Shown one piece after another: positions 1 to 64,000 of a stretch of 64,000 nt of DNA. How positions within the stretch are numbered: the stretch's first letter is position 1; every line of letters starts with the position of its first letter. Below the pieces are notes generated by a model. It was not told the origin of the DNA. It saw nothing but the letters and a program-made list of their open reading frames with translations, and did no database searches. The DNA is from a virus (Duplodnaviria > Heunggongvirae > Uroviricota > Caudoviricetes). The stretch covers positions 53,289-117,288 of the IMG/VR virus record IMGVR_UViG_3300025133_006513; one strand, 5' to 3'. Both the position numbers and the translations under genes were made by a program.

Positions 1-309
1 CTCGAAGAACGGGTTAAGAATCCGCAACCAACGGCTAAAGCATCGCCAGGGTTTCCGCGATGTGTGTTCGATAGCGAGGGGAAGCGACGCCGTAAAACGT
101 GCGACCTTTGTGGTAGCACAGGGCGTTATACCGTTCGCGTCGAGAACGCGGTGCTCGCGAAAGGCGAAGCACCACAGACACTAAACGTATGCACAGGGAG
201 GACAGATAAGTTGTCCCCGTGTGAACGGGAAGTGGCTGCTCTCTCGGAAACCGCGCCGGCAGATGGAGCCAGCAATACCACAACAGAAGCCATGACGGCT
301 TCGACCTAG
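1..309 (+). CDS. hypothetical protein, 5'-truncated at the window edge (Cys-x2-Cys zinc-ribbon-like motifs)
   Basis: This frame is open from nt 1 to the stop at 307-309. The peptide contains CDLCGSTG and VC/PC pairs. Confidence 0.35.
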   Translation, partial: LEERVKNPQPTAKASPGFPRCVFDSEGKRRRKTCDLCGSTGRYTVRVENAVLAKGEAPQTLNVCTGRTDKLSPCEREVAALSETAPADGASNTTTEAMTAST

Positions 310-316
310 CCTTGCA

Positions 317-368
317 CAGATCTTGGGATCTAGCGATGCATTTTTTGCATTACTAGTCCAAGATCTGC
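317..368. repeat. imperfect ~52-bp palindrome (CAGATCTTGG ... CCAAGATCTG) around an inner ATGCA-T6-TGCAT
   Basis: The outer 10-bp arms are perfect reverse complements. The inner ATGCATTTTTTGCAT is also palindromic. The element is intergenic. Confidence 0.5.
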
Positions 369-488
369 GCGAAAAGTTAAGGTGGGCCATTCGGTCTACC
401 TTTTCTTACCTATTGAAAACAATCACCTATGGGACTACCATAGATCACGATACTCGCTATTCATTTACCACACTCTGGAACACGTTAA

Positions 489-776
489 ATGCACATCAAT
501 ACAGAAAAAAGCGGTGTCATCTCTGGCATCGGGATGAACAAACTCAAGGTAGCAGTCGATGGCGACACTGTTGAAGAGGTCAACGGCCCAGACGCCAAGC
601 GGCTCGCTACAGAGGAAGCAGGCAGGCAAGGATTCGCTGGTGGGGGTTTCTGCGAAGTCCCACAAGCAGGTCCAGTCGGCCCAGATGGTGCCATGCTCGA
701 TGGTGCTGATGCCCTTGACCCTAACCTCGGCGTCCGAGGCTATCGCGTAGAATTTGTCTTCGCTCAACGCGCATGA
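489..776 (+). CDS. hypothetical protein
   Basis: Codon first positions are strongly G-rich (GNN codons). The stop overlaps the next start in an ATGA junction at 773-776. I prefer it over the overlapping minus-strand ORF. Confidence 0.4.
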   Translation: MHINTEKSGVISGIGMNKLKVAVDGDTVEEVNGPDAKRLATEEAGRQGFAGGGFCEVPQAGPVGPDGAMLDGADALDPNLGVRGYRVEFVFAQRA

Positions 777-1471
777 TCAAACTAACGCTCGAACAGGCCG
801 TCAGACAGAACCAGTTCCTCAGTCAGAGGATGCTGGTAGTGCAATCACTTCTGAGCTCGCTCGGGAGTGAAGGTACTAACGCAAAAGGGTTATCCCCGGA
901 CATGCTGTTATCTTTTCCAAGAGCTGCCATACTCTGGGAGTTTGCCGCTGTTGTGGCTCGCGGGATTATACCGCAAGATGCTATGATAGTAGTGATTCAG
1001 ATGTTCCAGAAGGAGCTGATAGATAAAGCAATGTACTGGGAGAAGACGATCGAGGAGCATCCTGAGGATCCCAAACTAGTGCCTCAGGTCCTCGCGGTAC
1101 ATGATCGGAAGCTCATACACATCGCCGGTGAGACGAAGTTCTACGACGTGCAGCACTGCAACCTCATCGAAGAGTCGCCAAAGGTTTTTGAAGGTGTGTC
1201 TTACAATCTGGCAGTTCCGGTACAGCTGGAATGGCTGAAGATTCAACAGGAGAGCAAGGATGCCGCTGACCGCCAAAGTCCGAGAAACACTCCTGGATCC
1301 CCACACCCCAGCGACAGTGCTGCTGGTATTAGCCGTCGACCTGCTGGGGCCGGAGGTGCTGGAGTGGGACCCCCAAACAATCCGTATGGAGCTCGAGGAG
1401 GTCGCAGCCTCAAAGATCTCCAGCAGCACCTTAAACAGAACGATGGCAGCGATCGAGTTGGTGACAACTAA
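773..1471 (+). CDS. hypothetical protein; 3' end uncertain because the last ~70 codons are G/P/R-rich and look out of frame
   Basis: ATG at 773 is coupled to the upstream stop. The N-terminal 160 aa look protein-like. The ORF overlaps 1260..1982 in another frame. Confidence 0.4.
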   Translation: MIKLTLEQAVRQNQFLSQRMLVVQSLLSSLGSEGTNAKGLSPDMLLSFPRAAILWEFAAVVARGIIPQDAMIVVIQMFQKELIDKAMYWEKTIEEHPEDPKLVPQVLAVHDRKLIHIAGETKFYDVQHCNLIEESPKVFEGVSYNLAVPVQLEWLKIQQESKDAADRQSPRNTPGSPHPSDSAAGISRRPAGAGGAGVGPPNNPYGARGGRSLKDLQQHLKQNDGSDRVGDN

Positions 1472-1982
1472 CGGCTTCTATCGTGACCTACCTACCTTCA
1501 TCCGTCTGTGCAACGTGCTCTACAACGGCACGATGGACTTGGAAACGTTTGATCCCGCCGACGCTGGCGAGATCGCGTGGGGCGTAACGGAATCGCTCCT
1601 CATATGGCCGCCTGATCCTCAGGACGAGGAACCTTTTGACCAGAAGATCGCTACATATATCGGATACGCCCTCAAGGATGAAGGTATAATGCAGCCACCT
1701 GATGTGCTGCAGCTCGGTATCTTACCCAGCGATGTATGGGCTAAAGTTCAGGCGGCATTTTCTGATGATCCTCAAATGTTTCGCATGATCCACGATGTGG
1801 AGAAGGCCAAGACAGATGAGATCAATGCGATGGTAAAGCAAAGGCTTGCCGTCATTCTTCACACACTGGACGAGATACCTCTCGATACCGGTGATGCCAA
1901 GGATTCAGTTCGGACGATGCTTGGCGCTCTCAAGAGGACCGAACAGAAAAGTGATGAACTCAAACCAGTAAATCATGCCTAG
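1260..1982 (+). CDS. hypothetical protein
   Basis: 240-aa ORF with balanced composition. This frame opens at 1239. Confidence 0.55.
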   Translation: MPLTAKVRETLLDPHTPATVLLVLAVDLLGPEVLEWDPQTIRMELEEVAASKISSSTLNRTMAAIELVTTNGFYRDLPTFIRLCNVLYNGTMDLETFDPADAGEIAWGVTESLLIWPPDPQDEEPFDQKIATYIGYALKDEGIMQPPDVLQLGILPSDVWAKVQAAFSDDPQMFRMIHDVEKAKTDEINAMVKQRLAVILHTLDEIPLDTGDAKDSVRTMLGALKRTEQKSDELKPVNHA

Positions 1983-3192
1983 AACTTTACGAGGCACTGG
2001 AAGAGACTACACGTCAACCCCTCCGTATCCACACTCTGCGGCAAGTTATGCACAGCAGGTACAGGCGTCACAACCGCTAGAGACACGCGAATATCGGGAT
2101 ACAGCGTTTGTGGAGGAGGATATACCGTTGCCTTTCCAGATCGTACAACGAATTACACCGCCGCTGCTTAGCGTGGTGTGGATACGGCGAGTTGACCGTA
2201 TCAATACACACATCTCGAACATACGTATGTTCGAAGGTGATTACCATGACTTACGTGATGGTTACATCGGGGGCCGCGCTGGCTCAATCTTTCTCGTATG
2301 TACGCAACCAAGCGCAGCACCAGATCTGGTGCACGCGTACATACTGCTCCCTGATGGTTTATGGTGCAACACAGGTATGCTGCCAATCGCGAGGCAGCCA
2401 GGATGGCACCAGCTAGTACGCCCGCACATCGCCAGTTGGACATGCTTATCGCGTGTCCAGCGGGTGGTTCAAGCAGGCACACTTATGCAGAACGTCCTCA
2501 CCAACGAGCTACACGCCCTAGGTGAAGACGCTGATCGAGAACACACAGAACCTGTCGAGGCCGCGCTCGATCATGTGCGTCGTGTCATTAACGTGGTTAC
2601 CAATCAAACTGTAGATCTGACGCCAAGTGCTATTAGGCGGTCATTTAATAACTGGGTAACAGAGACGATGCGTGCGACAGACTCGACCAGTGACCAGGTG
2701 AATATCGCTCTGGAGCATATGCTTAACGTCCCACAACCGACAGTAGCTAAAGATCTGACTGACGGTATATGGGCGTTACAGCGACTGCACCGCGATACCG
2801 CAAAGCAACCAGTTGAAGGCATCAATGACTTCCCGCAATTGCGTGCAGCGTTGCGGCGTATCCAGGCTGCAATGGAGCGAGAAGAATTCCTACGAGAGTG
2901 GCAATACACCGCAGTCCGACGCATCGGAATGCGAAAGAAAGCCCGACAGGCTTCTACCGACAGAACACTTACAGAGCTTTTAGCTGACTATAAGTGTGAC
3001 AAGGTGGAGCCTTACTTAAGAGCTAACTACGCATGGCACTGCACCAACAGAGGTGCAATGGAACGCGTAGTTCAGCAAGCGATATCACTTGCAAATTTGC
3101 ATATGACTCGAGACGAAGGTGAAGCCCTTCGCAGTACAGACAATCGTCAGAAACGACATATAAAACTTGGAAGGAAGCGAGATGGCAACTAG
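1975..3192 (+). CDS. hypothetical protein with C-terminal RQKRHIKLGRKRDGN tail
   Basis: 405-aa ORF overlapping its neighbours by a few nucleotides. It ends in the recurring basic tail motif. Confidence 0.6.
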   Translation: MPRTLRGTGRDYTSTPPYPHSAASYAQQVQASQPLETREYRDTAFVEEDIPLPFQIVQRITPPLLSVVWIRRVDRINTHISNIRMFEGDYHDLRDGYIGGRAGSIFLVCTQPSAAPDLVHAYILLPDGLWCNTGMLPIARQPGWHQLVRPHIASWTCLSRVQRVVQAGTLMQNVLTNELHALGEDADREHTEPVEAALDHVRRVINVVTNQTVDLTPSAIRRSFNNWVTETMRATDSTSDQVNIALEHMLNVPQPTVAKDLTDGIWALQRLHRDTAKQPVEGINDFPQLRAALRRIQAAMEREEFLREWQYTAVRRIGMRKKARQASTDRTLTELLADYKCDKVEPYLRANYAWHCTNRGAMERVVQQAISLANLHMTRDEGEALRSTDNRQKRHIKLGRKRDGN

Positions 3193-4225
3193 CTTTTCTC
3201 AACGTCTTATGGACAAGATTGACTCAGGTTCAAGCATAATCTGGATCTATCTCACCGGCGATGAAGGCCGGGCGGAACGACAGCTCAAAGAAATCACCAA
3301 ACAATACGCCATAGCATCAGACACCCCAATCGGGTTCGAGCATTGGAACTGTGTTGCAGGTGCCAGCTGGCAAGCAAAGCTCAAGGATCCTGCAGCAGCG
3401 ATGCTGGAGATCAGAGATAAGCTCGCAGGTAATGTGCTCGTCCTGATGAAGGACCTGGCCACATACCTTAACGGCCAAGGTGCAAAGAACCTTGAGCTAC
3501 GACGATGCCTGGCAGAGCTCTGCTGTGCCAACGCACTGTCGAATAACTCGCGAACACGACCAATCGTGATCCTCGCGACAACACCTACGCCACACCCAGA
3601 CATCGCGGAATACTGCGACGTCATCGACTTCGACCTGCCTAAGTACCCAGAAATGCGTGAAGACGTGGTTGACTTCATCGTCAACTCGGCCCAAACGAAC
3701 AATAAAGGGAACACAAAGGCCAGTGCTGAAGACGACGAGCTGCTTGAGCGTATTACTCGAGCACTCCTGGGAACCACGGCAGAAGAAGCACAACGCATCT
3801 TCGCCTTCGCCATCACTACGGTGGGGGAGATCTCGGAAGACGTATTGGAAATCATCGCGGCTGAAAAGGCCAAGGTCATCCGTAAGGTTGAAGGGCTGCG
3901 GTTCATCCCGCACTCCAAGATCCCTGAGGAGACAGCGATTGGCGGTTTCTCGTATTTCTTACCTTGGTTGAAGAAGCGAGCAAGAGCGTATTCGCGGCAC
4001 GCACAGTCTGTCGGCTTGGAGCTACCTCGTGGTTCTGTGCTAATCGGGCCTCCGGGCACGGGTAAGACAATGGTAGCTAAGTCTGCGGCGAAGATGCTCG
4101 GGCTGGACTTGATCATCATGGATATCGGTAGCATGTTCGACAAATACGTCGGCGGCTCCGAAGCCAAGATCAGAACAGCCCTGCAAACCGTAGCGGCTAT
4201 GCCCAACGCCCTGCTGATGGTGGAT
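3182..4225 (+). CDS. AAA+ ATPase, exon 1 (N-terminal domain, Walker A GPPGTGKT, ends ...LLMVD)
   Basis: RBS GGAAGGAAG lies upstream of ATG 3182. Walker A is present. Exon 1 stops at the Walker B aspartate; the DE-IDKAF continuation is found at 5081. Confidence 0.7.
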
Positions 4226-5080
4226 AGATTCTGTCCCACAGGTCGGTGACGGCCTGTAGCAAAGCCCTTTAATTGCAAGAAACTCCTATTCGTAATACCA
4301 ATACGAAGGACAATTTGCAGCCAAACCGCAGTATGCCCTGCGGAAGGTTCAGAGACTAGGCGAAAGCCGTAGGACCCAAGCGGGTTCGAAACAGGGGCCT
4401 TGTCAAACGTACGATTGTGATGTAGGTTAGAAAAGGTTTTTCTAACGTATATCAGGAGGTTAGTTTATGTGGAGTCGCAAATTTGATCGTTGTATCGAGT
4501 GCAAGCGTGACGAAATTCCACACATGGCCAAAGGGCTGTGTGGTCGCTGCTATATGCAACAGTACGTGGCTGATAACCGCGAAACTGTTGCGAAATATAA
4601 GCGAGATTGGTATTTTGCGCATCACGAAGAGCAACTAGCTGCTCGTAAGATCACCAGAGAGCAAATACACTTTTCTGGTATGCGGGAAGCAGCTATACGT
4701 GTTGCGTATCGTAAATGTCAACGATGCGGCAGCGATCAACAACTATGTGTGCACCATAAAGATCGGAACGGTCGCGGATGCGATCAGCCCGATAACACAC
4801 TTGATAACCTGGAAGTACTATGCCGACGGTGCCATATCAATGAGCATCGTGCAGAATTAGTAGCAAGCAGGCGGCAAAGTGACACACCTAAACTAAACAA
4901 GCACGGTACGTGGAGTATCAAACATGACGCATGCACAGAGTGTGCGTCTAATTGCTACGCCCATGCAGCCAAAGGGCTGTGTACTCGATGCTATCAGCGT
5001 GCTAAGACAAGATGACATAGTCCGGACTTGCAGGTAACTGTAAGAGTGCCACCGGAAGCGGGTGGTGCGTAACATATTCG
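4226..5080 (+). mobile_element. group-I-like self-splicing intron carrying an HNH homing endonuclease ORF
   Basis: The intron interrupts the AAA+ Walker B motif. The 5' exon ends in U (..GAU) and the intron ends in G (5080), as expected for a group I intron. The 5' part (4226-4466) is ORF-free with GNRA-type hairpins (GGCGAAAGCC). Splicing restores LLMVD|EIDKAF. Confidence 0.6.
4467..5015 (+). CDS. HNH homing endonuclease (intron-encoded)
   Basis: HNH motif CVHHKDRNGRGCDQPDNTLDNLEVLCRRCHINEH. There are N- and C-terminal CxxC...CxxC zinc-finger repeats. RBS AGGAGG precedes the ATG. Confidence 0.75.
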   Translation: MWSRKFDRCIECKRDEIPHMAKGLCGRCYMQQYVADNRETVAKYKRDWYFAHHEEQLAARKITREQIHFSGMREAAIRVAYRKCQRCGSDQQLCVHHKDRNGRGCDQPDNTLDNLEVLCRRCHINEHRAELVASRRQSDTPKLNKHGTWSIKHDACTECASNCYAHAAKGLCTRCYQRAKTR

Positions 5081-5746
5081 GAAATTGACAAAGCGTTCGC
5101 GGGTGCTCACGAAGGCCAGTCCACCGACTCTGGTGTGGCTTCTCGCGTCCTGAGTTACTTCCTGAACTGGCTCAGTGAGCGAGACATGGGCAGTGAAACA
5201 GATAACCGTGTGTTCGTCATGGTGACGATGAACCGCACAGCAGGTGTCGACTCGGCTATGCTACGTAGTGGCCGATTTGATCGGGTATGGTCTACTGACC
5301 TCCCAGACAAGGATGAACGTATGCAGATCCTCAAGATCCACATGACCAAACGTGGACTGGATGCCGAGAGTTATGGCAAGACGCTCGGGAAGGTAGTCAG
5401 CGCTACCGATACGTTCACTGGTGCAGAGCTTGAAGAGATCGTTATCTCTGCACGTAACGACGCCTACGACGAGCGTATGACACGCTATGAAGAAGGCGGT
5501 AAGAAAGGCGAGGCACCTGGTGTCGAAGCCATCCGTCCTACTATTGAAGAGCTCTTGAGTGCAGCAGGTGAAATCACCCCTGTGGCTCAGCTCGATCAAG
5601 AGGACATTGCTGCTATCAGAAAGTTCTGCCAGGAAAACACATACCCTGTTAACGGGGAACGTGTGCAGAGTACCAAACGTAGTCGGTCCCCCCGCAAGGT
5701 CGCAACTGGGCGAGCCAAGACGGGCTCCGACGTTTCAAACAACTAG
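5081..5746 (+). CDS. AAA+ ATPase, exon 2 (EIDKAF..., sensor 1, arginine finger SGRFDR, sensor 2/lid)
   Basis: The frame is open from 5021. It reads EIDKAFAG...NRVFVMVTMNR...RSGRFDR...TGAELEEI and has no start or RBS of its own. Confidence 0.7.
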   Translation, partial: EIDKAFAGAHEGQSTDSGVASRVLSYFLNWLSERDMGSETDNRVFVMVTMNRTAGVDSAMLRSGRFDRVWSTDLPDKDERMQILKIHMTKRGLDAESYGKTLGKVVSATDTFTGAELEEIVISARNDAYDERMTRYEEGGKKGEAPGVEAIRPTIEELLSAAGEITPVAQLDQEDIAAIRKFCQENTYPVNGERVQSTKRSRSPRKVATGRAKTGSDVSNN

Positions 5747-5755
5747 GAGAGTCAC

Positions 5756-6172
5756 GTGAGTCATATCACAAAACGTAAGTCGTCGATGAAGAACGAAGAG
5801 ACCATCAAGAAGGCCGTAGCGCGAATCAAGGGGGCTTCGTACGAAGGCCTTGGTTCGACTCGGACCTACAACAATGGTTCGATTCGTGGTCACCTTGTAC
5901 AGCTACCCGGCTGGAAATACAAACTCGCCATTGACCCCGCCACAGGGGAATGCGTGTTTGACAACTACAACGGGAGCTGGGGCAAGGACGAGCACCTCGA
6001 CGCATTGAAGCAGGGCTACGCTGTGGAAGCAGCCAAGGCTAAGGCCGAAGAAGAAGGCCACGAGTTCATCGAAGAGATGCAGGAAAACGGCTCGATCAAG
6101 TGTGTCATCCCCTTGGGCGGTGGCGGTTACGAAATGGGTGGCGACGGTGGCGGAGACGGCTACGACGTCTAA
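5756..6172 (+). CDS. hypothetical protein with Gly-rich C-terminus
   Basis: GTG start preceded by GGAGAG. The C-terminus reads PLGGGGYEMGGDGGGDGYDV. Confidence 0.5.
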   Translation: MSHITKRKSSMKNEETIKKAVARIKGASYEGLGSTRTYNNGSIRGHLVQLPGWKYKLAIDPATGECVFDNYNGSWGKDEHLDALKQGYAVEAAKAKAEEEGHEFIEEMQENGSIKCVIPLGGGGYEMGGDGGGDGYDV

Positions 6173-6220
6173 GTTCCTCGTCAATTTTGTTCAGCGAAAC
6201 AAGTTTGGAGTAAGAAAACC

Positions 6221-6439
6221 ATGAGCACTGCTCAACACACAGGCCCTCGCATTGAGATCCTGGTCGACAAGAAGGGCAATCCCACCGTAAGCGCACCAGG
6301 CGTCGGTGGTGGAGATTGTAAGATCAAATCAGCGGGCTATGAGTCGCTGTTTGGCGATGTTATCGAGACCCAGGCCACGTCGGAAGCATTTGAAGACGAG
6401 CCCGAGATCGAAATCAAGATGGAGCAAGACAATAGCTAA
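6221..6439 (+). CDS. hypothetical small protein
   Basis: ATG with GGAGTAAGAAAACC upstream. 72 aa. Confidence 0.5.
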   Translation: MSTAQHTGPRIEILVDKKGNPTVSAPGVGGGDCKIKSAGYESLFGDVIETQATSEAFEDEPEIEIKMEQDNS

Positions 6440-6764
6440 GTCAGTTGCTATCGTCATAGACGCAGACGGAACCGCTCGGAGCCTCGTAGATGAGGCCTCC
6501 GAGCGGATCTGCTCTGAGATTGGCCCGAAGATTAGTACGCGACGGGCCTCTCATGTAGAGAGTTGGTGGGACCTAACACCTAACGTCAGACGGTGGATTA
6601 AAGACAATCTACTCGACGGCGACTGCAGTAAGGTCGATACCAACGCATTCTGGGCAGACATGCTGCCCGTCGGCGGACCCGTTCTCGGGCCGTATGTTAA
6701 TTACAAAGAGGCCATCGACGCTGAGGTCGCATGGCTGCACGAGCACAATATCCCCGGAGCCTAG
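6438..6764 (+). CDS. hypothetical protein (start uncertain, no ATG near the 5' end)
   Basis: The protein-like part of ORF 6306..6764 begins around 6438. The upstream part is R-rich and out-of-frame-looking. Confidence 0.35.
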   Translation, partial: KSVAIVIDADGTARSLVDEASERICSEIGPKISTRRASHVESWWDLTPNVRRWIKDNLLDGDCSKVDTNAFWADMLPVGGPVLGPYVNYKEAIDAEVAWLHEHNIPGA

Positions 6765-6766
6765 TC

Positions 6767-6862
6767 ATGGATCCGGACGGTATCAGTAATGACTTCAGTT
6801 GGTTCGCCATCGCAGTCGTTGGAGTGCTGATCGCTAAGTTCCTGACAACACTACCCATGTAA
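6767..6862 (+). CDS. putative 31-aa membrane peptide
   Basis: ATG follows GGAGCC and overlaps the upstream stop. The hydrophobic core reads [15 protein letters not shown]. Confidence 0.3.
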
Positions 6863-7009
6863 CTTCAGATAATCGACGGCGCGGCTGAGGGTGTCGGCAT
6901 TGTCTTTGGCGTAGCCGAGTACCAAATTACAGGCACGGCAAAGCAGTCCTCGCACTTCGTTACGGTCGTGGCAGTGGTCAACAGCTAGGAGTGTAGTCTG
7001 GATTTTTGG

Positions 7010-7198
7010 CTAACCAGTTAGCCGTGGCTTGCTTACTTTCTGCCCGTTTTTTGCGGGGGATAGTCTATCCCGGCGACGCCGGTGGGCTTTACTCGCACAC
7101 TCACGACAAGGACTATACGGCTTGCCGGTAGTTTTACGAGTATAGAAATCTGCGATCGGTTTATCCGTGTCGCATTTACTGCAGTATTTAGTAGCCAT
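7010..7198 (-). CDS. small zinc-finger protein resembling the N-terminal domain of the phage HNH endonuclease at 58815..59216
   Basis: CSKCDTDKPIADF...CREC parallels CSKCNKNKPLAEF...CALC in the HNH protein. No HNH catalytic motif is present. Confidence 0.45.
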   Translation of the reverse strand: MATKYCSKCDTDKPIADFYTRKTTGKPYSPCRECASKAHRRRRDRLSPAKNGQKVSKPRLTG

Positions 7199-7252
7199 GG
7201 GATCTCCTTATGGTTACATTCCAATTAACCAAGTAAATCAGGCAGAGGCAGT

Positions 7253-8399
7253 AATGTCAAGTAATATACCGCCAGAAGAAGACTTGCTGGATGCTATCAC
7301 GAAGAACGTGTTCCTCGTGATGTTACGGTGCAGTTGGCCCAAGATGTCTTATCAAATCGCTGATGCGATTGTGGAGATCAAGGTCGACGGCGAGGAGAAG
7401 AAAGAAGTTGATGCAGAGTTCCGCACCAAACCCCAATGGCAGTTGATGCCGGCGGCGTGGCGGAGCAAACTGACCAACCTTGAAGGACGTGCACGGTCAT
7501 TACTGTCCGCTGCGTCCATCCAGTTCGCTGCGAGGGGCATGTCTGTATTGCCCATCGCGAGAGCTGGAGAGATCTTCGCAGGCCTTCGGGCCTTACGTAC
7601 GGAGCTTGAAGGCTACCGTGACGAGTTTGTCCAAGACTATGAGGGCATCCTCGTGAGGCTTGAAGAGAGCCTGGATGGTGATCTGTTCGAGAAGGTACAG
7701 GGCAAGCTCCCTGCCGTCGAGACGGTTGCCAGTAAGTTCAGCCTGGTTTGGGCTATCATCCCAGCAGGTGGCAAGCAGAGCGTCTCTGAAACTGAGCTGG
7801 GCCAACTGCAGGATGTACTCAACCACGCTATCCAAATGGATCTGCAGCTTGACGACACCGATCCCGCTGTCAGTCACTCAATAGCGAGGGCTGGGCAGGT
7901 ATTGGATAACATGCGAGCACGTAGCGAGCAACAGTCCAGGACGATCGATGACGATGAGGCTTCTGAGCTCGTACAGGAGGCCCAGCAGCAGATGCGTTCC
8001 TTTACGAACGACATGCTGGAAGACATGGCTCGCGAACCTCGCAGGGTCCTTGTCGATGCAGCTGATAACCTGCTGGAAGCATTGAAGAATCCCGATCGGA
8101 TCATCCGAAGCGGCACTATCAACCAAGTACGTGATGCATTTCAGATGCTTGAGGGCTTTAAGTTCCTCGCTGGCGATCAACTGCTTGCACGTATGCGTGA
8201 GTGCCGCGCAAGTCTTGAAGATATGACGCCTCGCACGCTGAACTCCAACGCTGAGATCGGGGCCCAACTGGCTGCCGGGCTCACAGGGGTCAGAGAAGAG
8301 GCTGCTGATACGCGTGCTGCAGCGACAGCTATGCGACAATTCCGAGGCATCAAGCTGCGGGACAAGTCAAAAACCAAACGGCAGCCCACGGCTGTCTAA
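7253..8399 (+). CDS. hypothetical protein ending in ...RQFRGIKLRDK... (variant of the recurring tail); alternative starts at 7167 and 7196
   Basis: AGAGG RBS lies 6 nt before ATG 7253. The ORF runs to 8399. Confidence 0.55.
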
Positions 8400-8409
8400 G
8401 GAGGTAACG

Positions 8410-8604
8410 ATGGGTGATTACCACCAGAATAAGCGATTAAAGGCGGATCGCGATGCGGCGGCAGCACTACACGAACAACAGTACCAAGAGATGTGGCAGT
8501 TTGTTCTGTGGTGTGCAGAAGGGGAACAACCCCGTGACGTGGTTGAGCAGGCAGATCGACTTATACGCAAGATAAAGGCGAAAACCAATGAGTCGGCAAA
8601 GTGA
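8410..8604 (+). CDS. hypothetical small protein
   Basis: AGGAGG RBS precedes ATG 8410. Confidence 0.5.
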   Translation: MGDYHQNKRLKADRDAAAALHEQQYQEMWQFVLWCAEGEQPRDVVEQADRLIRKIKAKTNESAK

Positions 8605-9061
8605 TGGAATCTCGTGGACATTCAAAAACGGGAAGAAGTTTCCTGCAGGAAGTTCACGCTCACGCGGGGTATCGCCCCGCAAGGTCATGGAGTCTACGAG
8701 CTCCAATGGCCTTACTAAGTATCTGACGATTCTTTGGAACGATGGCGTCATCACCTGCGACAGTCGCGGGCTAAGCAGACTGATCACTGGGTGTACGTTG
8801 CAGCCAGGGTCATTGCCTATAACACAATGGGAGGTACCGATGCCGGGACCAGTATGTGTACCGTGTAAACAAGAGATGCGATGCGCCAACAGTGACGCTA
8901 TGGTGAATGACCCTGCAGCGGGTGACGCCCCGAGTACGTACTGGTTTAGCGTCACATGGCACTGCACACAGTGCGGTAACGAAATCTCCATACCGAGCGG
9001 ATGTGCTGTTGTACCATCTGCGATGGGTCGCGATGCATCTGTGGAGTTTAACTACTCGTAA
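8588..9061 (+). CDS. hypothetical protein with CxxC pairs
   Basis: 157-aa ORF containing CVPC and CTQC motifs. It overlaps the upstream stop. Confidence 0.5.
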   Translation: MSRQSDGISWTFKNGKKFPAGSSRSRGVSPRKVMESTSSNGLTKYLTILWNDGVITCDSRGLSRLITGCTLQPGSLPITQWEVPMPGPVCVPCKQEMRCANSDAMVNDPAAGDAPSTYWFSVTWHCTQCGNEISIPSGCAVVPSAMGRDASVEFNYS

Positions 9062-9150
9062 TAGCCTCGTCCCCACATGCCTGATCTTTTACGTGGTGCT
9101 GCCTGAAGAAGGCGGTACTGCAACTAGATCTAGTATGCAGGAGACATCGA

Positions 9151-9870
9151 TTGAAAGCGAAAGCCAAGGTCAAACTGATTCGCCCAGGTAATACTAAGCT
9201 GGGCGAGGTTGCGTGTTTCTCTATCCTTGCGGGCAACACGTGCCCAGGTAAGACAGAGACGTGCGCAGAAAACTGCTATGCCATGAAGCAATTCTTCAAG
9301 ATGGAGAACGTCCGTAAAGCGCATAGGCGTAACTGGGCGGCATCTGAAGAACCAGACTTCGAGGACAGAATGATCGACGAGATCAGGCAAGAGGACATAG
9401 AGCTATTAAGAGTACATGTAGCAGGTGATTTCTATAATGCGGGTTACATCCGCAAATGGATAAGAATCGCCGAGAGCTGCCCTGAGTCAGAGTTTTTTGC
9501 TTACACTCACTCGTGGCATATAGAAGAGCTACAAGATCCTTTGAAGCGGCTAGCTGAGCTGCCTAATTTACAGCTGTGGTGGTCCTGTGATAAGGACACG
9601 CACGTTGAACATGGTGAGCCGCACAGACTAGACGGCGTCAAAGTTGCGTATCTACAAAGTGAGCCCGGGGAACCAATCCCTGAGTACACTGACCTTGTAT
9701 TTCGAGTGAAACGGAAAACCGTCGAGAAGTATGTCGACGGACGTCTCGTATGTCCTGCTGAGCAAGGGATCAAACCTAAGCCCAGCTGCGAGAAGTGCCG
9801 TTTATGCTTCAGTGGGAAGGATATCCCGAAGAAGCTGCACTCACCGAGCATACCGCTTTTTTCTCCATAG
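9151..9870 (+). CDS. hypothetical Cys-rich protein (C-x6-C-x3-C near the N-terminus, CEKCRLC near the C-terminus)
   Basis: TTG start after AGGAGA. 239 aa with conserved-looking Cys clusters. Confidence 0.55.
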   Translation: MKAKAKVKLIRPGNTKLGEVACFSILAGNTCPGKTETCAENCYAMKQFFKMENVRKAHRRNWAASEEPDFEDRMIDEIRQEDIELLRVHVAGDFYNAGYIRKWIRIAESCPESEFFAYTHSWHIEELQDPLKRLAELPNLQLWWSCDKDTHVEHGEPHRLDGVKVAYLQSEPGEPIPEYTDLVFRVKRKTVEKYVDGRLVCPAEQGIKPKPSCEKCRLCFSGKDIPKKLHSPSIPLFSP

Positions 9871-9887
9871 TGGTAGTTTGTGAACCG

Positions 9888-9925
9888 GGACGGCGCTCCT
9901 CGCGGGGCGTCGTCCTTTTCTCTTT
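9888..9925 (+). terminator. rho-independent terminator
   Basis: GGACGGCG / CGTCGTCC stem with a 12-nt loop, followed by TTTTCTCTTT. Confidence 0.55.
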
Positions 9926-9964
9926 AACTGCAGTCGTATCCGGCTGCAGCAAGGAACCAATGGA

Positions 9965-10813
9965 ATGACTATTCGATTTGCTGAGACCCTCAAGCAGGCA
10001 TTGCCTGGTTTGAAAACACATCCTGAGGTGACACAACTCTGTCGCGAGGCGATGGCGGCTGTCACATTGCAGACCTTCAATAACTGGATCTTCACTCGCT
10101 ATATGCGAGAAGTGGAGTTCACCACGTGCACGCACCGCTACACAGGTGTCGCGCTCAACTCACCAGGCATGTCCGGACAACGCACAGCTGTCGGCGTGGC
10201 CATGTTTGATAAGGGCGAGTTGGGTAACATCCTTGTGGGCGGAGCAGCCAGCCACCCTTCAGACCCGTGGAATCGTCATCTAGGGCGTACCGTGGCGACG
10301 CTGCGTGTATATCGTGTCCCTATTGAGCTGGCGGCTATATGGTCAGTATGCCAATCACCGTGGGACCTGGACAACATCATCGACCCACGCTCGCTGATGC
10401 CTACGAAATGGCGAGAACCATGGCGGCAGCTGGAGAAGAACCACATCCCTACTTCTGCAATCCCTGCAGTAGTGGACGCGGCCCGCCAAGCATTTCATCA
10501 CGTATTGATGAGTGTGGGCAACGCCCGTATCGCGATCCAAGGCTCTGACCGCTACCGTTCGATCGTACCCCCAGACTCGTTGGGCCATAACGCAGTCATT
10601 GCATCGCAGCTAGTCGATGCTGCCTGCAAGCTGCCCGGTTCGTTACCGCTGACTGCTGAGCAGCGTACGAACCTCGCTGAGAAGGGTCGCGCAAAGTGGT
10701 TGGCGATGCCTTCACACATGCGAGAAGAGCATCGAGAACCTGACGCAGGTGCCCCAGCAGCCCCTGCAGCCCCCACTATCAAAATGGAGCCTTACGTCCG
10801 TGGAAATACTTAA
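9965..10813 (+). CDS. hypothetical protein
   Basis: 282-aa ORF. Confidence 0.55.
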   Translation: MTIRFAETLKQALPGLKTHPEVTQLCREAMAAVTLQTFNNWIFTRYMREVEFTTCTHRYTGVALNSPGMSGQRTAVGVAMFDKGELGNILVGGAASHPSDPWNRHLGRTVATLRVYRVPIELAAIWSVCQSPWDLDNIIDPRSLMPTKWREPWRQLEKNHIPTSAIPAVVDAARQAFHHVLMSVGNARIAIQGSDRYRSIVPPDSLGHNAVIASQLVDAACKLPGSLPLTAEQRTNLAEKGRAKWLAMPSHMREEHREPDAGAPAAPAAPTIKMEPYVRGNT

Positions 10814-11192
10814 AAGACTTTGCAAAGCGGTACGCACACCAGTGTACCAGTCGTTGTTTCTAATCGTGACTACCGTGTTTATTCTCGGTGCCACCGATAC
10901 TGCTGCGAATCCAACGTGGACACACACAGCTACTCTGGTCCTTTTGGTGTGTTATCTGCTTAAGACAGGTAAGACGTTCATGCAAGAGATCAGAGACACA
11001 CCACCGGAGATCGTTAAATCCGCAGACGACTGCTACACGCGTGAAGACCCTCCAGGGTGTCACTCGTTTACAATCAAGGAGGGTAAGCACGGCCACGTCG
11101 AGGTTGTCGACGAGGCCGAACATACGCACCCACCTGAGCTGGATGACGACTTTGGCCGTACGCCGTACCCTGATGACGAGTCTACTACTTAA
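10749..11192 (+). CDS. hypothetical membrane protein (2 predicted TM helices)
   Basis: Hydrophobic stretches LFLIVTTVFILGA and TATLVLLVCYLL. The start is uncertain. Confidence 0.45.
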   Translation: MPQQPLQPPLSKWSLTSVEILKRLCKAVRTPVYQSLFLIVTTVFILGATDTAANPTWTHTATLVLLVCYLLKTGKTFMQEIRDTPPEIVKSADDCYTREDPPGCHSFTIKEGKHGHVEVVDEAEHTHPPELDDDFGRTPYPDDESTT

Positions 11193-12399
11193 GCTTGTCC
11201 CAGAGGCTCCCAGGCTTCGGCTTGTGCTGTTCTGCCATGGAGACCTGCTCAGCTGCGGAGATCGATCTTCCGACTGATGCAGACTTCGTGGCGAACGGTG
11301 CAATGCCAGCCTCGGATACAACCTCGTCAAACAACTCGGCATCGCCAAGCGGCAATGTCGGGACAATGTTGGCGAGCTTTTCAATATCAACCCAGGCACC
11401 TGCCGTGCAGACTTCGTCAGTGAAGTCATCACCCAGGTTATCGGCAAGCGACTGGACGGCCACCTTCTGGAGGTCGTCACGCTTGTAATACTTACCGGTA
11501 AGCGGGCTCCCGATCACGCTGTCACCAGCGTCTCGGGCAGCTTTGCCTGTTACCGCGAACAGCACATCCTCAGGACGCTCGATGACGTCATCGTACCGGC
11601 CGCGAAGATTGTGCTCACCGTCGAACGCGTCGACGATGCTTGCGATATCCCCAAGAGAGGAGATGTACCCGCCAGGACTGTTCTCACAGATCCCTGCAAG
11701 CTTTTCCATCTCTTGTTGGATTTCAGAGGGCTGGTGGGTATTGCCAGCAGCGCGGATACGTGTGCGAAGCATCGCAGCGACATCCTTGCCAGCACAGGCA
11801 CCCATGCAAGCTGTCTTCTCAAGCATGTAGCGATGCTCGGGTAAGCCTGCACCAAACTCGGAGGCCTTCTCCAGCACCTTTTCAGCAACCTTGCGTCGAT
11901 CGGCGAAGGGGAGCTCATCACGGTGATCTTGCAGCCAAGCCGCTGCAGTCTTCACTTCCTTTGCATTTCGCATAGGGTAGTGACGCTCATTGGTGCCGTC
12001 GCCTGCGTCGAATACAATGGCGAATACGTTATCAGGTAACGCGGTCTCGTCGTACTCAGACGCGGCAGCTACCTTCTCAGTGAGCCGACGCATGTAGCCT
12101 GTGACTTTGAAGTACTCAGCAGCTTTCTCGAGCTTACTCTCGATCAAAGATGCGTGGTGCTTGTTCAACTCAGCCTTCTTCTCTTGAAAGAAAATTGAAG
12201 AAATGACTGTCGCCGGACCCGAATGGATGGGATAATGCCGACGCGTCATGTCTGCATACAGGTGTGGGGGAAGGTCCCCGCCGCCGCAGACATCCTGCTG
12301 ACTTGCGTTCTTCACGAAGTCAGGCAGTGGGTAGACCGAAAGAATGCGATGAAGCTCTTGGCCGTTGAGGTCGGTTGTTTGGTCGTTTACCTTAGACAT
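11185..12399 (-). CDS. hypothetical protein (lone minus-strand gene in a plus-strand block)
   Basis: 404-aa ORF. AGGAG RBS on the minus strand. Divergent from 12429 with only a 29-nt spacer. Confidence 0.55.
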   Translation of the reverse strand: MSKVNDQTTDLNGQELHRILSVYPLPDFVKNASQQDVCGGGDLPPHLYADMTRRHYPIHSGPATVISSIFFQEKKAELNKHHASLIESKLEKAAEYFKVTGYMRRLTEKVAAASEYDETALPDNVFAIVFDAGDGTNERHYPMRNAKEVKTAAAWLQDHRDELPFADRRKVAEKVLEKASEFGAGLPEHRYMLEKTACMGACAGKDVAAMLRTRIRAAGNTHQPSEIQQEMEKLAGICENSPGGYISSLGDIASIVDAFDGEHNLRGRYDDVIERPEDVLFAVTGKAARDAGDSVIGSPLTGKYYKRDDLQKVAVQSLADNLGDDFTDEVCTAGAWVDIEKLANIVPTLPLGDAELFDEVVSEAGIAPFATKSASVGRSISAAEQVSMAEQHKPKPGSLWDKLK

Positions 12400-12428
12400 G
12401 TGTAGTAACTCCTGTACCGGAGAGTAAA

Positions 12429-15197
12429 ATGACAGAACTATCGATCAACAGCTTGATTGATTGGCGACAAGTGTTGCCAATGCTGGGTATTGACGCTGAG
12501 GAAAAACCTCTGCCGATGGTAGTAACATGCCCGCTGTGCCGCGGACCTCGTCTGACAATTTTTGATGATACCAGATTTGGGGGTAACTGGCACCACTGTC
12601 TTGATTGTAACACCACAGGGGGCATGATAGCACTAGCAGCAAAGGCCTGGAAATACACAATCCCAGAAACAATCAGGAAACTGGCTGACTGTGGCGCCAC
12701 GATAGATGAGAAGTACACGCACGACAAAGCCATCGCGAAGTATGAGAAGTACTTCTCCGGGATGCAGGACGAGGCGGACCGCCTGGCTGTTGACTCGCGG
12801 AAGCTCTTACACAGCGGCAAAGTAAACGTACAGTACGTGCTCCAGCAATCAGGGTTCGGTGCTGACCAGAAGACGCTCTACTGGCCCAAGCGTATGGGTC
12901 GATTCATGGGAGCGGCAGGGCGGCTACGTATCTACCAGTCGATCTTCAACAAGCCAGACGAGACCAACTTCGATAAGATGCACCGGCAGCGGCTACTCAG
13001 CGGCAAGGGCTGGCGGGACGTAGTTACGATCCCATTCCACTCACTGCCTGGGCAGACATCTGGCTGGTTGTTCATCGGGAAACGTGGTGCCGGCACGGCT
13101 GACCATGCGTTCCATATCTTTGATGGCGGCTATGCGAGGCCTACTGCTGAGTCAGGGCTGTGCATGTACGATGTGCTGGACACACCCACAGCGTACAAAG
13201 ATAAGTTTGGCGATAACGTCTTCGTGTTCAACAATCCCCTGACTGCACTGCAGCTGCAGGGGCGACACATGCGAGACTCCGAGCTACCGCTACCGCTGGT
13301 CGCGTCATACAACGCCAAGCAGAAGCGGATACGTAATGTTGTGTCGCTGGTAGTCCACGACCTGTGGAAGACCCGCCCAGATAAGAAGTTCATCTTCTGG
13401 GGCCCAGCACTGTCGGCTGACGTGTTTAACATGGCAGCCAGGGCTGATGGCCAAGTGTTTATCGGCGCAGGCCCTACCCATGTGCGTAACTACTCACCAC
13501 ACGGATGCCTGTCGCACATCCAAAAGCACGCACGGTATTGGATGGTAGCACTAGAAGAACACATGGCGAGGCTGCCAGAGGATACAGCTGTTACGTTCTT
13601 GAACAGCCTGAACCTCGGAGCTGAACGCTTAAAGCGGTTCCGCGCGGGGTGCTCCGACGGGATGCAACGCTTACTGGACCGTAACCGCGGTCGCGTCAAG
13701 CTGATGGGCAGCATCACAGTGAAGGGCAAAGACATAATTGAAACACCGCTGGGCTGGGCAATCAGCGGCAAGATGGATGAATGCATATCCAACGCTGTCA
13801 TACGTATCGACAAGGTGCTGTGCTCCACAGACGAGTCTATTGAGCCCATCTATGCGGGACGTATCCTGCTGGACGGAGAGGAGTATGAGTTCCAGGAGAC
13901 GATGGACGTCATCGAGAAGAACCCCGCGAACTGGCTCAAGAAGAAGATGCTCGCTGTTGCCAGTAAGCTTGTTGTCGTCAAGCAAAACTGGAGCTTACAG
14001 CTGTTGGACATTGCCCGGCAATTCCACGAACCACAAATCATTAGGGAGGATGGAAAGTTTGGCTGGAAACCACGAGACGGTTGTTTCGTGTTACCCCAAT
14101 TTTCCGTACGTCTGGGTGGTGAAGTTAATGCAGAGTCCGCTTACGTCGTAGACGAGTGGACTCCGGGGCGGGAGCTTGTACCTCCTGCCCAGGTGCCAGA
14201 TATGGCAGCGTTACTTGCCGACACACCATCCAACCGTCTGTTCTGGGCGACCATGACCTGTATCGTAGCTAATATAACCGCCCCCGCAGTTGGCCAGGTG
14301 CCATGCGGTGTGGGCGTGATTGGACACGGTGCGCTGATGCTAGGTCGTGCGTCTGCCCGGGCAGCGGGTTGCTGTGAGTACAAGCCTGGAGGTAGCAAAC
14401 CAGGCCATACAGATAAGGTTACCCGACAAATGGAGATGATTACCAGGAGGCACGGCTGGCCACTGATTGTCATGCCGACGTACGGCGGATCATCTAAGAG
14501 CCTGCTGCATCCGTGGTTCAACGGCGATAACAATCGTAATGTTGTGCTACACATGCGTACCGAGTACGAGGCGGCTATGGCTGCGGTACTCGGCCCCTGG
14601 CGGTTCATCCGTGAAGCCACACCCATCGAAGCTGGCCCCGAGGTCCGCATGTACGGCCGTTATGTCATCTCCGCCTGGCTTCAATGGATTTGTCAGCGAA
14701 AGCTAGATGTATCTGGCGATCAGTCATACATCGGCAACGTCAATCACCACCTGGCTACGATGATGGCCAGCTACGGTGCTCCTGATGTAGTCTGGGAGGG
14801 TGGTCGCCTTATCGACGAAGGTTCTGACCATGAATCACAGCACGCCCCGCACTACGCCTACCTGTTATGGCAGATGATCGAAGCGGGTGATTTGAAGTTC
14901 GTGCATGCGGATGACATGGCGAAAACCCCTGTCCCCAAGATCATTTTAATCAGCGACGAGGACACACCACCTAGTGTTTTTGTCGGACGCGATACAGTTA
15001 ATAGCTTGCTAGTAAAGCGTGGTATCACGCTACCAGATAATGTAAAGGTCACCGAGGCACTACGGATTGGCAATGCTCTGGATAGGGAATGTGAATATAA
15101 TGGTGAAATAGGCTGGTTACTCTACGGATCGTGGTGGGATCAGCAGATTGAGCACTTTCGTTCTTCCCGACGCCTACAGGTGATAGGAGGTACATGA
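12429..15197 (+). CDS. large (922 aa) protein with N-terminal CHC2-type primase-like zinc finger; possible primase-like protein
   Basis: CPLCRGPRLTIFDDTRFGGNWHHCLDCNTTGGMIALA matches the DnaG-type zinc-binding pattern CP..x..P.F.....HCFGC..G..I.F. The remainder is unassigned. Confidence 0.45.
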   Translation: MTELSINSLIDWRQVLPMLGIDAEEKPLPMVVTCPLCRGPRLTIFDDTRFGGNWHHCLDCNTTGGMIALAAKAWKYTIPETIRKLADCGATIDEKYTHDKAIAKYEKYFSGMQDEADRLAVDSRKLLHSGKVNVQYVLQQSGFGADQKTLYWPKRMGRFMGAAGRLRIYQSIFNKPDETNFDKMHRQRLLSGKGWRDVVTIPFHSLPGQTSGWLFIGKRGAGTADHAFHIFDGGYARPTAESGLCMYDVLDTPTAYKDKFGDNVFVFNNPLTALQLQGRHMRDSELPLPLVASYNAKQKRIRNVVSLVVHDLWKTRPDKKFIFWGPALSADVFNMAARADGQVFIGAGPTHVRNYSPHGCLSHIQKHARYWMVALEEHMARLPEDTAVTFLNSLNLGAERLKRFRAGCSDGMQRLLDRNRGRVKLMGSITVKGKDIIETPLGWAISGKMDECISNAVIRIDKVLCSTDESIEPIYAGRILLDGEEYEFQETMDVIEKNPANWLKKKMLAVASKLVVVKQNWSLQLLDIARQFHEPQIIREDGKFGWKPRDGCFVLPQFSVRLGGEVNAESAYVVDEWTPGRELVPPAQVPDMAALLADTPSNRLFWATMTCIVANITAPAVGQVPCGVGVIGHGALMLGRASARAAGCCEYKPGGSKPGHTDKVTRQMEMITRRHGWPLIVMPTYGGSSKSLLHPWFNGDNNRNVVLHMRTEYEAAMAAVLGPWRFIREATPIEAGPEVRMYGRYVISAWLQWICQRKLDVSGDQSYIGNVNHHLATMMASYGAPDVVWEGGRLIDEGSDHESQHAPHYAYLLWQMIEAGDLKFVHADDMAKTPVPKIILISDEDTPPSVFVGRDTVNSLLVKRGITLPDNVKVTEALRIGNALDRECEYNGEIGWLLYGSWWDQQIEHFRSSRRLQVIGGT

Positions 15198-15484
15198 TGA
15201 ACGCGAAGAAAATGATCAAGCTCTGCAAAACAGCACGGGCAAGCCTCGACGACCTCGAAGGGTTGTCACCATATATCCCTGAAGACCAAAACGCTACCAA
15301 GTTCATTTACCAGTCCCTGATTGCTGTGGATGAGCTTCAAAATATCGCGAAGTGGGAGACAATCACCAACGTGACTGTCCCGCAAGCAGCAGACATACAC
15401 CGGATCCTGGTGAAGATCGAGTACCTCATGGGTTTGATCCCTGATAGCATCAAAAACCCCTCAGATCCTACAGATGGCGAATGA
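15194..15484 (+). CDS. hypothetical protein
   Basis: ATGA overlap with the upstream gene. 96 aa. Confidence 0.5.
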   Translation: MMNAKKMIKLCKTARASLDDLEGLSPYIPEDQNATKFIYQSLIAVDELQNIAKWETITNVTVPQAADIHRILVKIEYLMGLIPDSIKNPSDPTDGE

Positions 15485-15797
15485 TGCTGTAGCCAGGTAC
15501 GTCAAGAAACTGGCGTGGCTGAAGGCCTATAAGCTGGCAAACCCCTGCCCTTGCGGCGAGACAGAGCCGGTGTGTCTATCCTTCCACCACCGCGACCCGG
15601 CGACAAAATTATTCAACGTGGGCAAGGCCCGTAAATCGATCGGTATGGATAAGTTGGAGGAAGAGGCTGCAAAGTGTGACGTGTTATGCTTAAACTGTCA
15701 TGCAAAGCTTCACCTTAAGCTAAAGAATACTATGGCCGCTTTGGAGAAATCTCAGGCAACCCAAGCATCTGGTGGCGGTGGCAGCAGTCGCCGGTAG
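15474..15797 (+). CDS. free-standing HNH endonuclease
   Basis: CPCGETEPVCLSFHHRDPATKLFNVG...CDVLCLNCHAKLH is an HNH motif with flanking Cys pairs. Confidence 0.7.
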   Translation: MANDAVARYVKKLAWLKAYKLANPCPCGETEPVCLSFHHRDPATKLFNVGKARKSIGMDKLEEEAAKCDVLCLNCHAKLHLKLKNTMAALEKSQATQASGGGGSSRR

Positions 15798-15839
15798 CAC
15801 TGGACAGCTTTAAGCTATTCACGCAGAATAGAATGTTAG

Positions 15840-15874
15840 CACCGGGGTCCACGCGGGCCCCGGTGTTCTTTTGG
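15840..15874 (+). terminator. rho-independent terminator
   Basis: CACCGGGG / CCCCGGTG 8-bp stem with a 10-nt loop, followed by TTCTTTTGG. Confidence 0.6.
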
Positions 15875-15898
15875 ACAAGTAACCTTTAGAAGGAGTGA

Positions 15899-16273
15899 GT
15901 GATGACAAAGGAAAAGCGTAAAATCAAACGAGCAGCAGCAAGGGACGAAAAAGCAAAGGCCGACGCACTACAAGCCAAAGCCGACAAGAAGAAGCGAAAC
16001 ATGGAAGCATACAAGGCCAAGCAGCACGCAGAACACGCAAGGCAAGAGCGACAGTTCCAGAAAGAGCGTAAAGTGATGAAGGCCCGTTTTGCCGATCAAA
16101 AGAAGACACACAATCGGCTCGTACGTATAGAGGGGGCTGGGGCGTTCATGGTGACGAAGAAAGAAAAAGAACCGGATAACCCAGAACGGCAACAAGCTCT
16201 GGCGGAACTTAAAACACTGACGGACGAATTTCATCAGTTAACGGGTACGCGGATTGAGATAAGCGAACCATAG
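15899..16273 (+). CDS. hypothetical Lys/Glu-rich coiled-coil protein
   Basis: AAGGAG RBS. 124 aa, highly charged. Confidence 0.55.
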   Translation: MMTKEKRKIKRAAARDEKAKADALQAKADKKKRNMEAYKAKQHAEHARQERQFQKERKVMKARFADQKKTHNRLVRIEGAGAFMVTKKEKEPDNPERQQALAELKTLTDEFHQLTGTRIEISEP

Positions 16274-16369
16274 CATCTGTCAATACAGGAGACCAATTGA
16301 AGAGTGAGTAGCCGCCTGTGACGCTCCCGCTAAGCCTAGCGGTGGGACCTTCGGGTCGGGAGCGCACAT

Positions 16370-16441
16370 GCCGCATTAGTCTAGTGGTTATGACTTCGGA
16401 TTTTCTATCCGACAACGGGAGTTCGATTCTCCCATGCGGTA
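16370..16441 (+). tRNA. tRNA, anticodon loop UUUUCUA (UUC-Glu by the canonical 7-nt loop; UCU-Arg not excluded)
   Basis: Hand-folded cloverleaf. The acceptor is GCCGCAT/ATGCGGT with a G1-U72 wobble. The D loop is AGTGGTTA. The anticodon stem is TCGGA/TCCGA. The T arm is GGGAG-TTCGATT-CTCCC. The discriminator is A. Confidence 0.6.
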
Positions 16442-16446
16442 CTTGA

Positions 16447-16517
16447 TGCCTGGAAGTGTACTGGCTGCACACTAAGTTTTGGTCTTAGGAGACTGGGTTC
16501 GATTCCCGGCCGGGCTG
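16447..16517 (+). tRNA. tRNA-Gln-like (anticodon UUG)
   Basis: D stem GTGT/GCAC. Anticodon arm CTAAG-TTTTGGT-CTTAG. T arm CTGGG-TTCGATT-CCCGG. Six of seven acceptor pairs form, with a 1:72 mismatch. Confidence 0.5.
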
Positions 16518-16536
16518 CTTGAAAGGAGAGTGATAA

Positions 16537-16973
16537 TGAATGTTCTCATTTATGCTATCGCGATACTTACAACAGCTTCCGTAGTCCCTGAGACTGCGGT
16601 GAACGACCAAGTTGAGCTCATCGAGATCAACCACTTCTATGACGATCAGGGCCGCCTCGTCTTTGACCAGGTCATCTTCTACGACTGGTGCACCTACGAT
16701 AATCGCTACCAGGTGCGGGCGTGGCGGTTGCTCAAACACAACGCACAAATACCCCGCTACAACTGGCGTAGCAGCGACTACACGACTATCTGGCACGATG
16801 GAGATGTGCTACGTCGCGTGCGGTGTAAGGTCCTCCGTGAGACCTGGACGCAGTTCGACCCGGAGATCCTGGAGCGGGATTTCCTGCCTAAGGAGTACCG
16901 GCGGGAGCTGCGTAAGATAAGGAAACGCAAACAGGAGACTCCGGATATTCATCCGGGCGACCTTGACCCATAA
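16537..16973 (+). CDS. hypothetical protein with N-terminal signal/TM segment; C-terminus contains ...RRELRKIRKRKQ...
   Basis: AAAGGAG RBS precedes ATG 16537. The tracked ORF start at 16479 lies inside the tRNA and was trimmed. Confidence 0.55.
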
Positions 16974-17005
16974 ATTTGATCACATGAACAAAAAGGAGTG
17001 TATCT

Positions 17006-17188
17006 GTGGTATACGCAGATAGTGAACACACACATGGCTGCTTGTGGGTGATGGTTATTATCCTGGTACTCGCAGGAGGCGCGACCTACACGACACTGCA
17101 GTACTTCGAAGGCAGGCTGCGAGAGATTGAACTACGACTAGATATTAAACCAAAGCAGCGGCTACCGCTGCCAGGAGACGAAGAATGA
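17006..17188 (+). CDS. small membrane protein
   Basis: GTG start after AAAAGGAG. One TM helix (WVMVIILVLAGGA). Confidence 0.45.
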   Translation: MVYADSEHTHGCLWVMVIILVLAGGATYTTLQYFEGRLREIELRLDIKPKQRLPLPGDEE

Positions 17189-17287
17189 ATAGAAGTGGCC
17201 CAGACGTGGCCCCCTTTCATTTTTTAGATATCTGAATGTAAGAGTTTCTCTGGGTGTCAGCTTGTAGCTGGTGCCCTGTTCCATTGA

Positions 17288-17325
17288 CCCCAGCCGGGAC
17301 TGCAAGCTCGGCTGGGGTTTTCTTT
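17288..17325 (+). terminator. rho-independent terminator
   Basis: CCCCAGCCG / CGGCTGGGG 9-bp stem, followed by TTTTCTTT. Confidence 0.7.
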
Positions 17326-17364
17326 AGGAGTACCACAATGAAAATAGCAAAGGAGGACTAACGG

Positions 17365-17847
17365 ATGATTATCGATGCAGCTGCTATTGCGGATATGGAC
17401 CTTTCTTTGCGAGCAGCATGTGAGGACCGTATATTGTACGACAGAATGCAATGGATCACGCTAAGTGATGCAGATTTTAGCAAGATGATCGCTACAGGCC
17501 ATGACCGGCACATAATAAGTACCAGGAGAGAAGTTGTCTCGCGTAGTCGCCTACACGGGATGGTAGGCGGGCCGATATGGCTCAGGCGTATAGCGGGCAA
17601 TATGGGCGAGTCGCTCGCGAACACGGTTAGAATCTGGGAAGGCAGACGACTGCAAGTGTTCAGCCATCCCCCTCGCATAGCTGTCTTCAGTAGTGGTGCA
17701 GAAGGCCATTACGAGATATACGCGCAGCTGGTGTACACCACAATTGCTTACCCGATACTCGGCGTTGAACTTGTTAGTAGTGTTACCAAAATACCTAGCG
17801 TTCCAACCGAACGCCAACCAAGAAAGATAAGGCTGAAAGATGCTTGA
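17365..17847 (+). CDS. hypothetical protein ending ...ERQPRKIRLKDA
   Basis: AAGGAGG RBS. 160 aa. Carries the recurring C-terminal tail. Confidence 0.55.
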   Translation: MIIDAAAIADMDLSLRAACEDRILYDRMQWITLSDADFSKMIATGHDRHIISTRREVVSRSRLHGMVGGPIWLRRIAGNMGESLANTVRIWEGRRLQVFSHPPRIAVFSSGAEGHYEIYAQLVYTTIAYPILGVELVSSVTKIPSVPTERQPRKIRLKDA

Positions 17848-18154
17848 ACTGAAGGAGATCGATCTATCAAAATGTTTCGGCTGCGATCATCCTGATGTTC
17901 GCACTGATGGTACGCAGTACTTGGCGTACCATCAAACTTGGGGCCACGTGGGCCCGAAATGGCACGTGGGTACGTTTAGCCGCCAGTGGTGGGGCCTATC
18001 CATGAATTTTGGCGACTACCGCAAGCAGCTCGACGACGCTGAGTACCCAGATAAAACTAACGAATGGCTACTCCTGTTCGAAATGGGTGGCCCTATCAAA
18101 GACAACTCCCGACCCCCGGATGAGCGACAGCTCAGAAAGATACGACTCAAATGA
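17840..18154 (+). CDS. hypothetical protein ending ...ERQLRKIRLK
   Basis: 104 aa. Carries the recurring C-terminal tail. Confidence 0.55.
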   Translation: MLELKEIDLSKCFGCDHPDVRTDGTQYLAYHQTWGHVGPKWHVGTFSRQWWGLSMNFGDYRKQLDDAEYPDKTNEWLLLFEMGGPIKDNSRPPDERQLRKIRLK

Positions 18155-18540
18155 CACCAGAAAAAGAAGAAGCGTTAATCGCCAAGTACCCGAGCATCTT
18201 TCGGGACTGCAATGGCGAGGATGAAACGGTTACCTGCATGGCCGCTGGGCTATGCGTAGGTGACGGGTGGTGCGACCTTATCGACGAGCTTTGTGCTGAG
18301 ATCATGAAGCTTGAAGATATCCCCGACTTCAAGGCCTCGCAGGTCAAAGAGAAGTTCGGCGGGCTGCGGTTCTATACGAGCGGCGGCGACGATAAGTCTT
18401 ATAAGCTAGTCTGTGCAGCAGAGACGTTTTCGTTCTGTGTCTGTGAAGCCTGCGGCAGCAAAGAGAACGTAACAACCTCAGGCGGCTGGCTGGCTACTCG
18501 GTGCCACGCCTGCCGGAACCCGCCACGAGACAGTAAGTAA
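18151..18540 (+). CDS. hypothetical Cys-rich protein
   Basis: ATGA overlap with the upstream gene. 129 aa with CEACGS...CHAC motifs. Confidence 0.55.
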   Translation: MTPEKEEALIAKYPSIFRDCNGEDETVTCMAAGLCVGDGWCDLIDELCAEIMKLEDIPDFKASQVKEKFGGLRFYTSGGDDKSYKLVCAAETFSFCVCEACGSKENVTTSGGWLATRCHACRNPPRDSK

Positions 18541-18666
18541 TTGGACTCCCGAACGTACCCCCCAGTAGCGGACAGCGTGCATAAGTTATGTATGCGGCAG
18601 CACTTATAACGCCGCACACCAGAAATTCAGTACTAAAAACCGCACACTTCTTATTACCGGAGTCCA

Positions 18667-18837
18667 ATGGCAAACACATTCACGGCGTACAAGATCATGC
18701 ATCGGCCGACCGGTAGATTCTCGTCAGGCGGTAGCTACGCGTGCTGGTCTGACGAGGGAAAGACGTGGTCGAAACTGTCGCACGTCAGGGGTGAGTTACT
18801 TCTCCTTGTGCGTAAATCCAGAGTTGAGCTTTATTGA
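18667..18837 (+). CDS. possible small protein (56 aa)
   Basis: GGAG lies 7 nt before the ATG. Below the 60-aa cutoff of the ORF track. Confidence 0.3.
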   Translation: MANTFTAYKIMHRPTGRFSSGGSYACWSDEGKTWSKLSHVRGELLLLVRKSRVELY

Positions 18838-18924
18838 CATGAACGTGAAGCTGGGGCTGCAAGACAGATTGCTTGAAGCCTTGGATCACACTAACTAGTG
18901 CGTTTCTAACGAAGGAGTCGAAGG

Positions 18925-19677
18925 ATGAAAGACAGTAAACTATTAGTGCGTTGTGATCCAAAACAGGTGGTCACAGCAGTTCCCGACACTAGCGGCGTGG
19001 ACGACACGCTAGCACGCGAGGCTGAGCATCTCCTCGGGTACTCGCTCGCCCGCTCTGCATCACAAGGGCGGCTTACGCGGAAGCAAGAGAAGAATACTGA
19101 GATGATTACAATGCTGGAAGCGCTGGACCTCCGACCTTTCGATCCGCGGTCGGTCGCGAAGTACCAACAGAAGCAGATCCTGAACGCCACCGGCGGCAGC
19201 GAAGTGATGTTCCGTGTTGCACAGCTGGGGGCGATTGTTGGTGCCTTAGGGGTCGCTGCCAGCGCTATTTGCTTGGTGGGAGCTGTCATCGCAACGATCG
19301 CGGGCGCAGGCCCCGCGGCCTTGTTGTGGCTTATTGGTTGTCTTGGTTTGATAGGCTTCGCTGGGTTGTTATTCTGGGGCGACGCGAAGGAGCGTAAAGC
19401 ACAGCGACAAGCTGATTGGCGGGAGGTATCGATTAACAGGTATGAGTTCGCTATCCCAGAGTACGCCTTGCAAACCGCTATAGATATCAAAAAGCAGTAC
19501 AGCAATGCGAACCTAGTGGTACACTACTTGCACATCTCGCAAAATCCGCGACCGTACCCAGACCCTTTCCTGGTGCTGCGTTTCGAGGGTACACAAGAGT
19601 ATGAGTTGTATCTGGAAGTTTGGGATGAACCTGACTTCAAAGCAAAGCGTCTTGAAGTACGTGACGCTATTAAATAG
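18925..19677 (+). CDS. hypothetical membrane protein (3 predicted TM helices, Gly/Ala-rich)
   Basis: AAGGAG RBS. Hydrophobic core AQLGAIVGALGVAASAICLVGAVIATIAGAGPAALLWLIGCLGLIGFAGLLFW. Confidence 0.55.
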   Translation: MKDSKLLVRCDPKQVVTAVPDTSGVDDTLAREAEHLLGYSLARSASQGRLTRKQEKNTEMITMLEALDLRPFDPRSVAKYQQKQILNATGGSEVMFRVAQLGAIVGALGVAASAICLVGAVIATIAGAGPAALLWLIGCLGLIGFAGLLFWGDAKERKAQRQADWREVSINRYEFAIPEYALQTAIDIKKQYSNANLVVHYLHISQNPRPYPDPFLVLRFEGTQEYELYLEVWDEPDFKAKRLEVRDAIK

Positions 19678-19825
19678 TGAAACTGAGGGGCACTGGGCAG
19701 GAACATCCCGGTGCTAGGTTGTGTGTAGGATAGGTGGGAGGCTATGAGCTACTGGCACAAGTCAGGAGTTAGCCGTTGGTGAAATACCACCCGCAACCTT
19801 TCCTCTTTTTAGAAGGAGGTGAAAC

Positions 19826-20092
19826 ATGGGGACAACGCTAGTACCCGTGCCGTGGAAGTTTCAGAATAGAAAGTGCTGCCATCACTGTAAGCTGGTTTTC
19901 CCTGTGAAGGCGACAGCCGGGTACTGCCCGCACTGCTGGCCTCGCAAATGTTTTGTTGACGTCGGCCAGTTCAGATGGATTCGTACAAGCAAGTGGTGGG
20001 AGTTTTGGGTTCGCGGTAAAGGTTACTGGCTACCCATGATGGCGCCATTCACCCGGTACGCAGATGCACCGCCGCGGCCGCCTAGTCGGTAA
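19826..20092 (+). CDS. small zinc-ribbon protein
   Basis: Strong RBS AGAAGGAGGTGAAAC. CCHHC...CPHC motifs. Confidence 0.55.
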   Translation: MGTTLVPVPWKFQNRKCCHHCKLVFPVKATAGYCPHCWPRKCFVDVGQFRWIRTSKWWEFWVRGKGYWLPMMAPFTRYADAPPRPPSR

Positions 20093-21965
20093 GTACCTCG
20101 TCGTCCCAGTCAGAGTCTTTCTGCATTGTTGCAGCCTTGAGCTGCTCCTGCGTGATCTCGTACTGGGCCATCTCTGCGAGGTTCGGCCACCGCTTACTGC
20201 GGTACCAGATGGCTGTGGCGCCAAGGTTAACCGCCTGGGCAAAGTCATCAGAGAACCCGTCCTGCCGTGTGATCCGATAGATCTCCCCGGCAGACATGGT
20301 TGTAACCTTGTCTTCTACAAGGGCCAGGAAGTCGCGGATTAATCCAGCATCCTCTTGGCTCTTGTAATCAGCGTCGAAGAACCTCATCATCCCCGTCTTG
20401 ATCATCGCACAACATAACAAGAGCGTACGGCTCTTATCCACGCGATAGTGAGACCTGGGGTGCTGCTGTGTCGGCGCGACGTGGTAACAGGGCTGCTGCG
20501 AGGCAGACCGCACGTACTGACAAGGCATACTCTCACGGGCTTTAAGCCCTGCCTGAATAAGGAATGTCTCACGCAGAGCACCGGCACCAGTGTAATCGTG
20601 AGCGAGGATCGTCGGACGGAATATGTCCCACATCTTCTTAATCTCACGAGCCTCCAACAGGTGATCGTGCGGAGTCAGCAATCGACGACCATAGATCACT
20701 TCGATCGAACCGTCTAGGCGGAGGCCAAGCAGTGCGGCAGTTGTAAAGCTGACCTTCTTCTCGCCACCACCACCCCAGTCAACACCCAACACAGTCATGC
20801 GGTACTTACCGCGGCGTGCTTTGGCATGCTTTATCGTATTAGGGCCTAGATTCGACACCTTGTCGAGTTCTGTAAGGGTAACGAGTTTGGCAGCCGTATC
20901 GTACGACTCACCAAGCACTTCGTTAAAGAACACGTTCGCCGGCGTGTTACCCTTACCGGCCTGCTTCGATAACAGTTCAGCCCACTTGTCGGGCTTGCCG
21001 TAGTGCAGAGGCATAATCACCTGCGGGACGTGGTAGCCAGCCTGCCACCAGACCCTGGCAGGGAATCGGTGGATCCAGCGGCCCATGCGAGGGCTGATGG
21101 CTTGACCGCACTTGTAACAAAGAGTCGCAGGGTGTTTCTCAGAGATATCGTCGTGGTAGGGTCCAATCATCTTCTCAAGATGGAACTCCATTGTGGGTAT
21201 ATTCCACGTGGGGTGCCCGCCCGTGGTGCAATGTAAGCACGGGATGAACCACTCAGCCTGTGAGGACTCCTGCCACAACGCTTCAAGCGTGTTGTCCAGG
21301 GTCTTAGGCGTGCCCGTGAACTGGCGGAGCGCCAGGTCAGAGGCAGACATTGTTTCACGAATGATCGGGATATGCTCATGGTTCATATCCTGGACTTCAT
21401 CGATCGCTACCTTGTCGGCCGAGATGCCGCGACAGCGATCTGCGTTGAGGAACGCGAAAGAGAACAACATTTTTGAGTTGTTGCGGAAGCTCCGATGCAG
21501 CACGGAGTTTACCGTATCTGTGCCGATCCACATGTCTTTGACAGGGGATTGGTCGATAAAGGGCTGCACAAACATGGAACTGAAGCGGCGTACCTGTTCG
21601 AACAGCGGCATCACGTAGAGCGTGGTGCGGTTAGGTAAGGCCTGTGACAGTACAACCCCGTGAGCTGCCAGCGACGTACTCTTGGATACTTGGCGACCTG
21701 TCTTGTAAACTAGAGCTGACGGCATACGAAACCGGAAGACCTCCTCAAATGGGAAGTGATCGATTAACGAATACGGTTCCCCTTTGAGGTTGAGCAAGAG
21801 AGGCAACGAATGGGCCATCGTATCTAGATTGCCCGATCGTATCATCTTGTTGTAGGCATTAATGCTATCAGATGGCGATGCGTGCTGGGCACTTCCCCGC
21901 ACAGTATTGGTAGCTGCTAGCATTGCCTCCACTAACGCCGGTTCCACTAAGACGGGATTAAGCAT
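20082..21965 (-). CDS. terminase large subunit (ATPase plus RNase-H-like nuclease); alternative GTG start at 22040
   Basis: Walker A KTGRQVSKST. Walker B VAIDEVQD. Nuclease-domain motif MTVLGVDWGGGG. GGAG RBS lies before ATG 21965. Confidence 0.8.
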   Translation of the reverse strand: MLNPVLVEPALVEAMLAATNTVRGSAQHASPSDSINAYNKMIRSGNLDTMAHSLPLLLNLKGEPYSLIDHFPFEEVFRFRMPSALVYKTGRQVSKSTSLAAHGVVLSQALPNRTTLYVMPLFEQVRRFSSMFVQPFIDQSPVKDMWIGTDTVNSVLHRSFRNNSKMLFSFAFLNADRCRGISADKVAIDEVQDMNHEHIPIIRETMSASDLALRQFTGTPKTLDNTLEALWQESSQAEWFIPCLHCTTGGHPTWNIPTMEFHLEKMIGPYHDDISEKHPATLCYKCGQAISPRMGRWIHRFPARVWWQAGYHVPQVIMPLHYGKPDKWAELLSKQAGKGNTPANVFFNEVLGESYDTAAKLVTLTELDKVSNLGPNTIKHAKARRGKYRMTVLGVDWGGGGEKKVSFTTAALLGLRLDGSIEVIYGRRLLTPHDHLLEAREIKKMWDIFRPTILAHDYTGAGALRETFLIQAGLKARESMPCQYVRSASQQPCYHVAPTQQHPRSHYRVDKSRTLLLCCAMIKTGMMRFFDADYKSQEDAGLIRDFLALVEDKVTTMSAGEIYRITRQDGFSDDFAQAVNLGATAIWYRSKRWPNLAEMAQYEITQEQLKAATMQKDSDWDDEVLTD

Positions 21966-22123
21966 GTATAACTCCGATGAGGATGAAGACTTGCAAAAGT
22001 TCGACTGGGTCGAACAACAGTGCAAGCAATTTTGGCCCACACCGGGTCATTTCTGGGCCACCGTAGTGCTAGTATGGCTAGCATATATGGTAGTCTGCTG
22101 TCTGTAGCAAGATAGCACAGGTC

Positions 22124-22399
22124 ATGCGAAAAAGCGAAGACCAATACACTCCAGCCCGAGGAGGGGCTGCTACTATGGCAGTAACAAAAAACGCCCGGTT
22201 GTTTCTTGAGCGCGAGGGGTTTAGGCCGACATACAGACGGCCTGCCTCCACCTTTATTCCGGGGGATAGCGAGATTCACTCCTACCCTGTCAGCACCCCG
22301 CTACCGCGGCCTGATGGGGTTAAGAATGGCTACCCCGCTCCGGACAAAGCTGTAACGAGTAACGACCCGTGGCCGCACGGAAATGAAGAAAGTAGTTAG
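22124..22399 (+). CDS. hypothetical protein (weak call)
   Basis: ORF only. The region also contains hairpins. Confidence 0.3.
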   Translation: MRKSEDQYTPARGGAATMAVTKNARLFLEREGFRPTYRRPASTFIPGDSEIHSYPVSTPLPRPDGVKNGYPAPDKAVTSNDPWPHGNEESS

Positions 22400-22402
22400 C
22401 TC

Positions 22403-22612
22403 ATGTTCGATGAGTTTCTCAAGGTTAGTTGTGGGATTGTGTTCCCACTGATTGTCGTGATGTTTGTCATGAAATCGTGGGTGGCGATATTCCCGCTGCT
22501 TGTAATCATTGGTGTTGTTGTCGCAACGTTCGGCACTGCTAAGGGCTTTGCCCAGGCAGACGCTGCCCGTACGCGACGCTCGCGAAATAGAAATAGACGA
22601 AGAAGGAGATAA
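22403..22612 (+). CDS. small membrane protein with 2 TM helices and an Arg-rich C-terminus (holin-like topology)
   Basis: VFPLIVVMFVMKSWVAIFPLLVIIGVVVATF followed by RTRRSRNRNRRRRR. Confidence 0.45.
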   Translation: MFDEFLKVSCGIVFPLIVVMFVMKSWVAIFPLLVIIGVVVATFGTAKGFAQADAARTRRSRNRNRRRRR

Positions 22613-22615
22613 GAT

Positions 22616-23008
22616 ATGATGTTGCTAGACTTCGTGATGCTCTTCCTTGCGGTTGGCGCTCTCGTCAACGCTTGGATGATGCAGGGTGGTTTATTCCACG
22701 CAACTCGGACGCGGATATGGCTTAGGTGGGGTTATCCCGGCCTAGGAGAGGAACCCGCAAATAAGGGTGAGATACTCCGCTGGGCGTTTGCTAAGCTGCT
22801 CAACTGCCGGATATGCCTGACGTATCACGTATCGTTCTGGCTCATCATCATCTTCTGGCTTCCCGGCCTATGGCTCGATCCGCTATGGGCGAAGGCTTGG
22901 TTCATCCCAGTCTACGCCCTGGCGGCTACTCGTTTGTCTCTACTGATAGGGACAGCTGTTACATACATGGATATCGAAGGCGACCCGGAGGTTGACCCCG
23001 ATGAGTGA
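22616..23008 (+). CDS. membrane protein (3-4 predicted TM helices)
   Basis: Hydrophobic segments. Adjacent to the previous small membrane protein. Confidence 0.5.
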   Translation: MMLLDFVMLFLAVGALVNAWMMQGGLFHATRTRIWLRWGYPGLGEEPANKGEILRWAFAKLLNCRICLTYHVSFWLIIIFWLPGLWLDPLWAKAWFIPVYALAATRLSLLIGTAVTYMDIEGDPEVDPDE

Positions 23009-23171
23009 GAAGTGTTATAGAGTGCCAGTGGTGATACAGATCGACGCAGAGATCGTTGTCGACGCGGAGGCACCACAAGACGCGAAGCGACAAGCTGCGA
23101 AGACGTCTGTGGATGATTTCGATCATCTCAACACGGCGATCGACGTATTGGAACCCCTACTAGACAAGTAA
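23001..23171 (+). CDS. possible small acidic protein (56 aa)
   Basis: ATGA overlap with the 22616..23008 gene. Confidence 0.3.
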   Translation: MSEKCYRVPVVIQIDAEIVVDAEAPQDAKRQAAKTSVDDFDHLNTAIDVLEPLLDK

Positions 23172-23190
23172 TCTTGTTCACAGGAACAAA

Positions 23191-23526
23191 ATGGCAGACG
23201 AACCAAAGAAGAAGTTCTACGATGACATCAATGAGCAGCTCCACACTGTTGTGAAGGAGCTTATGGCTGAACACCCAGAGTTAGAGGGGGTGGCTATGGC
23301 CGTTGTATATGACCCAGCACTTGGCGATCTACCGCCGGGGTTGGTATTTGGTAATCTGCAGAAACCTGAATACCTATGCCAAGTTGGCGTACAAGTAGCA
23401 AAGTTACAAGCAATGATTGCTGGCGGGGTGTCTATGCATTTCGCAGAGGCAGGAGCTGCAATCCAACAAGAGAAGAAGGATATTGATGGCGAAGAAGGCG
23501 ACAACGGGAATCAAGGCTCCGCGTAA
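23191..23526 (+). CDS. hypothetical protein
   Basis: 111-aa ORF. Confidence 0.5.
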   Translation: MADEPKKKFYDDINEQLHTVVKELMAEHPELEGVAMAVVYDPALGDLPPGLVFGNLQKPEYLCQVGVQVAKLQAMIAGGVSMHFAEAGAAIQQEKKDIDGEEGDNGNQGSA

Positions 23527-24127
23527 GCGGAAGATAGTCCAAGCAGGGTTAGGCAGTCTAACCGCGCTGATATCTCACCTAAAGATAAACACCTGGGATG
23601 CCATAATCGTCGGTGACGGTTCTGGTACTGGGTGGAAGATGGGAGCAGGCTGGTCCTCAGTGCTTATCGATAAGTACAGTGGCTCCAGGAAGCTATTCTA
23701 TGGTGCCCTCAACTGTGGCACGATCACTTTAGGTGAACTCTTTCCCTATCTGCACGCTATGTCTTGGTACACCAGCAAGGACGGCCCTGGACGGGCCCGC
23801 CGTCGTGAACTCCAAAACATACAGAAGCAGATGCAGATCCATGTTGTGACAGACAGCCAGGCTATCGCTACGGCTGGTAATAACCCGGGCTCCCGGCGGT
23901 CACATCAAGAGTTCTGGGCAGCTTTCGACGAATACAGAAAACGTGGCTTTATCATCACGTTCCATTACGTGGCGCGTGATCGTGTTGACTTGAACGTCTT
24001 AACAGACGCAGTATCCCGACAAGCGAGGCTTGATGTCCAAGAAACGTACTCCCGAGCAACAGAAACGCTCACCAAAAAGTACCCAGGAATCCCCGACGAC
24101 GTCACCATCTACGATTTCTCCCAGTAG
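23486..24127 (+). CDS. RNase H-like (type 1) protein
   Basis: AGAAGGA RBS. IIVGDGSGTGWKMGAGWSSVLID and HVVTDSQAIA resemble the RNase HI DGS and TDSQY motifs. Confidence 0.5.
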   Translation: MAKKATTGIKAPRKRKIVQAGLGSLTALISHLKINTWDAIIVGDGSGTGWKMGAGWSSVLIDKYSGSRKLFYGALNCGTITLGELFPYLHAMSWYTSKDGPGRARRRELQNIQKQMQIHVVTDSQAIATAGNNPGSRRSHQEFWAAFDEYRKRGFIITFHYVARDRVDLNVLTDAVSRQARLDVQETYSRATETLTKKYPGIPDDVTIYDFSQ

Positions 24128-24185
24128 GCGACGTAAGCTGCAGGTGCGAGAGTACCACCCAAAGCTTTATGATAATCACACCCCT

Positions 24186-24566
24186 ATGCAGGTCGTTAGG
24201 TTCTTCGAGCAAGAGCTCGGTATTGTTGCGAAAAAGATATATCGCAGCATGAAGATGGAACGCTTCCGCATTTACTACGGCAACCCGGTGACCGGGCGGG
24301 CGTGGGACGAGTGCGATGAAGGCCATATATCTCTAAGTCTTGGGGACAATCCTGTCCTCATAGTTCAGCATAATGTTGACTCCCCAGAGGCCAGCGTCAT
24401 CTTGATGAATAACATCGTCAAGATAAAGGCTTGTCTCGGCGGGCGTGTAATCTATCGCCACCCGCGGTTCCATACTCACGAAGAGAGGGCACCACAGGTG
24501 GAGGATGATGCAGTAATGCAACGCACCCCGCGTAAAATCTCCTTAGGAAGGAAGCGCGATGGCTAA
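24186..24566 (+). CDS. hypothetical protein ending ...RTPRKISLGRKRDG
   Basis: ORF frame of 24030..24566. The first ATG after the upstream stop is at 24186. Confidence 0.45.
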   Translation: MQVVRFFEQELGIVAKKIYRSMKMERFRIYYGNPVTGRAWDECDEGHISLSLGDNPVLIVQHNVDSPEASVILMNNIVKIKACLGGRVIYRHPRFHTHEERAPQVEDDAVMQRTPRKISLGRKRDG

Positions 24567-25185
24567 GTCAGATCAACCATCTGTCCCAGATATGATTAGT
24601 GAGTTTCGTTTGAGTAGGATGGGGCAGCACTGGGTGCGGCTATACGCCCCACTTACTCTGCAAGTGGGTGCAGTCTTGCATTACTACGCTAAGATGGTCG
24701 AGAAGCATGGCCTGGTGCCGCGATGGCGAGTTACTGTTCGCTACATTCACGGCTATTGGCATTCTGGCTACGTGATGCGACAAGAATGGCCCGGGCCAGG
24801 GGGTCAGCTGATGGCCAAGTTAGTGCTGCAGGAGTCCAGTCGTAGCGGCTTCCGCCCCGCCATACAAACGGAATACATCGATCGAATCTTGCATAGCAAT
24901 GCCAAGTATGGCGGAGCAATTGCAGGTAATCGGGTGTCACCGGTACTAGCAAGGGATAAAGCCAACGCGTACCTACAAGACCATGGGTATCCCACTACAT
25001 TTGCGATAGATGATCGCAGGAGTCGTTCTGCCATGAAGGGCGTACGTACACGTAGAAGAAATGCAAAGGCCGCTACTGTTGTTGAAACACACGGCCGACA
25101 ATTTCGTAAGATTAGACTGGATGCAGATGACAAAGTTACAGCAGGAGCGACGAAGCTTTCAAATGGACAAGCAGCTACTGATTGA
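24559..25185 (+). CDS. hypothetical protein with ...GRQFRKIRLDADDK... near the C-terminus
   Basis: The start context GGAAGGAAGCGCGATGGC is near-identical to that of the AAA+ gene at 3182. Confidence 0.55.
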   Translation: MAKSDQPSVPDMISEFRLSRMGQHWVRLYAPLTLQVGAVLHYYAKMVEKHGLVPRWRVTVRYIHGYWHSGYVMRQEWPGPGGQLMAKLVLQESSRSGFRPAIQTEYIDRILHSNAKYGGAIAGNRVSPVLARDKANAYLQDHGYPTTFAIDDRRSRSAMKGVRTRRRNAKAATVVETHGRQFRKIRLDADDKVTAGATKLSNGQAATD

Positions 25186-26980
25186 CGTTATTAAGCGTCA
25201 AGCAGGTAGCTTATGGAAGGCCATCAGCGAGGCGATTATGAACGCCGTTGATGCTGGTGCGACCACGTGCGATATTGAGTTGACTCGAGAGATGCTCATC
25301 ATCAAGGACAACGGCAAAGGTTTCCGTTCCCGTGCTGATGTTGAGAACTTCTTTGAGATATTTGGCAAGCCACACGACGCCGCAGAGGATAAGACGTTTG
25401 GCCGGTTCCGTATGGGTCGAGGACAACTATTTGCCTTTGGTGCAAATACATGGAGATCCAACACGTTCCAGATGAGCGTGAATATCAATGAGGAGGGGTT
25501 AGACTACCACCTCACAGAGAACCTGGAGAAAGAGCACGGCTGTGCTATCAACGTACGGCTGTACAAGACGCTTAGTCACACGCACTACGCGAACATCTTG
25601 GAAGAGATCGCCAACAACGGTAAGTATATTGGGATCCCTGTCACGCTCAACGGCAAAGCCTTCCCTACCGATCGATCGCAAGTGCGATGGGATATCGAGA
25701 TGGAGGAGGCAGATATCAAGCTCAGGTCCAATCAGGATCTGCGGATCTACAATCAGGGCATCCTGGTTAAGTCGTTCTACCGGCACATACACGGTGTCGG
25801 TGGTGATGTTGTGACAAAGGTGCCTATTCAAGTCAACTTTGCACGTAACGACATCATGGAGGATTGTCCTGTCTGGGGCAAGATCTTGCGTAAGCTGCGA
25901 CGTCACGCCAACGGCCAAGCAACAACCACGCGGGAGTCGCAGGGGAGGGCTACGCGAACTTCAAATTACGAGCGGCGGGCTACGGTAAAGCTAACAGAAG
26001 AAGATCGTCGGCGGTTGGTCAATCAGACCAAGGACGGCATACTCACACATAACCAGTACAAAGGTGCGAGGATCTGGCAGCGGTGCACCAAGCCTGGCGA
26101 TGTGACTGTGCGTACAATCTGGAATGAGTGTGAAGGTCGTGTGACCATGACACCCGCAGCAGACACACGTGGGCATCGTTACTCGGAAAGACGGTGGCGA
26201 CAAGAGATCGCACAGATTGAAAACAACAAGCTTGCTGTGGTACTTCCACGACTATTGCTTGATCGTTTTAATCTTAGTGACCTCGGCAAGATGGTCGCGC
26301 TATCGAATACTAATATCTACGCGCATGATAAATACCATCTGCAGTACATCCCCTGGGCAAAGTTAATGAAGACGCTGCAATCTGACTCGCAGGTGATAGA
26401 CACAGAAGAGCTTAATCAGCTTGAATTAACTGTGTTGTGCGTGTTACGAGAAGCCAAAGAGTATTTATTCGCTGACTGCCCCTTACCCGAGGGAACCACC
26501 GGTGCAGACGTTGAAGACCGAGTGTTGCAGGTCGGGCGATCACCACTCGAATCGTGGACAGACGGTGAGTCGATGATTGGGTTCTCTCGCGATTACATAC
26601 AGCGTGTAGGTATCGGGTTTGGTGCCTGGTACCAGTATGGTTATCGAATTATGCACGAGTCGCTACACAACGAGCGAAGCGATAGCAGACACGGACATGG
26701 CCCAAAATTCTACGCGAATTACCACCAGTGGTGTGCGGGCGGCACGAGCCTGCCGGCGTTCTTACACCGCTGCATGTCGATTACATCACGCGTAGCTCAC
26801 GATGTGGGTCTCACGCTAACGCAGCAGGAGTTTGCACGCCTGGATAAGTTTGAAGAGATGCAGGAAGAAGCAGCAGCACAGGCAGCACGTACGTCGCAAC
26901 CGGCTCCCGAGCCAGAAGCATCGCAGCCTGCGGACGTTTTACAACCAGTACCATTTCTTTTACCTAGAGACGGAGACTAA
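25163..26980 (+). CDS. GHKL-family ATPase (MutL/MORC-like Bergerat fold) fused to a C-terminal SprT/WLM-like HExxH domain; alternative start at 25121
   Basis: N box EAIMNAVDAGA. G1 box IKDNGKGF. G2 box FGRFRMGRGQLFAFGA. C-terminal MHESLHNERSDSRHGHGPKFYANYHQW fits the HExxH-x(n)-HG-xxF/Y pattern. Confidence 0.6.
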   Translation: MDKQLLIDVIKRQAGSLWKAISEAIMNAVDAGATTCDIELTREMLIIKDNGKGFRSRADVENFFEIFGKPHDAAEDKTFGRFRMGRGQLFAFGANTWRSNTFQMSVNINEEGLDYHLTENLEKEHGCAINVRLYKTLSHTHYANILEEIANNGKYIGIPVTLNGKAFPTDRSQVRWDIEMEEADIKLRSNQDLRIYNQGILVKSFYRHIHGVGGDVVTKVPIQVNFARNDIMEDCPVWGKILRKLRRHANGQATTTRESQGRATRTSNYERRATVKLTEEDRRRLVNQTKDGILTHNQYKGARIWQRCTKPGDVTVRTIWNECEGRVTMTPAADTRGHRYSERRWRQEIAQIENNKLAVVLPRLLLDRFNLSDLGKMVALSNTNIYAHDKYHLQYIPWAKLMKTLQSDSQVIDTEELNQLELTVLCVLREAKEYLFADCPLPEGTTGADVEDRVLQVGRSPLESWTDGESMIGFSRDYIQRVGIGFGAWYQYGYRIMHESLHNERSDSRHGHGPKFYANYHQWCAGGTSLPAFLHRCMSITSRVAHDVGLTLTQQEFARLDKFEEMQEEAAAQAARTSQPAPEPEASQPADVLQPVPFLLPRDGD

Positions 26981-27023
26981 TTACAATGCAACATAGCATA
27001 CGTCGCGGCCCGCGGGGGTCGTC

Positions 27024-27287
27024 GTGATCCACCTTCCCTGGTACGTACAAAACGCATTGGACAATAGGGTCATGATTGACGACAACGCTGCGAAGGAGTA
27101 CTGGGAAAAGCGGATGAGTGATCATCAGAAGAATGCTGCGGATGTTTGGATTATGAAACAACGCAGAGATATCTGGGACACCCACAAACACAGCCCACAA
27201 ATCTGGCGATTTTGTCGTCTAATTGAGGTGTTATATGAAGAGCACAAAGAAAGCAAAGCCCGTAAAAGAGCCAGCTCTTCGCCCTGA
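27024..27287 (+). CDS. hypothetical protein (weak)
   Basis: GTG start. Overlaps the next ORF. Confidence 0.3.
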   Translation: MIHLPWYVQNALDNRVMIDDNAAKEYWEKRMSDHQKNAADVWIMKQRRDIWDTHKHSPQIWRFCRLIEVLYEEHKESKARKRASSSP

Positions 27288-27468
27288 AAAAGTCTGTACA
27301 CGGTGCCAAAAGAAGACAAGAGATTGGTACCCGACCACCGGCGGTACTCGCTTACTCCACATTCGCTGTGTGCAGTGTTATGAGGAGGAGTACAGTCGGA
27401 TCATGCGTGACGAAGAGTCATTCTACCATCTACGTAAACGTGAACAGAAGGAGACCATACTGAAGTGA
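27235..27468 (+). CDS. small zinc-finger protein
   Basis: GAGGTG RBS. CTRC...CVQC motifs. Confidence 0.45.
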   Translation: MKSTKKAKPVKEPALRPEKVCTRCQKKTRDWYPTTGGTRLLHIRCVQCYEEEYSRIMRDEESFYHLRKREQKETILK

Positions 27469-27818
27469 CAGCAACACACTATGTAGCGTATGTGCAGATG
27501 GTTGTTCGTCTGCACAACGATACACTTGAGGTTGTTGAGGCACCTATCACATTCCCGATATTTTACCGTCCTCGTATGGGAGATTACTTAAACCATACAG
27601 TAGTAAGCGGAGTAATGCCGGTAGGGCCCACGTTCTTCGATGAAGAGCGTGATACAGTTGTACTGTCTATTGCCGGTTTGGCATATGATAAAACCACAAC
27701 CCTGGACGAGTGGCTGAAGGATCGGCCGAGCTGGCGCAAGGCGGTGACACCGTTCATAGATCTAGTTCAGGAGAAACCACATGATACCGAGGATAGCACT
27801 GACAGCGAGATCGACTAA
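27465..27818 (+). CDS. hypothetical protein
   Basis: GTGA overlap with the upstream gene. 117 aa. Confidence 0.5.
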   Translation: MTATHYVAYVQMVVRLHNDTLEVVEAPITFPIFYRPRMGDYLNHTVVSGVMPVGPTFFDEERDTVVLSIAGLAYDKTTTLDEWLKDRPSWRKAVTPFIDLVQEKPHDTEDSTDSEID

Positions 27819-28353
27819 CGAGAACGCTCCTTTCAAAATTGCAGTACTAGAGTTGGACAATGATTTCATGAAGCTGCTGTCGCAGTTAGCGGCAGATGCA
27901 ATAACTGCTCACGAGGCGTACAGAGCGATACGTGAGCTTCAGTACACAAGTCCCAAGGTCATCCAACTTCATGGCCCGGACCTGTCCGAGTGGGTTACAC
28001 ACACCACAGGCGTGTGGGGCAGTAATTGGCATAGCGAGCTCGTCTCTCAAGGCGCCACGCTAATGCCGCTGCAGTACGCATACACACGTGCGGTATGGTC
28101 GCAAGACACCTCAAACTGCCGACTCATCGTATCTATCGCTGAGCTGCAGGACCCACAGATAAACTGGCGATTCTACTCAGAAGCCAGTGAAGAGTTTTTC
28201 ACCCAGCCACTGCCGTTGTCGAAGTATAAATTCTTCAGCAAACTGCAGATGGAAGACACCACGTTTAAGAGGGAACATGTCCTTACCCGAAGCAATCGAG
28301 AAACTACGGGACCAGATTCGCCACCACGACAAACAGTACTATGTACTGGGTGA
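27781..28353 (+). CDS. hypothetical protein (3' end overlaps the ligase start by ~77 nt)
   Basis: 190-aa ORF. Confidence 0.4.
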   Translation: MIPRIALTARSTNENAPFKIAVLELDNDFMKLLSQLAADAITAHEAYRAIRELQYTSPKVIQLHGPDLSEWVTHTTGVWGSNWHSELVSQGATLMPLQYAYTRAVWSQDTSNCRLIVSIAELQDPQINWRFYSEASEEFFTQPLPLSKYKFFSKLQMEDTTFKREHVLTRSNRETTGPDSPPRQTVLCTG

Positions 28354-30358
28354 GTCCGATATCCCCGACGTTGAGTACGACAAGTTATTCCAGCGGCTAG
28401 TGCTGATGGAAATTAATAACCCCGAGCTGGTGACGGACGACAGTCCCACCCAGCGAGTCGGGGGAGCTCCTATTGAGGGGCTAGAGTCTGTTGCACACCT
28501 GGTTCCAATGATGTCCGTCGATAACGGTTTTGATATGACCGTCCTGGACAAATTCCATGAGAGAGTTACCAAAGTACTAGGTCACGAACCGCTGTACGCT
28601 CTGGACTGGAAGATCGACGGCTGCGCAATCAGTCTCATTTATGAGGACGGTAAGCTGATACGTGCTGTATCTCGTGGTGACGGTATTATCGGGGATGACA
28701 TCACGCATAACGCTGTGTCCATCCGCGGTATTCCGTCAGAGATACTCAACCCCGTCTCTGGCGGGAAGCACGCTGGCTACAACCTGTCTGTTGACGGAAT
28801 CATCGAGGTACGCGGCGAAGCGTACATCCCTAACTCCGTCTTTCGTTCTTTGGTGGCTGCACAGGAGGCAGCTGGCGAAGAGCCTTTCAAGAATTCACGC
28901 AATGCCGCGGCGGGAGCCTTACGGCAGCGAGACCCCAAAGCATGTTACGAACGCAAGTTGTACTTCGTTGCACATGGCCTCGGGGCCTGGGCGCCAGACC
29001 TGGCGTGCACCTCTTGGCAGTGGGCCATGCTCATGCTGAATGAGCTCGGCATCCCCATGATCACCGATAGTCAGGGGGCCATGACCTACGAGCAGGCCAA
29101 ACACTCATTAAGCCTTCTCACTAAGCAGGTAGACGAGATCGACTACCCGGTGGATGGGCTCGTGCTTAAGGTTGATAACCTAGCCGATCGTGAGGCCTTA
29201 GGGTCAGCATCGTCTAAGTACGTGTCGTGGGCAATTGCCTACAAGTGGGAACGATACGAAGCTGAGACGAAGATCATACGGCTCGAGACGCAGGTGGGCA
29301 AACAGGGAACCCTGACGCCAGTTGCATACTACGAGCCCGTTGAGATAGCGGAGACAACCGTCCAGAAGTCCACGCTGTTCAACTTCGACGAGGTCAAGCG
29401 GTTGGATCCTCGCGTAGGTGACACCGTCACGCTGGAGAAGGCAGGGAAGATCATTCCTCACCTTGTCCGTGTACACAAACTCAAACGCCCCGAGAAGACA
29501 AAGAAGTTCACCCCTCCGAAGAAGTGTCCTGTCTGCAAGGGGGACACGGCTAAGGAAGGTCCGCTGGTAGTCTGCACTAACACTGCAGGGTGTCCAGCAC
29601 AGCTGGCTGCTGTTATCCGTTCGGCAGCCGATCGTACCAGAATGGATATCGATGGACTCGGGCCGTCTGCCATTGAGGCGATGATGGATGCGGGTGCTAT
29701 CACTGACTTCTCGTCGCTATGGGCTCTGGAGGCCACAGTGGGCCCGCAGGGCTGCATCCCCGGGATGACGGCTGGGAAGTCAAAGAAACTGCTGAAGGCC
29801 CTAGAAGAGGCCAAGACGCGGCCCTCGTGGCGGCTCCTGGCCTCACTCAACATCAAACACTGCGGAAGAACCGTCTCAGAGCTCGTGTGCAAGGCTGTAC
29901 ACGAGCACGCGAGGAAGGGTGAAAACAACGTGCTTGGGATGTTGGGCAACCGCTGGACGATGCAGAAGCTCCAATCCATTGAGGGTGTCGGAGCTGAGAC
30001 TGCGATCAGTATTCGAACCTGGTTCGATCGAGAGCGTAATCTCAAGTTGGTTAATAAGCTATGGAAAGCTGGCGTCAACTGCGGGCCCGCTGACCCGAAG
30101 CCAGAGGCGGCACCTACGGGCGCCCAGCCCTTCGCTGGGATGGCCATATGTGCAACCGGGAAGTTCGAGTCTTACACCCGTGAGAGTATCAGGCAAGCGA
30201 TTGTCGAACGCGGAGGTAAGGCACAGAGTAGTCTATCCAAGGGCACCAACATATTGGTGGCTGGAGACAAGGCAGGCGGGAAGTTAGATAAAGCACATCA
30301 ACTCGGCATTAAGGTCGTTGATGAGGCAGAGTTTAAGGAGTTGGCGGGTTCCGCGTGA
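28277..30358 (+). CDS. ligA: NAD-dependent DNA ligase
   Basis: GAGGG RBS. N-terminal Ia domain (YYVLGESDIPDVEYDKL). Adenylation motif WKIDG. Zinc finger CPVC...C..C. C-terminal BRCT domain. Confidence 0.85.
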   Translation: MSLPEAIEKLRDQIRHHDKQYYVLGESDIPDVEYDKLFQRLVLMEINNPELVTDDSPTQRVGGAPIEGLESVAHLVPMMSVDNGFDMTVLDKFHERVTKVLGHEPLYALDWKIDGCAISLIYEDGKLIRAVSRGDGIIGDDITHNAVSIRGIPSEILNPVSGGKHAGYNLSVDGIIEVRGEAYIPNSVFRSLVAAQEAAGEEPFKNSRNAAAGALRQRDPKACYERKLYFVAHGLGAWAPDLACTSWQWAMLMLNELGIPMITDSQGAMTYEQAKHSLSLLTKQVDEIDYPVDGLVLKVDNLADREALGSASSKYVSWAIAYKWERYEAETKIIRLETQVGKQGTLTPVAYYEPVEIAETTVQKSTLFNFDEVKRLDPRVGDTVTLEKAGKIIPHLVRVHKLKRPEKTKKFTPPKKCPVCKGDTAKEGPLVVCTNTAGCPAQLAAVIRSAADRTRMDIDGLGPSAIEAMMDAGAITDFSSLWALEATVGPQGCIPGMTAGKSKKLLKALEEAKTRPSWRLLASLNIKHCGRTVSELVCKAVHEHARKGENNVLGMLGNRWTMQKLQSIEGVGAETAISIRTWFDRERNLKLVNKLWKAGVNCGPADPKPEAAPTGAQPFAGMAICATGKFESYTRESIRQAIVERGGKAQSSLSKGTNILVAGDKAGGKLDKAHQLGIKVVDEAEFKELAGSA

Positions 30359-30545
30359 TGCATTTGCACATGAATCCGCCACCAGACGCGTACATACAGG
30401 GGCGCACATGCCGTGTGCCCCTGTATACGTACCAGGCCCCGGGTTTCGCCATGGGGCCGCTATCAGATGTTATTCACGCTGAATTTTCAGACAGGAAGAA
30501 ATATATCATGGATCTTAAATCTACTGGCGAGGCTAAAGGGCTGTA

Positions 30546-31487
30546 GTGGCACTTCCTGAGCCATCACAGAACGCACAGCTCGCTGTCGAGGAGCCTGAGG
30601 CTTCTGATTTTTTCAAGCTCCCTGCTGAGGCGGAGGATAACAACCTACGCGAGGCGACTATAAAATCTGCTGCGCAGGACAAGTACGGGCCAAGGCCTGT
30701 CTTGCTCCTGCGTATGAGCAGTGACGGCCGCACCACCATCGACGGGTTTGTGGTGCCTGGTACTAATAATTTCTGGGGGGTGTACGCCTCTGACGAAAAC
30801 AAGGACCGCTGGGTGCCAATCCACCTACCTACAGGATTGTCGCTGCGTGAGAACTGTGCCAATCGTGATATGGCGGAGGCGCTCGCGTGCTGGTGTTACT
30901 GCCAGGGGCGTAACCACCCGGATCACGGGAGTAGTAGCTCTAACAAGGTCGTAGAGTCGATGGGCGCGAGAGGGCGTTCTGCGTTCCGTAAAGGCCAACC
31001 ATTCATGGTAAAAGGCCGGCAGCTTACACAGCGAATAGGTAAAAATGAAACTGTGCAAGCCGCAGGCGAAGCGATGTGGGCCGCGAGGCTTGAATCGCTA
31101 GAGGGTGAGCGGCGACTTGAGCTCACCCACTTATCAGCCAAGCTTGAGGATATCAAAGCGAGGGAGAAGGCTGTGCAACAGCGTGCAGACGTAGTTGCGG
31201 AGGCAGACCTGAAAGCCCAGCGACATTGGGAACAACGGCACGCAGTGCTGGAGACCCAGAGCGCTACGCTCACGTCGCGGGAGGAGGCTATCCGTGAGTC
31301 GAATGCCGCGGCGGTGGACGACACGTTAGCGGCGGCTCGTCAACTGGCGAACGCTCGTGACGCAGAGACCGAGCTACAGGCTATGCGTGAGCAGTTAATC
31401 AGCGCAATCACGACGATCGATCCAGCGGGTGCTGAGGATACGCGAGTAGGAAGGCAGCTCAGAAAGATCCGCCTTACTTCTGATTAA
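30546..31487 (+). CDS. hypothetical protein with coiled-coil C-terminal half ending ...GRQLRKIRLTSD
   Basis: GTG start overlaps the stop of a 12-codon mini-ORF (30509-30547). 313 aa. Confidence 0.5.
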   Translation: MALPEPSQNAQLAVEEPEASDFFKLPAEAEDNNLREATIKSAAQDKYGPRPVLLLRMSSDGRTTIDGFVVPGTNNFWGVYASDENKDRWVPIHLPTGLSLRENCANRDMAEALACWCYCQGRNHPDHGSSSSNKVVESMGARGRSAFRKGQPFMVKGRQLTQRIGKNETVQAAGEAMWAARLESLEGERRLELTHLSAKLEDIKAREKAVQQRADVVAEADLKAQRHWEQRHAVLETQSATLTSREEAIRESNAAAVDDTLAAARQLANARDAETELQAMREQLISAITTIDPAGAEDTRVGRQLRKIRLTSD

Positions 31488-31704
31488 GTAACTCTCCGCG
31501 AAAGCAACTGAGGGAGCAGTTAAGGCCGCAGTGCTGTTTAGCCCATGCGTAGAGTGCTGACATAGATAGTCCAGCGAACTCACCATTGTGGTACCTTTTA
31601 ACGAATTGATCCCAGATCTCCCGCTTCTTCCCCTTGAGGATCTTAGGAGTGATACGTCGATCTTGGGTCTTCAATTCAGCGAACGGGTCGGTGGCCTTTG
31701 CCAT
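31474..31704 (-). CDS. small hypothetical protein (possible DNA-binding protein)
   Basis: 76 aa, basic. Tail-to-tail overlap with 30546..31487. Confidence 0.45.
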   Translation of the reverse strand: MAKATDPFAELKTQDRRITPKILKGKKREIWDQFVKRYHNGEFAGLSMSALYAWAKQHCGLNCSLSCFRGELLNQK

Positions 31705-32276
31705 TATTCTTCTTCCTCCTCGGGCTCTGCGGCGACTGGCATGACTGTCGTGCCGCCGTGGATTCTGTGCATGTTAGTTAGATGAAAATCTGACATGAAT
31801 GCTTCTTCAACATTCACGCCAAACGGTGCGAGTGCTTTGCGTATCTTACGAGTTAATGCTGCGTTGACGCGTTGGTGTCTAATCGTGAGTTCCTCTAGCG
31901 TCTTACCGACGCATGCTTCGATCACGCCTGCTTGGGCGCGATCGACGATGGTTGTTTCGAAGTCCCTCGTCTCAACTAGGGCTTTCATGATATCATCGAT
32001 CGTGTAAACTACAATAACTGCAATCGTGATTCCGAGAGGTTTAGTATCGCTCCCTGGTAATGTCTGGGGCTCGAGACTAATGGTGTCACGTTTAACCGGA
32101 TGGATCATCGGCCTTTGGATTGGTGGCCAGTAGAGATGAAAGCCGGGCCCGACTTGCTTTGCTCTACCGAGTGTAAACATCACACCCTCCTGCGTGGCGT
32201 CCACGTGTATGCCTCGCGGGAAGACTCTTGATGCCCACCGTAACAGATCAGAAAGCCATCCAAGGCCGATGTCCAC
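31704..32276 (-). CDS. SPFH/band-7-like domain protein
   Basis: VIVVYTIDDIMKALVETRDFETTIVDRAQAGVIEACVGKTLEELT...RKIRKALAPFGVNVEEAFMSDF resembles the stomatin/HflC core. Confidence 0.45.
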   Translation of the reverse strand: MDIGLGWLSDLLRWASRVFPRGIHVDATQEGVMFTLGRAKQVGPGFHLYWPPIQRPMIHPVKRDTISLEPQTLPGSDTKPLGITIAVIVVYTIDDIMKALVETRDFETTIVDRAQAGVIEACVGKTLEELTIRHQRVNAALTRKIRKALAPFGVNVEEAFMSDFHLTNMHRIHGGTTVMPVAAEPEEEEE

Positions 32277-32281
32277 CGGAG

Positions 32282-32770
32282 TTACCTCACGATCTTAAGC
32301 ACCTCTGAGAGCCTTTCCAGCTTTTGGTAAAACTCTTCCACGGTGCCATTATTTTGAATAGTGATGTCTGCGTCCGCTTCAGTCACTTCCATTGATGCCT
32401 CGATAGGCACATCACGTGCAATCCAGATGACCAGGTCGATCATGCCAGCATCACGTAGGGCTTGCAGTTCGCTGGCCCTGCGGACACCATTCAGGATGTC
32501 TGCTGTCTGTAGCATACCACGGTACAGGGTGAGCCCATCAGGCTCGTTATACTGCCAAATGATCTCAGCCCACTCCTTTCGGTGGTTGGCTCTGTCTGCG
32601 AAGGCCTCCTCCACGCTGGTATAGCTATATTTGTCGCGAAGCTCGCGATAGCACAGCTGTGCTGCCGCCTCAGAAGTGCTTTCATGATAGCACAGAGGTG
32701 TGTGCTCACTGAGCCAATCTGCGGCGGTGTCCTTGCCCGATCGGCCGTGGCCGATAATCACTAATTCCAT
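32282..32770 (-). CDS. deoxynucleoside monophosphate kinase-like P-loop kinase
   Basis: IIGHGRSGKDTAADW resembles the T4 gp1 N-terminus LSGVKRSGKDTTADF. Confidence 0.55.
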   Translation of the reverse strand: MELVIIGHGRSGKDTAADWLSEHTPLCYHESTSEAAAQLCYRELRDKYSYTSVEEAFADRANHRKEWAEIIWQYNEPDGLTLYRGMLQTADILNGVRRASELQALRDAGMIDLVIWIARDVPIEASMEVTEADADITIQNNGTVEEFYQKLERLSEVLKIVR

Positions 32771-33384
32771 CGGTGCTTCTCCAGCAAAATCTCAAACTGC
32801 TGTTTAACGTACGTCAGTGGATCAGCAGCGTGTTCGCACGCGCTGTTGTATGGTTGAGGGAACGTAATCACACGACCGCTGTTCTCCGTGAACGCATCCA
32901 CGTAGATATCGTCATCGTCGATCAAGACGACGCCGGGCTGGGCCACTAAGTGCTTTCGTCGGGTGTACACGATCTCCTCAAAGTCATCACCAAACTGTCC
33001 GCGTAACCAGGCTTGCTTGCCTCTTACGCAGTTACCCGTACACTCGTCGGGAAAGTCCCGGCCAGCTAGTGGGCGGGAGCATATAGTTACAGGTGCTTGT
33101 TCATTGGCCCATTGCCATAACTCAGGCACCCAAGGAAACGGTTCAAGGTCGGCCCAAAACTCCCAACCTTCTGCCATCGCGGGCTCCCAGTACTCAGGTC
33201 CGCGGTCATTGAACAGCTGGTGAAGCTTGTCCAAAGGCATGAGCAGCGACAAGTTCGACTCGCCTCGTAACCCAAAGAACGATTCATACAGGTTACACAG
33301 CACGCCGTCCATGTCGAGGAAGATGTGTTTAACGTCCAATTTCGGGGGTACTCCATGTCCTAGCGGTGTCTGTACGGTCTTCAC
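32761..33384 (-). CDS. HAD-superfamily 5'(3')-deoxyribonucleotidase-like phosphatase
   Basis: Motif I IFLDMDGVLCN and the acidic VLIDDDD motif. Confidence 0.55.
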   Translation of the reverse strand: MKTVQTPLGHGVPPKLDVKHIFLDMDGVLCNLYESFFGLRGESNLSLLMPLDKLHQLFNDRGPEYWEPAMAEGWEFWADLEPFPWVPELWQWANEQAPVTICSRPLAGRDFPDECTGNCVRGKQAWLRGQFGDDFEEIVYTRRKHLVAQPGVVLIDDDDIYVDAFTENSGRVITFPQPYNSACEHAADPLTYVKQQFEILLEKHRWN

Positions 33385-34479
33385 AGAAGATTTGCAACGT
33401 CATGATCTTACCGTAGTCTTGATCCATGACAATCATAGTTTGCGATGGCAGCTCTGCCTTGCAGCGGATACTCGCGGCATACGCGTCGTAACCGCATAAA
33501 CAACCACACGCCACAAATGACGGCGTCGTGATGAACTGGTGGAAGTGACCGATAACATCCAACTCTGCGACACCATGAGTATGGTTCCACGCAGCGACGG
33601 CTTTGTTAACTGGTGTCATCAACCCACCAACGCCTCCGCTATAGCGGAGCTGATCGCCATGATGAAAACGGCAGCGGTGTCCTTGGATATCCTGCTTAAG
33701 CGTGGCACCGCGTTCGATCGAGTGTGAGAACTTCTTGCCCAGCGATCGATCAGATTCCATGATGCGGGCAGCATTGCAGTACATCGTGTATTCCCACGAG
33801 TGTGTGCATGCAGTTTGAATCCGCTTGTTTGGATTCACACGACCATGGTTACCGTAGTTAGCAAGGAGCTGGAGATGGGCACACTTCGTTTCCTTCATGA
33901 GATACTTGATGCCCGAAACCAAGTGGTCTTGAACGTGGAGAATAGCATCTCCAGGTCCCAAGCCATTGGATTGCTGCAACTCCTCGTGAATCATACCATT
34001 GATTAGATCACCGCCGGCCCATACGGCAACCTCATCGATAGGTACGATCTTACGAGCGAAGTCGATCAAATACGCTGACTTTTCCCATGTACGCTTGATC
34101 CGTCGATCAGCAATCTCCAAATTGAATTCGTTGACTCCGCCAATAGTGTCGGGGTCGATTGTTGATTCAGTGTGCCAATCGTTGACACAGATGATTGCTG
34201 TCGCCTTACTCTTCGTACGACGCTTCTTAACGCTTTCGTACTTGCGTATGGAGGCGTTATCCTGGGCATAAAGCATACGCTCTAAATTAGATGCTGTGAC
34301 AATCAGCTCTTTTTCAGAGTGCTTGTACTTCTTCTCTGCTTCCCGGCGCTTGGCTCTCTCCTTTGTGAAGTCACGTTCAAGCCTGCGGATTTGTTGGAGC
34401 TGTTCGTCGTCGCTAAGAACAGCGAGGCGTTCGAGATCTGCGAGTTCACGAAGGGCGTCCTCTGGTTTCTTTTTGGCCA
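33329..34479 (-). CDS. calcineurin-like metallophosphoesterase with N-terminal coiled-coil region
   Basis: Motifs ICVNDWH, GGDLING, GNHG and GHFH. GAGG RBS precedes ATG(MAKKKPE). Confidence 0.65.
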
Positions 34480-34523
34480 TTACCAATCCTCGGAGGTTGG
34501 AGGTCTAGAAATCAGTTGTGCGA

Positions 34524-34538
34524 GATATCACTGATATC
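34524..34538. promoter_or_regulatory. perfect 7-1-7 palindrome GATATCAcTGATATC in a divergent intergenic region (candidate operator)
   Basis: Lies between the minus-strand block ending 34479 and the plus-strand block starting ~34633. Confidence 0.4.
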
Positions 34539-34632
34539 ACAATCCTACCACGAGTGCGAGAAGTCAACAAGGTGTATTTATTAAATTTAGATGTTTGATA
34601 CAAGGTATGCTAGCAATAAAGGCAATTCAAAG

Positions 34633-35292
34633 ATGGCCAAGAAGAAACCAGAAACAACGACTGCAGTGGCACTTCCAAGCGACATCGTCAACGTCGCCGT
34701 GAATCTTGACAAAGATGACGTAGCCGCAATCTTGATGTCCCGCGCAGAGGAACACCTCAAAGGGCAAATCAAAGAGCACGTCAAGATTGACAAGCAGTGT
34801 GACAAAGCCCGGAACGCGTTAACCAAGAAACTAGACACGCAATGCCGTGCAGTTCTTGACGCGTACTTCGAAGACACGATAGACCTGCTTAAGACTGCCG
34901 CGTCGCAACTCAAAGCGAAGTCGATCGACACCAGTATCCAGTGCCACGGCCACGATCCCAACCAAGGACGTAAGCAAGGTAGCGTGCGAGGTACATTACA
35001 AATCGCCGGACGCAAACCAAACATCCGTTGGACTGTCGACGCAGCGGCGCCAGCTGGTGCTGCAGTAGCCGGGATCGTAGCTGAGATCGCTGCCAACGAG
35101 ACCGAGCAGCAGAACAACAGCACAGAGTGGTACGCCGTGCGTAAGAAGTTGGCGGACCTTCCGTCGCTAGAACGTCGTGCGAAGGCCGCAGTGGCTGAGC
35201 AGCGGCTCATGGCGACGACAGAGGGTGCTGAGCTCGTTGATATGCTTGGCGGGCAACTGGAAGAGAGCATCAAGCTGCTGGGCGTCAGTTGA
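34633..35292 (+). CDS. hypothetical protein
   Basis: ATG at MAKKKPETT. 220 aa. Confidence 0.5.
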   Translation: MAKKKPETTTAVALPSDIVNVAVNLDKDDVAAILMSRAEEHLKGQIKEHVKIDKQCDKARNALTKKLDTQCRAVLDAYFEDTIDLLKTAASQLKAKSIDTSIQCHGHDPNQGRKQGSVRGTLQIAGRKPNIRWTVDAAAPAGAAVAGIVAEIAANETEQQNNSTEWYAVRKKLADLPSLERRAKAAVAEQRLMATTEGAELVDMLGGQLEESIKLLGVS

Positions 35293-36350
35293 GCGAGCCG
35301 TTCTTAGGCGTCATCAGGGCGAAAGACGACGAAGCGAGGTGGGAGGTGCTGGAGGACAAACAAACCGCACTTCACGCTGATATCGAGGACGTCATCCTGG
35401 CAACGACGCTAGCCGAGTGCGTCGGGCAGCTGGAGACTAGGTTTCCAGCGTCCGACTCGCGGCTTAGCCGCTTAGCCGTTGTACACGGCTATTATGATCA
35501 CGAGCGAAGCCAGTATCAACGCCGTGACGCGATTATAGTTGGGACCCCTGACCGGCAAAGATATGCTGGCGGGAGCGTCCCGGAAGCGATGCAACTGGCC
35601 AAAGAGTTTGGCAGCATCATGTGTAGTAGCTTGAGTTACTACCGTATCAAAAAGGAAGCAACGGCAGAGGGGTCACTGGAAGCAATCCATAAAGAAGGCT
35701 TCAAGTTGCTTGGGCAGCATACTGTGCTCGTGCAACTGGTGTACTGCCCAAAAGCTATCCAGCGTGCCGCCAAAGCACGCGCGACCCGGGAGGCGAGACG
35801 CACTGTCCGCTGTCGGGATATCTCTGGCGCCACATGGCCAATGTTTCAGCTTGTACGAGAACACCTACCAAACCTGGTGCTACATACAGGTAACTATTCA
35901 CGGCAGTCTGTCTGCAGTGACCTCATCCTCACGATAAAGTACTTCACGTTCGTGTTTGGCCACCACGCCTATCGACGGCACCCGGCGTTCCGGGAGCTCA
36001 AGATGCTGTGGCGGGCAGCCCCAGAGCGTGCGCGTGTTGCCTGGTGGCCTAAAGAAGACCAGGACTGGGGTAAGCCACAACAGCAGCAGGTTTGTAATTT
36101 CATGGATTCAGAAATAAGGATCAAGAATGGCAAGCTCATCGAAGAAAACGACAACTGGCAAGCCAAAAGGACAAGCCAGCCGTGGGAAACGTACGGTGAA
36201 AAAGAATACAGGCGAACCTTCGCAGCCAACTGCAAGCAAGACGCCAAAGAAGCCCGTGAAAAAGAAAAAGCCAGGAAGGCCCGCGACAAAGCCAAAGCCA
36301 AAGAAAAGGGCAGTAAAGCAAAGCCCAGGGCCAAAGCCAAAAGCAGGTAA
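35289..36350 (+). CDS. hypothetical protein with Lys/Ala-rich C-terminus (3' end uncertain)
   Basis: TTG start in a TTGA overlap. The last 224 nt overlap 36127..36603 in another frame. Confidence 0.45.
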   Translation: MSEPFLGVIRAKDDEARWEVLEDKQTALHADIEDVILATTLAECVGQLETRFPASDSRLSRLAVVHGYYDHERSQYQRRDAIIVGTPDRQRYAGGSVPEAMQLAKEFGSIMCSSLSYYRIKKEATAEGSLEAIHKEGFKLLGQHTVLVQLVYCPKAIQRAAKARATREARRTVRCRDISGATWPMFQLVREHLPNLVLHTGNYSRQSVCSDLILTIKYFTFVFGHHAYRRHPAFRELKMLWRAAPERARVAWWPKEDQDWGKPQQQQVCNFMDSEIRIKNGKLIEENDNWQAKRTSQPWETYGEKEYRRTFAANCKQDAKEAREKEKARKARDKAKAKEKGSKAKPRAKAKSR

Positions 36351-36603
36351 GTCAGGTATCGTCATCTGGCTCGGGACAGGGCACATGCAAATGTTCGCCA
36401 AGTTCCAAGCAGTGTTCGATCGCAGTTTGCATGACTACTGGATTAATAACATACGGGGCCTGGATACAGAGAAGTTGGATCGTGATGTTGTACGGTCAGG
36501 TAGTCAGTCATTTATCCACGCTGTTAGGGATAAGTTCGGCAAGGAAGGACTGACTGTCGTCAAACGACTAACACTGGGCACGGCAGCCCGCAAGAAATCC
36601 TAG
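36127..36603 (+). CDS. protein with a histone-H1-like Lys/Pro-rich N-terminal tail and a globular C-terminal domain
   Basis: AGGA RBS. The tail reads KKTTTGKPKG...TKPKPKKRAVK. Confidence 0.5.
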   Translation: MASSSKKTTTGKPKGQASRGKRTVKKNTGEPSQPTASKTPKKPVKKKKPGRPATKPKPKKRAVKQSPGPKPKAGKSGIVIWLGTGHMQMFAKFQAVFDRSLHDYWINNIRGLDTEKLDRDVVRSGSQSFIHAVRDKFGKEGLTVVKRLTLGTAARKKS

Positions 36604-36699
36604 GCATCGAAGGATCCGCACACGCAGCCGCTCAATGAGCAAGGTCCGCAGGGACCGAATGAGCTGACGATGTGACTGACAACTATCGATGCTCTGAAC

Positions 36700-36742
36700 G
36701 GGCAGGGTGTTTATGAGAGGCACCCTGCCCTTTTCCATTTTT
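36700..36742 (+). promoter_or_regulatory. 10-bp perfect hairpin (GGGCAGGGTG/CACCCTGCCC) plus U-tract, enclosing ATG 36713 in its loop
   Basis: The stem is followed by TTTTCCATTTTT. The start codon of the next ORF lies in the 11-nt loop. Confidence 0.5.
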
Positions 36743-37147
36743 GATCAGGAGAACAAGATTACTGAAAACTCCGCCCCCGGCACTGTGGTCTACAAAATCG
36801 TAGATCTCATCGAGGGCAACATCAAGACGCTCTTCCACGGCATCAATGGCTCAAAGGTCATGCCGCGGGGAAAATGGATCACATCCGAACGTAAACGCGT
36901 GCGTGATGGGACCTCTACAACATGGTACGAGTCAGGTTGGCACGTATTTGAGAACTTGGAAGATGCCAAGCACTATGTAAAGAAGTTTGCGAACCTAAAC
37001 CCTAAGGTGATCGTGCGAGGAAGAGCACGTGACCTCTGGCCTAAGGCGCACAGCCCATCACCAGTAATGCTGGCCACTGACCTGCTCATCGAGCGGATCG
37101 TCTGGCGAGCGAATAGCGAGGCGCTGCAATCCGCGGCACCGGCATAA
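36713..37147 (+). CDS. hypothetical protein
   Basis: 144-aa ORF. The start sits in the hairpin loop. Confidence 0.45.
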   Translation: MRGTLPFSIFDQENKITENSAPGTVVYKIVDLIEGNIKTLFHGINGSKVMPRGKWITSERKRVRDGTSTTWYESGWHVFENLEDAKHYVKKFANLNPKVIVRGRARDLWPKAHSPSPVMLATDLLIERIVWRANSEALQSAAPA

Positions 37148-37227
37148 ACAATATCCTGTTTGCAGTGCTGGTAGGTCTGGTAGGCCTACTAGTACTCGCA
37201 AACATTCTTTTGATGTAAGGAGACACA

Positions 37228-37383
37228 ATGGTTAAGATACTACGTGACCCGGTATGGCAGACCGTCATCATGGCAGTAGCCGCAGCGATCGCTACGGCAG
37301 CCGTGCTCGTGCTGTTGCTAACCGAAACACAAGGAAGTGGAAACATACCGATCGATTGTATCGACAGGTTGTCTGTGCGATGA
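37228..37383 (+). CDS. small membrane protein (51 aa)
   Basis: AAGGAG RBS. One TM helix (VIMAVAAAIATAAVLVLLL). Confidence 0.4.
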   Translation: MVKILRDPVWQTVIMAVAAAIATAAVLVLLLTETQGSGNIPIDCIDRLSVR

Positions 37384-37860
37384 TCTTCGGAAACAGGTTA
37401 TGATCGATCAGATTATCTTATACCTCAAAGGTACTAGTGATGCTAAACAGAGATGGTATCGATATGACTGACCTGAAGTCCTGTATAAAAAGAAAACGTA
37501 ACAACGAGAATGATGCATGTCCGCTAGGACATGCGGAGTAATCGCGATTAAGTATTCCGAATGGAATGAGGGATACTTAATATACGGTTTGAGATTTTCG
37601 ACCCCAACCGGGGGCCCTCCCAAAGGTACTACCATCGATAACTCCTTACAGTATAACGGGTTATCATCGATAAACTACCTATCTTGACCGAAACCTACGG
37701 TATTTAGTCGATCTAAACATCCTGGGTTATCTAGTTAATAAGCGTCCGATAAGTGCCCATGATTTTGTTCAGCTGAACAAAGATTACCCCCGCCACCGGG
37801 GGTAAAAACGGGGTCAGATAATCTGAAAGCGTATGGGCAAGTTAAATCCACCCCCTACTT
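37384..37860. repeat. ~480-bp non-coding region with iteron-like repeats (GGGTTATCATCGATAA, GGTTATGATCGAT, CCATCGATAAC, GGGTTATCTAG) and several hairpins; candidate replication origin or regulatory hub
   Basis: No ORF of 60 codons or more. AT-richer than its flanks. Repeated TTATC/GATAA/ATCGAT cores and GATC sites. Hairpins GCATGTCC-GCTA-GGACATGC and ACCCCCG-CCAC-CGGGGGT. Confidence 0.4.
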
Positions 37861-37878
37861 GGCTTGAGGAGAATGAAA

Positions 37879-38100
37879 GTGAATGACAAGTCGCCGCTGC
37901 CCGCAGGGTCCCCTATCCCTGGGTCTCGCATGTTTCGTGAGTATTGCTCGTGGTGTCACGAGCCTATGCGTACACGGGCTCCCCTCTCAGATGAGAAGCG
38001 AGAGTCTGCTGTCTGTACTGACTGCGAGGACGGCTGTCCGCCGTTGCACAAGGGGCTCACGCCGCGCCAGCGGGCCAAACTGGGTAAGACCACGCAATAA
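37879..38100 (+). CDS. small zinc-ribbon protein
   Basis: GAGGAG RBS lies 7 nt before GTG. CSWC...CTDC motifs. The other frame (37883) is R-rich and was rejected. Confidence 0.45.
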   Translation: MNDKSPLPAGSPIPGSRMFREYCSWCHEPMRTRAPLSDEKRESAVCTDCEDGCPPLHKGLTPRQRAKLGKTTQ

Positions 38101-38203
38101 GGCGGGTGTCTGAACGTAGATCGCGAACGCGGCATTATAAGGTATTAAGCGGTGCTATCTATTGTGGATGCACCTTACATTTCTTTTTTGAAGGAGTCGT
38201 GCC

Positions 38204-38896
38204 ATGAAACGACGAACTAATCTTTGTGCAGTCTTACGCGAGTATTGGACTGCGAACCCTGGCGGAAGCCATACTGACGCCAAGGCGTATGTGCGGCAGT
38301 ATAAGAAGTTCAACCGTACGAAGGACGTACGCATCAAGCGATCGAGCTATGGTGTGAAAGACACCATGAAGCGTAACGGAAAGCTCACGGTCGCGAAGCG
38401 TAACCTGACCCGTGTTGCAAACGGTAAGCCGACTGGCGGGCCGCTGCAGGACGAGATGCAGCTGATGCGTAAGTGGTGGGCAAACAACATGGACGGCGGT
38501 CACGATGACTGCGTACTCGCTGCAAAGGCTGCCGGGCATGGTGGTGACATCAGTAAGTCTTACAATGCGAAGAGCTGGGCGAAGCAGCAACCTGCTGCGA
38601 CGATCGCCATGCTTCTCGATAAGACTAACGGCAAGCCTGTCTCGAAGGCCAAGCTCACGCTGTCTGTAGAAGGACCTGTTGATGCAGCTACGCTTGATGC
38701 GATGGAGGCGCAGCTCGGCGACAAGGAAACGCTGACCTACGACGGACATCTGGAAGCAGCGCAGCAGCTGCTGACGGCTGCTCGTGCCGCTAAGAAACGA
38801 CCCGACCCACTTCAGTCGATGATTCTGGCACAGCAGGCCCAGAACCACATGGTTCAAGCCGAGAAGCGTTTAACCGACGCGCTTGCCAACGCGTAA
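38204..38896 (+). CDS. hypothetical protein
   Basis: GAAGGAG RBS. 230 aa. Confidence 0.55.
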   Translation: MKRRTNLCAVLREYWTANPGGSHTDAKAYVRQYKKFNRTKDVRIKRSSYGVKDTMKRNGKLTVAKRNLTRVANGKPTGGPLQDEMQLMRKWWANNMDGGHDDCVLAAKAAGHGGDISKSYNAKSWAKQQPAATIAMLLDKTNGKPVSKAKLTLSVEGPVDAATLDAMEAQLGDKETLTYDGHLEAAQQLLTAARAAKKRPDPLQSMILAQQAQNHMVQAEKRLTDALANA

Positions 38897-38915
38897 GTGA
38901 GATGGTAGGAAGTAT

Positions 38916-38958
38916 AGCCCAGGGTGACAAAGGTTTGATCACCCTGGGCTAGTTTTAC
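38916..38958 (+). terminator. rho-independent terminator
   Basis: 12-bp perfect stem AGCCCAGGGTGA/TCACCCTGGGCT with an 11-nt loop, followed by AGTTTTA. Confidence 0.65.
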
Positions 38959-38964
38959 AAGGAA

Positions 38965-39852
38965 GTGGCAGGGATGGTTAAGTTTAAGATGACGGTGCCG
39001 CGGCGTAGTCCAACAATGCGGGCCCAGTACATGGCGATGCATGTGCCTATTCTCGGGTATTTACCGAAGTACCCTCTAGGCTTGGTTAAGAGTTTGCGGA
39101 AGATACGGCAGCTGTACCAGATTCGAAACAAGAAACTACGGGCAGCGGGCTGTGAGGGACTCAAAGGGCGGAAATACACGTATGCGTATAACTGCCCTCC
39201 CTGTTCTGTTAAATTGGAACCGTGGTCACAACCGTGTGGTTGGTCGTGGTGCCCATTTTGTTACGCGAGGCGTGTCCAAGATCTCTATCTGCAGGTGCGA
39301 GCGCTAACACAGCAGGGCAGTTACACCATAGCAACGGTGCGACATAAACGCGGATACCACGCTGACAGCCGTCGATCGATTAACTTCGATGCTGAGGGTA
39401 CACTGGCCAGCAGTGTTGCTGATATTGTTGCAGAGCAGAGGCCTTTTGCGAAAGGGTTACGCAATGGGTTATTTGCCGACGCGATTGGTGGCTACCATTG
39501 GCATACCATTTCACCTGATACACGACGCAAAGAGCATAAAGATGCCCCCGGCGTTGAGAAGAAGTTCCAATATCTGTACGACACGGATGATGGGACGTCT
39601 GGTCGTTGGCTAACAATTCACGGTACGCTTGCTGTGATGCCGCTGCGATGGACAACAGACGCTGAGCATGTGTACACAATAGATAATCCGAGTGCACACG
39701 CACTCGCTACCGTAGTCGGCCAAACGTTCCGCTACCCGTTGGGGTGGTTGTACAGCGACCCTGTCGTGATGGCTGAGTACCTAAATAATGTAAAACGAAC
39801 ACGATTCTTAAACCCGTGGGGGCGCTTCAGCCGTGCCATTGACACCAACTGA
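38965..39852 (+). CDS. hypothetical protein with Cys cluster (CPPC...CGWSWCPFC)
   Basis: 295-aa ORF. Confidence 0.55.
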   Translation: MAGMVKFKMTVPRRSPTMRAQYMAMHVPILGYLPKYPLGLVKSLRKIRQLYQIRNKKLRAAGCEGLKGRKYTYAYNCPPCSVKLEPWSQPCGWSWCPFCYARRVQDLYLQVRALTQQGSYTIATVRHKRGYHADSRRSINFDAEGTLASSVADIVAEQRPFAKGLRNGLFADAIGGYHWHTISPDTRRKEHKDAPGVEKKFQYLYDTDDGTSGRWLTIHGTLAVMPLRWTTDAEHVYTIDNPSAHALATVVGQTFRYPLGWLYSDPVVMAEYLNNVKRTRFLNPWGRFSRAIDTN

Positions 39853-40525
39853 ACAACTCTTAGACCTGGCCATCAAGCACAAGCTTGACCCGGAAGGTCA
39901 AATTGAAATCATCAGATGTTTTGATGATGGAATACAAACAGCGGACCAATTCACTGATCTGGCTGCATGCCTCGACGAGGAACTAACTGCCGCTGCCGCA
40001 CCTGAGGCTGCCGCGCAAGCACAGTACGCTGCAAGCGTTGCTGGCACATTACCACAAACTACATCCGAGCCGCCGCCCGTTGAGGGCACGGCTGAAATGA
40101 ACGCGTTCTTCGATCGCTCTTTGGCCATGCACAGTCTTAAAGGGCTCGTGCAGCTTCCTTCAGATGGGGCTGTTTTCGAACGGCCTGGATACGATACCGC
40201 AAGGATCGTTGTCCCAAAGATAGAATACACAAGCATCGATGCACTACTCGACGGCGCCGCACAACGCGATGATCCGCCGGGTACGATCTTTGCTGGCTGG
40301 TATCACATCTTTGCAGATGGAAGCATTGGTGCCATAGCGATCGTGAACGCGTCCAGAAATGATGGCGGGCCTTATGTGGACGCTTTTCTTATCATTCAGG
40401 GGGGAGTGCACATTACTGTGCCTAATCCTTCCCTGCCGCCACGTAGAGCACTGGACGAAGATTTCGTATTCCCTTATCCTGATGGCACGTACAAACTTCT
40501 GAAGCTAGTGCCGAGCCTGGTTTAA
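39833..40525 (+). CDS. hypothetical protein
   Basis: 230-aa ORF. Confidence 0.5.
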   Translation: MPLTPTEQLLDLAIKHKLDPEGQIEIIRCFDDGIQTADQFTDLAACLDEELTAAAAPEAAAQAQYAASVAGTLPQTTSEPPPVEGTAEMNAFFDRSLAMHSLKGLVQLPSDGAVFERPGYDTARIVVPKIEYTSIDALLDGAAQRDDPPGTIFAGWYHIFADGSIGAIAIVNASRNDGGPYVDAFLIIQGGVHITVPNPSLPPRRALDEDFVFPYPDGTYKLLKLVPSLV

Positions 40526-40535
40526 GGAGCCACAC

Positions 40536-40742
40536 ATGTCGCATGACAAGGACGATAGAAGTACGTTGAAGAATCGACGGTGTTTAAGATGCCAAGAATC
40601 ATTCGAATCACTTCACGCGGGAAACCGTATTTGTCCTGTATGTGCGGCTAAGCCTGTTATGCAGGCAGGGCTACAACGTACCTACCTAGATTTTTTCTCA
40701 AGTCCATCGGAGTCGTTTTCAGATGACGAGTTTGACAGATAA
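40536..40742 (+). CDS. small zinc-ribbon protein
   Basis: CLRC...CPVC motifs. Confidence 0.5.
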   Translation: MSHDKDDRSTLKNRRCLRCQESFESLHAGNRICPVCAAKPVMQAGLQRTYLDFFSSPSESFSDDEFDR

Positions 40743-42180
40743 GGGCCCAACAGCAGAGCGTGTAGTTGTTGTTGGCCCTGTTATTACAGATAGATACTAC
40801 CTTGGTAAATCAGACCGTGTTGACCAGACGGCTGCTGTACCTATTGTGGACGTAGCCCCAGATGGCTCGTTCGCGTCCCTTGGCGGGGCTGCTAATGCTG
40901 CACGGTGCCTGGCGAGTTTAGCCATGCCTGTCGCCTTCATCAGTGCCGTTGGCGACGACCCTGCCGGGCGTGCGTTCATGGATACAGAGCTGCCAATGAT
41001 CACACGGTATGTCAAAGTGGCACCAGGCTATCAAACGCCTGTCAAGAACCGCGTGTACTCTACCGGCAACCTTGTTGCCCGGTTTGATATAGACGAGAGC
41101 CCGAAGGTCAATGTCGAAGACTACATCATCGATATGTTTCAACGATGTGTCGACGACAGCAAGCCACTGGCTATTCTTATCTCAGATTATGCCAAGGGTA
41201 TCTGCACTGAGCGGACCCTGACGCATATCATGGCGTATGCTAAGGCGAATGACGTCAAGGTGGTTGTAGATCCTACGCCGCTGCACATGCAGTTCTACCG
41301 CGGTGCCCACATTGTGACGCCTAACGCGGCTGAGTGCATGGTGGCCACAGGGCTCGAGACTGTCGGGCGTAGTGCTGCTGTTATCTGTACTGAGCTTGAG
41401 GTTGCCAGTGTTGTGGTTACCTGTGGTGCTGATGGCTTGTTTATCTCTACGGGTCCCGATGATCCACCCGAGACCATGCCTGCGGTTCCGGCTCTGCCAG
41501 TAGATACTTGTGGTGCAGGTGATGTTATCGCCGCAACACTAGCCTACGGCACAGCTGTAGATATCCCTCCTACTGCGATGTATCACATGGCGGTGGCTGC
41601 TGGGGCTATCTGTGTGGAGTTTGGCGGTGCAGGGCCTGTGTCGCTGCATCAGATCCATAAGCGTATTGCTACGGTGTTCGGTGCAGAGCGTAAACTCGTC
41701 AACGCTGATTTTACGACGTTGTTGCGTATGTCAGTCGCCATAGACGGCACTAAGTTTGGTGTAACCAACGGCATCTTCGATGTACTGCATCCTGGCCACG
41801 TGTCTATGTTACGGCAAGCCCGTGAGGCTTGTGACTTCCTTGTGGTGCTGCTCAACACAGACAGCTCTGCAGAAGGTATCGGCCGTAAGCCTGTCATGCC
41901 CCTTACGTCGCGTGCTTCACAACTGGCGGCACTTCCGTGTGTCGACGCTGTTATGGCGTTTGATGGCGCGACACCCGAGCCTGAGATCGCAAGGCTACTG
42001 CCTGACGTGCTGATTAAAGGCCCGGAGCTGAAGGGTAAAGAGAAAGAGATCCCTGGGTATGATGTTGTAGTGGATAACGGTGGCACGATTGTCATCGCAA
42101 CACTCGAGCACGATACACACGGGACCACCATCAAAGAGAAGGTAATTGAGTCGGAAGCTAGGCAAGAAGGCGAAGCGTAA
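40723..42180 (+). CDS. hldE: bifunctional D-beta-D-heptose 7-phosphate kinase / D-beta-D-heptose 1-phosphate adenylyltransferase (HldE/RfaE) homolog
   Basis: Domain I: VVVVGPVITDRYYLG...GGAANAA, ILISDYAKG, DTCGAGD (ribokinase family). Domain II: GVTNGIFDVLHPGHVSMLRQA (HxGH nucleotidyltransferase). It is collinear with E. coli HldE across both domains. Confidence 0.8.
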   Translation: MTSLTDKGPTAERVVVVGPVITDRYYLGKSDRVDQTAAVPIVDVAPDGSFASLGGAANAARCLASLAMPVAFISAVGDDPAGRAFMDTELPMITRYVKVAPGYQTPVKNRVYSTGNLVARFDIDESPKVNVEDYIIDMFQRCVDDSKPLAILISDYAKGICTERTLTHIMAYAKANDVKVVVDPTPLHMQFYRGAHIVTPNAAECMVATGLETVGRSAAVICTELEVASVVVTCGADGLFISTGPDDPPETMPAVPALPVDTCGAGDVIAATLAYGTAVDIPPTAMYHMAVAAGAICVEFGGAGPVSLHQIHKRIATVFGAERKLVNADFTTLLRMSVAIDGTKFGVTNGIFDVLHPGHVSMLRQAREACDFLVVLLNTDSSAEGIGRKPVMPLTSRASQLAALPCVDAVMAFDGATPEPEIARLLPDVLIKGPELKGKEKEIPGYDVVVDNGGTIVIATLEHDTHGTTIKEKVIESEARQEGEA

Positions 42181-42673
42181 GCTTCGGCTATCTACGGCCC
42201 GGCTCTCACTCACTACGTTCAGGGAGGAGTTGTCGTTTGAACAACTCCACCTCTCACTTAGTGATGGTGACTTGCACTGGAAGATTGGTTTCGGTGCACA
42301 GCATATCGCAGACTACTGGCCAGCCTCAGGCAGGGCCCAGATTGCAGGACAGACTGAATCTATCTTATGCAGTAGTCCGGCTCAGGCGCTGAAGCTGGCA
42401 GTAGGTGCTAAGCGACAGTTGTTTGAAGAGATCGCTAGTGCGTTTCAGCCGCCTTGGGGGGAGTTGCCAGCAACTCCTCGCGGACTATCTTAACATCCTT
42501 GGGGGCATCAATGCCCACACGGACTGCGTCGCCACCGGTACGTACGATCGTGATGACTACGTCATCGCCGAGGTGTATGCGTTGGCCAACTTTTCGGGAA
42601 AGAACTAGCATCGGAACACTCCTTTGTTAGGGATATACTCAACTTACTCTTTCTGCCCAAGGAGGGCAACCCT

Positions 42674-43057
42674 ATGGGAGATAAACATTTTGACCAGATG
42701 TATGCTGATGCCCTGGAGTACGACTGCCGGGCGATGGTGCTAATGCTCCACCTGGTGGACGCAAAACCGCGAGAGACAGGGCGGCGGGATGATTACTGGC
42801 ACCATTATACGGCTGACCACATCATGGAGCATGCTAGAAATCTGCTACTGCTCGAGGATGATTTCAATGACGACATGAAGGTGCTGCTGTTGGACCGTGC
42901 TGTGACTGTGCACGGCCATACGCAGGACGGGAAATTTGTTAAAATCAATGATCCTCACGTCATGGACTACGACGATCCTCGTATGGGCCCTGATGACTTC
43001 TTTGCTGCCATGATGGCATTACCCGACGAACTTTGTTCAGGAGAACAAAATGAGTAA
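42674..43057 (+). CDS. hypothetical protein
   Basis: AAGGAGGG RBS. 127 aa. Confidence 0.5.
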   Translation: MGDKHFDQMYADALEYDCRAMVLMLHLVDAKPRETGRRDDYWHHYTADHIMEHARNLLLLEDDFNDDMKVLLLDRAVTVHGHTQDGKFVKINDPHVMDYDDPRMGPDDFFAAMMALPDELCSGEQNE

Positions 43058-44192
43058 CGATCCTATCGCCCTGGTGACTGCTGATTGGCACGTACGCAAG
43101 GTCGATCGAGCGTGGTACCGCCGCGCCAACCTCTGCGGAGATAGTGCCTTCGGTATTAAGCAGGTCAACAGCCTAGCCGAGACGTACGGTGTGCCTGATG
43201 TGCTGCTGCTGGGCGACTTGTTCGATGTGAAGATGCAGATGTCATCAGCGTTGATGCATATGCGGGAGTCACTCGATCGGTTCCAGCAGAATAAGCAGCG
43301 TGTGTTGTATGTGCAGGGCCAGCACGAGAAGTCTGATCCCCCGATTATGCATGCGATGCATAGCTGGCCGTTGCATCTAGATGGGTATTCAGTGCAGTTA
43401 AAAAATGAACTGCGGCTCACAGGGTTGGACTACAAGCCGCCCAACGAGGTGGAGGCAGCCCTCAAGGCAGTCAAAGACTGTGATATCCTTGCCACCCATC
43501 AGGTGTGGAAGGACTTCATGGGTGACGATCGCGGCGATGCTTGGTTCAGCTGGGCTAACGTGCCGTACATCTTCACTGGTGACTTCCACCAGACTATCTG
43601 GGAGGAGCGCGGTACTCAGCACATCATGTCCCCAGGGACGCTGAACATGCAGTCGATCGGCGAGCCTGCTGATAAGTATGTGTTCATCCTTCGGGAGGAC
43701 ATGTCGGCCGAGAAGATACGCCTGCACTCGCGGGGTTACTTCGAAGCCCGGATAAATACCCAGGATGACCTGGATAACTTCCTGGATACCTGGTCGCAAC
43801 ACCCAGCGGGTATGCCACAAGCTGGCGTGTCCCCTGAGATTGCTACCAATATCATCCGCGTCTGGTATCGTCAGGATCTGCCTGACGCCCGTGACCGGAT
43901 ACACGCACGTATCGGTGAGACTGCCCACTTGTTTACCAAGGTGATCCCTGTAGAGGATACCCAGGTGAGTGTGGATGCAGATCGCCGCGTGCAGGCAGTC
44001 CTTCAAGGCGGACTTGAAGGCTGTATCAGAGAGTTCTACGGCGATAACCAAGACGTCTGCCATGACGCCACCCGGTTAGCCAGGAGCCTCGATGTTTCTG
44101 ATGAACTATTACACATTTTTAAGGATAGATTGTATGGGACTGACAATAACGGAGAAGGACCACTTCAAGCAGCGACTAACGGCGAGAGTTGA
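43050..44192 (+). CDS. Mre11/SbcD-like metallophosphoesterase nuclease
   Basis: Motifs TADWH, LLLGDLFD, GQHE and TGDFHQ. AGGAGA RBS. Lies in the same region as a Rad50-like gene. Confidence 0.7.
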   Translation: MSNDPIALVTADWHVRKVDRAWYRRANLCGDSAFGIKQVNSLAETYGVPDVLLLGDLFDVKMQMSSALMHMRESLDRFQQNKQRVLYVQGQHEKSDPPIMHAMHSWPLHLDGYSVQLKNELRLTGLDYKPPNEVEAALKAVKDCDILATHQVWKDFMGDDRGDAWFSWANVPYIFTGDFHQTIWEERGTQHIMSPGTLNMQSIGEPADKYVFILREDMSAEKIRLHSRGYFEARINTQDDLDNFLDTWSQHPAGMPQAGVSPEIATNIIRVWYRQDLPDARDRIHARIGETAHLFTKVIPVEDTQVSVDADRRVQAVLQGGLEGCIREFYGDNQDVCHDATRLARSLDVSDELLHIFKDRLYGTDNNGEGPLQAATNGES

Positions 44193-44790
44193 GGAGCTCA
44201 GCGATATACTTAAGTCGCAAGATCCTGCGTGGCGTCGTGACGTGCAAGCAGCTGCTATAAAGCTGGTTGAAGAGCGATTTGACGTGCAGGGCGATATGGA
44301 AGACTTGATGAATCTCCGCCAGGTGGCATCAGAGCTCCGCACAGAGATCGCTGAGAAGGAGCAACTAATCGTATCGAAGATGCGAGGTATTGCGCAGGAA
44401 GATCTGCCTGCCATGTCTGACCAGGAGGGCACCAATAGTCGGCGTCAGCGGTATGACAGTTATGCCAATGATGATAACGACAATGACTTCCAACGCTACC
44501 CTGGGCAAGCTAAGAAGTACATGCAGGCCCTTGTAAAGAGGCGGTCCTCAGAGATGGTCGCCGCGCATGCGACAGGTGGTAAACTCCAAAAGCTGAAGAA
44601 GATGTGCTTCGAGTTTGAGGATCAAATCGCTACGGCCGGAACTCACAACCAGCTAGCTGCTGTGTGGGAGAATATCAAAACTAAGCTCGATATCTTCGAC
44701 AAAGACACCCCGCGTACGCCACGAAAGGTGACCACAACACGTGCCAAAGCAGCCAAAGCAGCCAAAGCAGCCAAAGCAGAAACCTCCTAA
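44134..44790 (+). CDS. hypothetical coiled-coil protein with C-terminal (AAK)n repeat
   Basis: AGGA RBS. The C-terminus TRAKAAKAAKAAKAETS is encoded by a 9-bp tandem repeat. Confidence 0.5.
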   Translation: MGLTITEKDHFKQRLTARVEELSDILKSQDPAWRRDVQAAAIKLVEERFDVQGDMEDLMNLRQVASELRTEIAEKEQLIVSKMRGIAQEDLPAMSDQEGTNSRRQRYDSYANDDNDNDFQRYPGQAKKYMQALVKRRSSEMVAAHATGGKLQKLKKMCFEFEDQIATAGTHNQLAAVWENIKTKLDIFDKDTPRTPRKVTTTRAKAAKAAKAAKAETS

Positions 44791-45691
44791 GAAGAAAGCG
44801 CCCAAGCGTAAGCACCGTGAGCCTAAGGTCGGACCCTTAGGTAAGATTCATGGAGGGAAGGGAGACGGCAAAGCGAGAATGCTCGCCGAGCTGCATCCTG
44901 ACTTGGACAGTTTTGATAAACACGTTGAGCCCTGTGGGGGTTTGGCGTCAGTGAAGATGAATCTGGACATACCGGCAGCAGGACGTATTGATATCTACAA
45001 CGATATCAACGAGCGTCTGGTCAACATGTTCAGGCAGATTCGAAATAACCCAGAAGCGATGTGTATCGCACTGCAGACTACCCTCTACAGCGAGGCTGAC
45101 TTCGCGTTGGCTAATAACCCGCAGCACTACGAGGAATCCAACCCTATCGAGCAGGCGAGGCTCACGTACATTCAGTACGCCATGAGCTTCAGCGGCCGTA
45201 TGGATCAGTTCTCTCGTACCACAAAGCGTATCCGCCGCGGCATGGCCAGTGAGGTCTCCGCGCACCTAACCAAGATCGACGAGACACTGCCCATGATCGT
45301 TGAGATCGTGCGACGGTGGTCGATCGAGAACTGGGATATCGCCACGTGCATTAAGAAGCACGATGGCCCCAAGACCATGTTCTACATCGATCCGCCGTAC
45401 ATGTTGGGTACCCGTTCAAAGGGCGCCCGTGCCGTGTATGACTACGAGATGACAGATGAACAGCACGAGGAGCTGTTGAAGGTATTGCAGGATGTGAAGG
45501 GTAAGGTGCTGCTGAGCGGTTACTACTCGGAGCTCTATCAATCCAAGCTGAAAGCTCCGCAGTGGCACTCCTACGGGTTTGCTGTGAATAATCAGGCCAC
45601 GGGGCCTGGACAGCCACGCCCGGTCATCACCGAGCATGTCTGGACTAACTACGTAATTAAACCTAAGCCAAAGTGGCTGGTTAAGCTCTAA
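44741..45691 (+). CDS. dam: DNA N6-adenine methyltransferase (Dam-like, D12 class) with basic KQP-repeat N-terminal extension
   Basis: GTG start. Motifs HGGKG...MLAELHP, EPCGGLASV (SAM-binding) and FYIDPPY (catalytic DPPY). Confidence 0.7.
   Translation: MPKQPKQPKQPKQKPPKKKAPKRKHREPKVGPLGKIHGGKGDGKARMLAELHPDLDSFDKHVEPCGGLASVKMNLDIPAAGRIDIYNDINERLVNMFRQIRNNPEAMCIALQTTLYSEADFALANNPQHYEESNPIEQARLTYIQYAMSFSGRMDQFSRTTKRIRRGMASEVSAHLTKIDETLPMIVEIVRRWSIENWDIATCIKKHDGPKTMFYIDPPYMLGTRSKGARAVYDYEMTDEQHEELLKVLQDVKGKVLLSGYYSELYQSKLKAPQWHSYGFAVNNQATGPGQPRPVITEHVWTNYVIKPKPKWLVKL
44744..44779 (+). repeat. tandem repeat (CCAAAGCAG)x4 translated in two overlapping frames
   Basis: Encodes AKAAKAAKAAKA in the upstream gene and PKQPKQPKQPKQ in the Dam-like gene. 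Confidence 0.7.
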
Positions 45692-45700
45692 GGAGCAGAT

Positions 45701-47830
45701 ATGCTTATAACTCGTTTAACGCTGAAGAATTTCTGCCAGCACAGAGACCTTACACTCGACTTCCAGGCAGGGTTGAACATGTTGGCAGGGCCGAACGGTG
45801 CGGGTAAGACTAACATCTTACGCGGACTGCAGTTGGCCCTTATTGGTGACGCAGGTGGCGATCGGAAGAAGTCGGAAGACGTCTCCCAGGGAAAGCCGAA
45901 TGACGAACCATCGTATGTTGAGGCAGAGCTGTCGCACGGGGGCGCCACGATAGTGGTCCGCCGCGGATTGTCGCCTACAGGTAACAAGCTCACCATCGGT
46001 GGTGAGGAGTGGACGTCAGTGACGGAGATCAACGCTGAGTTGTGTCGTCGTCTTGGTGCCACGAAGAAGCAGATCGCTGATTACATCTTTGTGCGACAGC
46101 GTAAGATCGATGAGATGTTTGATCAGAAGCCTGCAGAGCGAGCTGCGTCACTTGCTGCACTCTTCGGTGTTGAGCATGCTGACAAGGTGTACAAGAAGAT
46201 GGGTGAGTTCCTCAGCTCGGTCGAAGTCCCAACGACAGCGATCGACGAGGATACCCTGATTCATGAACTGTCTTCGAAGCAGGCCATACTGTTGGGCGTG
46301 CAGGCTAAGCTTGAGGAGCTGGACATGCCTGATGACCTGCAGGCCGCGTTGGCGCAATCGCAACAGTTTATTAACGAGTACGAGCAGAAGGCGGCAGCTA
46401 GCGACGAGTACGCGCGTATCGCTGATTTGCATAACGCTAAGCAGATGGAGTTGAAGACTGCAGAGGTGCCGTTGGCAGAGTTAGATGCATCTATCGCTGA
46501 TGTAGAGTCTGCTGCGGAGCTGTTAAAGCCACTATGCGATGCCGCTGCGAAGCAGCAAGAGCAGTGGCGTGCCTATCATACGTCTGTGCAGTCACGTAAC
46601 GCTCTTGAGCGAGATCGTATTGCCCTTAAGGCTGACGTGGATGCGTTGGTGGTGCCAACTAAACCTGTGACGGTGTACACCGAAGCAGACGAATATCGAT
46701 ATGATCATTTGGTTACTCGTCGGCGTACAATCGGTACCACGTTACGTCAGCTGGAGGGTGGGCATGACTGTCACGCTTGTGGGCAGACGTTACCTGGCGC
46801 CAGTGAGCGTATTAAGCGAACTGCAGAGTTGAACGCTGAGGACGTAGAGATCGGCAGCGAGTTACCCAATCTGGTTGCACGTAGAACTGCGGCTGAGCTG
46901 TATGCAGAGGCTGACACCGCTTATAAGCTGGCGTTAGATGTATGTGATGCCACCGCAAAGCAGCTGGGTATTCGTGGTTCCGCGTTGCAATCCTTCGACG
47001 CACCAGGCACACCTGAGGAAGAACTCCAAGCCACTCTCGATGAACGGCAGGAGTTTCTCAGTGTGTTCAATGTGTTAGCTGCACGTAAGCTGGATTTAAC
47101 GGTTAAGCTCAGTGCGTTGGGTGGCGAGGTCAAGCAATTGGCCCAGTCGCGATCAGACGCCTGTGGTGTAATGAACAGCCTTGCGGATTGCGATCGGGAG
47201 GAGTACCTGGATGCACAAGAGCGTTACAGGGTGCTAACGCTGAAAGGTAAACAGCAGCAGCACATGCAGCAGCAGATAGCGATCGCTGAGGCACAGGCTA
47301 ATGCTACGCAGCGGCAGCTGGAAGACGTATGTAAAGTCAAACAGCAGGGGCAGCAGACGCGTGACGTCGTGGCACACCTGACTGAAGTACGTAACGTCTT
47401 CCACCGCACTGAAGCTCCAAAGATGGTATCGTATACCTACGTGGAGACAATGCTTGGCGAGGTCAACGAGGCACTCGACTTATTCGACGCCCCGTTCCGT
47501 GTCGAGATGGATGAGAACTTGGGCTTTACTGCTCGGTTCTTGGATGGTGTGCGGGTACAGCCCGACAGCAACCTGTCCGTTGGCGAGCGTATCTTGCTCG
47601 CGATGGCATTTAGGATCACTGTCAACTCAACCTTTGCAGGTCAAGTTGGTGTGCTGATCATGGACGAACCCACGGCAGGTTTGGACGAGAGTAACCTCGG
47701 CAACCTACCGCGGGCAATCGAACGCCTTCGTGACTTATCACACGAACGCGGACTGCAAGTACTATTTGTAACCCACGAGCCGCGAATAGCTCATCACTTC
47801 GACAACGTCATAGAACTACCCGCAGCATGA
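45701..47830 (+). CDS. Rad50/SbcC-like SMC ATPase
   Basis: Walker A GPNGAGKTN. Coiled-coil middle with CHACGQ (CxxC zinc hook). Signature/Walker B LLAMAF...LIMDEPTAGLD. Confidence 0.8.
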   Translation: MLITRLTLKNFCQHRDLTLDFQAGLNMLAGPNGAGKTNILRGLQLALIGDAGGDRKKSEDVSQGKPNDEPSYVEAELSHGGATIVVRRGLSPTGNKLTIGGEEWTSVTEINAELCRRLGATKKQIADYIFVRQRKIDEMFDQKPAERAASLAALFGVEHADKVYKKMGEFLSSVEVPTTAIDEDTLIHELSSKQAILLGVQAKLEELDMPDDLQAALAQSQQFINEYEQKAAASDEYARIADLHNAKQMELKTAEVPLAELDASIADVESAAELLKPLCDAAAKQQEQWRAYHTSVQSRNALERDRIALKADVDALVVPTKPVTVYTEADEYRYDHLVTRRRTIGTTLRQLEGGHDCHACGQTLPGASERIKRTAELNAEDVEIGSELPNLVARRTAAELYAEADTAYKLALDVCDATAKQLGIRGSALQSFDAPGTPEEELQATLDERQEFLSVFNVLAARKLDLTVKLSALGGEVKQLAQSRSDACGVMNSLADCDREEYLDAQERYRVLTLKGKQQQHMQQQIAIAEAQANATQRQLEDVCKVKQQGQQTRDVVAHLTEVRNVFHRTEAPKMVSYTYVETMLGEVNEALDLFDAPFRVEMDENLGFTARFLDGVRVQPDSNLSVGERILLAMAFRITVNSTFAGQVGVLIMDEPTAGLDESNLGNLPRAIERLRDLSHERGLQVLFVTHEPRIAHHFDNVIELPAA

Positions 47831-48867
47831 AATCATCAACTGACACACAAGCGATTAAGCTACAAGTTAGTCAGGGAAGGATTTGGTATCTTGATCGTGA
47901 TTTTGAATATCCTCGCAACTCTGGTATGTCACCAGAGGCATTCCTCGCAAGCGAACTGATCGCGCCGGACGCGTTCATCAGAACTGTTGGCAGCCCTGTC
48001 AACGTTAGTCTGATCATGCGTCTGTACGATCTCAAGCAGAAGGGAAGAATAGGGAAGGTGGAGGTATGCTCACCTTTAGTGTGTCGTGTTGCTAAACATC
48101 GACGAGACCCGGAGGCTGTGTTGATGGCGATGCGTCGCTTTAGCAGAGCTGCAAGTTTGGGTGGCTTCCACGAAGTAGGGGAGCATGACTATCGCTCGTA
48201 TGCGTTAGCCAATGCACTGCATCAGGGCGCCCAGGAAGGGCAGCCTGTTAACAGTCACGTGTTAGGGCTGTTGCGTGCGCACCCTGCGTGGCGACCGCTG
48301 TCTTTCATCACAAGCCTTAATCAGGTCGCCACGGCGGGACTCCTCGGGTATATCCTGGACCCACGGTGGTATGTTGATGAGTGTAGTCCTGATAGCATAG
48401 GCAAGCTCTACGAGTGGCTGGGCCTTACGCCCAGAACTCAGGCGGGTGTGTCGGGTAACCGATCACCAGGTCGGCACCATAAGCGGTGTCAACTGGTGTT
48501 GCAGTGCTGGAAGAACAGTCAGCTGGAACTGGCGATACGTGATCGATTTGAACTGTGTCTGCCGCAACCTGTTAATGATTGTGACCTGCCCGGCTGGGCT
48601 CCGTCGGATATTATCTGGCGGCAGTGGGGACAGAAGCTGAAATTGGGGGTGCCAGACGCTAAGCCTGGAGACCCTGTTATGGCGGACCTACGGGCTTCGC
48701 AGCGGTTTATTGCATTCCTACGTTTGACGTGGATCAGCGAGATTTATCGGGACTCACCGGCGACACCAGATGATGGTGCACCGTTGTTCCGCCCCTCTGA
48801 TTTCTTCAAGAACGAACTAGAGTCTGCAGCCTACGAGCAGCATCAACTTGAGAATGGGATGATATAA
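47827..48867 (+). CDS. hypothetical protein
   Basis: 346-aa ORF. ATGA overlap with the upstream gene. Confidence 0.55.
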   Translation: MKSSTDTQAIKLQVSQGRIWYLDRDFEYPRNSGMSPEAFLASELIAPDAFIRTVGSPVNVSLIMRLYDLKQKGRIGKVEVCSPLVCRVAKHRRDPEAVLMAMRRFSRAASLGGFHEVGEHDYRSYALANALHQGAQEGQPVNSHVLGLLRAHPAWRPLSFITSLNQVATAGLLGYILDPRWYVDECSPDSIGKLYEWLGLTPRTQAGVSGNRSPGRHHKRCQLVLQCWKNSQLELAIRDRFELCLPQPVNDCDLPGWAPSDIIWRQWGQKLKLGVPDAKPGDPVMADLRASQRFIAFLRLTWISEIYRDSPATPDDGAPLFRPSDFFKNELESAAYEQHQLENGMI

Positions 48868-49002
48868 AGCACCATATGTGGTACCATGCATCGTCGCAGA
48901 CCACAAAATACAGGTAACGTGGTAGCCCCTCGTGACAGCCATTGACTGGCGTCACAGGGGTAGCTACGATTACCAGAACCGAATGGGGACAAGGACGCTC
49001 CC

Positions 49003-49443
49003 ATGCAGGAGATAGATATCAAAATCAAGTTCGACCAGCACTCGCTGGGGGACTGCCGGCAGAAGCGAGTTAGCCGGATGGTGCATGCGCCCGACGGGCG
49101 TGTGATGTTTTTGCCTGCATGGTGGCAGGCATTAATGCGGTACGCTGCTGAGGTAGCTAACCGACATCATGATGTGGTTAAGGGAATAGACTGGGATCCA
49201 GTGATCGAGGGAACGCCACGTGAGTATAAACGATTCTACGCACAGGGCAGATTCACCGTTCACGAAGCCTTCTTTCCAGGGGACACCATCTGTGTCCACG
49301 CTGTCATCCCGGCAGCATTACCATTGCTTGATTTCCATGAGCTGCTGCGCATTGCTGGGCGGTATCAAGGAATCAGCCCCTACAGAAAAGGAGAGTACGG
49401 CACCTTCGAGGTGATAAGTGTAGTCCCCCGAACTAGGGACTAG
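49003..49443 (+). CDS. hypothetical protein
   Basis: 146-aa ORF. Confidence 0.5.
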   Translation: MQEIDIKIKFDQHSLGDCRQKRVSRMVHAPDGRVMFLPAWWQALMRYAAEVANRHHDVVKGIDWDPVIEGTPREYKRFYAQGRFTVHEAFFPGDTICVHAVIPAALPLLDFHELLRIAGRYQGISPYRKGEYGTFEVISVVPRTRD

Positions 49444-49480
49444 CGACATCGGCTGGCACTGATGTCTACCAAATAAAAAA

Positions 49481-49514
49481 GGAGCTCCACTGGCATGGAG
49501 CCCCTTTGTGATTC
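49481..49514 (+). terminator. possible rho-independent terminator (weak U-tract)
   Basis: GGAGCTCCA / TGGAGCCCC stem with one mismatch, followed by TTTGTGATT. Confidence 0.4.
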
Positions 49515-49614
49515 GCGACCACGGGGAAATGGTCAATCGGACGGTCAATACGTCCGATGGTAGCTCTCCGTACGTTCGCTGTCAACACCAGCATTTCACG
49601 GAGACCCCCAGAAA

Positions 49615-51159
49615 ATGGGCAAACGGGCGATAATTAAGCAAGGTAGCCCCTTCATAGAGGTATCTGCAGACGGCGAGATTCCGCTATCTGCGATAGCATA
49701 CGCACCACTCGAAGCTGCGTTAACTTACACGCACATCACATTCGAGTTTGGGCAGAAGTATAAAGGTGATACTGGTCGCGGGAACCAGATGAAGCCTAAG
49801 GAACGCCGGCTGTTCCAATATGACGCGCAAGGCCGTCTTGTCTGCCAAAAAGGCTTCTATTCTAAGGTTCGCGGCCTGTTAGAGGCCGCTGGCTTCGAAG
49901 TAATCTTCATCAACAAGGATGCTCCGAAGGCTGATGAGATCTACACGGCAGACTGGGATCGCATCTTTGAAAAGTTCCAGCTACGCCCTCAGCAGGATAC
50001 ATGTTTGGCGCAGATTGACATGCATGATGGTGGCTTGATCGACGCCCCGCCGGCGTTCGGTAAGACACATGTGATGGCAATGATTGCATGTATGTACCCT
50101 CACGCCAAAATTGATGTCGTGACTAAGCGAAAAGACGTGGTCGGACGGATCAAGAACCTCATGACCCGGTGGGTCCCGAGCATCGGCCAGATCGGCGGCG
50201 GTAAGAAAGATCGTGATCGCAGGGTTACGGTCTACACGGCGGACAGTCTGCATCACAGTGACTTCAACGCTGATATTCTCTTGGCTGACGAAGCCCACGA
50301 GCTAATGACCGATCGGCTCGCTGAGCAGCTTAGTCGCTACTGGCATTCCCGCAATTTCTGCTTCACAGCCACCCCAGATACCCGTCTCGATAATGCACAC
50401 TTCCGCTTGGAAGGTATCTTCGGGCCGCGTATCTTCCGGATGACACAGCAGGAGGCGGAAGCTGCAGGCCTCGTATCGCACATCTACGTGCAGTGGATCG
50501 ATGTGGACTGTGAAGGGCACGACCCCGTCGGCCAGTTGCAACAATCTACAGCCCAGAAGCGTGCGGGTATCTGGCGGAACATTTGGCGAAATCAAGCTGT
50601 CGTTGAAGCAGCTCGCTCGTTCCTCGCTGATAAGCTGCAAGTACTGATCATGGTCGACACAGTCGATCACGCTATGCATCTGCGCGAGCTAATGCCCGAG
50701 GCCACGTTGGTCTACGGTGAAGGCTCTGTGGATGCTGCTAAGCATACGAGTTACGTCAGAGCGGGTATCGTCACTGAGGAAGAGTTCATGACGCCTCAGC
50801 GGCGTGTTGAGCTAGGACAGCAGTTCGAGCGGCGGGAGTTGATGTGTGTCATTGCCACGGGCGTCTGGTCAACAGGTGTCAGTTTTGACTCGCTCAACGT
50901 AATGATCCGCGCAGACGCTGGCGATAGTGACACCGCGAACGTTCAGGTTCCTGGGCGTGTGTGTCGTATTCACCCTGAGTCAGGGAAGCAAGCTGGGATA
51001 CTTGTCGACTTCAATGACAAGTGGAACACCAAATTTCATGGACGCTCTGTTAATCGGCGTCGGACATATCATAAACGTGGTTGGACGCAGCTCTCGCAAA
51101 ATGGCGATGTCTGGGATCCTGGAAAGAGAGGTAAGCGTGTCGGAACGAGCAGGCACTAG
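49615..51159 (+). CDS. SF2 DEAH-box DNA helicase (UvsW/RecG-like)
   Basis: Motif I APPAFGKTH. Motif II LLADEAHE. Motif III FTATPD. Motif VI QVPGRVCRIHP. Confidence 0.6.
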   Translation: MGKRAIIKQGSPFIEVSADGEIPLSAIAYAPLEAALTYTHITFEFGQKYKGDTGRGNQMKPKERRLFQYDAQGRLVCQKGFYSKVRGLLEAAGFEVIFINKDAPKADEIYTADWDRIFEKFQLRPQQDTCLAQIDMHDGGLIDAPPAFGKTHVMAMIACMYPHAKIDVVTKRKDVVGRIKNLMTRWVPSIGQIGGGKKDRDRRVTVYTADSLHHSDFNADILLADEAHELMTDRLAEQLSRYWHSRNFCFTATPDTRLDNAHFRLEGIFGPRIFRMTQQEAEAAGLVSHIYVQWIDVDCEGHDPVGQLQQSTAQKRAGIWRNIWRNQAVVEAARSFLADKLQVLIMVDTVDHAMHLRELMPEATLVYGEGSVDAAKHTSYVRAGIVTEEEFMTPQRRVELGQQFERRELMCVIATGVWSTGVSFDSLNVMIRADAGDSDTANVQVPGRVCRIHPESGKQAGILVDFNDKWNTKFHGRSVNRRRTYHKRGWTQLSQNGDVWDPGKRGKRVGTSRH

Positions 51160-51856
51160 GGCTGGGCAAATGCAGACGCCGCCACCGGAGGAGGCGTCTG
51201 CAGCACCTGCACCACCCATGCATGAGACGCAGCGGGCAGCTTATAGGCTGGCGATGGCCTATAGGCGATCTAGTCGTTCTCGTGATGTGCAGAACCATGG
51301 TATGGCGAGTTACATCGGTGATACGATCGGAGAGCTCAAACCAATCTATCTTGATGTGGCTCGGTGGGCTATACGCCAAGATATTCATAATTTTGAAGGG
51401 TATGTCACGTCGCAGTTTGCATACACCAAGCAAGGCGTAGTTGGTGACGATACGCTGCACGACGCCGTGAATATGGGTGGTGCTTACAAGACGAAGGCGG
51501 CATTGCAGCGGTACCATGTGTACAGCAGGCATACCCCGCGGGCTATGAAACAAGAGCTAGAATCAGGTAGTGAGCATTTCAAGGCACGTGCCCTGGCTGC
51601 GACCTACGCATTCCCCGAGTACACCGACAAGCAGAAGTGGAACTTTGTTCTTATGAACAACTTTAGTGACCTAACGGCACTGTTCCGCTACTGCATAGCT
51701 GTTGGTGAGGGTTTACAGGCTCCGCAGGATGAGTTTCATCTCGCGGCGTTGCAGCAGTTGTTGACAGACCCAATCAACTATACCGCAGCGTGGGGTGGTG
51801 CTATTCCTGCGTCATTAAAGAAGCAGGCCGAAGACATAATTCTAATCAAGCTGTAG
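51137..51856 (+). CDS. hypothetical protein (start uncertain)
   Basis: Frame of ORF 50927..51856. GTG at 51137 lies after AGAGAGG. The part upstream overlaps the helicase. Confidence 0.4.
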   Translation: MSERAGTRAGQMQTPPPEEASAAPAPPMHETQRAAYRLAMAYRRSSRSRDVQNHGMASYIGDTIGELKPIYLDVARWAIRQDIHNFEGYVTSQFAYTKQGVVGDDTLHDAVNMGGAYKTKAALQRYHVYSRHTPRAMKQELESGSEHFKARALAATYAFPEYTDKQKWNFVLMNNFSDLTALFRYCIAVGEGLQAPQDEFHLAALQQLLTDPINYTAAWGGAIPASLKKQAEDIILIKL

Positions 51857-51864
51857 GAGCCAGG

Positions 51865-53514
51865 ATGAATCCTATGATCCCGGCCACCGAGGCCAACCCG
51901 ATGGCGGCGAGCCCAATGGTGTCGCATATACCGCCAGAGGCAGACCAGGCTGCGATGAGGCTTGATTTCCTGTTTATGCATATCGTGCAGCATCAGGGTA
52001 CGTTTGATCTTGCATATTCGCAGTTAGAGCCAGACATGCTGGCTAATAATCGTGAGATGCATTACCGGCATGTCTGGCGATGCATCAAGGCACACTGGGA
52101 TGAGTTCGGTCGCATACCTGCGTACGAATCCCTGTGCACAGCGGCACTCCCCGCCGTTGCTGAGGATAGCATCGCTAAGATGAGCAAAGCGGTCAAAGAC
52201 ATGATCATCGAGCAAACGGAGACGTTGCTTGCTTTCATGTACGCCCCTGAGCATAACGCAGAGAATCTTGAGGTAGAATTTGCTACGGCCATCTTACGCG
52301 AGCTCTTGATCGACAGAGGTCCTGAGCTTGAGATTCGTCGTGCCGTGGCGAGCGCAGCTACCAGCATGATTACTAACCTGCCAGATATTGTGCAGCGAGC
52401 CCAGAAGCGTATCGAGGACATCACGTCACTGGGTACGATACAGGAAGAGACCACTACCGTACCTAAGGTATGGGAACAGGTAGCTGTTCCTCGTGTACCT
52501 TGTGGTGTTGAATGGGTCGATACAATCATGGGCGGAGGTGCGGAGCCTGGTAACTGTATGGTCATCATGGGGCCGACAGGTGGCGGTAAAACCACAACCT
52601 CTATGCAAATCGCCGTCACAGCAGCAGCACTACAACCGATCGACCCGAACCCTGGGCTGGTTGTGTTCATTAGTTACGAAGATGACATGCGTATGATTCA
52701 GATTCGAGCCACATCGTGTGGTGCGAATGTGTTGAAGGACTCACTTCGTGATGCTAAATCAGGCGTGAGTTTCAGTTCTGTTGGGAATTTGAAGCCATAC
52801 GAACAGAGCTTGTATGGTGCAGGTATCCCGAAGCACGAGCGGCTTGGTGAGATAGAACGCATCAAGATGGCCGAGCCGTGGTTGGATAAGTACCTGCATC
52901 TGGTTGACTTTCATGATCCCGCTAAAGGTGGTCGTGGTGGTATTCCAGAGGTCAGGGCACGCCTTATGGCCCTCCAAGAGAAACATGGCCTGCCAATCAA
53001 AACAGTTGTCTTAGACTGGGCGGGTACGCTGGTAACCAACTACCTGCAAGGTATCGGTATCTCGGCGGACGGCTCCAGGATGTCGCTCGAGCTGCAAGAC
53101 CTTGTACGGAAGTGTAAGCATGAGCTGGGTATCCCTTTCGGGTGTACTGTATGGATACCGCACCAGTTGACAGGTAAGTGCAATAAAGCATCACCGTCGA
53201 CATTCCCGCATCACGCAGATGCTCAATGGTGTAGCACGTTCTCCGATCACGCGACGTATGCGTTTGTACTGGGGACTAAAGACAAAGAGCATAGTATCGT
53301 GCAATTCGGGGCCACTAAGACCCGACACGGTGAGACACCTGGCCCAATCATCCTTAAGGTGGACGGGGCATTCTGTCGTATGGTCGACGTTACCAAACAA
53401 TTCTCTGTTGATCGTATCTCTGGACGCTTGGTGCCCCAGAAAGACGCAGCAAAATTCCATGTTAGCGATGCGGCTATTGAGGCTGTATCGTCGGATGTAA
53501 ATAGTGATAGATGA
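51865..53514 (+). CDS. DnaB-like replicative helicase
   Basis: GGAGCC RBS. Walker A VIMGPTGGGKTTTSMQIA. RecA-like C-terminal domain. The primase lies immediately downstream. Confidence 0.7.
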   Translation: MNPMIPATEANPMAASPMVSHIPPEADQAAMRLDFLFMHIVQHQGTFDLAYSQLEPDMLANNREMHYRHVWRCIKAHWDEFGRIPAYESLCTAALPAVAEDSIAKMSKAVKDMIIEQTETLLAFMYAPEHNAENLEVEFATAILRELLIDRGPELEIRRAVASAATSMITNLPDIVQRAQKRIEDITSLGTIQEETTTVPKVWEQVAVPRVPCGVEWVDTIMGGGAEPGNCMVIMGPTGGGKTTTSMQIAVTAAALQPIDPNPGLVVFISYEDDMRMIQIRATSCGANVLKDSLRDAKSGVSFSSVGNLKPYEQSLYGAGIPKHERLGEIERIKMAEPWLDKYLHLVDFHDPAKGGRGGIPEVRARLMALQEKHGLPIKTVVLDWAGTLVTNYLQGIGISADGSRMSLELQDLVRKCKHELGIPFGCTVWIPHQLTGKCNKASPSTFPHHADAQWCSTFSDHATYAFVLGTKDKEHSIVQFGATKTRHGETPGPIILKVDGAFCRMVDVTKQFSVDRISGRLVPQKDAAKFHVSDAAIEAVSSDVNSDR

Positions 53515-55622
53515 ATAGCTCACAACTAACTATGGCGTCTTTGGATAATCTCGCACCGTCGCCGGTGTTGAACCCAACGCTGTACGATCGCATGGTCAAA
53601 ATGTATGGCAGCGTGATCGTAGCTAAGCAGGGTGAGGCCATGTACGGCGGTGGACTGGACTTCGATGGTATGCGTACAAGCTACAAACCGTTGACGTCTG
53701 GGGAGTACTACAGAATAAATTGTTTTGCTGGTGAAACGCTAGTAGCAACAAAGTATGGCGATAAGCCTATTTCTGCGTTAGTAGGGACGGCTGAGCTACT
53801 GGTGCCTAATGCGAAGGGGCTCGGGAGCTGGCGATCCGTAGAGGTTCGTAGTTTCGGTAAGCAGCGGCTGTTACGCTTAACTATTAAGAGACATGGTACT
53901 GTTCGAAACATTCGCGTGACTGCAGATCATCGTTGGCTGTTAAGTGGCGGTAATGGTTGTTATCAAGAAGCGACTACATCCTCACTTGTGCAGGGGGATA
54001 AGTTAGCCTCTTGTTTTGCACGCAAGCTTGTTAGTTATGGGTCACATATGCCAGCCGTGTCGCCATTTGGCGTCGCACGTGGTTTTGTGTTTGGTGACGG
54101 GAGCACCGCTACCGCTAGGCCGCAGCGCCCTGCTTGGGTGGATCTACATGGCGAGAAGGATAAAGCATTGCTACCGTTTTTCTCAATGTGTTGTGCGGTT
54201 GACGTAGGTCCGGCTGTTGTGCGTATAGGCGGGCTACCTCGACAGTGGAAATCGGTACCGTATGAAGTTGTGGATCTTACTACGCTGTGCGGCTGGCTGG
54301 CTGGTTACTTCGCTGCTGACGGGTCCGTCTCGAAGCCGGGTACGCAAGCGGTCCTCGGTTCGGCTAATCTAGAGGGATTGCAGTTTGCTCGCGGAGTGTG
54401 TTATCAGTTAGGAATTCGCATTTCTCCAGTGCGAAAGATAAAACGATCATCTAATGGCTGTGTACCTAATGCGTGTGATTTCCCGTATTACGAGTTCTCT
54501 TTTCCGGCGTCTGATGTCCCTATTGATTTTTGGATCATCGCGGAACATAGACGGCGAGTGCAAGCAGCCGTCGACCGCAATGTAAGTACGGTGCGGGCTT
54601 GGTGGACAGTTGAAGCCGTTGAGGACGACGGAGACGAGGATGAGGTGTTTTGTGCTATAGTGCCGGGTGATGAGAAATTTACACTGGCTAATAACTTACT
54701 AACACGTAACTGCCCATTCTGCCTTAAGCGGGGCGCGGTGGATACTAAGCATCGTCTGTGGATCAATCACAGGTGGGGTGTCGGGCTTGACCCCGACAAT
54801 GAGTTCTACGATCCGAACGATAAGTTCTGGTGGATGGCTGTGTGCTACAACGAGAACTGTCTGGATAACCCGGAGTATCGCAGGACGTTACGTACGTCGC
54901 TGTACGCAGGTGTTGGGCGTGAGAATCACGGGGAGGTTGTTAAAATTCTTCCCGGTAAGACAGACTCAGGAGCTCTCGGGGTGGTTGACTACCCGGGGAA
55001 CTGCCAACTGCTTAATACGCTGCCGCATGACCACAAGGCCTACCAGTACATGCTGGGCCGCGGGTTATCGCCGGAGATGCTTGGCGAGGAGTACGGTGTG
55101 GCGTATTGCCACGAGTCGCTTATGACACCGGTAGCCGCGGCTAAGATCATCATCCCCATCCACATGGACGGCAAGATGGTGAGCTGGCAGGCCCGACCGC
55201 CGTACGACATCGATTGGAAGGCTGCTCGTCAGCCAAAGTATTACAACTGCCCGGGGACCAACAAGCGACTGATGCTATACGGGGCCCAGCAGTCAATGGA
55301 TATGAAGTTCTGCATTGTTGTAGAGGGCGTGACAGATGTTTGGGCTATTGGCGCCGGTGCGGTGTCTGTGCTCGGTAAGGTCATGTCAATGCAACAAGCA
55401 GTCGTCATTAATAAGCTATGGCCTGTAGCCATACTAGTGCTCGACGCCGGCACGGCTGTCGAGAGTAATAAGATGCGTGACCTACTCACGCACGGGGGTA
55501 CACGTGTCGTCACGGTGGAGATGCCAGAGGGCTTAGACCCGGCATCCATCGATCGTGACTATCTGTTTGATTTGCTCTACGGGGCAGCTTCGACGCAAGG
55601 AGTTGATTTACTTACTTTATGA
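53511..55622 (+). CDS. DNA primase (zinc ribbon plus TOPRIM) interrupted by an intein; exteins 53511-53720 and 54711-55622
   Basis: C-extein zinc ribbon CPFC...C..C. TOPRIM motifs CIVVEGVTDVWAIG and LVLDAGTA. ATGA overlap with the DnaB-like gene. Confidence 0.7.
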   Translation: MNSSQLTMASLDNLAPSPVLNPTLYDRMVKMYGSVIVAKQGEAMYGGGLDFDGMRTSYKPLTSGEYYRINCFAGETLVATKYGDKPISALVGTAELLVPNAKGLGSWRSVEVRSFGKQRLLRLTIKRHGTVRNIRVTADHRWLLSGGNGCYQEATTSSLVQGDKLASCFARKLVSYGSHMPAVSPFGVARGFVFGDGSTATARPQRPAWVDLHGEKDKALLPFFSMCCAVDVGPAVVRIGGLPRQWKSVPYEVVDLTTLCGWLAGYFAADGSVSKPGTQAVLGSANLEGLQFARGVCYQLGIRISPVRKIKRSSNGCVPNACDFPYYEFSFPASDVPIDFWIIAEHRRRVQAAVDRNVSTVRAWWTVEAVEDDGDEDEVFCAIVPGDEKFTLANNLLTRNCPFCLKRGAVDTKHRLWINHRWGVGLDPDNEFYDPNDKFWWMAVCYNENCLDNPEYRRTLRTSLYAGVGRENHGEVVKILPGKTDSGALGVVDYPGNCQLLNTLPHDHKAYQYMLGRGLSPEMLGEEYGVAYCHESLMTPVAAAKIIIPIHMDGKMVSWQARPPYDIDWKAARQPKYYNCPGTNKRLMLYGAQQSMDMKFCIVVEGVTDVWAIGAGAVSVLGKVMSMQQAVVINKLWPVAILVLDAGTAVESNKMRDLLTHGGTRVVTVEMPEGLDPASIDRDYLFDLLYGAASTQGVDLLTL
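53721..54710 (+). mobile_element. intein (330 aa) with LAGLIDADG homing endonuclease domain
   Basis: Block A CFAGETLV. Block B TADHRWLL. LAGLIDADG-type LAGYFAADGS. Blocks F/G VFCAIVPGDEKFTLANNLLTRN followed by the +1 Cys of CPFC. Confidence 0.7.
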
Positions 55623-58600
55623 TTACTGACCTCAACCGCGATGACCTGGAGGCAATCTTCCGGGGCGATGAGAAGAACTCGCATACGGAAACGTATCCGA
55701 TGTATCCGCTGACGGCTCCCGGTATGCCGCCAGCTGGTGTGAACTTTATTGCACACGCTCGCCACCTTGGAGACGAGGAGCCGTATTTAATTGAAGGCAA
55801 AGGTAAAGATAAGAAGGTGCTTTCTGCGGGCTTTCATTTGCAGTGCTTATACTTGCGATGCCTGTACAGTAGTGATTTTGATCTGCCCATTAAACTAAAG
55901 GGTAAGACGGAGGTGGTACGTATCGTACCTGGTCGTTTGTGGGGTATGCCGCCTGAGGGCCCTAAACATCTAAGCGACAAGTATTGTGCAGAGTTCAACG
56001 CTAAGCGTGTTATGGTTGTGGGCAAGATACCTACGACGGAGGAGGTCGCGACAGGACGTACGTTGTCGGGCCCTGCGGGACGGCAGCTACGTGAGACGCT
56101 TGAGTCCCTCGGGATGACAGACTCTGAGTTGAATGACTGGTATGTGTGTAATCTGGTGCGATGGCAGAACCTCAACCCCAACAGCTCTGCGTTAGCGCAG
56201 GCGTGGGTTAAGGATTGTCTGCCACTGCTTCACCAAGAGATGCGGCTCTGTGCCCCTGACTTCATTCTGTGTCTGGGTGCTGAGGCTACAAAGGCTGTCT
56301 GTGGGCCTGCTAATTCGGTCAACAACATGATCGGCAGGTACATCGAGAAAGAGATACCGCTCCAGTTGAATGCCGACGAGGAGCCGGAGATACACACAGC
56401 CAAGGTTATGGCTGTCATGAATCCTAGTGCAGTCCTTCGAACTACTGAGCTCTACCCCCAGTTTGAAGCCACACTTCGCAACTTCGTGAAGCTGGTTAAT
56501 GGGGAAGAGTTTGCGACAAGCTCGGACGAGACGATTACGATTCAGTACATATACAAAGAAAGGGACTTGGCAGAGCTGGTGGATCACATCATCGCGCAGC
56601 CAGGCCTCAAGAAGATCGGCGTTGATGGTGAGTGGCATGGTCAGCATCCTGGTGAGCCAGGGTCATACTTACGGACTATCCAGATCAGCCATCACGGCGA
56701 GTTTGCTGCTGTCATTGTGTTGACGGCACAAGGGGGCGAGACAGCATTCGCACCTAACAAAGAACGAGCCATCCACCATCTCAATCGATTACTCGATCGG
56801 GATGATGTGCAGATTGGCGGTAGCTTCTTTTCCGCAGATCTCCCTTGGTTGGAGTACAACGGTTTGCATATTGCACACCGGTTCTGTGTTCCACCGAACG
56901 TGGAGGATATCCGCGGCGGTAACTACGCTGGCGGGTTTGATGTGGCTCTGGCCCATCACGCCTACAATGAGACCGGTGACTTCAAGCTGGAGGTCATGGG
57001 TACCCGCCTATGCGGTGCTGACCGCTGGGACGTTAAGCTGCAGGAGTGGAAGCGAGATTACCTGCATAAGCATAAGATGAAGGATGAAGAGCTTGAGGGC
57101 TACGGAGAGTGCCCAGAGGAAGTTCTTCTACCCTATGGCGGTAAGGATGCCGCGTATACGCGACAGCTCATGGACAAACACTGTGAGCTACTCGACGCGG
57201 ATAAGCATGGTAACGATTGCTGGGTTCCGTTCCACCTGTCCATGATGGCCTTCCCGGCTTTCAATGAGATGGGTACGACAGGGGTCAAGATCGACCTGGA
57301 ACGTATCGATACGTTGACCGACTTATTCCAAGAGATACGTGAAGAACGACTCGCTGAGCTACGTCAAGCGATCAACTGGCCAGGGTTCAACCCTCGCAGT
57401 AGTCAGCAGTGCGTGGAGTTCCTATTTGGAGCCCAGTACTCGACAAAGATCGATAAAGACGGCGAGCGAGTCAGCGTGGCACCTGAGGGAGCGACAACGC
57501 TCGACTTACAGCCAATTAAATCCACGGGTAAAGGAAAGCCCTGGGGTTGGGTACTGTCCCGCAACGAGCAGGATAAGTACTCACCGTCTACTGACAAGGA
57601 AGTTTGTGGGATCTTAGGAGCCCGCCACCCACTAGCACGTTCATTGCGAGACGTACGGCTAATTGACCAAGTCCTTAAGTCTGTATTCCGCCCACCAGTC
57701 ATGACCAAAACAGAAGGTCCTGAGCTGACAAAGGATGGTTACAGAATATACAAGGGCGGCATAGCCAAGTACTGTTGCTATGACTTCAGAGTCCGAAGTA
57801 CCTTCCAGCAAGTGAAGGAGACCGGCCGTGCTTCATCAGCTCGCCCACCGTTGCAGAATATCAGCAAACGTCGCGAAGACGACTACGCTAGAATTCTGGG
57901 CAGCAGATACATGTGCCCCATCAGATCTTTTATCGTGAGTAATACCGACACCGAATACGGCGAACCGACTGTGCTACTTGAAGCAGATTATAAAGGTGCT
58001 GAGCTACTCGGTATGGCTGTTATGTCACGTGACGAGACTATGTTGGATCACTGTACGCGAGCTAACTTATCGGATGATGATCCGAACCAATATGACATCC
58101 ACTCAAACATAGCTGTACAAGCTTTTCGCCTGGACTGTGCTCCCAACAAGAAGGGGCTCAGTGCCATCGGAAAGAAAGGCATGAGAGTGGCTGCAAAGAA
58201 TATTATCTTTGGTGTGGGTTACGGTCGCACAGCAGAAGCATGTGCCCGTCAATGCCAAGAAGAAGGAGCCCATATTTCAGAGGCAGAGGCGCAGGTGATT
58301 ATCAATACGATTTTCGCTACGTACCCAGGGATCCCAGCGCTTCAAGAAGCGTTGAGGGCCCGGGTGCATTCGCCTGGGTGGATTCGAAATTGTTTTGGAC
58401 GACTACGACGCTGTATTCGTACGGCGGATAGGGCTGCGATGGGAGAGCTGGAGCGACAGTTCCTGAACTTCCCTTTCCAGTCCATGGTGGCAGACGCGGT
58501 GAGTATCGCGTTGTTCCACCTATATAATCATCCTCGGAAAGCAGAACTGGGGTATCGCATAGTGTTGCAAATTCATGACGCTGTAGTCCTCGAGGTACCC

Positions 58601-58846
58601 TTGCGGAGCGTGGCGGAGGTAGCGGATATTGTACTTCCAAGTTGTATGGTTCAAAAAGTGTCTTTCAGGTCATGCGATTGGGACGGGGTTCCGTATAGTG
58701 ACTCACCCACGTACCGATTTGGTATCGACATGGACCTAGCGACCAGGTGGGGTGTGACCCCTACCTGGGATGAATGTGACGAGATGGGTATCGACAGGAA
58801 GTTCGGGAAGCCACCTAAGGCTGCGAAGATTCTTGTAAGTAGTTAG
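55619..58846 (+). CDS. family A DNA polymerase with N-terminal UDG family-4-like domain and 3'-5' exonuclease domain
   Basis: UDG-like VVGKIPTTEEVATGRTLSGPAGRQL...YVCNLVRW. Pol motif A DYKGAELLGMA. Motif B RVAAKNIIFGVGYG. Motif C QIHDAVVLEV. Confidence 0.85.
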   Translation: MITDLNRDDLEAIFRGDEKNSHTETYPMYPLTAPGMPPAGVNFIAHARHLGDEEPYLIEGKGKDKKVLSAGFHLQCLYLRCLYSSDFDLPIKLKGKTEVVRIVPGRLWGMPPEGPKHLSDKYCAEFNAKRVMVVGKIPTTEEVATGRTLSGPAGRQLRETLESLGMTDSELNDWYVCNLVRWQNLNPNSSALAQAWVKDCLPLLHQEMRLCAPDFILCLGAEATKAVCGPANSVNNMIGRYIEKEIPLQLNADEEPEIHTAKVMAVMNPSAVLRTTELYPQFEATLRNFVKLVNGEEFATSSDETITIQYIYKERDLAELVDHIIAQPGLKKIGVDGEWHGQHPGEPGSYLRTIQISHHGEFAAVIVLTAQGGETAFAPNKERAIHHLNRLLDRDDVQIGGSFFSADLPWLEYNGLHIAHRFCVPPNVEDIRGGNYAGGFDVALAHHAYNETGDFKLEVMGTRLCGADRWDVKLQEWKRDYLHKHKMKDEELEGYGECPEEVLLPYGGKDAAYTRQLMDKHCELLDADKHGNDCWVPFHLSMMAFPAFNEMGTTGVKIDLERIDTLTDLFQEIREERLAELRQAINWPGFNPRSSQQCVEFLFGAQYSTKIDKDGERVSVAPEGATTLDLQPIKSTGKGKPWGWVLSRNEQDKYSPSTDKEVCGILGARHPLARSLRDVRLIDQVLKSVFRPPVMTKTEGPELTKDGYRIYKGGIAKYCCYDFRVRSTFQQVKETGRASSARPPLQNISKRREDDYARILGSRYMCPIRSFIVSNTDTEYGEPTVLLEADYKGAELLGMAVMSRDETMLDHCTRANLSDDDPNQYDIHSNIAVQAFRLDCAPNKKGLSAIGKKGMRVAAKNIIFGVGYGRTAEACARQCQEEGAHISEAEAQVIINTIFATYPGIPALQEALRARVHSPGWIRNCFGRLRRCIRTADRAAMGELERQFLNFPFQSMVADAVSIALFHLYNHPRKAELGYRIVLQIHDAVVLEVPLRSVAEVADIVLPSCMVQKVSFRSCDWDGVPYSDSPTYRFGIDMDLATRWGVTPTWDECDEMGIDRKFGKPPKAAKILVSS

Positions 58847-59216
58847 CAGCTGTTAGGCATAACTCTGCTGAGTCTTTTAGTCCGCCTATTGCCCGGTTGC
58901 ACGGGTCGCACAGCAGGCCGCGAACGCGTCCAGTGTCGTGGTTGTGGTCTACACACAGCCTTCGCCGTAGTGGCGGGGCCTTGCATATTGCACATGCCCC
59001 GTTTTGGCGTGATAGCTGTTGATCGTATTCATCCATTGTGATGCCGTATCGTCGATGCATTCTTGTGGCAGCTCTTTGAGCTTTATTTCGACCGCGGGAG
59101 CGAGTATTACGGCAAAGAGCACATGCTACCGTTCGGCCACTTTTGCGGCTTTTATCTTTATGGAATTCAGCCAGTGGCTTGTTTTTATTGCACTTGCTAC
59201 ACTGTTTGGTAGTCAT
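58815..59216 (-). CDS. free-standing HNH endonuclease (alternative GTG start at 59228)
   Basis: CVDHNHDTGRVRGLLCDPCNRAIG HNH motif. N-terminal CSKC...CALC zinc finger. GGAGG RBS lies before ATG 59216. Overlaps the polymerase 3' end. Confidence 0.7.
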   Translation of the reverse strand: MTTKQCSKCNKNKPLAEFHKDKSRKSGRTVACALCRNTRSRGRNKAQRAATRMHRRYGITMDEYDQQLSRQNGACAICKAPPLRRRLCVDHNHDTGRVRGLLCDPCNRAIGGLKDSAELCLTAANYLQESSQP

Positions 59217-59318
59217 GAGAGCCTCCACGAAGGTTTGACTGATTAGAGCTGGAGGACAGGTTACAGCCTGCCTTCAGTTCGCTTATTTTAACCGACAAGA
59301 TCGGCCGCTGAAAAGAGC

Positions 59319-59358
59319 ATTATCGCAGCTTGACTTCGGTCAAGAAGCTGCGATAATT
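59319..59358 (+). promoter_or_regulatory. sigma70-like promoter (TTGACT-17-ATAATT) embedded in a 39-bp near-perfect palindrome
   Basis: ATTATCGCAGC-TTGAC-ttcg-GTCAA-gaa-GCTGCGATAAT. The -35 is at 59330-35 and the -10 at 59353-58. Lies ~55 nt upstream of ATG 59413 in a divergent intergenic region. Confidence 0.5.
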
Positions 59359-59412
59359 ACTGAGTCGACACACGACTAACAGTAACCATTTTATTTTTTT
59401 GGAGGCATTTTC

Positions 59413-60786
59413 ATGCCACGACAAGGCGCGACCGGCGGTGGTCGCTATCGTATGGCCACAGAAGGCCAACCTACGCAACGAGGAAACTTTGGGATGTATG
59501 TCCTGGAGGATAATGCTGGGTGCCAAGTGTACCGGCCCTCGTGGAATGCCACGCGGACGATCTTTCGTCCGTTCCCTGGCAAGAACCCAGAGAACCACGC
59601 TGAATGGGACCCCTTCCGTCTGAGCGACGAAGAGCGGGACTATGGCGACTGGATTCGACGCTATGATATGGCGATGAGTTTTGGCGAGCCTGGGATTACC
59701 TTCATCATGAAGAATCCTGCGGACGATACGCTGAACGACCAGCAGAATCCTGTGTGGATGCTGCACCGTGCGATCACGGCAGCGGTTAAGGCAGGTCAGG
59801 GCCAGCAAAGCTGGAACCCTTTGATCTTTGGTGCTGCAGGTCGCGGCGCTCCTATCAGTGCCCCTAAGGACGGTTACGTCATGCAGGGTATCTTGATGGA
59901 GCACAAGAGTAAGCCAGAGAACCCGCCTCGCGGGTGCCTGATGGAGCATAAGCCTGTTGTGTTGCTGATGAGCCAGTCCGCTGGTGCTGCACTTCTCGAG
60001 CGATTGAACGAGAAGGACGTCGATGGTAACTGGGCACATCCAGACATTACTGACCTAACGGCTGGTATGTTCGTGCAGTTTCATCAGGCGGGTACGCAGA
60101 ACCAGGCACAGGGCGCTGGTGCTCCGCAGATGATGGGCCAATCGGCTGCCGGTGGCGGCGATATTGGTGCTAAGAATAGTTACGAGGTGGTATTTAACCC
60201 GATGTACAATGGCATCGCTCCAAGCTTCCCCGACATCCAAGAGTTGGCTGCCGCGCATACGAAGCCTTGGGATGAGATCATCCGGGTACCTACCATCGAG
60301 GACCAGGTGAAGATGCTTTGTGGGTGTATTCCTGCAAGTGCGATCACTTACGCGTTAGGGGATGTGTATCGGGATATGATTCCGCAGCACATCTGGGACC
60401 AGTCTCGTGCACAGACACAGACTAACTCCACACCGTTTGCAAATGCCCAGGCGTCAGCACCCGCTGCTGCTAATCCTATGGCACAGTCGCAACCGGCTAA
60501 TCCAATGGGACAGGCACCGGCTAATCCGGTGGCCTATGAGCCCCCAGCAGCACCGCCGCAGGCAGCGGCTCCTGCTGCTAATCCGATGGCTGCACCACCA
60601 CAGGCAGCCCCACCTGCGGAGCCTGTCCAGACGACAGTGGCACCACCGCAGGCAGCAGCTCCCGCGGCACCACCGCAGGAGTTTGATCCGCAGCCTACAA
60701 CCGCAGAACCCAGTCGTGCCGCTGACACGATGGGTGCGATTGAGCGAGCCCGGCAGCGGGTGGCTAAGGCGGCTGGCGGTAGTTAG
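59413..60786 (+). CDS. hypothetical protein with Pro/Ala/Gln-rich repetitive C-terminal third
   Basis: GGAGG RBS. The C-terminus contains ANPMA and PPQAAAP repeats. Confidence 0.55.
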   Translation: MPRQGATGGGRYRMATEGQPTQRGNFGMYVLEDNAGCQVYRPSWNATRTIFRPFPGKNPENHAEWDPFRLSDEERDYGDWIRRYDMAMSFGEPGITFIMKNPADDTLNDQQNPVWMLHRAITAAVKAGQGQQSWNPLIFGAAGRGAPISAPKDGYVMQGILMEHKSKPENPPRGCLMEHKPVVLLMSQSAGAALLERLNEKDVDGNWAHPDITDLTAGMFVQFHQAGTQNQAQGAGAPQMMGQSAAGGGDIGAKNSYEVVFNPMYNGIAPSFPDIQELAAAHTKPWDEIIRVPTIEDQVKMLCGCIPASAITYALGDVYRDMIPQHIWDQSRAQTQTNSTPFANAQASAPAAANPMAQSQPANPMGQAPANPVAYEPPAAPPQAAAPAANPMAAPPQAAPPAEPVQTTVAPPQAAAPAAPPQEFDPQPTTAEPSRAADTMGAIERARQRVAKAAGGS

Positions 60787-60818
60787 TTAAAGTAGTGAGG
60801 TTGTACCTTTCTACCCAT

Positions 60819-60860
60819 CTCCCACCCAGGCACCGCACGCTTGGGTGGGAGTATTTTTCT
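60819..60860 (+). terminator. rho-independent terminator
   Basis: CTCCCACCCA / TGGGTGGGAG 10-bp perfect stem, followed by TATTTTTCT. Confidence 0.7.
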
Positions 60861-60874
60861 ATAAGGGTTAACTA

Positions 60875-62272
60875 ATGGCTAAAAAGCGTGCCAAGAAGAA
60901 GAAAGTCACGGACGCCATCGGCGATCCGATCGATCGTGACGCACTGTTTGACAGTATGGTCAATGATGTGCAAGCAAAGATGCTGAAGAAAGACATGCTG
61001 GTTGGACATAATGACCAGCTGATCTGTTTACCTGTGCCCGCGTTCATCATTCGATATTTGTTTCAGAACTCGGGTTTACCCATGAGTTGCATTTATCAAG
61101 TGGTAGGTCCGCAGGGCTGTTACAAGTCTACCTTTGCTATGGAGATGCTTCGTTGGCATCGTATCTGTGGTGGTGGCGGTATGTTGGCGGAGGCGGAGAC
61201 GAAGCCTACACCAGAGTTGCGTAATAGCGTGCTCAATTGGGATATCAAGGCTGTCAAAGTCGAGGACTGTGCTACGTTTGAGGACTGGCAGCGTAAGATT
61301 GTCTTCTACACCGCACAGTTCAAGAAGACTATGGAGAAGGCTGGCGGTCCTGGCCGTACGATACCGTATTGCACAGTGGTCGACTCCCTAACCGGTAAGG
61401 CTAGTGAGCAGACCCTTAAGAAGATCCAGCAGGAGGGGCATGCCAGCATGCACTTCCCCGTGGAAGCTAAGCAGATGGCTGACTTCATGCGAGCTCACCC
61501 GCAGAACCTGTTGGGCTGGCCGCTAACCTTTGTGGGCGTCAATCACTTGAAGATGGCGACTGATGCACAAACCGGGCAGGTCGATCTCAACATTCCTGGC
61601 GGCTGGGCTCTCAAGTTCCAGTGTGCTGCCATCGTTCAGATGGAGCGAATGGGTAAGGTCAAGGAGTACTCCAACTACAAGGCCGCGAACGTGCGGTTCA
61701 ACACCATCAAGAACTCGTACGGTGTGGACAACATCCGCGCGATGGTACGGTTCAAGACGTGGTACCAGGAGGACGCACCGGGCGTACAGCGGCTTCACAG
61801 TCGATTCGAGTGGTGGGAGGCAGGTATTCTGTTCCTGGCCACTGGCGCTGGTCTGACGCAGGCTAACCAGAAGATCATGGTGCCTAAGATGCGTGAGGTC
61901 TGTGATATCCGTGAGAAGAGTGGTGGCAGTGCTGGTAAGCTTTACTGGTCTAAGCGACTGGGCGTGTCAGCGAATGATGCTATGCCTGCACATGATCTTG
62001 GGGTGCTATTGGAGCGTCGCCCAGATGTGCTGACAGATATCTACGCTGTGTTGAATATCACACAGCAGCCTTACTTCAAGCCGGGCGTTGACTTCCTGGC
62101 GCAGCAGGCGGGTAATGAGCACGTGCGTGCGCAGTCTGACGCTGCGGATATCGCCGTGGCTCAACTGCAGCTCCTGTTCGAGCAGCAGGAGGATCTGGGC
62201 GTGACATACGACCCAGATGTCCAGCCGGCTACTGAGTGGCCTACAGCAATCACTGACGCCGAGGAGGACTAG
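60875..62272 (+). CDS. RecA/UvsX-like ATPase (recombinase candidate)
   Basis: Walker A VVGPQGCYKSTFAMEM. Walker-B-like CTVVDSLTG. 465 aa. Confidence 0.5.
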   Translation: MAKKRAKKKKVTDAIGDPIDRDALFDSMVNDVQAKMLKKDMLVGHNDQLICLPVPAFIIRYLFQNSGLPMSCIYQVVGPQGCYKSTFAMEMLRWHRICGGGGMLAEAETKPTPELRNSVLNWDIKAVKVEDCATFEDWQRKIVFYTAQFKKTMEKAGGPGRTIPYCTVVDSLTGKASEQTLKKIQQEGHASMHFPVEAKQMADFMRAHPQNLLGWPLTFVGVNHLKMATDAQTGQVDLNIPGGWALKFQCAAIVQMERMGKVKEYSNYKAANVRFNTIKNSYGVDNIRAMVRFKTWYQEDAPGVQRLHSRFEWWEAGILFLATGAGLTQANQKIMVPKMREVCDIREKSGGSAGKLYWSKRLGVSANDAMPAHDLGVLLERRPDVLTDIYAVLNITQQPYFKPGVDFLAQQAGNEHVRAQSDAADIAVAQLQLLFEQQEDLGVTYDPDVQPATEWPTAITDAEED

Positions 62273-62742
62273 TGCCTAATAATCCTAACTTCTACCATAA
62301 GCCAGACGCCTCCCGTGAGGGGACCGAGGCTATGCTTGAGCAGGAGGCGGTTCGCCGTATCATAACCAAGTCTAAACTGAAGTGCTTGTCCGCACGTACA
62401 TTCAGCGATCTGGTTATGGAGGCGGGGTTCCCGTACCAATTGACAGCACAGAAGTTCTCAACACATGATTTGAGTAACCTGTTGATGGGCATGCGGAAGT
62501 GGCCGACTAAGACAGCCCCCATGATGGCGTTTGACGAAATCCAAGGGGATACGTATGAGACAGATGTGGGCATCGTTTTTCCCTGGCAGGGGTTCGGTGG
62601 CCTACACGTGTTTACTATGGACAGTATGCTTCCATTCGAGCCAGGCACCAGCGGTATGTACTGGTGTGTGGCGGGGAAGTATTACTTACTGCAGCACATC
62701 GACAGCTTTATCGCTCGCATAGGGCCTCCAGCTGATTGGTAG
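62272..62742 (+). CDS. hypothetical protein
   Basis: ATGA/GTG overlap with the upstream gene. 156 aa. Confidence 0.5.
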   Translation: MPNNPNFYHKPDASREGTEAMLEQEAVRRIITKSKLKCLSARTFSDLVMEAGFPYQLTAQKFSTHDLSNLLMGMRKWPTKTAPMMAFDEIQGDTYETDVGIVFPWQGFGGLHVFTMDSMLPFEPGTSGMYWCVAGKYYLLQHIDSFIARIGPPADW

Positions 62743-62754
62743 GAATTTGTTCAT

Positions 62755-63867
62755 ATGATCAAAAACATGTTAGCTGTCCCGGAGCCGCAGGAGTTCCTTG
62801 CGGCACAGTTTGATGAGATGATCACATACCTACGTGATATCGATCAACAGACTGTACGGGTATCGATTAATAGTGCGGCTGATCTTGAGATGGGTGCTGA
62901 CGGGCGGTTGTTGAGTAATTCATTCGCACTCTCCCCGTTGGCTTTCCATCAAATTTGTAGACATGTCTCTAAAGGGTTGTGGTCACTGGCAACAGATATT
63001 GCCGGGAACAACAGTGGTGTTAGAGGCTTCGATAGTGCTGTATCCATCCCGTTGGCTGTCAAGATAGTCAATGAGTGCATCGCGCTACGCTTCCGTGCCC
63101 GTGAGGGCCTTATCGGTCGCGATATGATTCAAGACCATGACGCAGGCGTTATTGTTGGTGTCGTTGGTCCACGCTATCAGCTGCTACCTAACCACCAGTT
63201 ACTGGAGGTAGCGAATGACATGATGGCGTGTCACGAGGTTAAGATGGCCTTCCACGGGGGTACCCTGGTTGGTCGCCGTATGTCAGTGTCTTATCTGACA
63301 GCGGAGCCACTAGTAACTACTACTGATGGTCCGATGTATGGTGGGGTTTATTTCACCAACAGCGAGGCCGGCGAGTGTGCCGTTAGCGGGGCCACTCTTT
63401 TGCAGCTTGGACATACACGGCGGTGCATTAATAAGCCCCGCCACCTCAAACACGCCGGTAAAGACTTCTTCAAGCGGCTGAGCCATATGCTTGGCGGTGC
63501 CCTACATACGTGGGAGAAGACGGTTGCGGTTGCCCATGACTATGAGAATGTGGTGGCAGGGGAGGCTAACTTCCTCACACCCAGTAACACCATAGCCAAA
63601 GCACCCAGAGCGAAGTTAGAGGCAGCGTTTGCTGAGTACGTCGATAAGAGTGTTGCAAATGATGTTGTACGGAAGGTGATCTTCATGGGAGCTGATGGCA
63701 CACATGTGCCTAAAAACATCAGCCACAAGGATATTGCCACACGTCGTGTTCGTGATATCGTTCTCGTAGCGATGTCGATAGCCAACGGACACTATCCCGA
63801 AGTTCGTGAAGGACTCGAGCGTGCAGCGTTCGATATCCTCGCAAGAAAGGTCAAGCTTAGGAGCTAA
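62755..63867 (+). CDS. hypothetical protein
   Basis: 370-aa ORF. Confidence 0.5.
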   Translation: MIKNMLAVPEPQEFLAAQFDEMITYLRDIDQQTVRVSINSAADLEMGADGRLLSNSFALSPLAFHQICRHVSKGLWSLATDIAGNNSGVRGFDSAVSIPLAVKIVNECIALRFRAREGLIGRDMIQDHDAGVIVGVVGPRYQLLPNHQLLEVANDMMACHEVKMAFHGGTLVGRRMSVSYLTAEPLVTTTDGPMYGGVYFTNSEAGECAVSGATLLQLGHTRRCINKPRHLKHAGKDFFKRLSHMLGGALHTWEKTVAVAHDYENVVAGEANFLTPSNTIAKAPRAKLEAAFAEYVDKSVANDVVRKVIFMGADGTHVPKNISHKDIATRRVRDIVLVAMSIANGHYPEVREGLERAAFDILARKVKLRS

Positions 63868-63868
63868 T

Positions 63869-64000
63869 ATGACCAAAAATTTACCCGCAAGGGTTGAAGA
63901 GTATACCCCTCTTCAAGCCCAGTCCACGTTTACCGATACCGAGCAGAACGCCTTTGACGTACTCTCGAAGTACATCACAGACCACGAAAAGATCACATCT
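63869..64000 (+). CDS. hypothetical protein, 3'-truncated at the window edge
   Basis: AGGAGC RBS. ATG at 63869. Open to the end of the window. Confidence 0.4.
   Translation, partial: MTKNLPARVEEYTPLQAQSTFTDTEQNAFDVLSKYITDHEKITS

Follow-up and report, generated by a model that had tools for sequence, protein, structure and literature searches.

A LAGLIDADG intein placed directly before the predicted zinc ribbon of a phage DnaG-type primase

Introduction

A histidine directly before the terminal asparagine (position G:6) is common in inteins, although it is not obligatory, and position F:4 of class 1 inteins is usually occupied by aspartate. Departures from both patterns have been described. 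Splicing without a histidine before the terminal asparagine is documented (PMC5050341, PMC7891396); the AceL NrdHF intein, which lacks both histidines, splices fast (PMC7891396). Class 1 inteins with cysteine at F:4 are also known (PMC3196547, PMC4031507), and the residues Trp(B:12)-Cys(F:4)-Thr(G:5) constitute the published signature of class 3 inteins (PMC2807308). In one class 3 intein, zinc binds the F:4 cysteine and blocks splicing (PMC7360933). The RDF intein of mycobacteriophage Bethlehem, located in the gp51/gp52 phosphoesterase, is regarded as class 1, and its splicing has been shown by experiment (PMC5050341, Kelley et al. 2016); replacement of the glycine before its asparagine by histidine led to more precursor accumulation (PMC5050341).

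Here we describe an intein in a primase gene of a large tailed phage known from a metagenome (IMG/VR record IMGVR_UViG_3300025133_006513). The window, i.e. the whole stretch of DNA analysed, comprises 64,000 nucleotides (positions 53,289 to 117,288 of that record), and coordinates below refer to it.

Results and Discussion

Organization of the primase gene

The ORF 53511..55622 (+) encodes a precursor of 703 aa. Its ATG overlaps the stop codon of the upstream gene for a DnaB-like helicase (ATGA, 53511-53514), and its own stop codon overlaps the ATG of a UDG-exo-PolA gene (ATGA, 55619-55622). To gene callers and Pfam the product is no more than a "hypothetical protein" of 703 aa in which LAGLIDADG is weakly matched. 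An earlier note, made from the letters of the DNA, had proposed that an intein interrupts a primase at this locus, and the motifs that it quoted (CFAGETLV, TADHRW, LAGYFAADG, and LLTRN followed by Cys) were all found at the positions given there. Its list of endonuclease motifs contained LAGYFAADG but omitted the first LAGLIDADG motif, GFVFGDG. The features distinguished within the gene are as follows:

53511..53720 (+), N-extein, aa 1-70, ending ...GEYYRIN; alignable with the N-terminal part of homologs that lack an intein
53721..54710 (+), intein, precursor residues 71-400 (330 aa); a LAGLIDADG homing endonuclease interrupts the HINT splicing domain
53721..53744 (+), block A, CFAGETLV; Cys1 is TGT, 53721-53723 (codon 71)
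53919..53936 (+), block B, T67-A-D-H70-R-W72; Thr B:7, His B:10 and Trp B:12, all three invariant
54081..54101 (+), first LAGLIDADG motif, GFVFGDG, intein residues 121-127, with the catalytic-type Asp126
54297..54323 (+), second LAGLIDADG motif, LAGYFAADG, with Asp200; Pfam LAGLIDADG_3 E=1.3e-5
54642..54689 (+), block F, EVFCAIVPGDEKFTLA; Cys311 (TGT, 54651-54653) at F:4
54702..54710 (+), end of block G, ACA CGT AAC; Thr328 (G:5), Arg329 (G:6), Asn330 (G:7)
54711..54860 (+), start of the C-extein, zinc ribbon C401-P-F-C404 ... C445-YNEN-C450; four Cys invariant in 27 sequences
54861..55622 (+), remainder of the C-extein, RNA-polymerase/TOPRIM domain of DnaG type; TIGR01391 dnaG E=2.3e-9

The insert measures 990 nt, exactly 330 codons, and is in frame; its removal gives a predicted spliced product of 373 aa, a primase of the DnaG/T4-gp61 type. 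The reading frame is intact across 2.1 kb, and the nucleophiles and block B residues are conserved without exception. A search of the window with the intein family revealed no second intein of this family, and none emerged when 10 large ORFs were scanned against Pfam.

The insert is absent from homologous primases

With all 703 aa of the ORF as query, an exhaustive search returned 767 proteins at E<=1e-30, primase and intein matches together. When the spliced exteins were used instead, more than 120 intein-free proteins were matched end to end, with up to 62% identity and a best value of 7e-161; the spliced extein covers 94-99% of the homologs. The 120 best extein matches were judged intein-free on the basis of length and coverage. 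Alignment of the extein junction with such primases showed 26 homologs to be contiguous over GEYYR[VI][NC]/CPFC (the slash marks the insertion point), as were all IMG/VR loci with a readable junction (59/59); the junctions of both sets also fit the looser pattern GE.Y...C..C without an insert. As the earlier note had supposed, the element is thus an insertion and not a contiguous domain of the primase. Two loci that had been considered as possible intein remnants (L030 and L035) were rejected: their tblastn matches started upstream of query residue 400, and the ORFs are plain intein-free primases.

Among INPHARED phages, no relative of this phage was detected by megablast or by tblastn of the ORF, the only match being a weak one to the intein in the RNR gene of Thermobifida phage P318.

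Primase exteins and the zinc ribbon

The assignment of the flanks to a primase, also made in the earlier note, agrees with profile searches. The extein profile matches DnaG structures in the PDB (best 2.6e-20), T4 gp61 (3.7e-9) and PHROG 47, annotated "DNA primase" (1.4e-23). All 27 aligned sequences have C401, C404, C445 and C450, as expected of a four-ligand zinc ribbon; in the alignment with Aquifex DnaG, Cys401 of this CxxC...CxxxxC arrangement falls on the first Cys of NCPFH, the zinc-binding motif of that protein. Cys401 (TGC, 54711-54713) is hence predicted to act both as the +1 splicing nucleophile and as the first zinc ligand, a double role that had been suggested before and that the alignments bear out.

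The acidic residues of the TOPRIM domain were located at E605 (55323-55325), D645-A-G647 (55443-55451) and D676 (55536-55538). The glutamate reported by the earlier note is present, but the reported DxD motif reads DxG. Of 103 homologs, 7 show the same DxG, and none of these 7 carries an intein. Because of this substitution, full primase activity of the present copy is not guaranteed.

Intein fold, motifs and family

Searches with intein HMMs gave a Pfam LAGLIDADG_3 (PF14528) match above the gathering score (25.8 versus 22.5 bits), while Pfam Intein_splicing and TIGR01445 scored below their cut-offs. A total of 114 homologous inteins were retrieved at E<=1e-3 (best 1.9e-78), a similarity that chance cannot explain. 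A single-sequence phmmer search against the PDB returned chance matches only, and a family profile was needed. The AlphaFold (AF2) model of the intein (pLDDT 89.6, pTM 0.86) was compared with known structures by Foldseek, and its best PDB matches are inteins containing a homing endonuclease (HEN): PI-SceI, PI-PfuI and VMA inteins (TliVMA, E=2.7e-12; PI-PfuI, TM 0.70). The Ssp DnaB and DnaE mini-inteins are matched as well, consistent with a HINT fold, and so are I-DmoI and the endonuclease domain of PI-PfuI, consistent with a monomeric two-motif LAGLIDADG endonuclease of the alpha-beta-beta-alpha-beta-beta-alpha fold, both of whose LAGLIDADG helices finish on an acidic residue (Asp126 and Asp200).

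Conservation was analyzed in 66 members of the family. Cys1, the presumed first nucleophile, is invariant (66/66), as are Trp72 (B:12) and Cys311 (F:4). Asn330, which would be the cyclizing residue, and Cys+1 are each present in 65 members, and Thr328 (G:5) in 56. The insert ends in ...L-L-T-R-N and is followed by the TGC codon of CPFC. Within the endonuclease, G121, G125, D126 and G127 of the first motif and G195, Y196, A198, A199, D200 and G201 of the second are invariant or nearly so. The positions of W72, C311 and T328 were assigned by profile alignment to Ssp DnaB, in which block B (family TaeHrW) corresponds to TANHRF, and block F (family veevfCavVp; core EVFCAIVP in the present intein) to VEEVFDLTVP. 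At F:13, usually His, the residue appears to be Glu.

Taken together, the near-invariance of Cys1, TxxH, the terminal Asn and Cys+1 and the predicted fold confirm, at the level of sequence and structural model, that 53721..54710 is a true intein within a phage primase gene. Its family is large and occupies many different host proteins, most of them from Actinomycetota; in 65 cases the sequences on either side of the element come from unrelated host proteins. Actinomycetes also have free-standing relatives, which lack C1 and the Asn-Cys end. Family inteins are frequently placed before a Cys of a Cys-rich or metal-site motif.

The arginine before the terminal asparagine had been called atypical. 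Arg329 at G:6, in place of His, is indeed unusual against the general intein consensus, but within the family it is ordinary variation: G:6 may be Gly, Met, Arg, His or Ser, mostly Gly, and primase alleles with an intein at the same site have Met, Arg or His there. Arg also precedes the terminal Asn in the family members P0237, P0242, P0148, P0161 and P0203. The alignments indicate that the non-His residue at this position and the Cys at F:4 are family traits, not defects.

Same-site alleles and probable mobility

An intein of this family occupies the same site in at least nine further metagenomic primases. Among them are P0235-P0240, L001, the fragments P0241 and P0244, and P0242, in which it is a mini-intein of 149 aa without an endonuclease; Cys1 is kept in all nine same-site alleles that were compared. 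Intein against intein, identity is 44-58%, versus 26-38% for extein against extein, and the closest exteins (62% identity) lack the intein. Since the inteins are more alike than the exteins and the closest exteins are intein-free, the histories of the two are decoupled, as expected for homing.

L001, a syntenic phage contig of 223 kb, carries a frameshifted copy of the same-site intein primase and is the sole syntenic copy readable at the DNA level. It contains two frameshifts. The first lies in a run of six G residues where seven are needed, and beyond it the shifted frame is free of stop codons for some 290 codons, which suggests either an error of sequencing or a very recent event; the frameshifts could nevertheless represent decay rather than sequencing error. 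Another contig (L002), which bears P0123, a fragment of a 50% identical intein, was set aside, as its context is Mu-like and it does not hold the same primase.

Proposed splicing and homing, and alternative explanations

The explanation that we favour, and consider probable, is that the 703-aa precursor contains a bifunctional intein of 330 aa, which splices by the canonical class 1 route to give the 373-aa primase. Cys1 would undergo an N-to-S acyl shift, with help from the block B residues Thr67 and His70, and the resulting thioester would pass to Cys+1 (C401). Cyclization of Asn330 would then release the intein, and an S-to-N shift would leave the seamless junction ...YYRIN-CPFC... in a DnaG-type primase of 373 aa; only at this stage would Cys401 become free to serve as the first of the four zinc-ribbon ligands. 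The endonuclease, for its part, may cut intein-free primase alleles during co-infection at the conserved sequence coding for GEYYRVN/CPFC (intein-free site TACTACAGAATAAAT followed by TGCCCATTCTGC, with the junction between them), and repair would copy the intein into the cut allele. The patchy spread of the intein among distantly related primases would follow from such homing.

The class 3 triplet is present in full (W72 at B:12, C311 at F:4, T328 at G:5), and its invariance means that the pathway could involve Cys311 instead of, or besides, Cys1. According to this alternative, which we regard as unlikely, the element is a true intein in which Cys311 is the attacking residue at the N-terminal junction or passes on the acyl group of Cys1; a block-F branched thioester would form, from which the N-extein would be handed to Cys+1. 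The frequencies of Trp B:12 (66/66), Cys F:4 (66/66) and Thr G:5 (56/66) agree with the WCT signature (PMC2807308, PMC3196547, PMC7891396), three WCT inteins with Ser1 or Cys1 were left as open cases by Tori et al. (PMC2807308), and later papers state that an N-terminal nucleophile is not "required" by class 3 inteins (PMC5222942). However, Cys1 is retained in all 66 members and in every readable same-site allele, and block B is of the class 1 TxxH type, whereas B:7 is not conserved in class 3 (PMC7891396). Cys at +1 is rare in class 3 (PMC5222942), and class 1 inteins with Cys at F:4 exist, among them the splicing Bethlehem RDF intein, which has the same signature except at B:12. Searched against the PDB up to E=10, the family profile matches class 1 inteins only and no class 3 structure; with filters off, the family HMM gives Bethlehem gp11 (class 3) 4.8 bits and gp52 (class 1) 4.6 bits, scores that do not discriminate.

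A very unlikely alternative is that the intein is splicing-dead or badly impaired, in which case the primase would effectively be a pseudogene or yield cleavage products only, and the phage would use another primase. Arg at G:6 and the apparent Glu at F:13 mean that both histidines usually assisting Asn cyclization are missing, but the same Arg recurs in five other members of the family and AceL NrdHF manages without either histidine. The DxG in the TOPRIM domain points in the same direction, yet it recurs in seven intein-free homologs. The syntenic L001 copy is frameshifted twice, although the first of these changes is suspect, and the ORF of the present phage is open over 2.1 kb with all nucleophiles and block B residues kept. 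Finally, the sub-threshold scores of the two intein models and the free-standing actinomycete relatives might suggest that the element is no intein at all, but an extra domain acquired in this lineage, or the gene of a free-standing endonuclease that a mis-called ORF joins to the primase. The exact boundaries, with Cys1 and Asn-Cys+1, the HINT fold that wraps the endonuclease in the model, the 65 unrelated host contexts and the mini-intein derivative at the same site contradict this reading and make it extremely improbable.

Possible gating and significance

In the precursor, three cysteines (Cys1, Cys311 at F:4 and Cys+1) would crowd the active site, with the zinc ribbon lying wholly in the C-extein. 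As Cys+1 is also a predicted zinc ligand, the nucleophiles of the precursor might bind Zn2+ or become linked in a disulfide, and splicing would be held up for as long as these conditions last. It is thus conceivable, but distinctly unlikely, that zinc or redox state gates the intein, which would then be a switch on replication of the phage, and/or that Cys311 serves as an acyl relay; with such a relay, the family would be a natural class 1/class 3 hybrid.

We infer that the real product of this "hypothetical" gene is a 373-aa DnaG-type primase together with a mobile endonuclease. The insertion point, directly before the first zinc ligand, adds to the known primase intein sites, and no description of such a site was found in the literature searched. 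The intein is an ordinary member of a widespread family, of modest interest in itself, and it leaves the current understanding of inteins unchanged. The family offers a large natural sample in which Cys1 is combined with a class 3-like Trp/Cys/Thr triplet and no fixed His precedes the Asn, and it could be a useful test bed for the role of the F:4 Cys in class 1 inteins and for metal or redox gating of splicing. The natural 149-aa mini-intein P0242 may interest protein engineers.

Comparison with known inteins

The inteins PI-SceI, PI-PfuI and Tli/Pho VMA share with the primase intein the two-domain layout of HINT and two-motif LAGLIDADG endonuclease (Foldseek E 2.7e-12 to 1e-8, TM <=0.70), but only 10-15% of sequence identity. 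They are larger (360-540 aa), some have extra DNA-recognition regions, and they carry His before the terminal Asn, where the primase intein has Arg.

Primase-type host proteins are also known for other inteins. Those of zf-CHC2 DnaG proteins (P0202, P0206, P0227, P0230) belong to the same intein family and likewise adjoin a zinc-ligand Cys (...N/CFGCG), but this is the third ligand rather than the first, and the host belongs to another primase family. Cluster A1 mycobacteriophages have TOPRIM/primase inteins too (PMC5050341), again in other primase families.

The Bethlehem RDF intein (sequence taken from AY500153) is, like the primase intein, a phage-borne LAGLIDADG intein, of about 320-330 aa, and shares with it Cys1, TxxH, the F:4 Cys, the G:5 Thr, the terminal Asn and a non-His residue before it. 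Block F reads GEVWCLRVP in the former and DEVFCAIVP in the latter. The two differ at B:12 (Val versus Trp), at +1 (Ser versus Cys), in the residue before the terminal Asn (Gly versus Arg), and in host protein and insertion site; the Bethlehem intein is too distant in sequence to be scored by the family HMM.

Class 3 inteins (MP-Be "DnaB", Msm/Mch DnaB1) share the WCT triplet with the present family (PMC2807308, PMC6195587, PMC7664689). Both groups are tied to phages and Actinomycetota and have a similar end of block G, ILT-x-N. Class 3 inteins, however, have Pro or Ala at position 1, lack a conserved Thr at B:7 and nearly always carry Ser or Thr at +1, whereas the family of the primase intein has an invariant Cys1, the TxxH motif and Cys+1.

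The primase gene and its surroundings

The open reading frame (ORF) 53511..55622 (+) encodes a protein of 703 aa. Reading of the DNA and its translation located every motif that an earlier note had quoted from this ORF (CFAGETLV, TADHRW, LAGYFAADG, LLTRN and CPFC), at the following positions:

53721-53723 (+), TGT, Cys71 of the ORF (Cys1 of the insert), opening CFAGETLV
53919-53936 (+), T-A-D-H-R-W
54297-54323 (+), LAGYFAADG
54702-54710 (+), T-R-N of L-L-T-R-N, the end of the insert
54711-54713 (+), TGC, Cys401 of CPFC (Cys+1), directly after the insert

The insert is 990 nt long, i.e. exactly 330 codons. The ATG of the primase gene overlaps the stop codon of an upstream DnaB-like helicase gene (ATGA, 53511-53514), and a second ATGA (55619-55622) joins its own stop codon to the first codon of a UDG-exonuclease-PolA fusion gene; the helicase, primase and polymerase genes therefore form one tightly packed replication unit. 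This gene order is also kept in the related loci L001, L030 and L035. The polymerase (55619-58846), of 1075 aa, fuses a uracil-DNA-glycosylase-superfamily domain to a 3'-5' exonuclease and a family A polymerase; relatives measure 1155 aa in L035 and, as called, 1204 aa in L001.

The AT skew inside the intein (53750-54500) falls to -0.11 to -0.25, against approximately 0 in the exteins and neighbouring genes, which weakly hints at a foreign origin on compositional grounds; its GC content is similar to that of the surroundings. Other large genes mark a large phage genome:

20082-22040 (-), GpA-type terminase
28187-30358, NAD-dependent DNA ligase with BRCT
40723-42180, PfkB kinase fused to a cytidylyltransferase-like domain, read as HldE-like
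45701-47830, SbcC/SMC-like ATPase

Relatives are found on contigs of 190-230 kb.

Identification of the insertion as an intein

Comparison with intein-free homologs demonstrated the insertion and its exact boundaries. A 373-aa spliced query (residues 1-70 joined to 401-703) matched 150 proteins in the protein database. The best 120 of these, nearly all of 340-430 aa with a few shorter fragments, share up to 62% identity with the query over 94-99% of its length, and all are too short to contain the insert. When the full ORF is aligned with 26 of these homologs, the 330 residues form a single clean gap, across which all 26 read GEYYR[VI]-[N/C]-CPFC. A scan of IMG/VR yielded 80 related loci, and the junction motif GE.Y...C..C, readable from the DNA in 59 of them, was uninterrupted in every one. 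The alternative named in the earlier note, that homologs carry this segment within a contiguous domain, is excluded by the 26-homolog alignment and the 59 junctions. L030 and L035, whose tblastn matches began slightly upstream, also proved to be plain primases.

Library models gave faint signals: LAGLIDADG_3 of Pfam scored barely above its gathering threshold, Intein_splicing reached 17.6 bits (cut-off 35.8), and TIGR01445 (intein N-terminal region) gave E=0.026. A single-sequence search of the PDB yielded no meaningful match. The insert plus Cys+1, used as a query of the protein database, retrieved 114 mostly full-length homologs of 30-50% identity. Complete boundaries are present in 65 of them. 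In the 66-sequence family alignment (a 21-sequence subset was also examined), Cys1, Thr67, His70, Trp72, D126, D200, Cys311 and Asn330 are invariant or nearly so; Cys+1 is present in 65 and Thr328 in 56 of the 66 sequences. D126 and D200 are the Asp residues of the respective LAGLIDADG motifs. The family profile matches the PDB inteins PI-PfuI, Ssp DnaB mini-intein, DnaE and Npu DnaB. In these alignments TaeHrW pairs with TANHRF and veevfCavVp with VEEVFDLTVP, which identifies Trp72 as B:12 and Cys311 as F:4.

An AlphaFold model built from the family alignment (pLDDT 89.6, pTM 0.86) shows the predicted fold of the insert. Its best PDB matches are inteins containing homing endonucleases, i.e. 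TliVMA (2.7e-12), PI-SceI, PI-PfuI (TM 0.70), PhoVMA and PI-TkoII, together with free LAGLIDADG enzymes such as I-DmoI, and mini-inteins. The insert is an intein that contains a two-motif LAGLIDADG endonuclease, and the homologs, conserved splicing residues, and profile and model matches bear out the LAGLIDADG intein of the earlier note. Every residue needed for splicing and endonuclease catalysis is conserved.

The interrupted primase

A profile of the intein-free homologs matches the RNA-polymerase domains of DnaG from S. aureus (2.6e-20), Aquifex (4e-19) and E. coli (2.5e-12), T4 gp61 primase, zinc ribbon included (3.7e-9), and PHROG 47 'DNA primase' (1.4e-23). Residues C401, C404, C445 and C450, spaced CxxC...CxxxxC, are invariant in the alignment with 26 homologs. 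Since they are invariant and GEyYrvnCpfC aligns to GSNYRTNCPFH of the Aquifex zinc-binding domain, Cys+1 is predicted by homology to be the first zinc ligand. The flanks are thus DnaG-like, with the +1 nucleophile as a predicted ligand, as proposed from the sequence. The TOPRIM motifs proposed with them stood in part: the acidic residues E605, D645 and D676 are present, but the supposed DxD metal-binding motif reads D645-A-G647 (55443-55451), with Gly in place of the second Asp. DxG is a recurrent variant, found in 7 of 103 homologs (DxE in another 7).

Alleles at the same site

Proteins P0235-P0240 (682-716 aa) match the ORF continuously through N-extein, intein and C-extein, and P0241 and P0244 are fragments of primase genes carrying the intein at the same site. 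P0242 (531 aa) has there a natural mini-intein of 149 aa, which lacks the whole endonuclease domain and retains Cys1, TxxHxW, the F:4 Cys and T-R-N|C. The syntenic large-phage contig L001 (ENA ERZ25039534 contig_69168, 222,672 bp; gene order ResIII helicase, DnaB-like helicase, primase, UDG-PolA) carries the same intein at this site as well (GEYYRVN|CAGGETMVAT...ILTHN|CPYC). Its deposited sequence contains two single-base frameshifts, at 4980-4995 (a G6 run that would need G7) and, ~820 nt downstream, at 5808-5820 near 'cacaaagac'. Both exteins share one frame, the shifted frame is open for ~290 codons, and with two corrections the gene reads through; the frameshifts could be sequencing errors or very recent decay.

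Among eight full-length alleles the inteins share 44-58% identity, whereas the exteins share 26-38%, and the closest exteins to those of the window (62%; best 120 of 150 matches) lack an intein. Intein and host primases have separate histories, a pattern to be expected from homing between diverged phages. Taken with the P0242 mini-intein, this pattern shows the life cycle usual for inteins, in which invasion is followed by loss of the endonuclease and decay. The insertion point before zinc ligand 1, seen in this primase family only in unannotated metagenomic sequences, looks new.

Distribution of the intein family

The whole ORF, used in an exhaustive search that also found P0235-P0242 and P0244, retrieved 767 proteins at E<=1e-30 (primase and intein matches together). 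In a scan limited to one genome per species, 240 loci were confirmed. The best 80 of these 240 are overwhelmingly from Actinomycetota (Actinoplanes, Nocardia, Amycolatopsis, Modestobacter, Blastococcus, Streptomyces, Mycolicibacterium), with a few from Competibacteraceae, Salinibacter and Rhodoferax. According to Pfam labels, the interrupted proteins include RtcB, ribonucleotide reductase, peptidase M15, terminase, DEAD helicases and zf-CHC2 primases; extein motifs suggest PAPS-reductase-like proteins, DNA methylases and small zinc-ribbon proteins as further putative hosts. Junction motifs read as PAPS-reductase-like are GCxF|CPFQR and NN|CGGxC. None of the 65 family exteins is homologous to the window primase. 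The +1 Cys often lies within a Cys-rich or metal-site motif, as in RtcB (N|CHHNY), zf-CHC2 (N|CFGCG) and small zinc-ribbon proteins (N|CPFCGSG). The distribution is patchy and host-independent, and the intein is an ordinary, well-conserved member of a very common family, no surprise to a specialist.

Free-standing actinomycete proteins of ~320-360 aa (P0181, P0185, P0187, P0189, P0191, P0217 and others) are homologous to the whole intein. They are annotated as LAGLIDADG endonucleases; Cys1, the Asn-Cys end or both have been lost, exteins are almost absent, and these proteins may be domesticated or decayed inteins.

Proposed splicing route and comparison with known inteins

Splicing of the precursor would begin with a Cys1 thioester and proceed through a branched intermediate on Cys401; cyclization of Asn330 and formation of the final peptide bond would then yield ...YYRIN-CPFC... 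The zinc ribbon would be completed only upon release of Cys401. In co-infecting phages, the endonuclease would cut the conserved 'empty' site. The C-extein holds all four zinc ligands, the +1 nucleophile among them, so it is conceivable, if speculative, that zinc or oxidation could delay splicing. In Msm DnaBi1, zinc bound at the F:4 Cys blocks splicing (PMC7360933).

The family carries Trp B:12, Cys F:4 and Thr G:5, the 'WCT' signature of class 3 inteins (PMC2807308, PMC3196547), which speaks for a class 3-like route or a relay role for Cys311. However, class 3 inteins have no nucleophile at position 1, show no conservation of Thr B:7 (PMC7891396) and in nearly all cases carry Ser or Thr at +1 (PMC5222942), whereas this family has an invariant Cys1, TxxH and a nearly invariant Cys+1 (65/66). 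In the PDB, up to E=10, its profile reaches class 1 inteins only and no class 3 structure; it is too distant from both Bethlehem inteins to discriminate the classes. On the residues and PDB matches we favour the class 1 route with good confidence and regard a class 3-like or relay role as unlikely; that the intein is dead seems very improbable. Three WCT inteins starting with Ser1 or Cys1 were left unresolved by Tori et al. (PMC2807308), and the size of a family combining Cys1 with a WCT-like triplet looks new.

The Arg preceding the terminal Asn, taken as atypical in the earlier note, occupies a variable position. It is mostly Gly across the family; the primase alleles have Met (seven), Arg (window, P0237, P0242) or His (L001), and Arg recurs in P0148, P0161 and P0203. 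At F:13, usually His, the window intein appears to have Glu, according to alignment with Ssp DnaB PHNF and our numbering. AceL NrdHF splices fast without both histidines (PMC7891396), and mycobacteriophage class 1 inteins often carry Gly, Lys or Ser in place of the penultimate His (Kelley et al., PMC5050341). In one of these, the Bethlehem RDF intein, a Gly to His change increased precursor accumulation (PMC5050341). Read from AY500153, it has 317 aa ending in G316 and N317, as published, with the motifs CSWTN...TANHRV...GEVWCLRVP...HLTGN|S. Like the window's family, it combines Cys1, TxxH, the F:4 Cys, the G:5 Thr and a non-His residue before Asn, but its signature differs at B:12.
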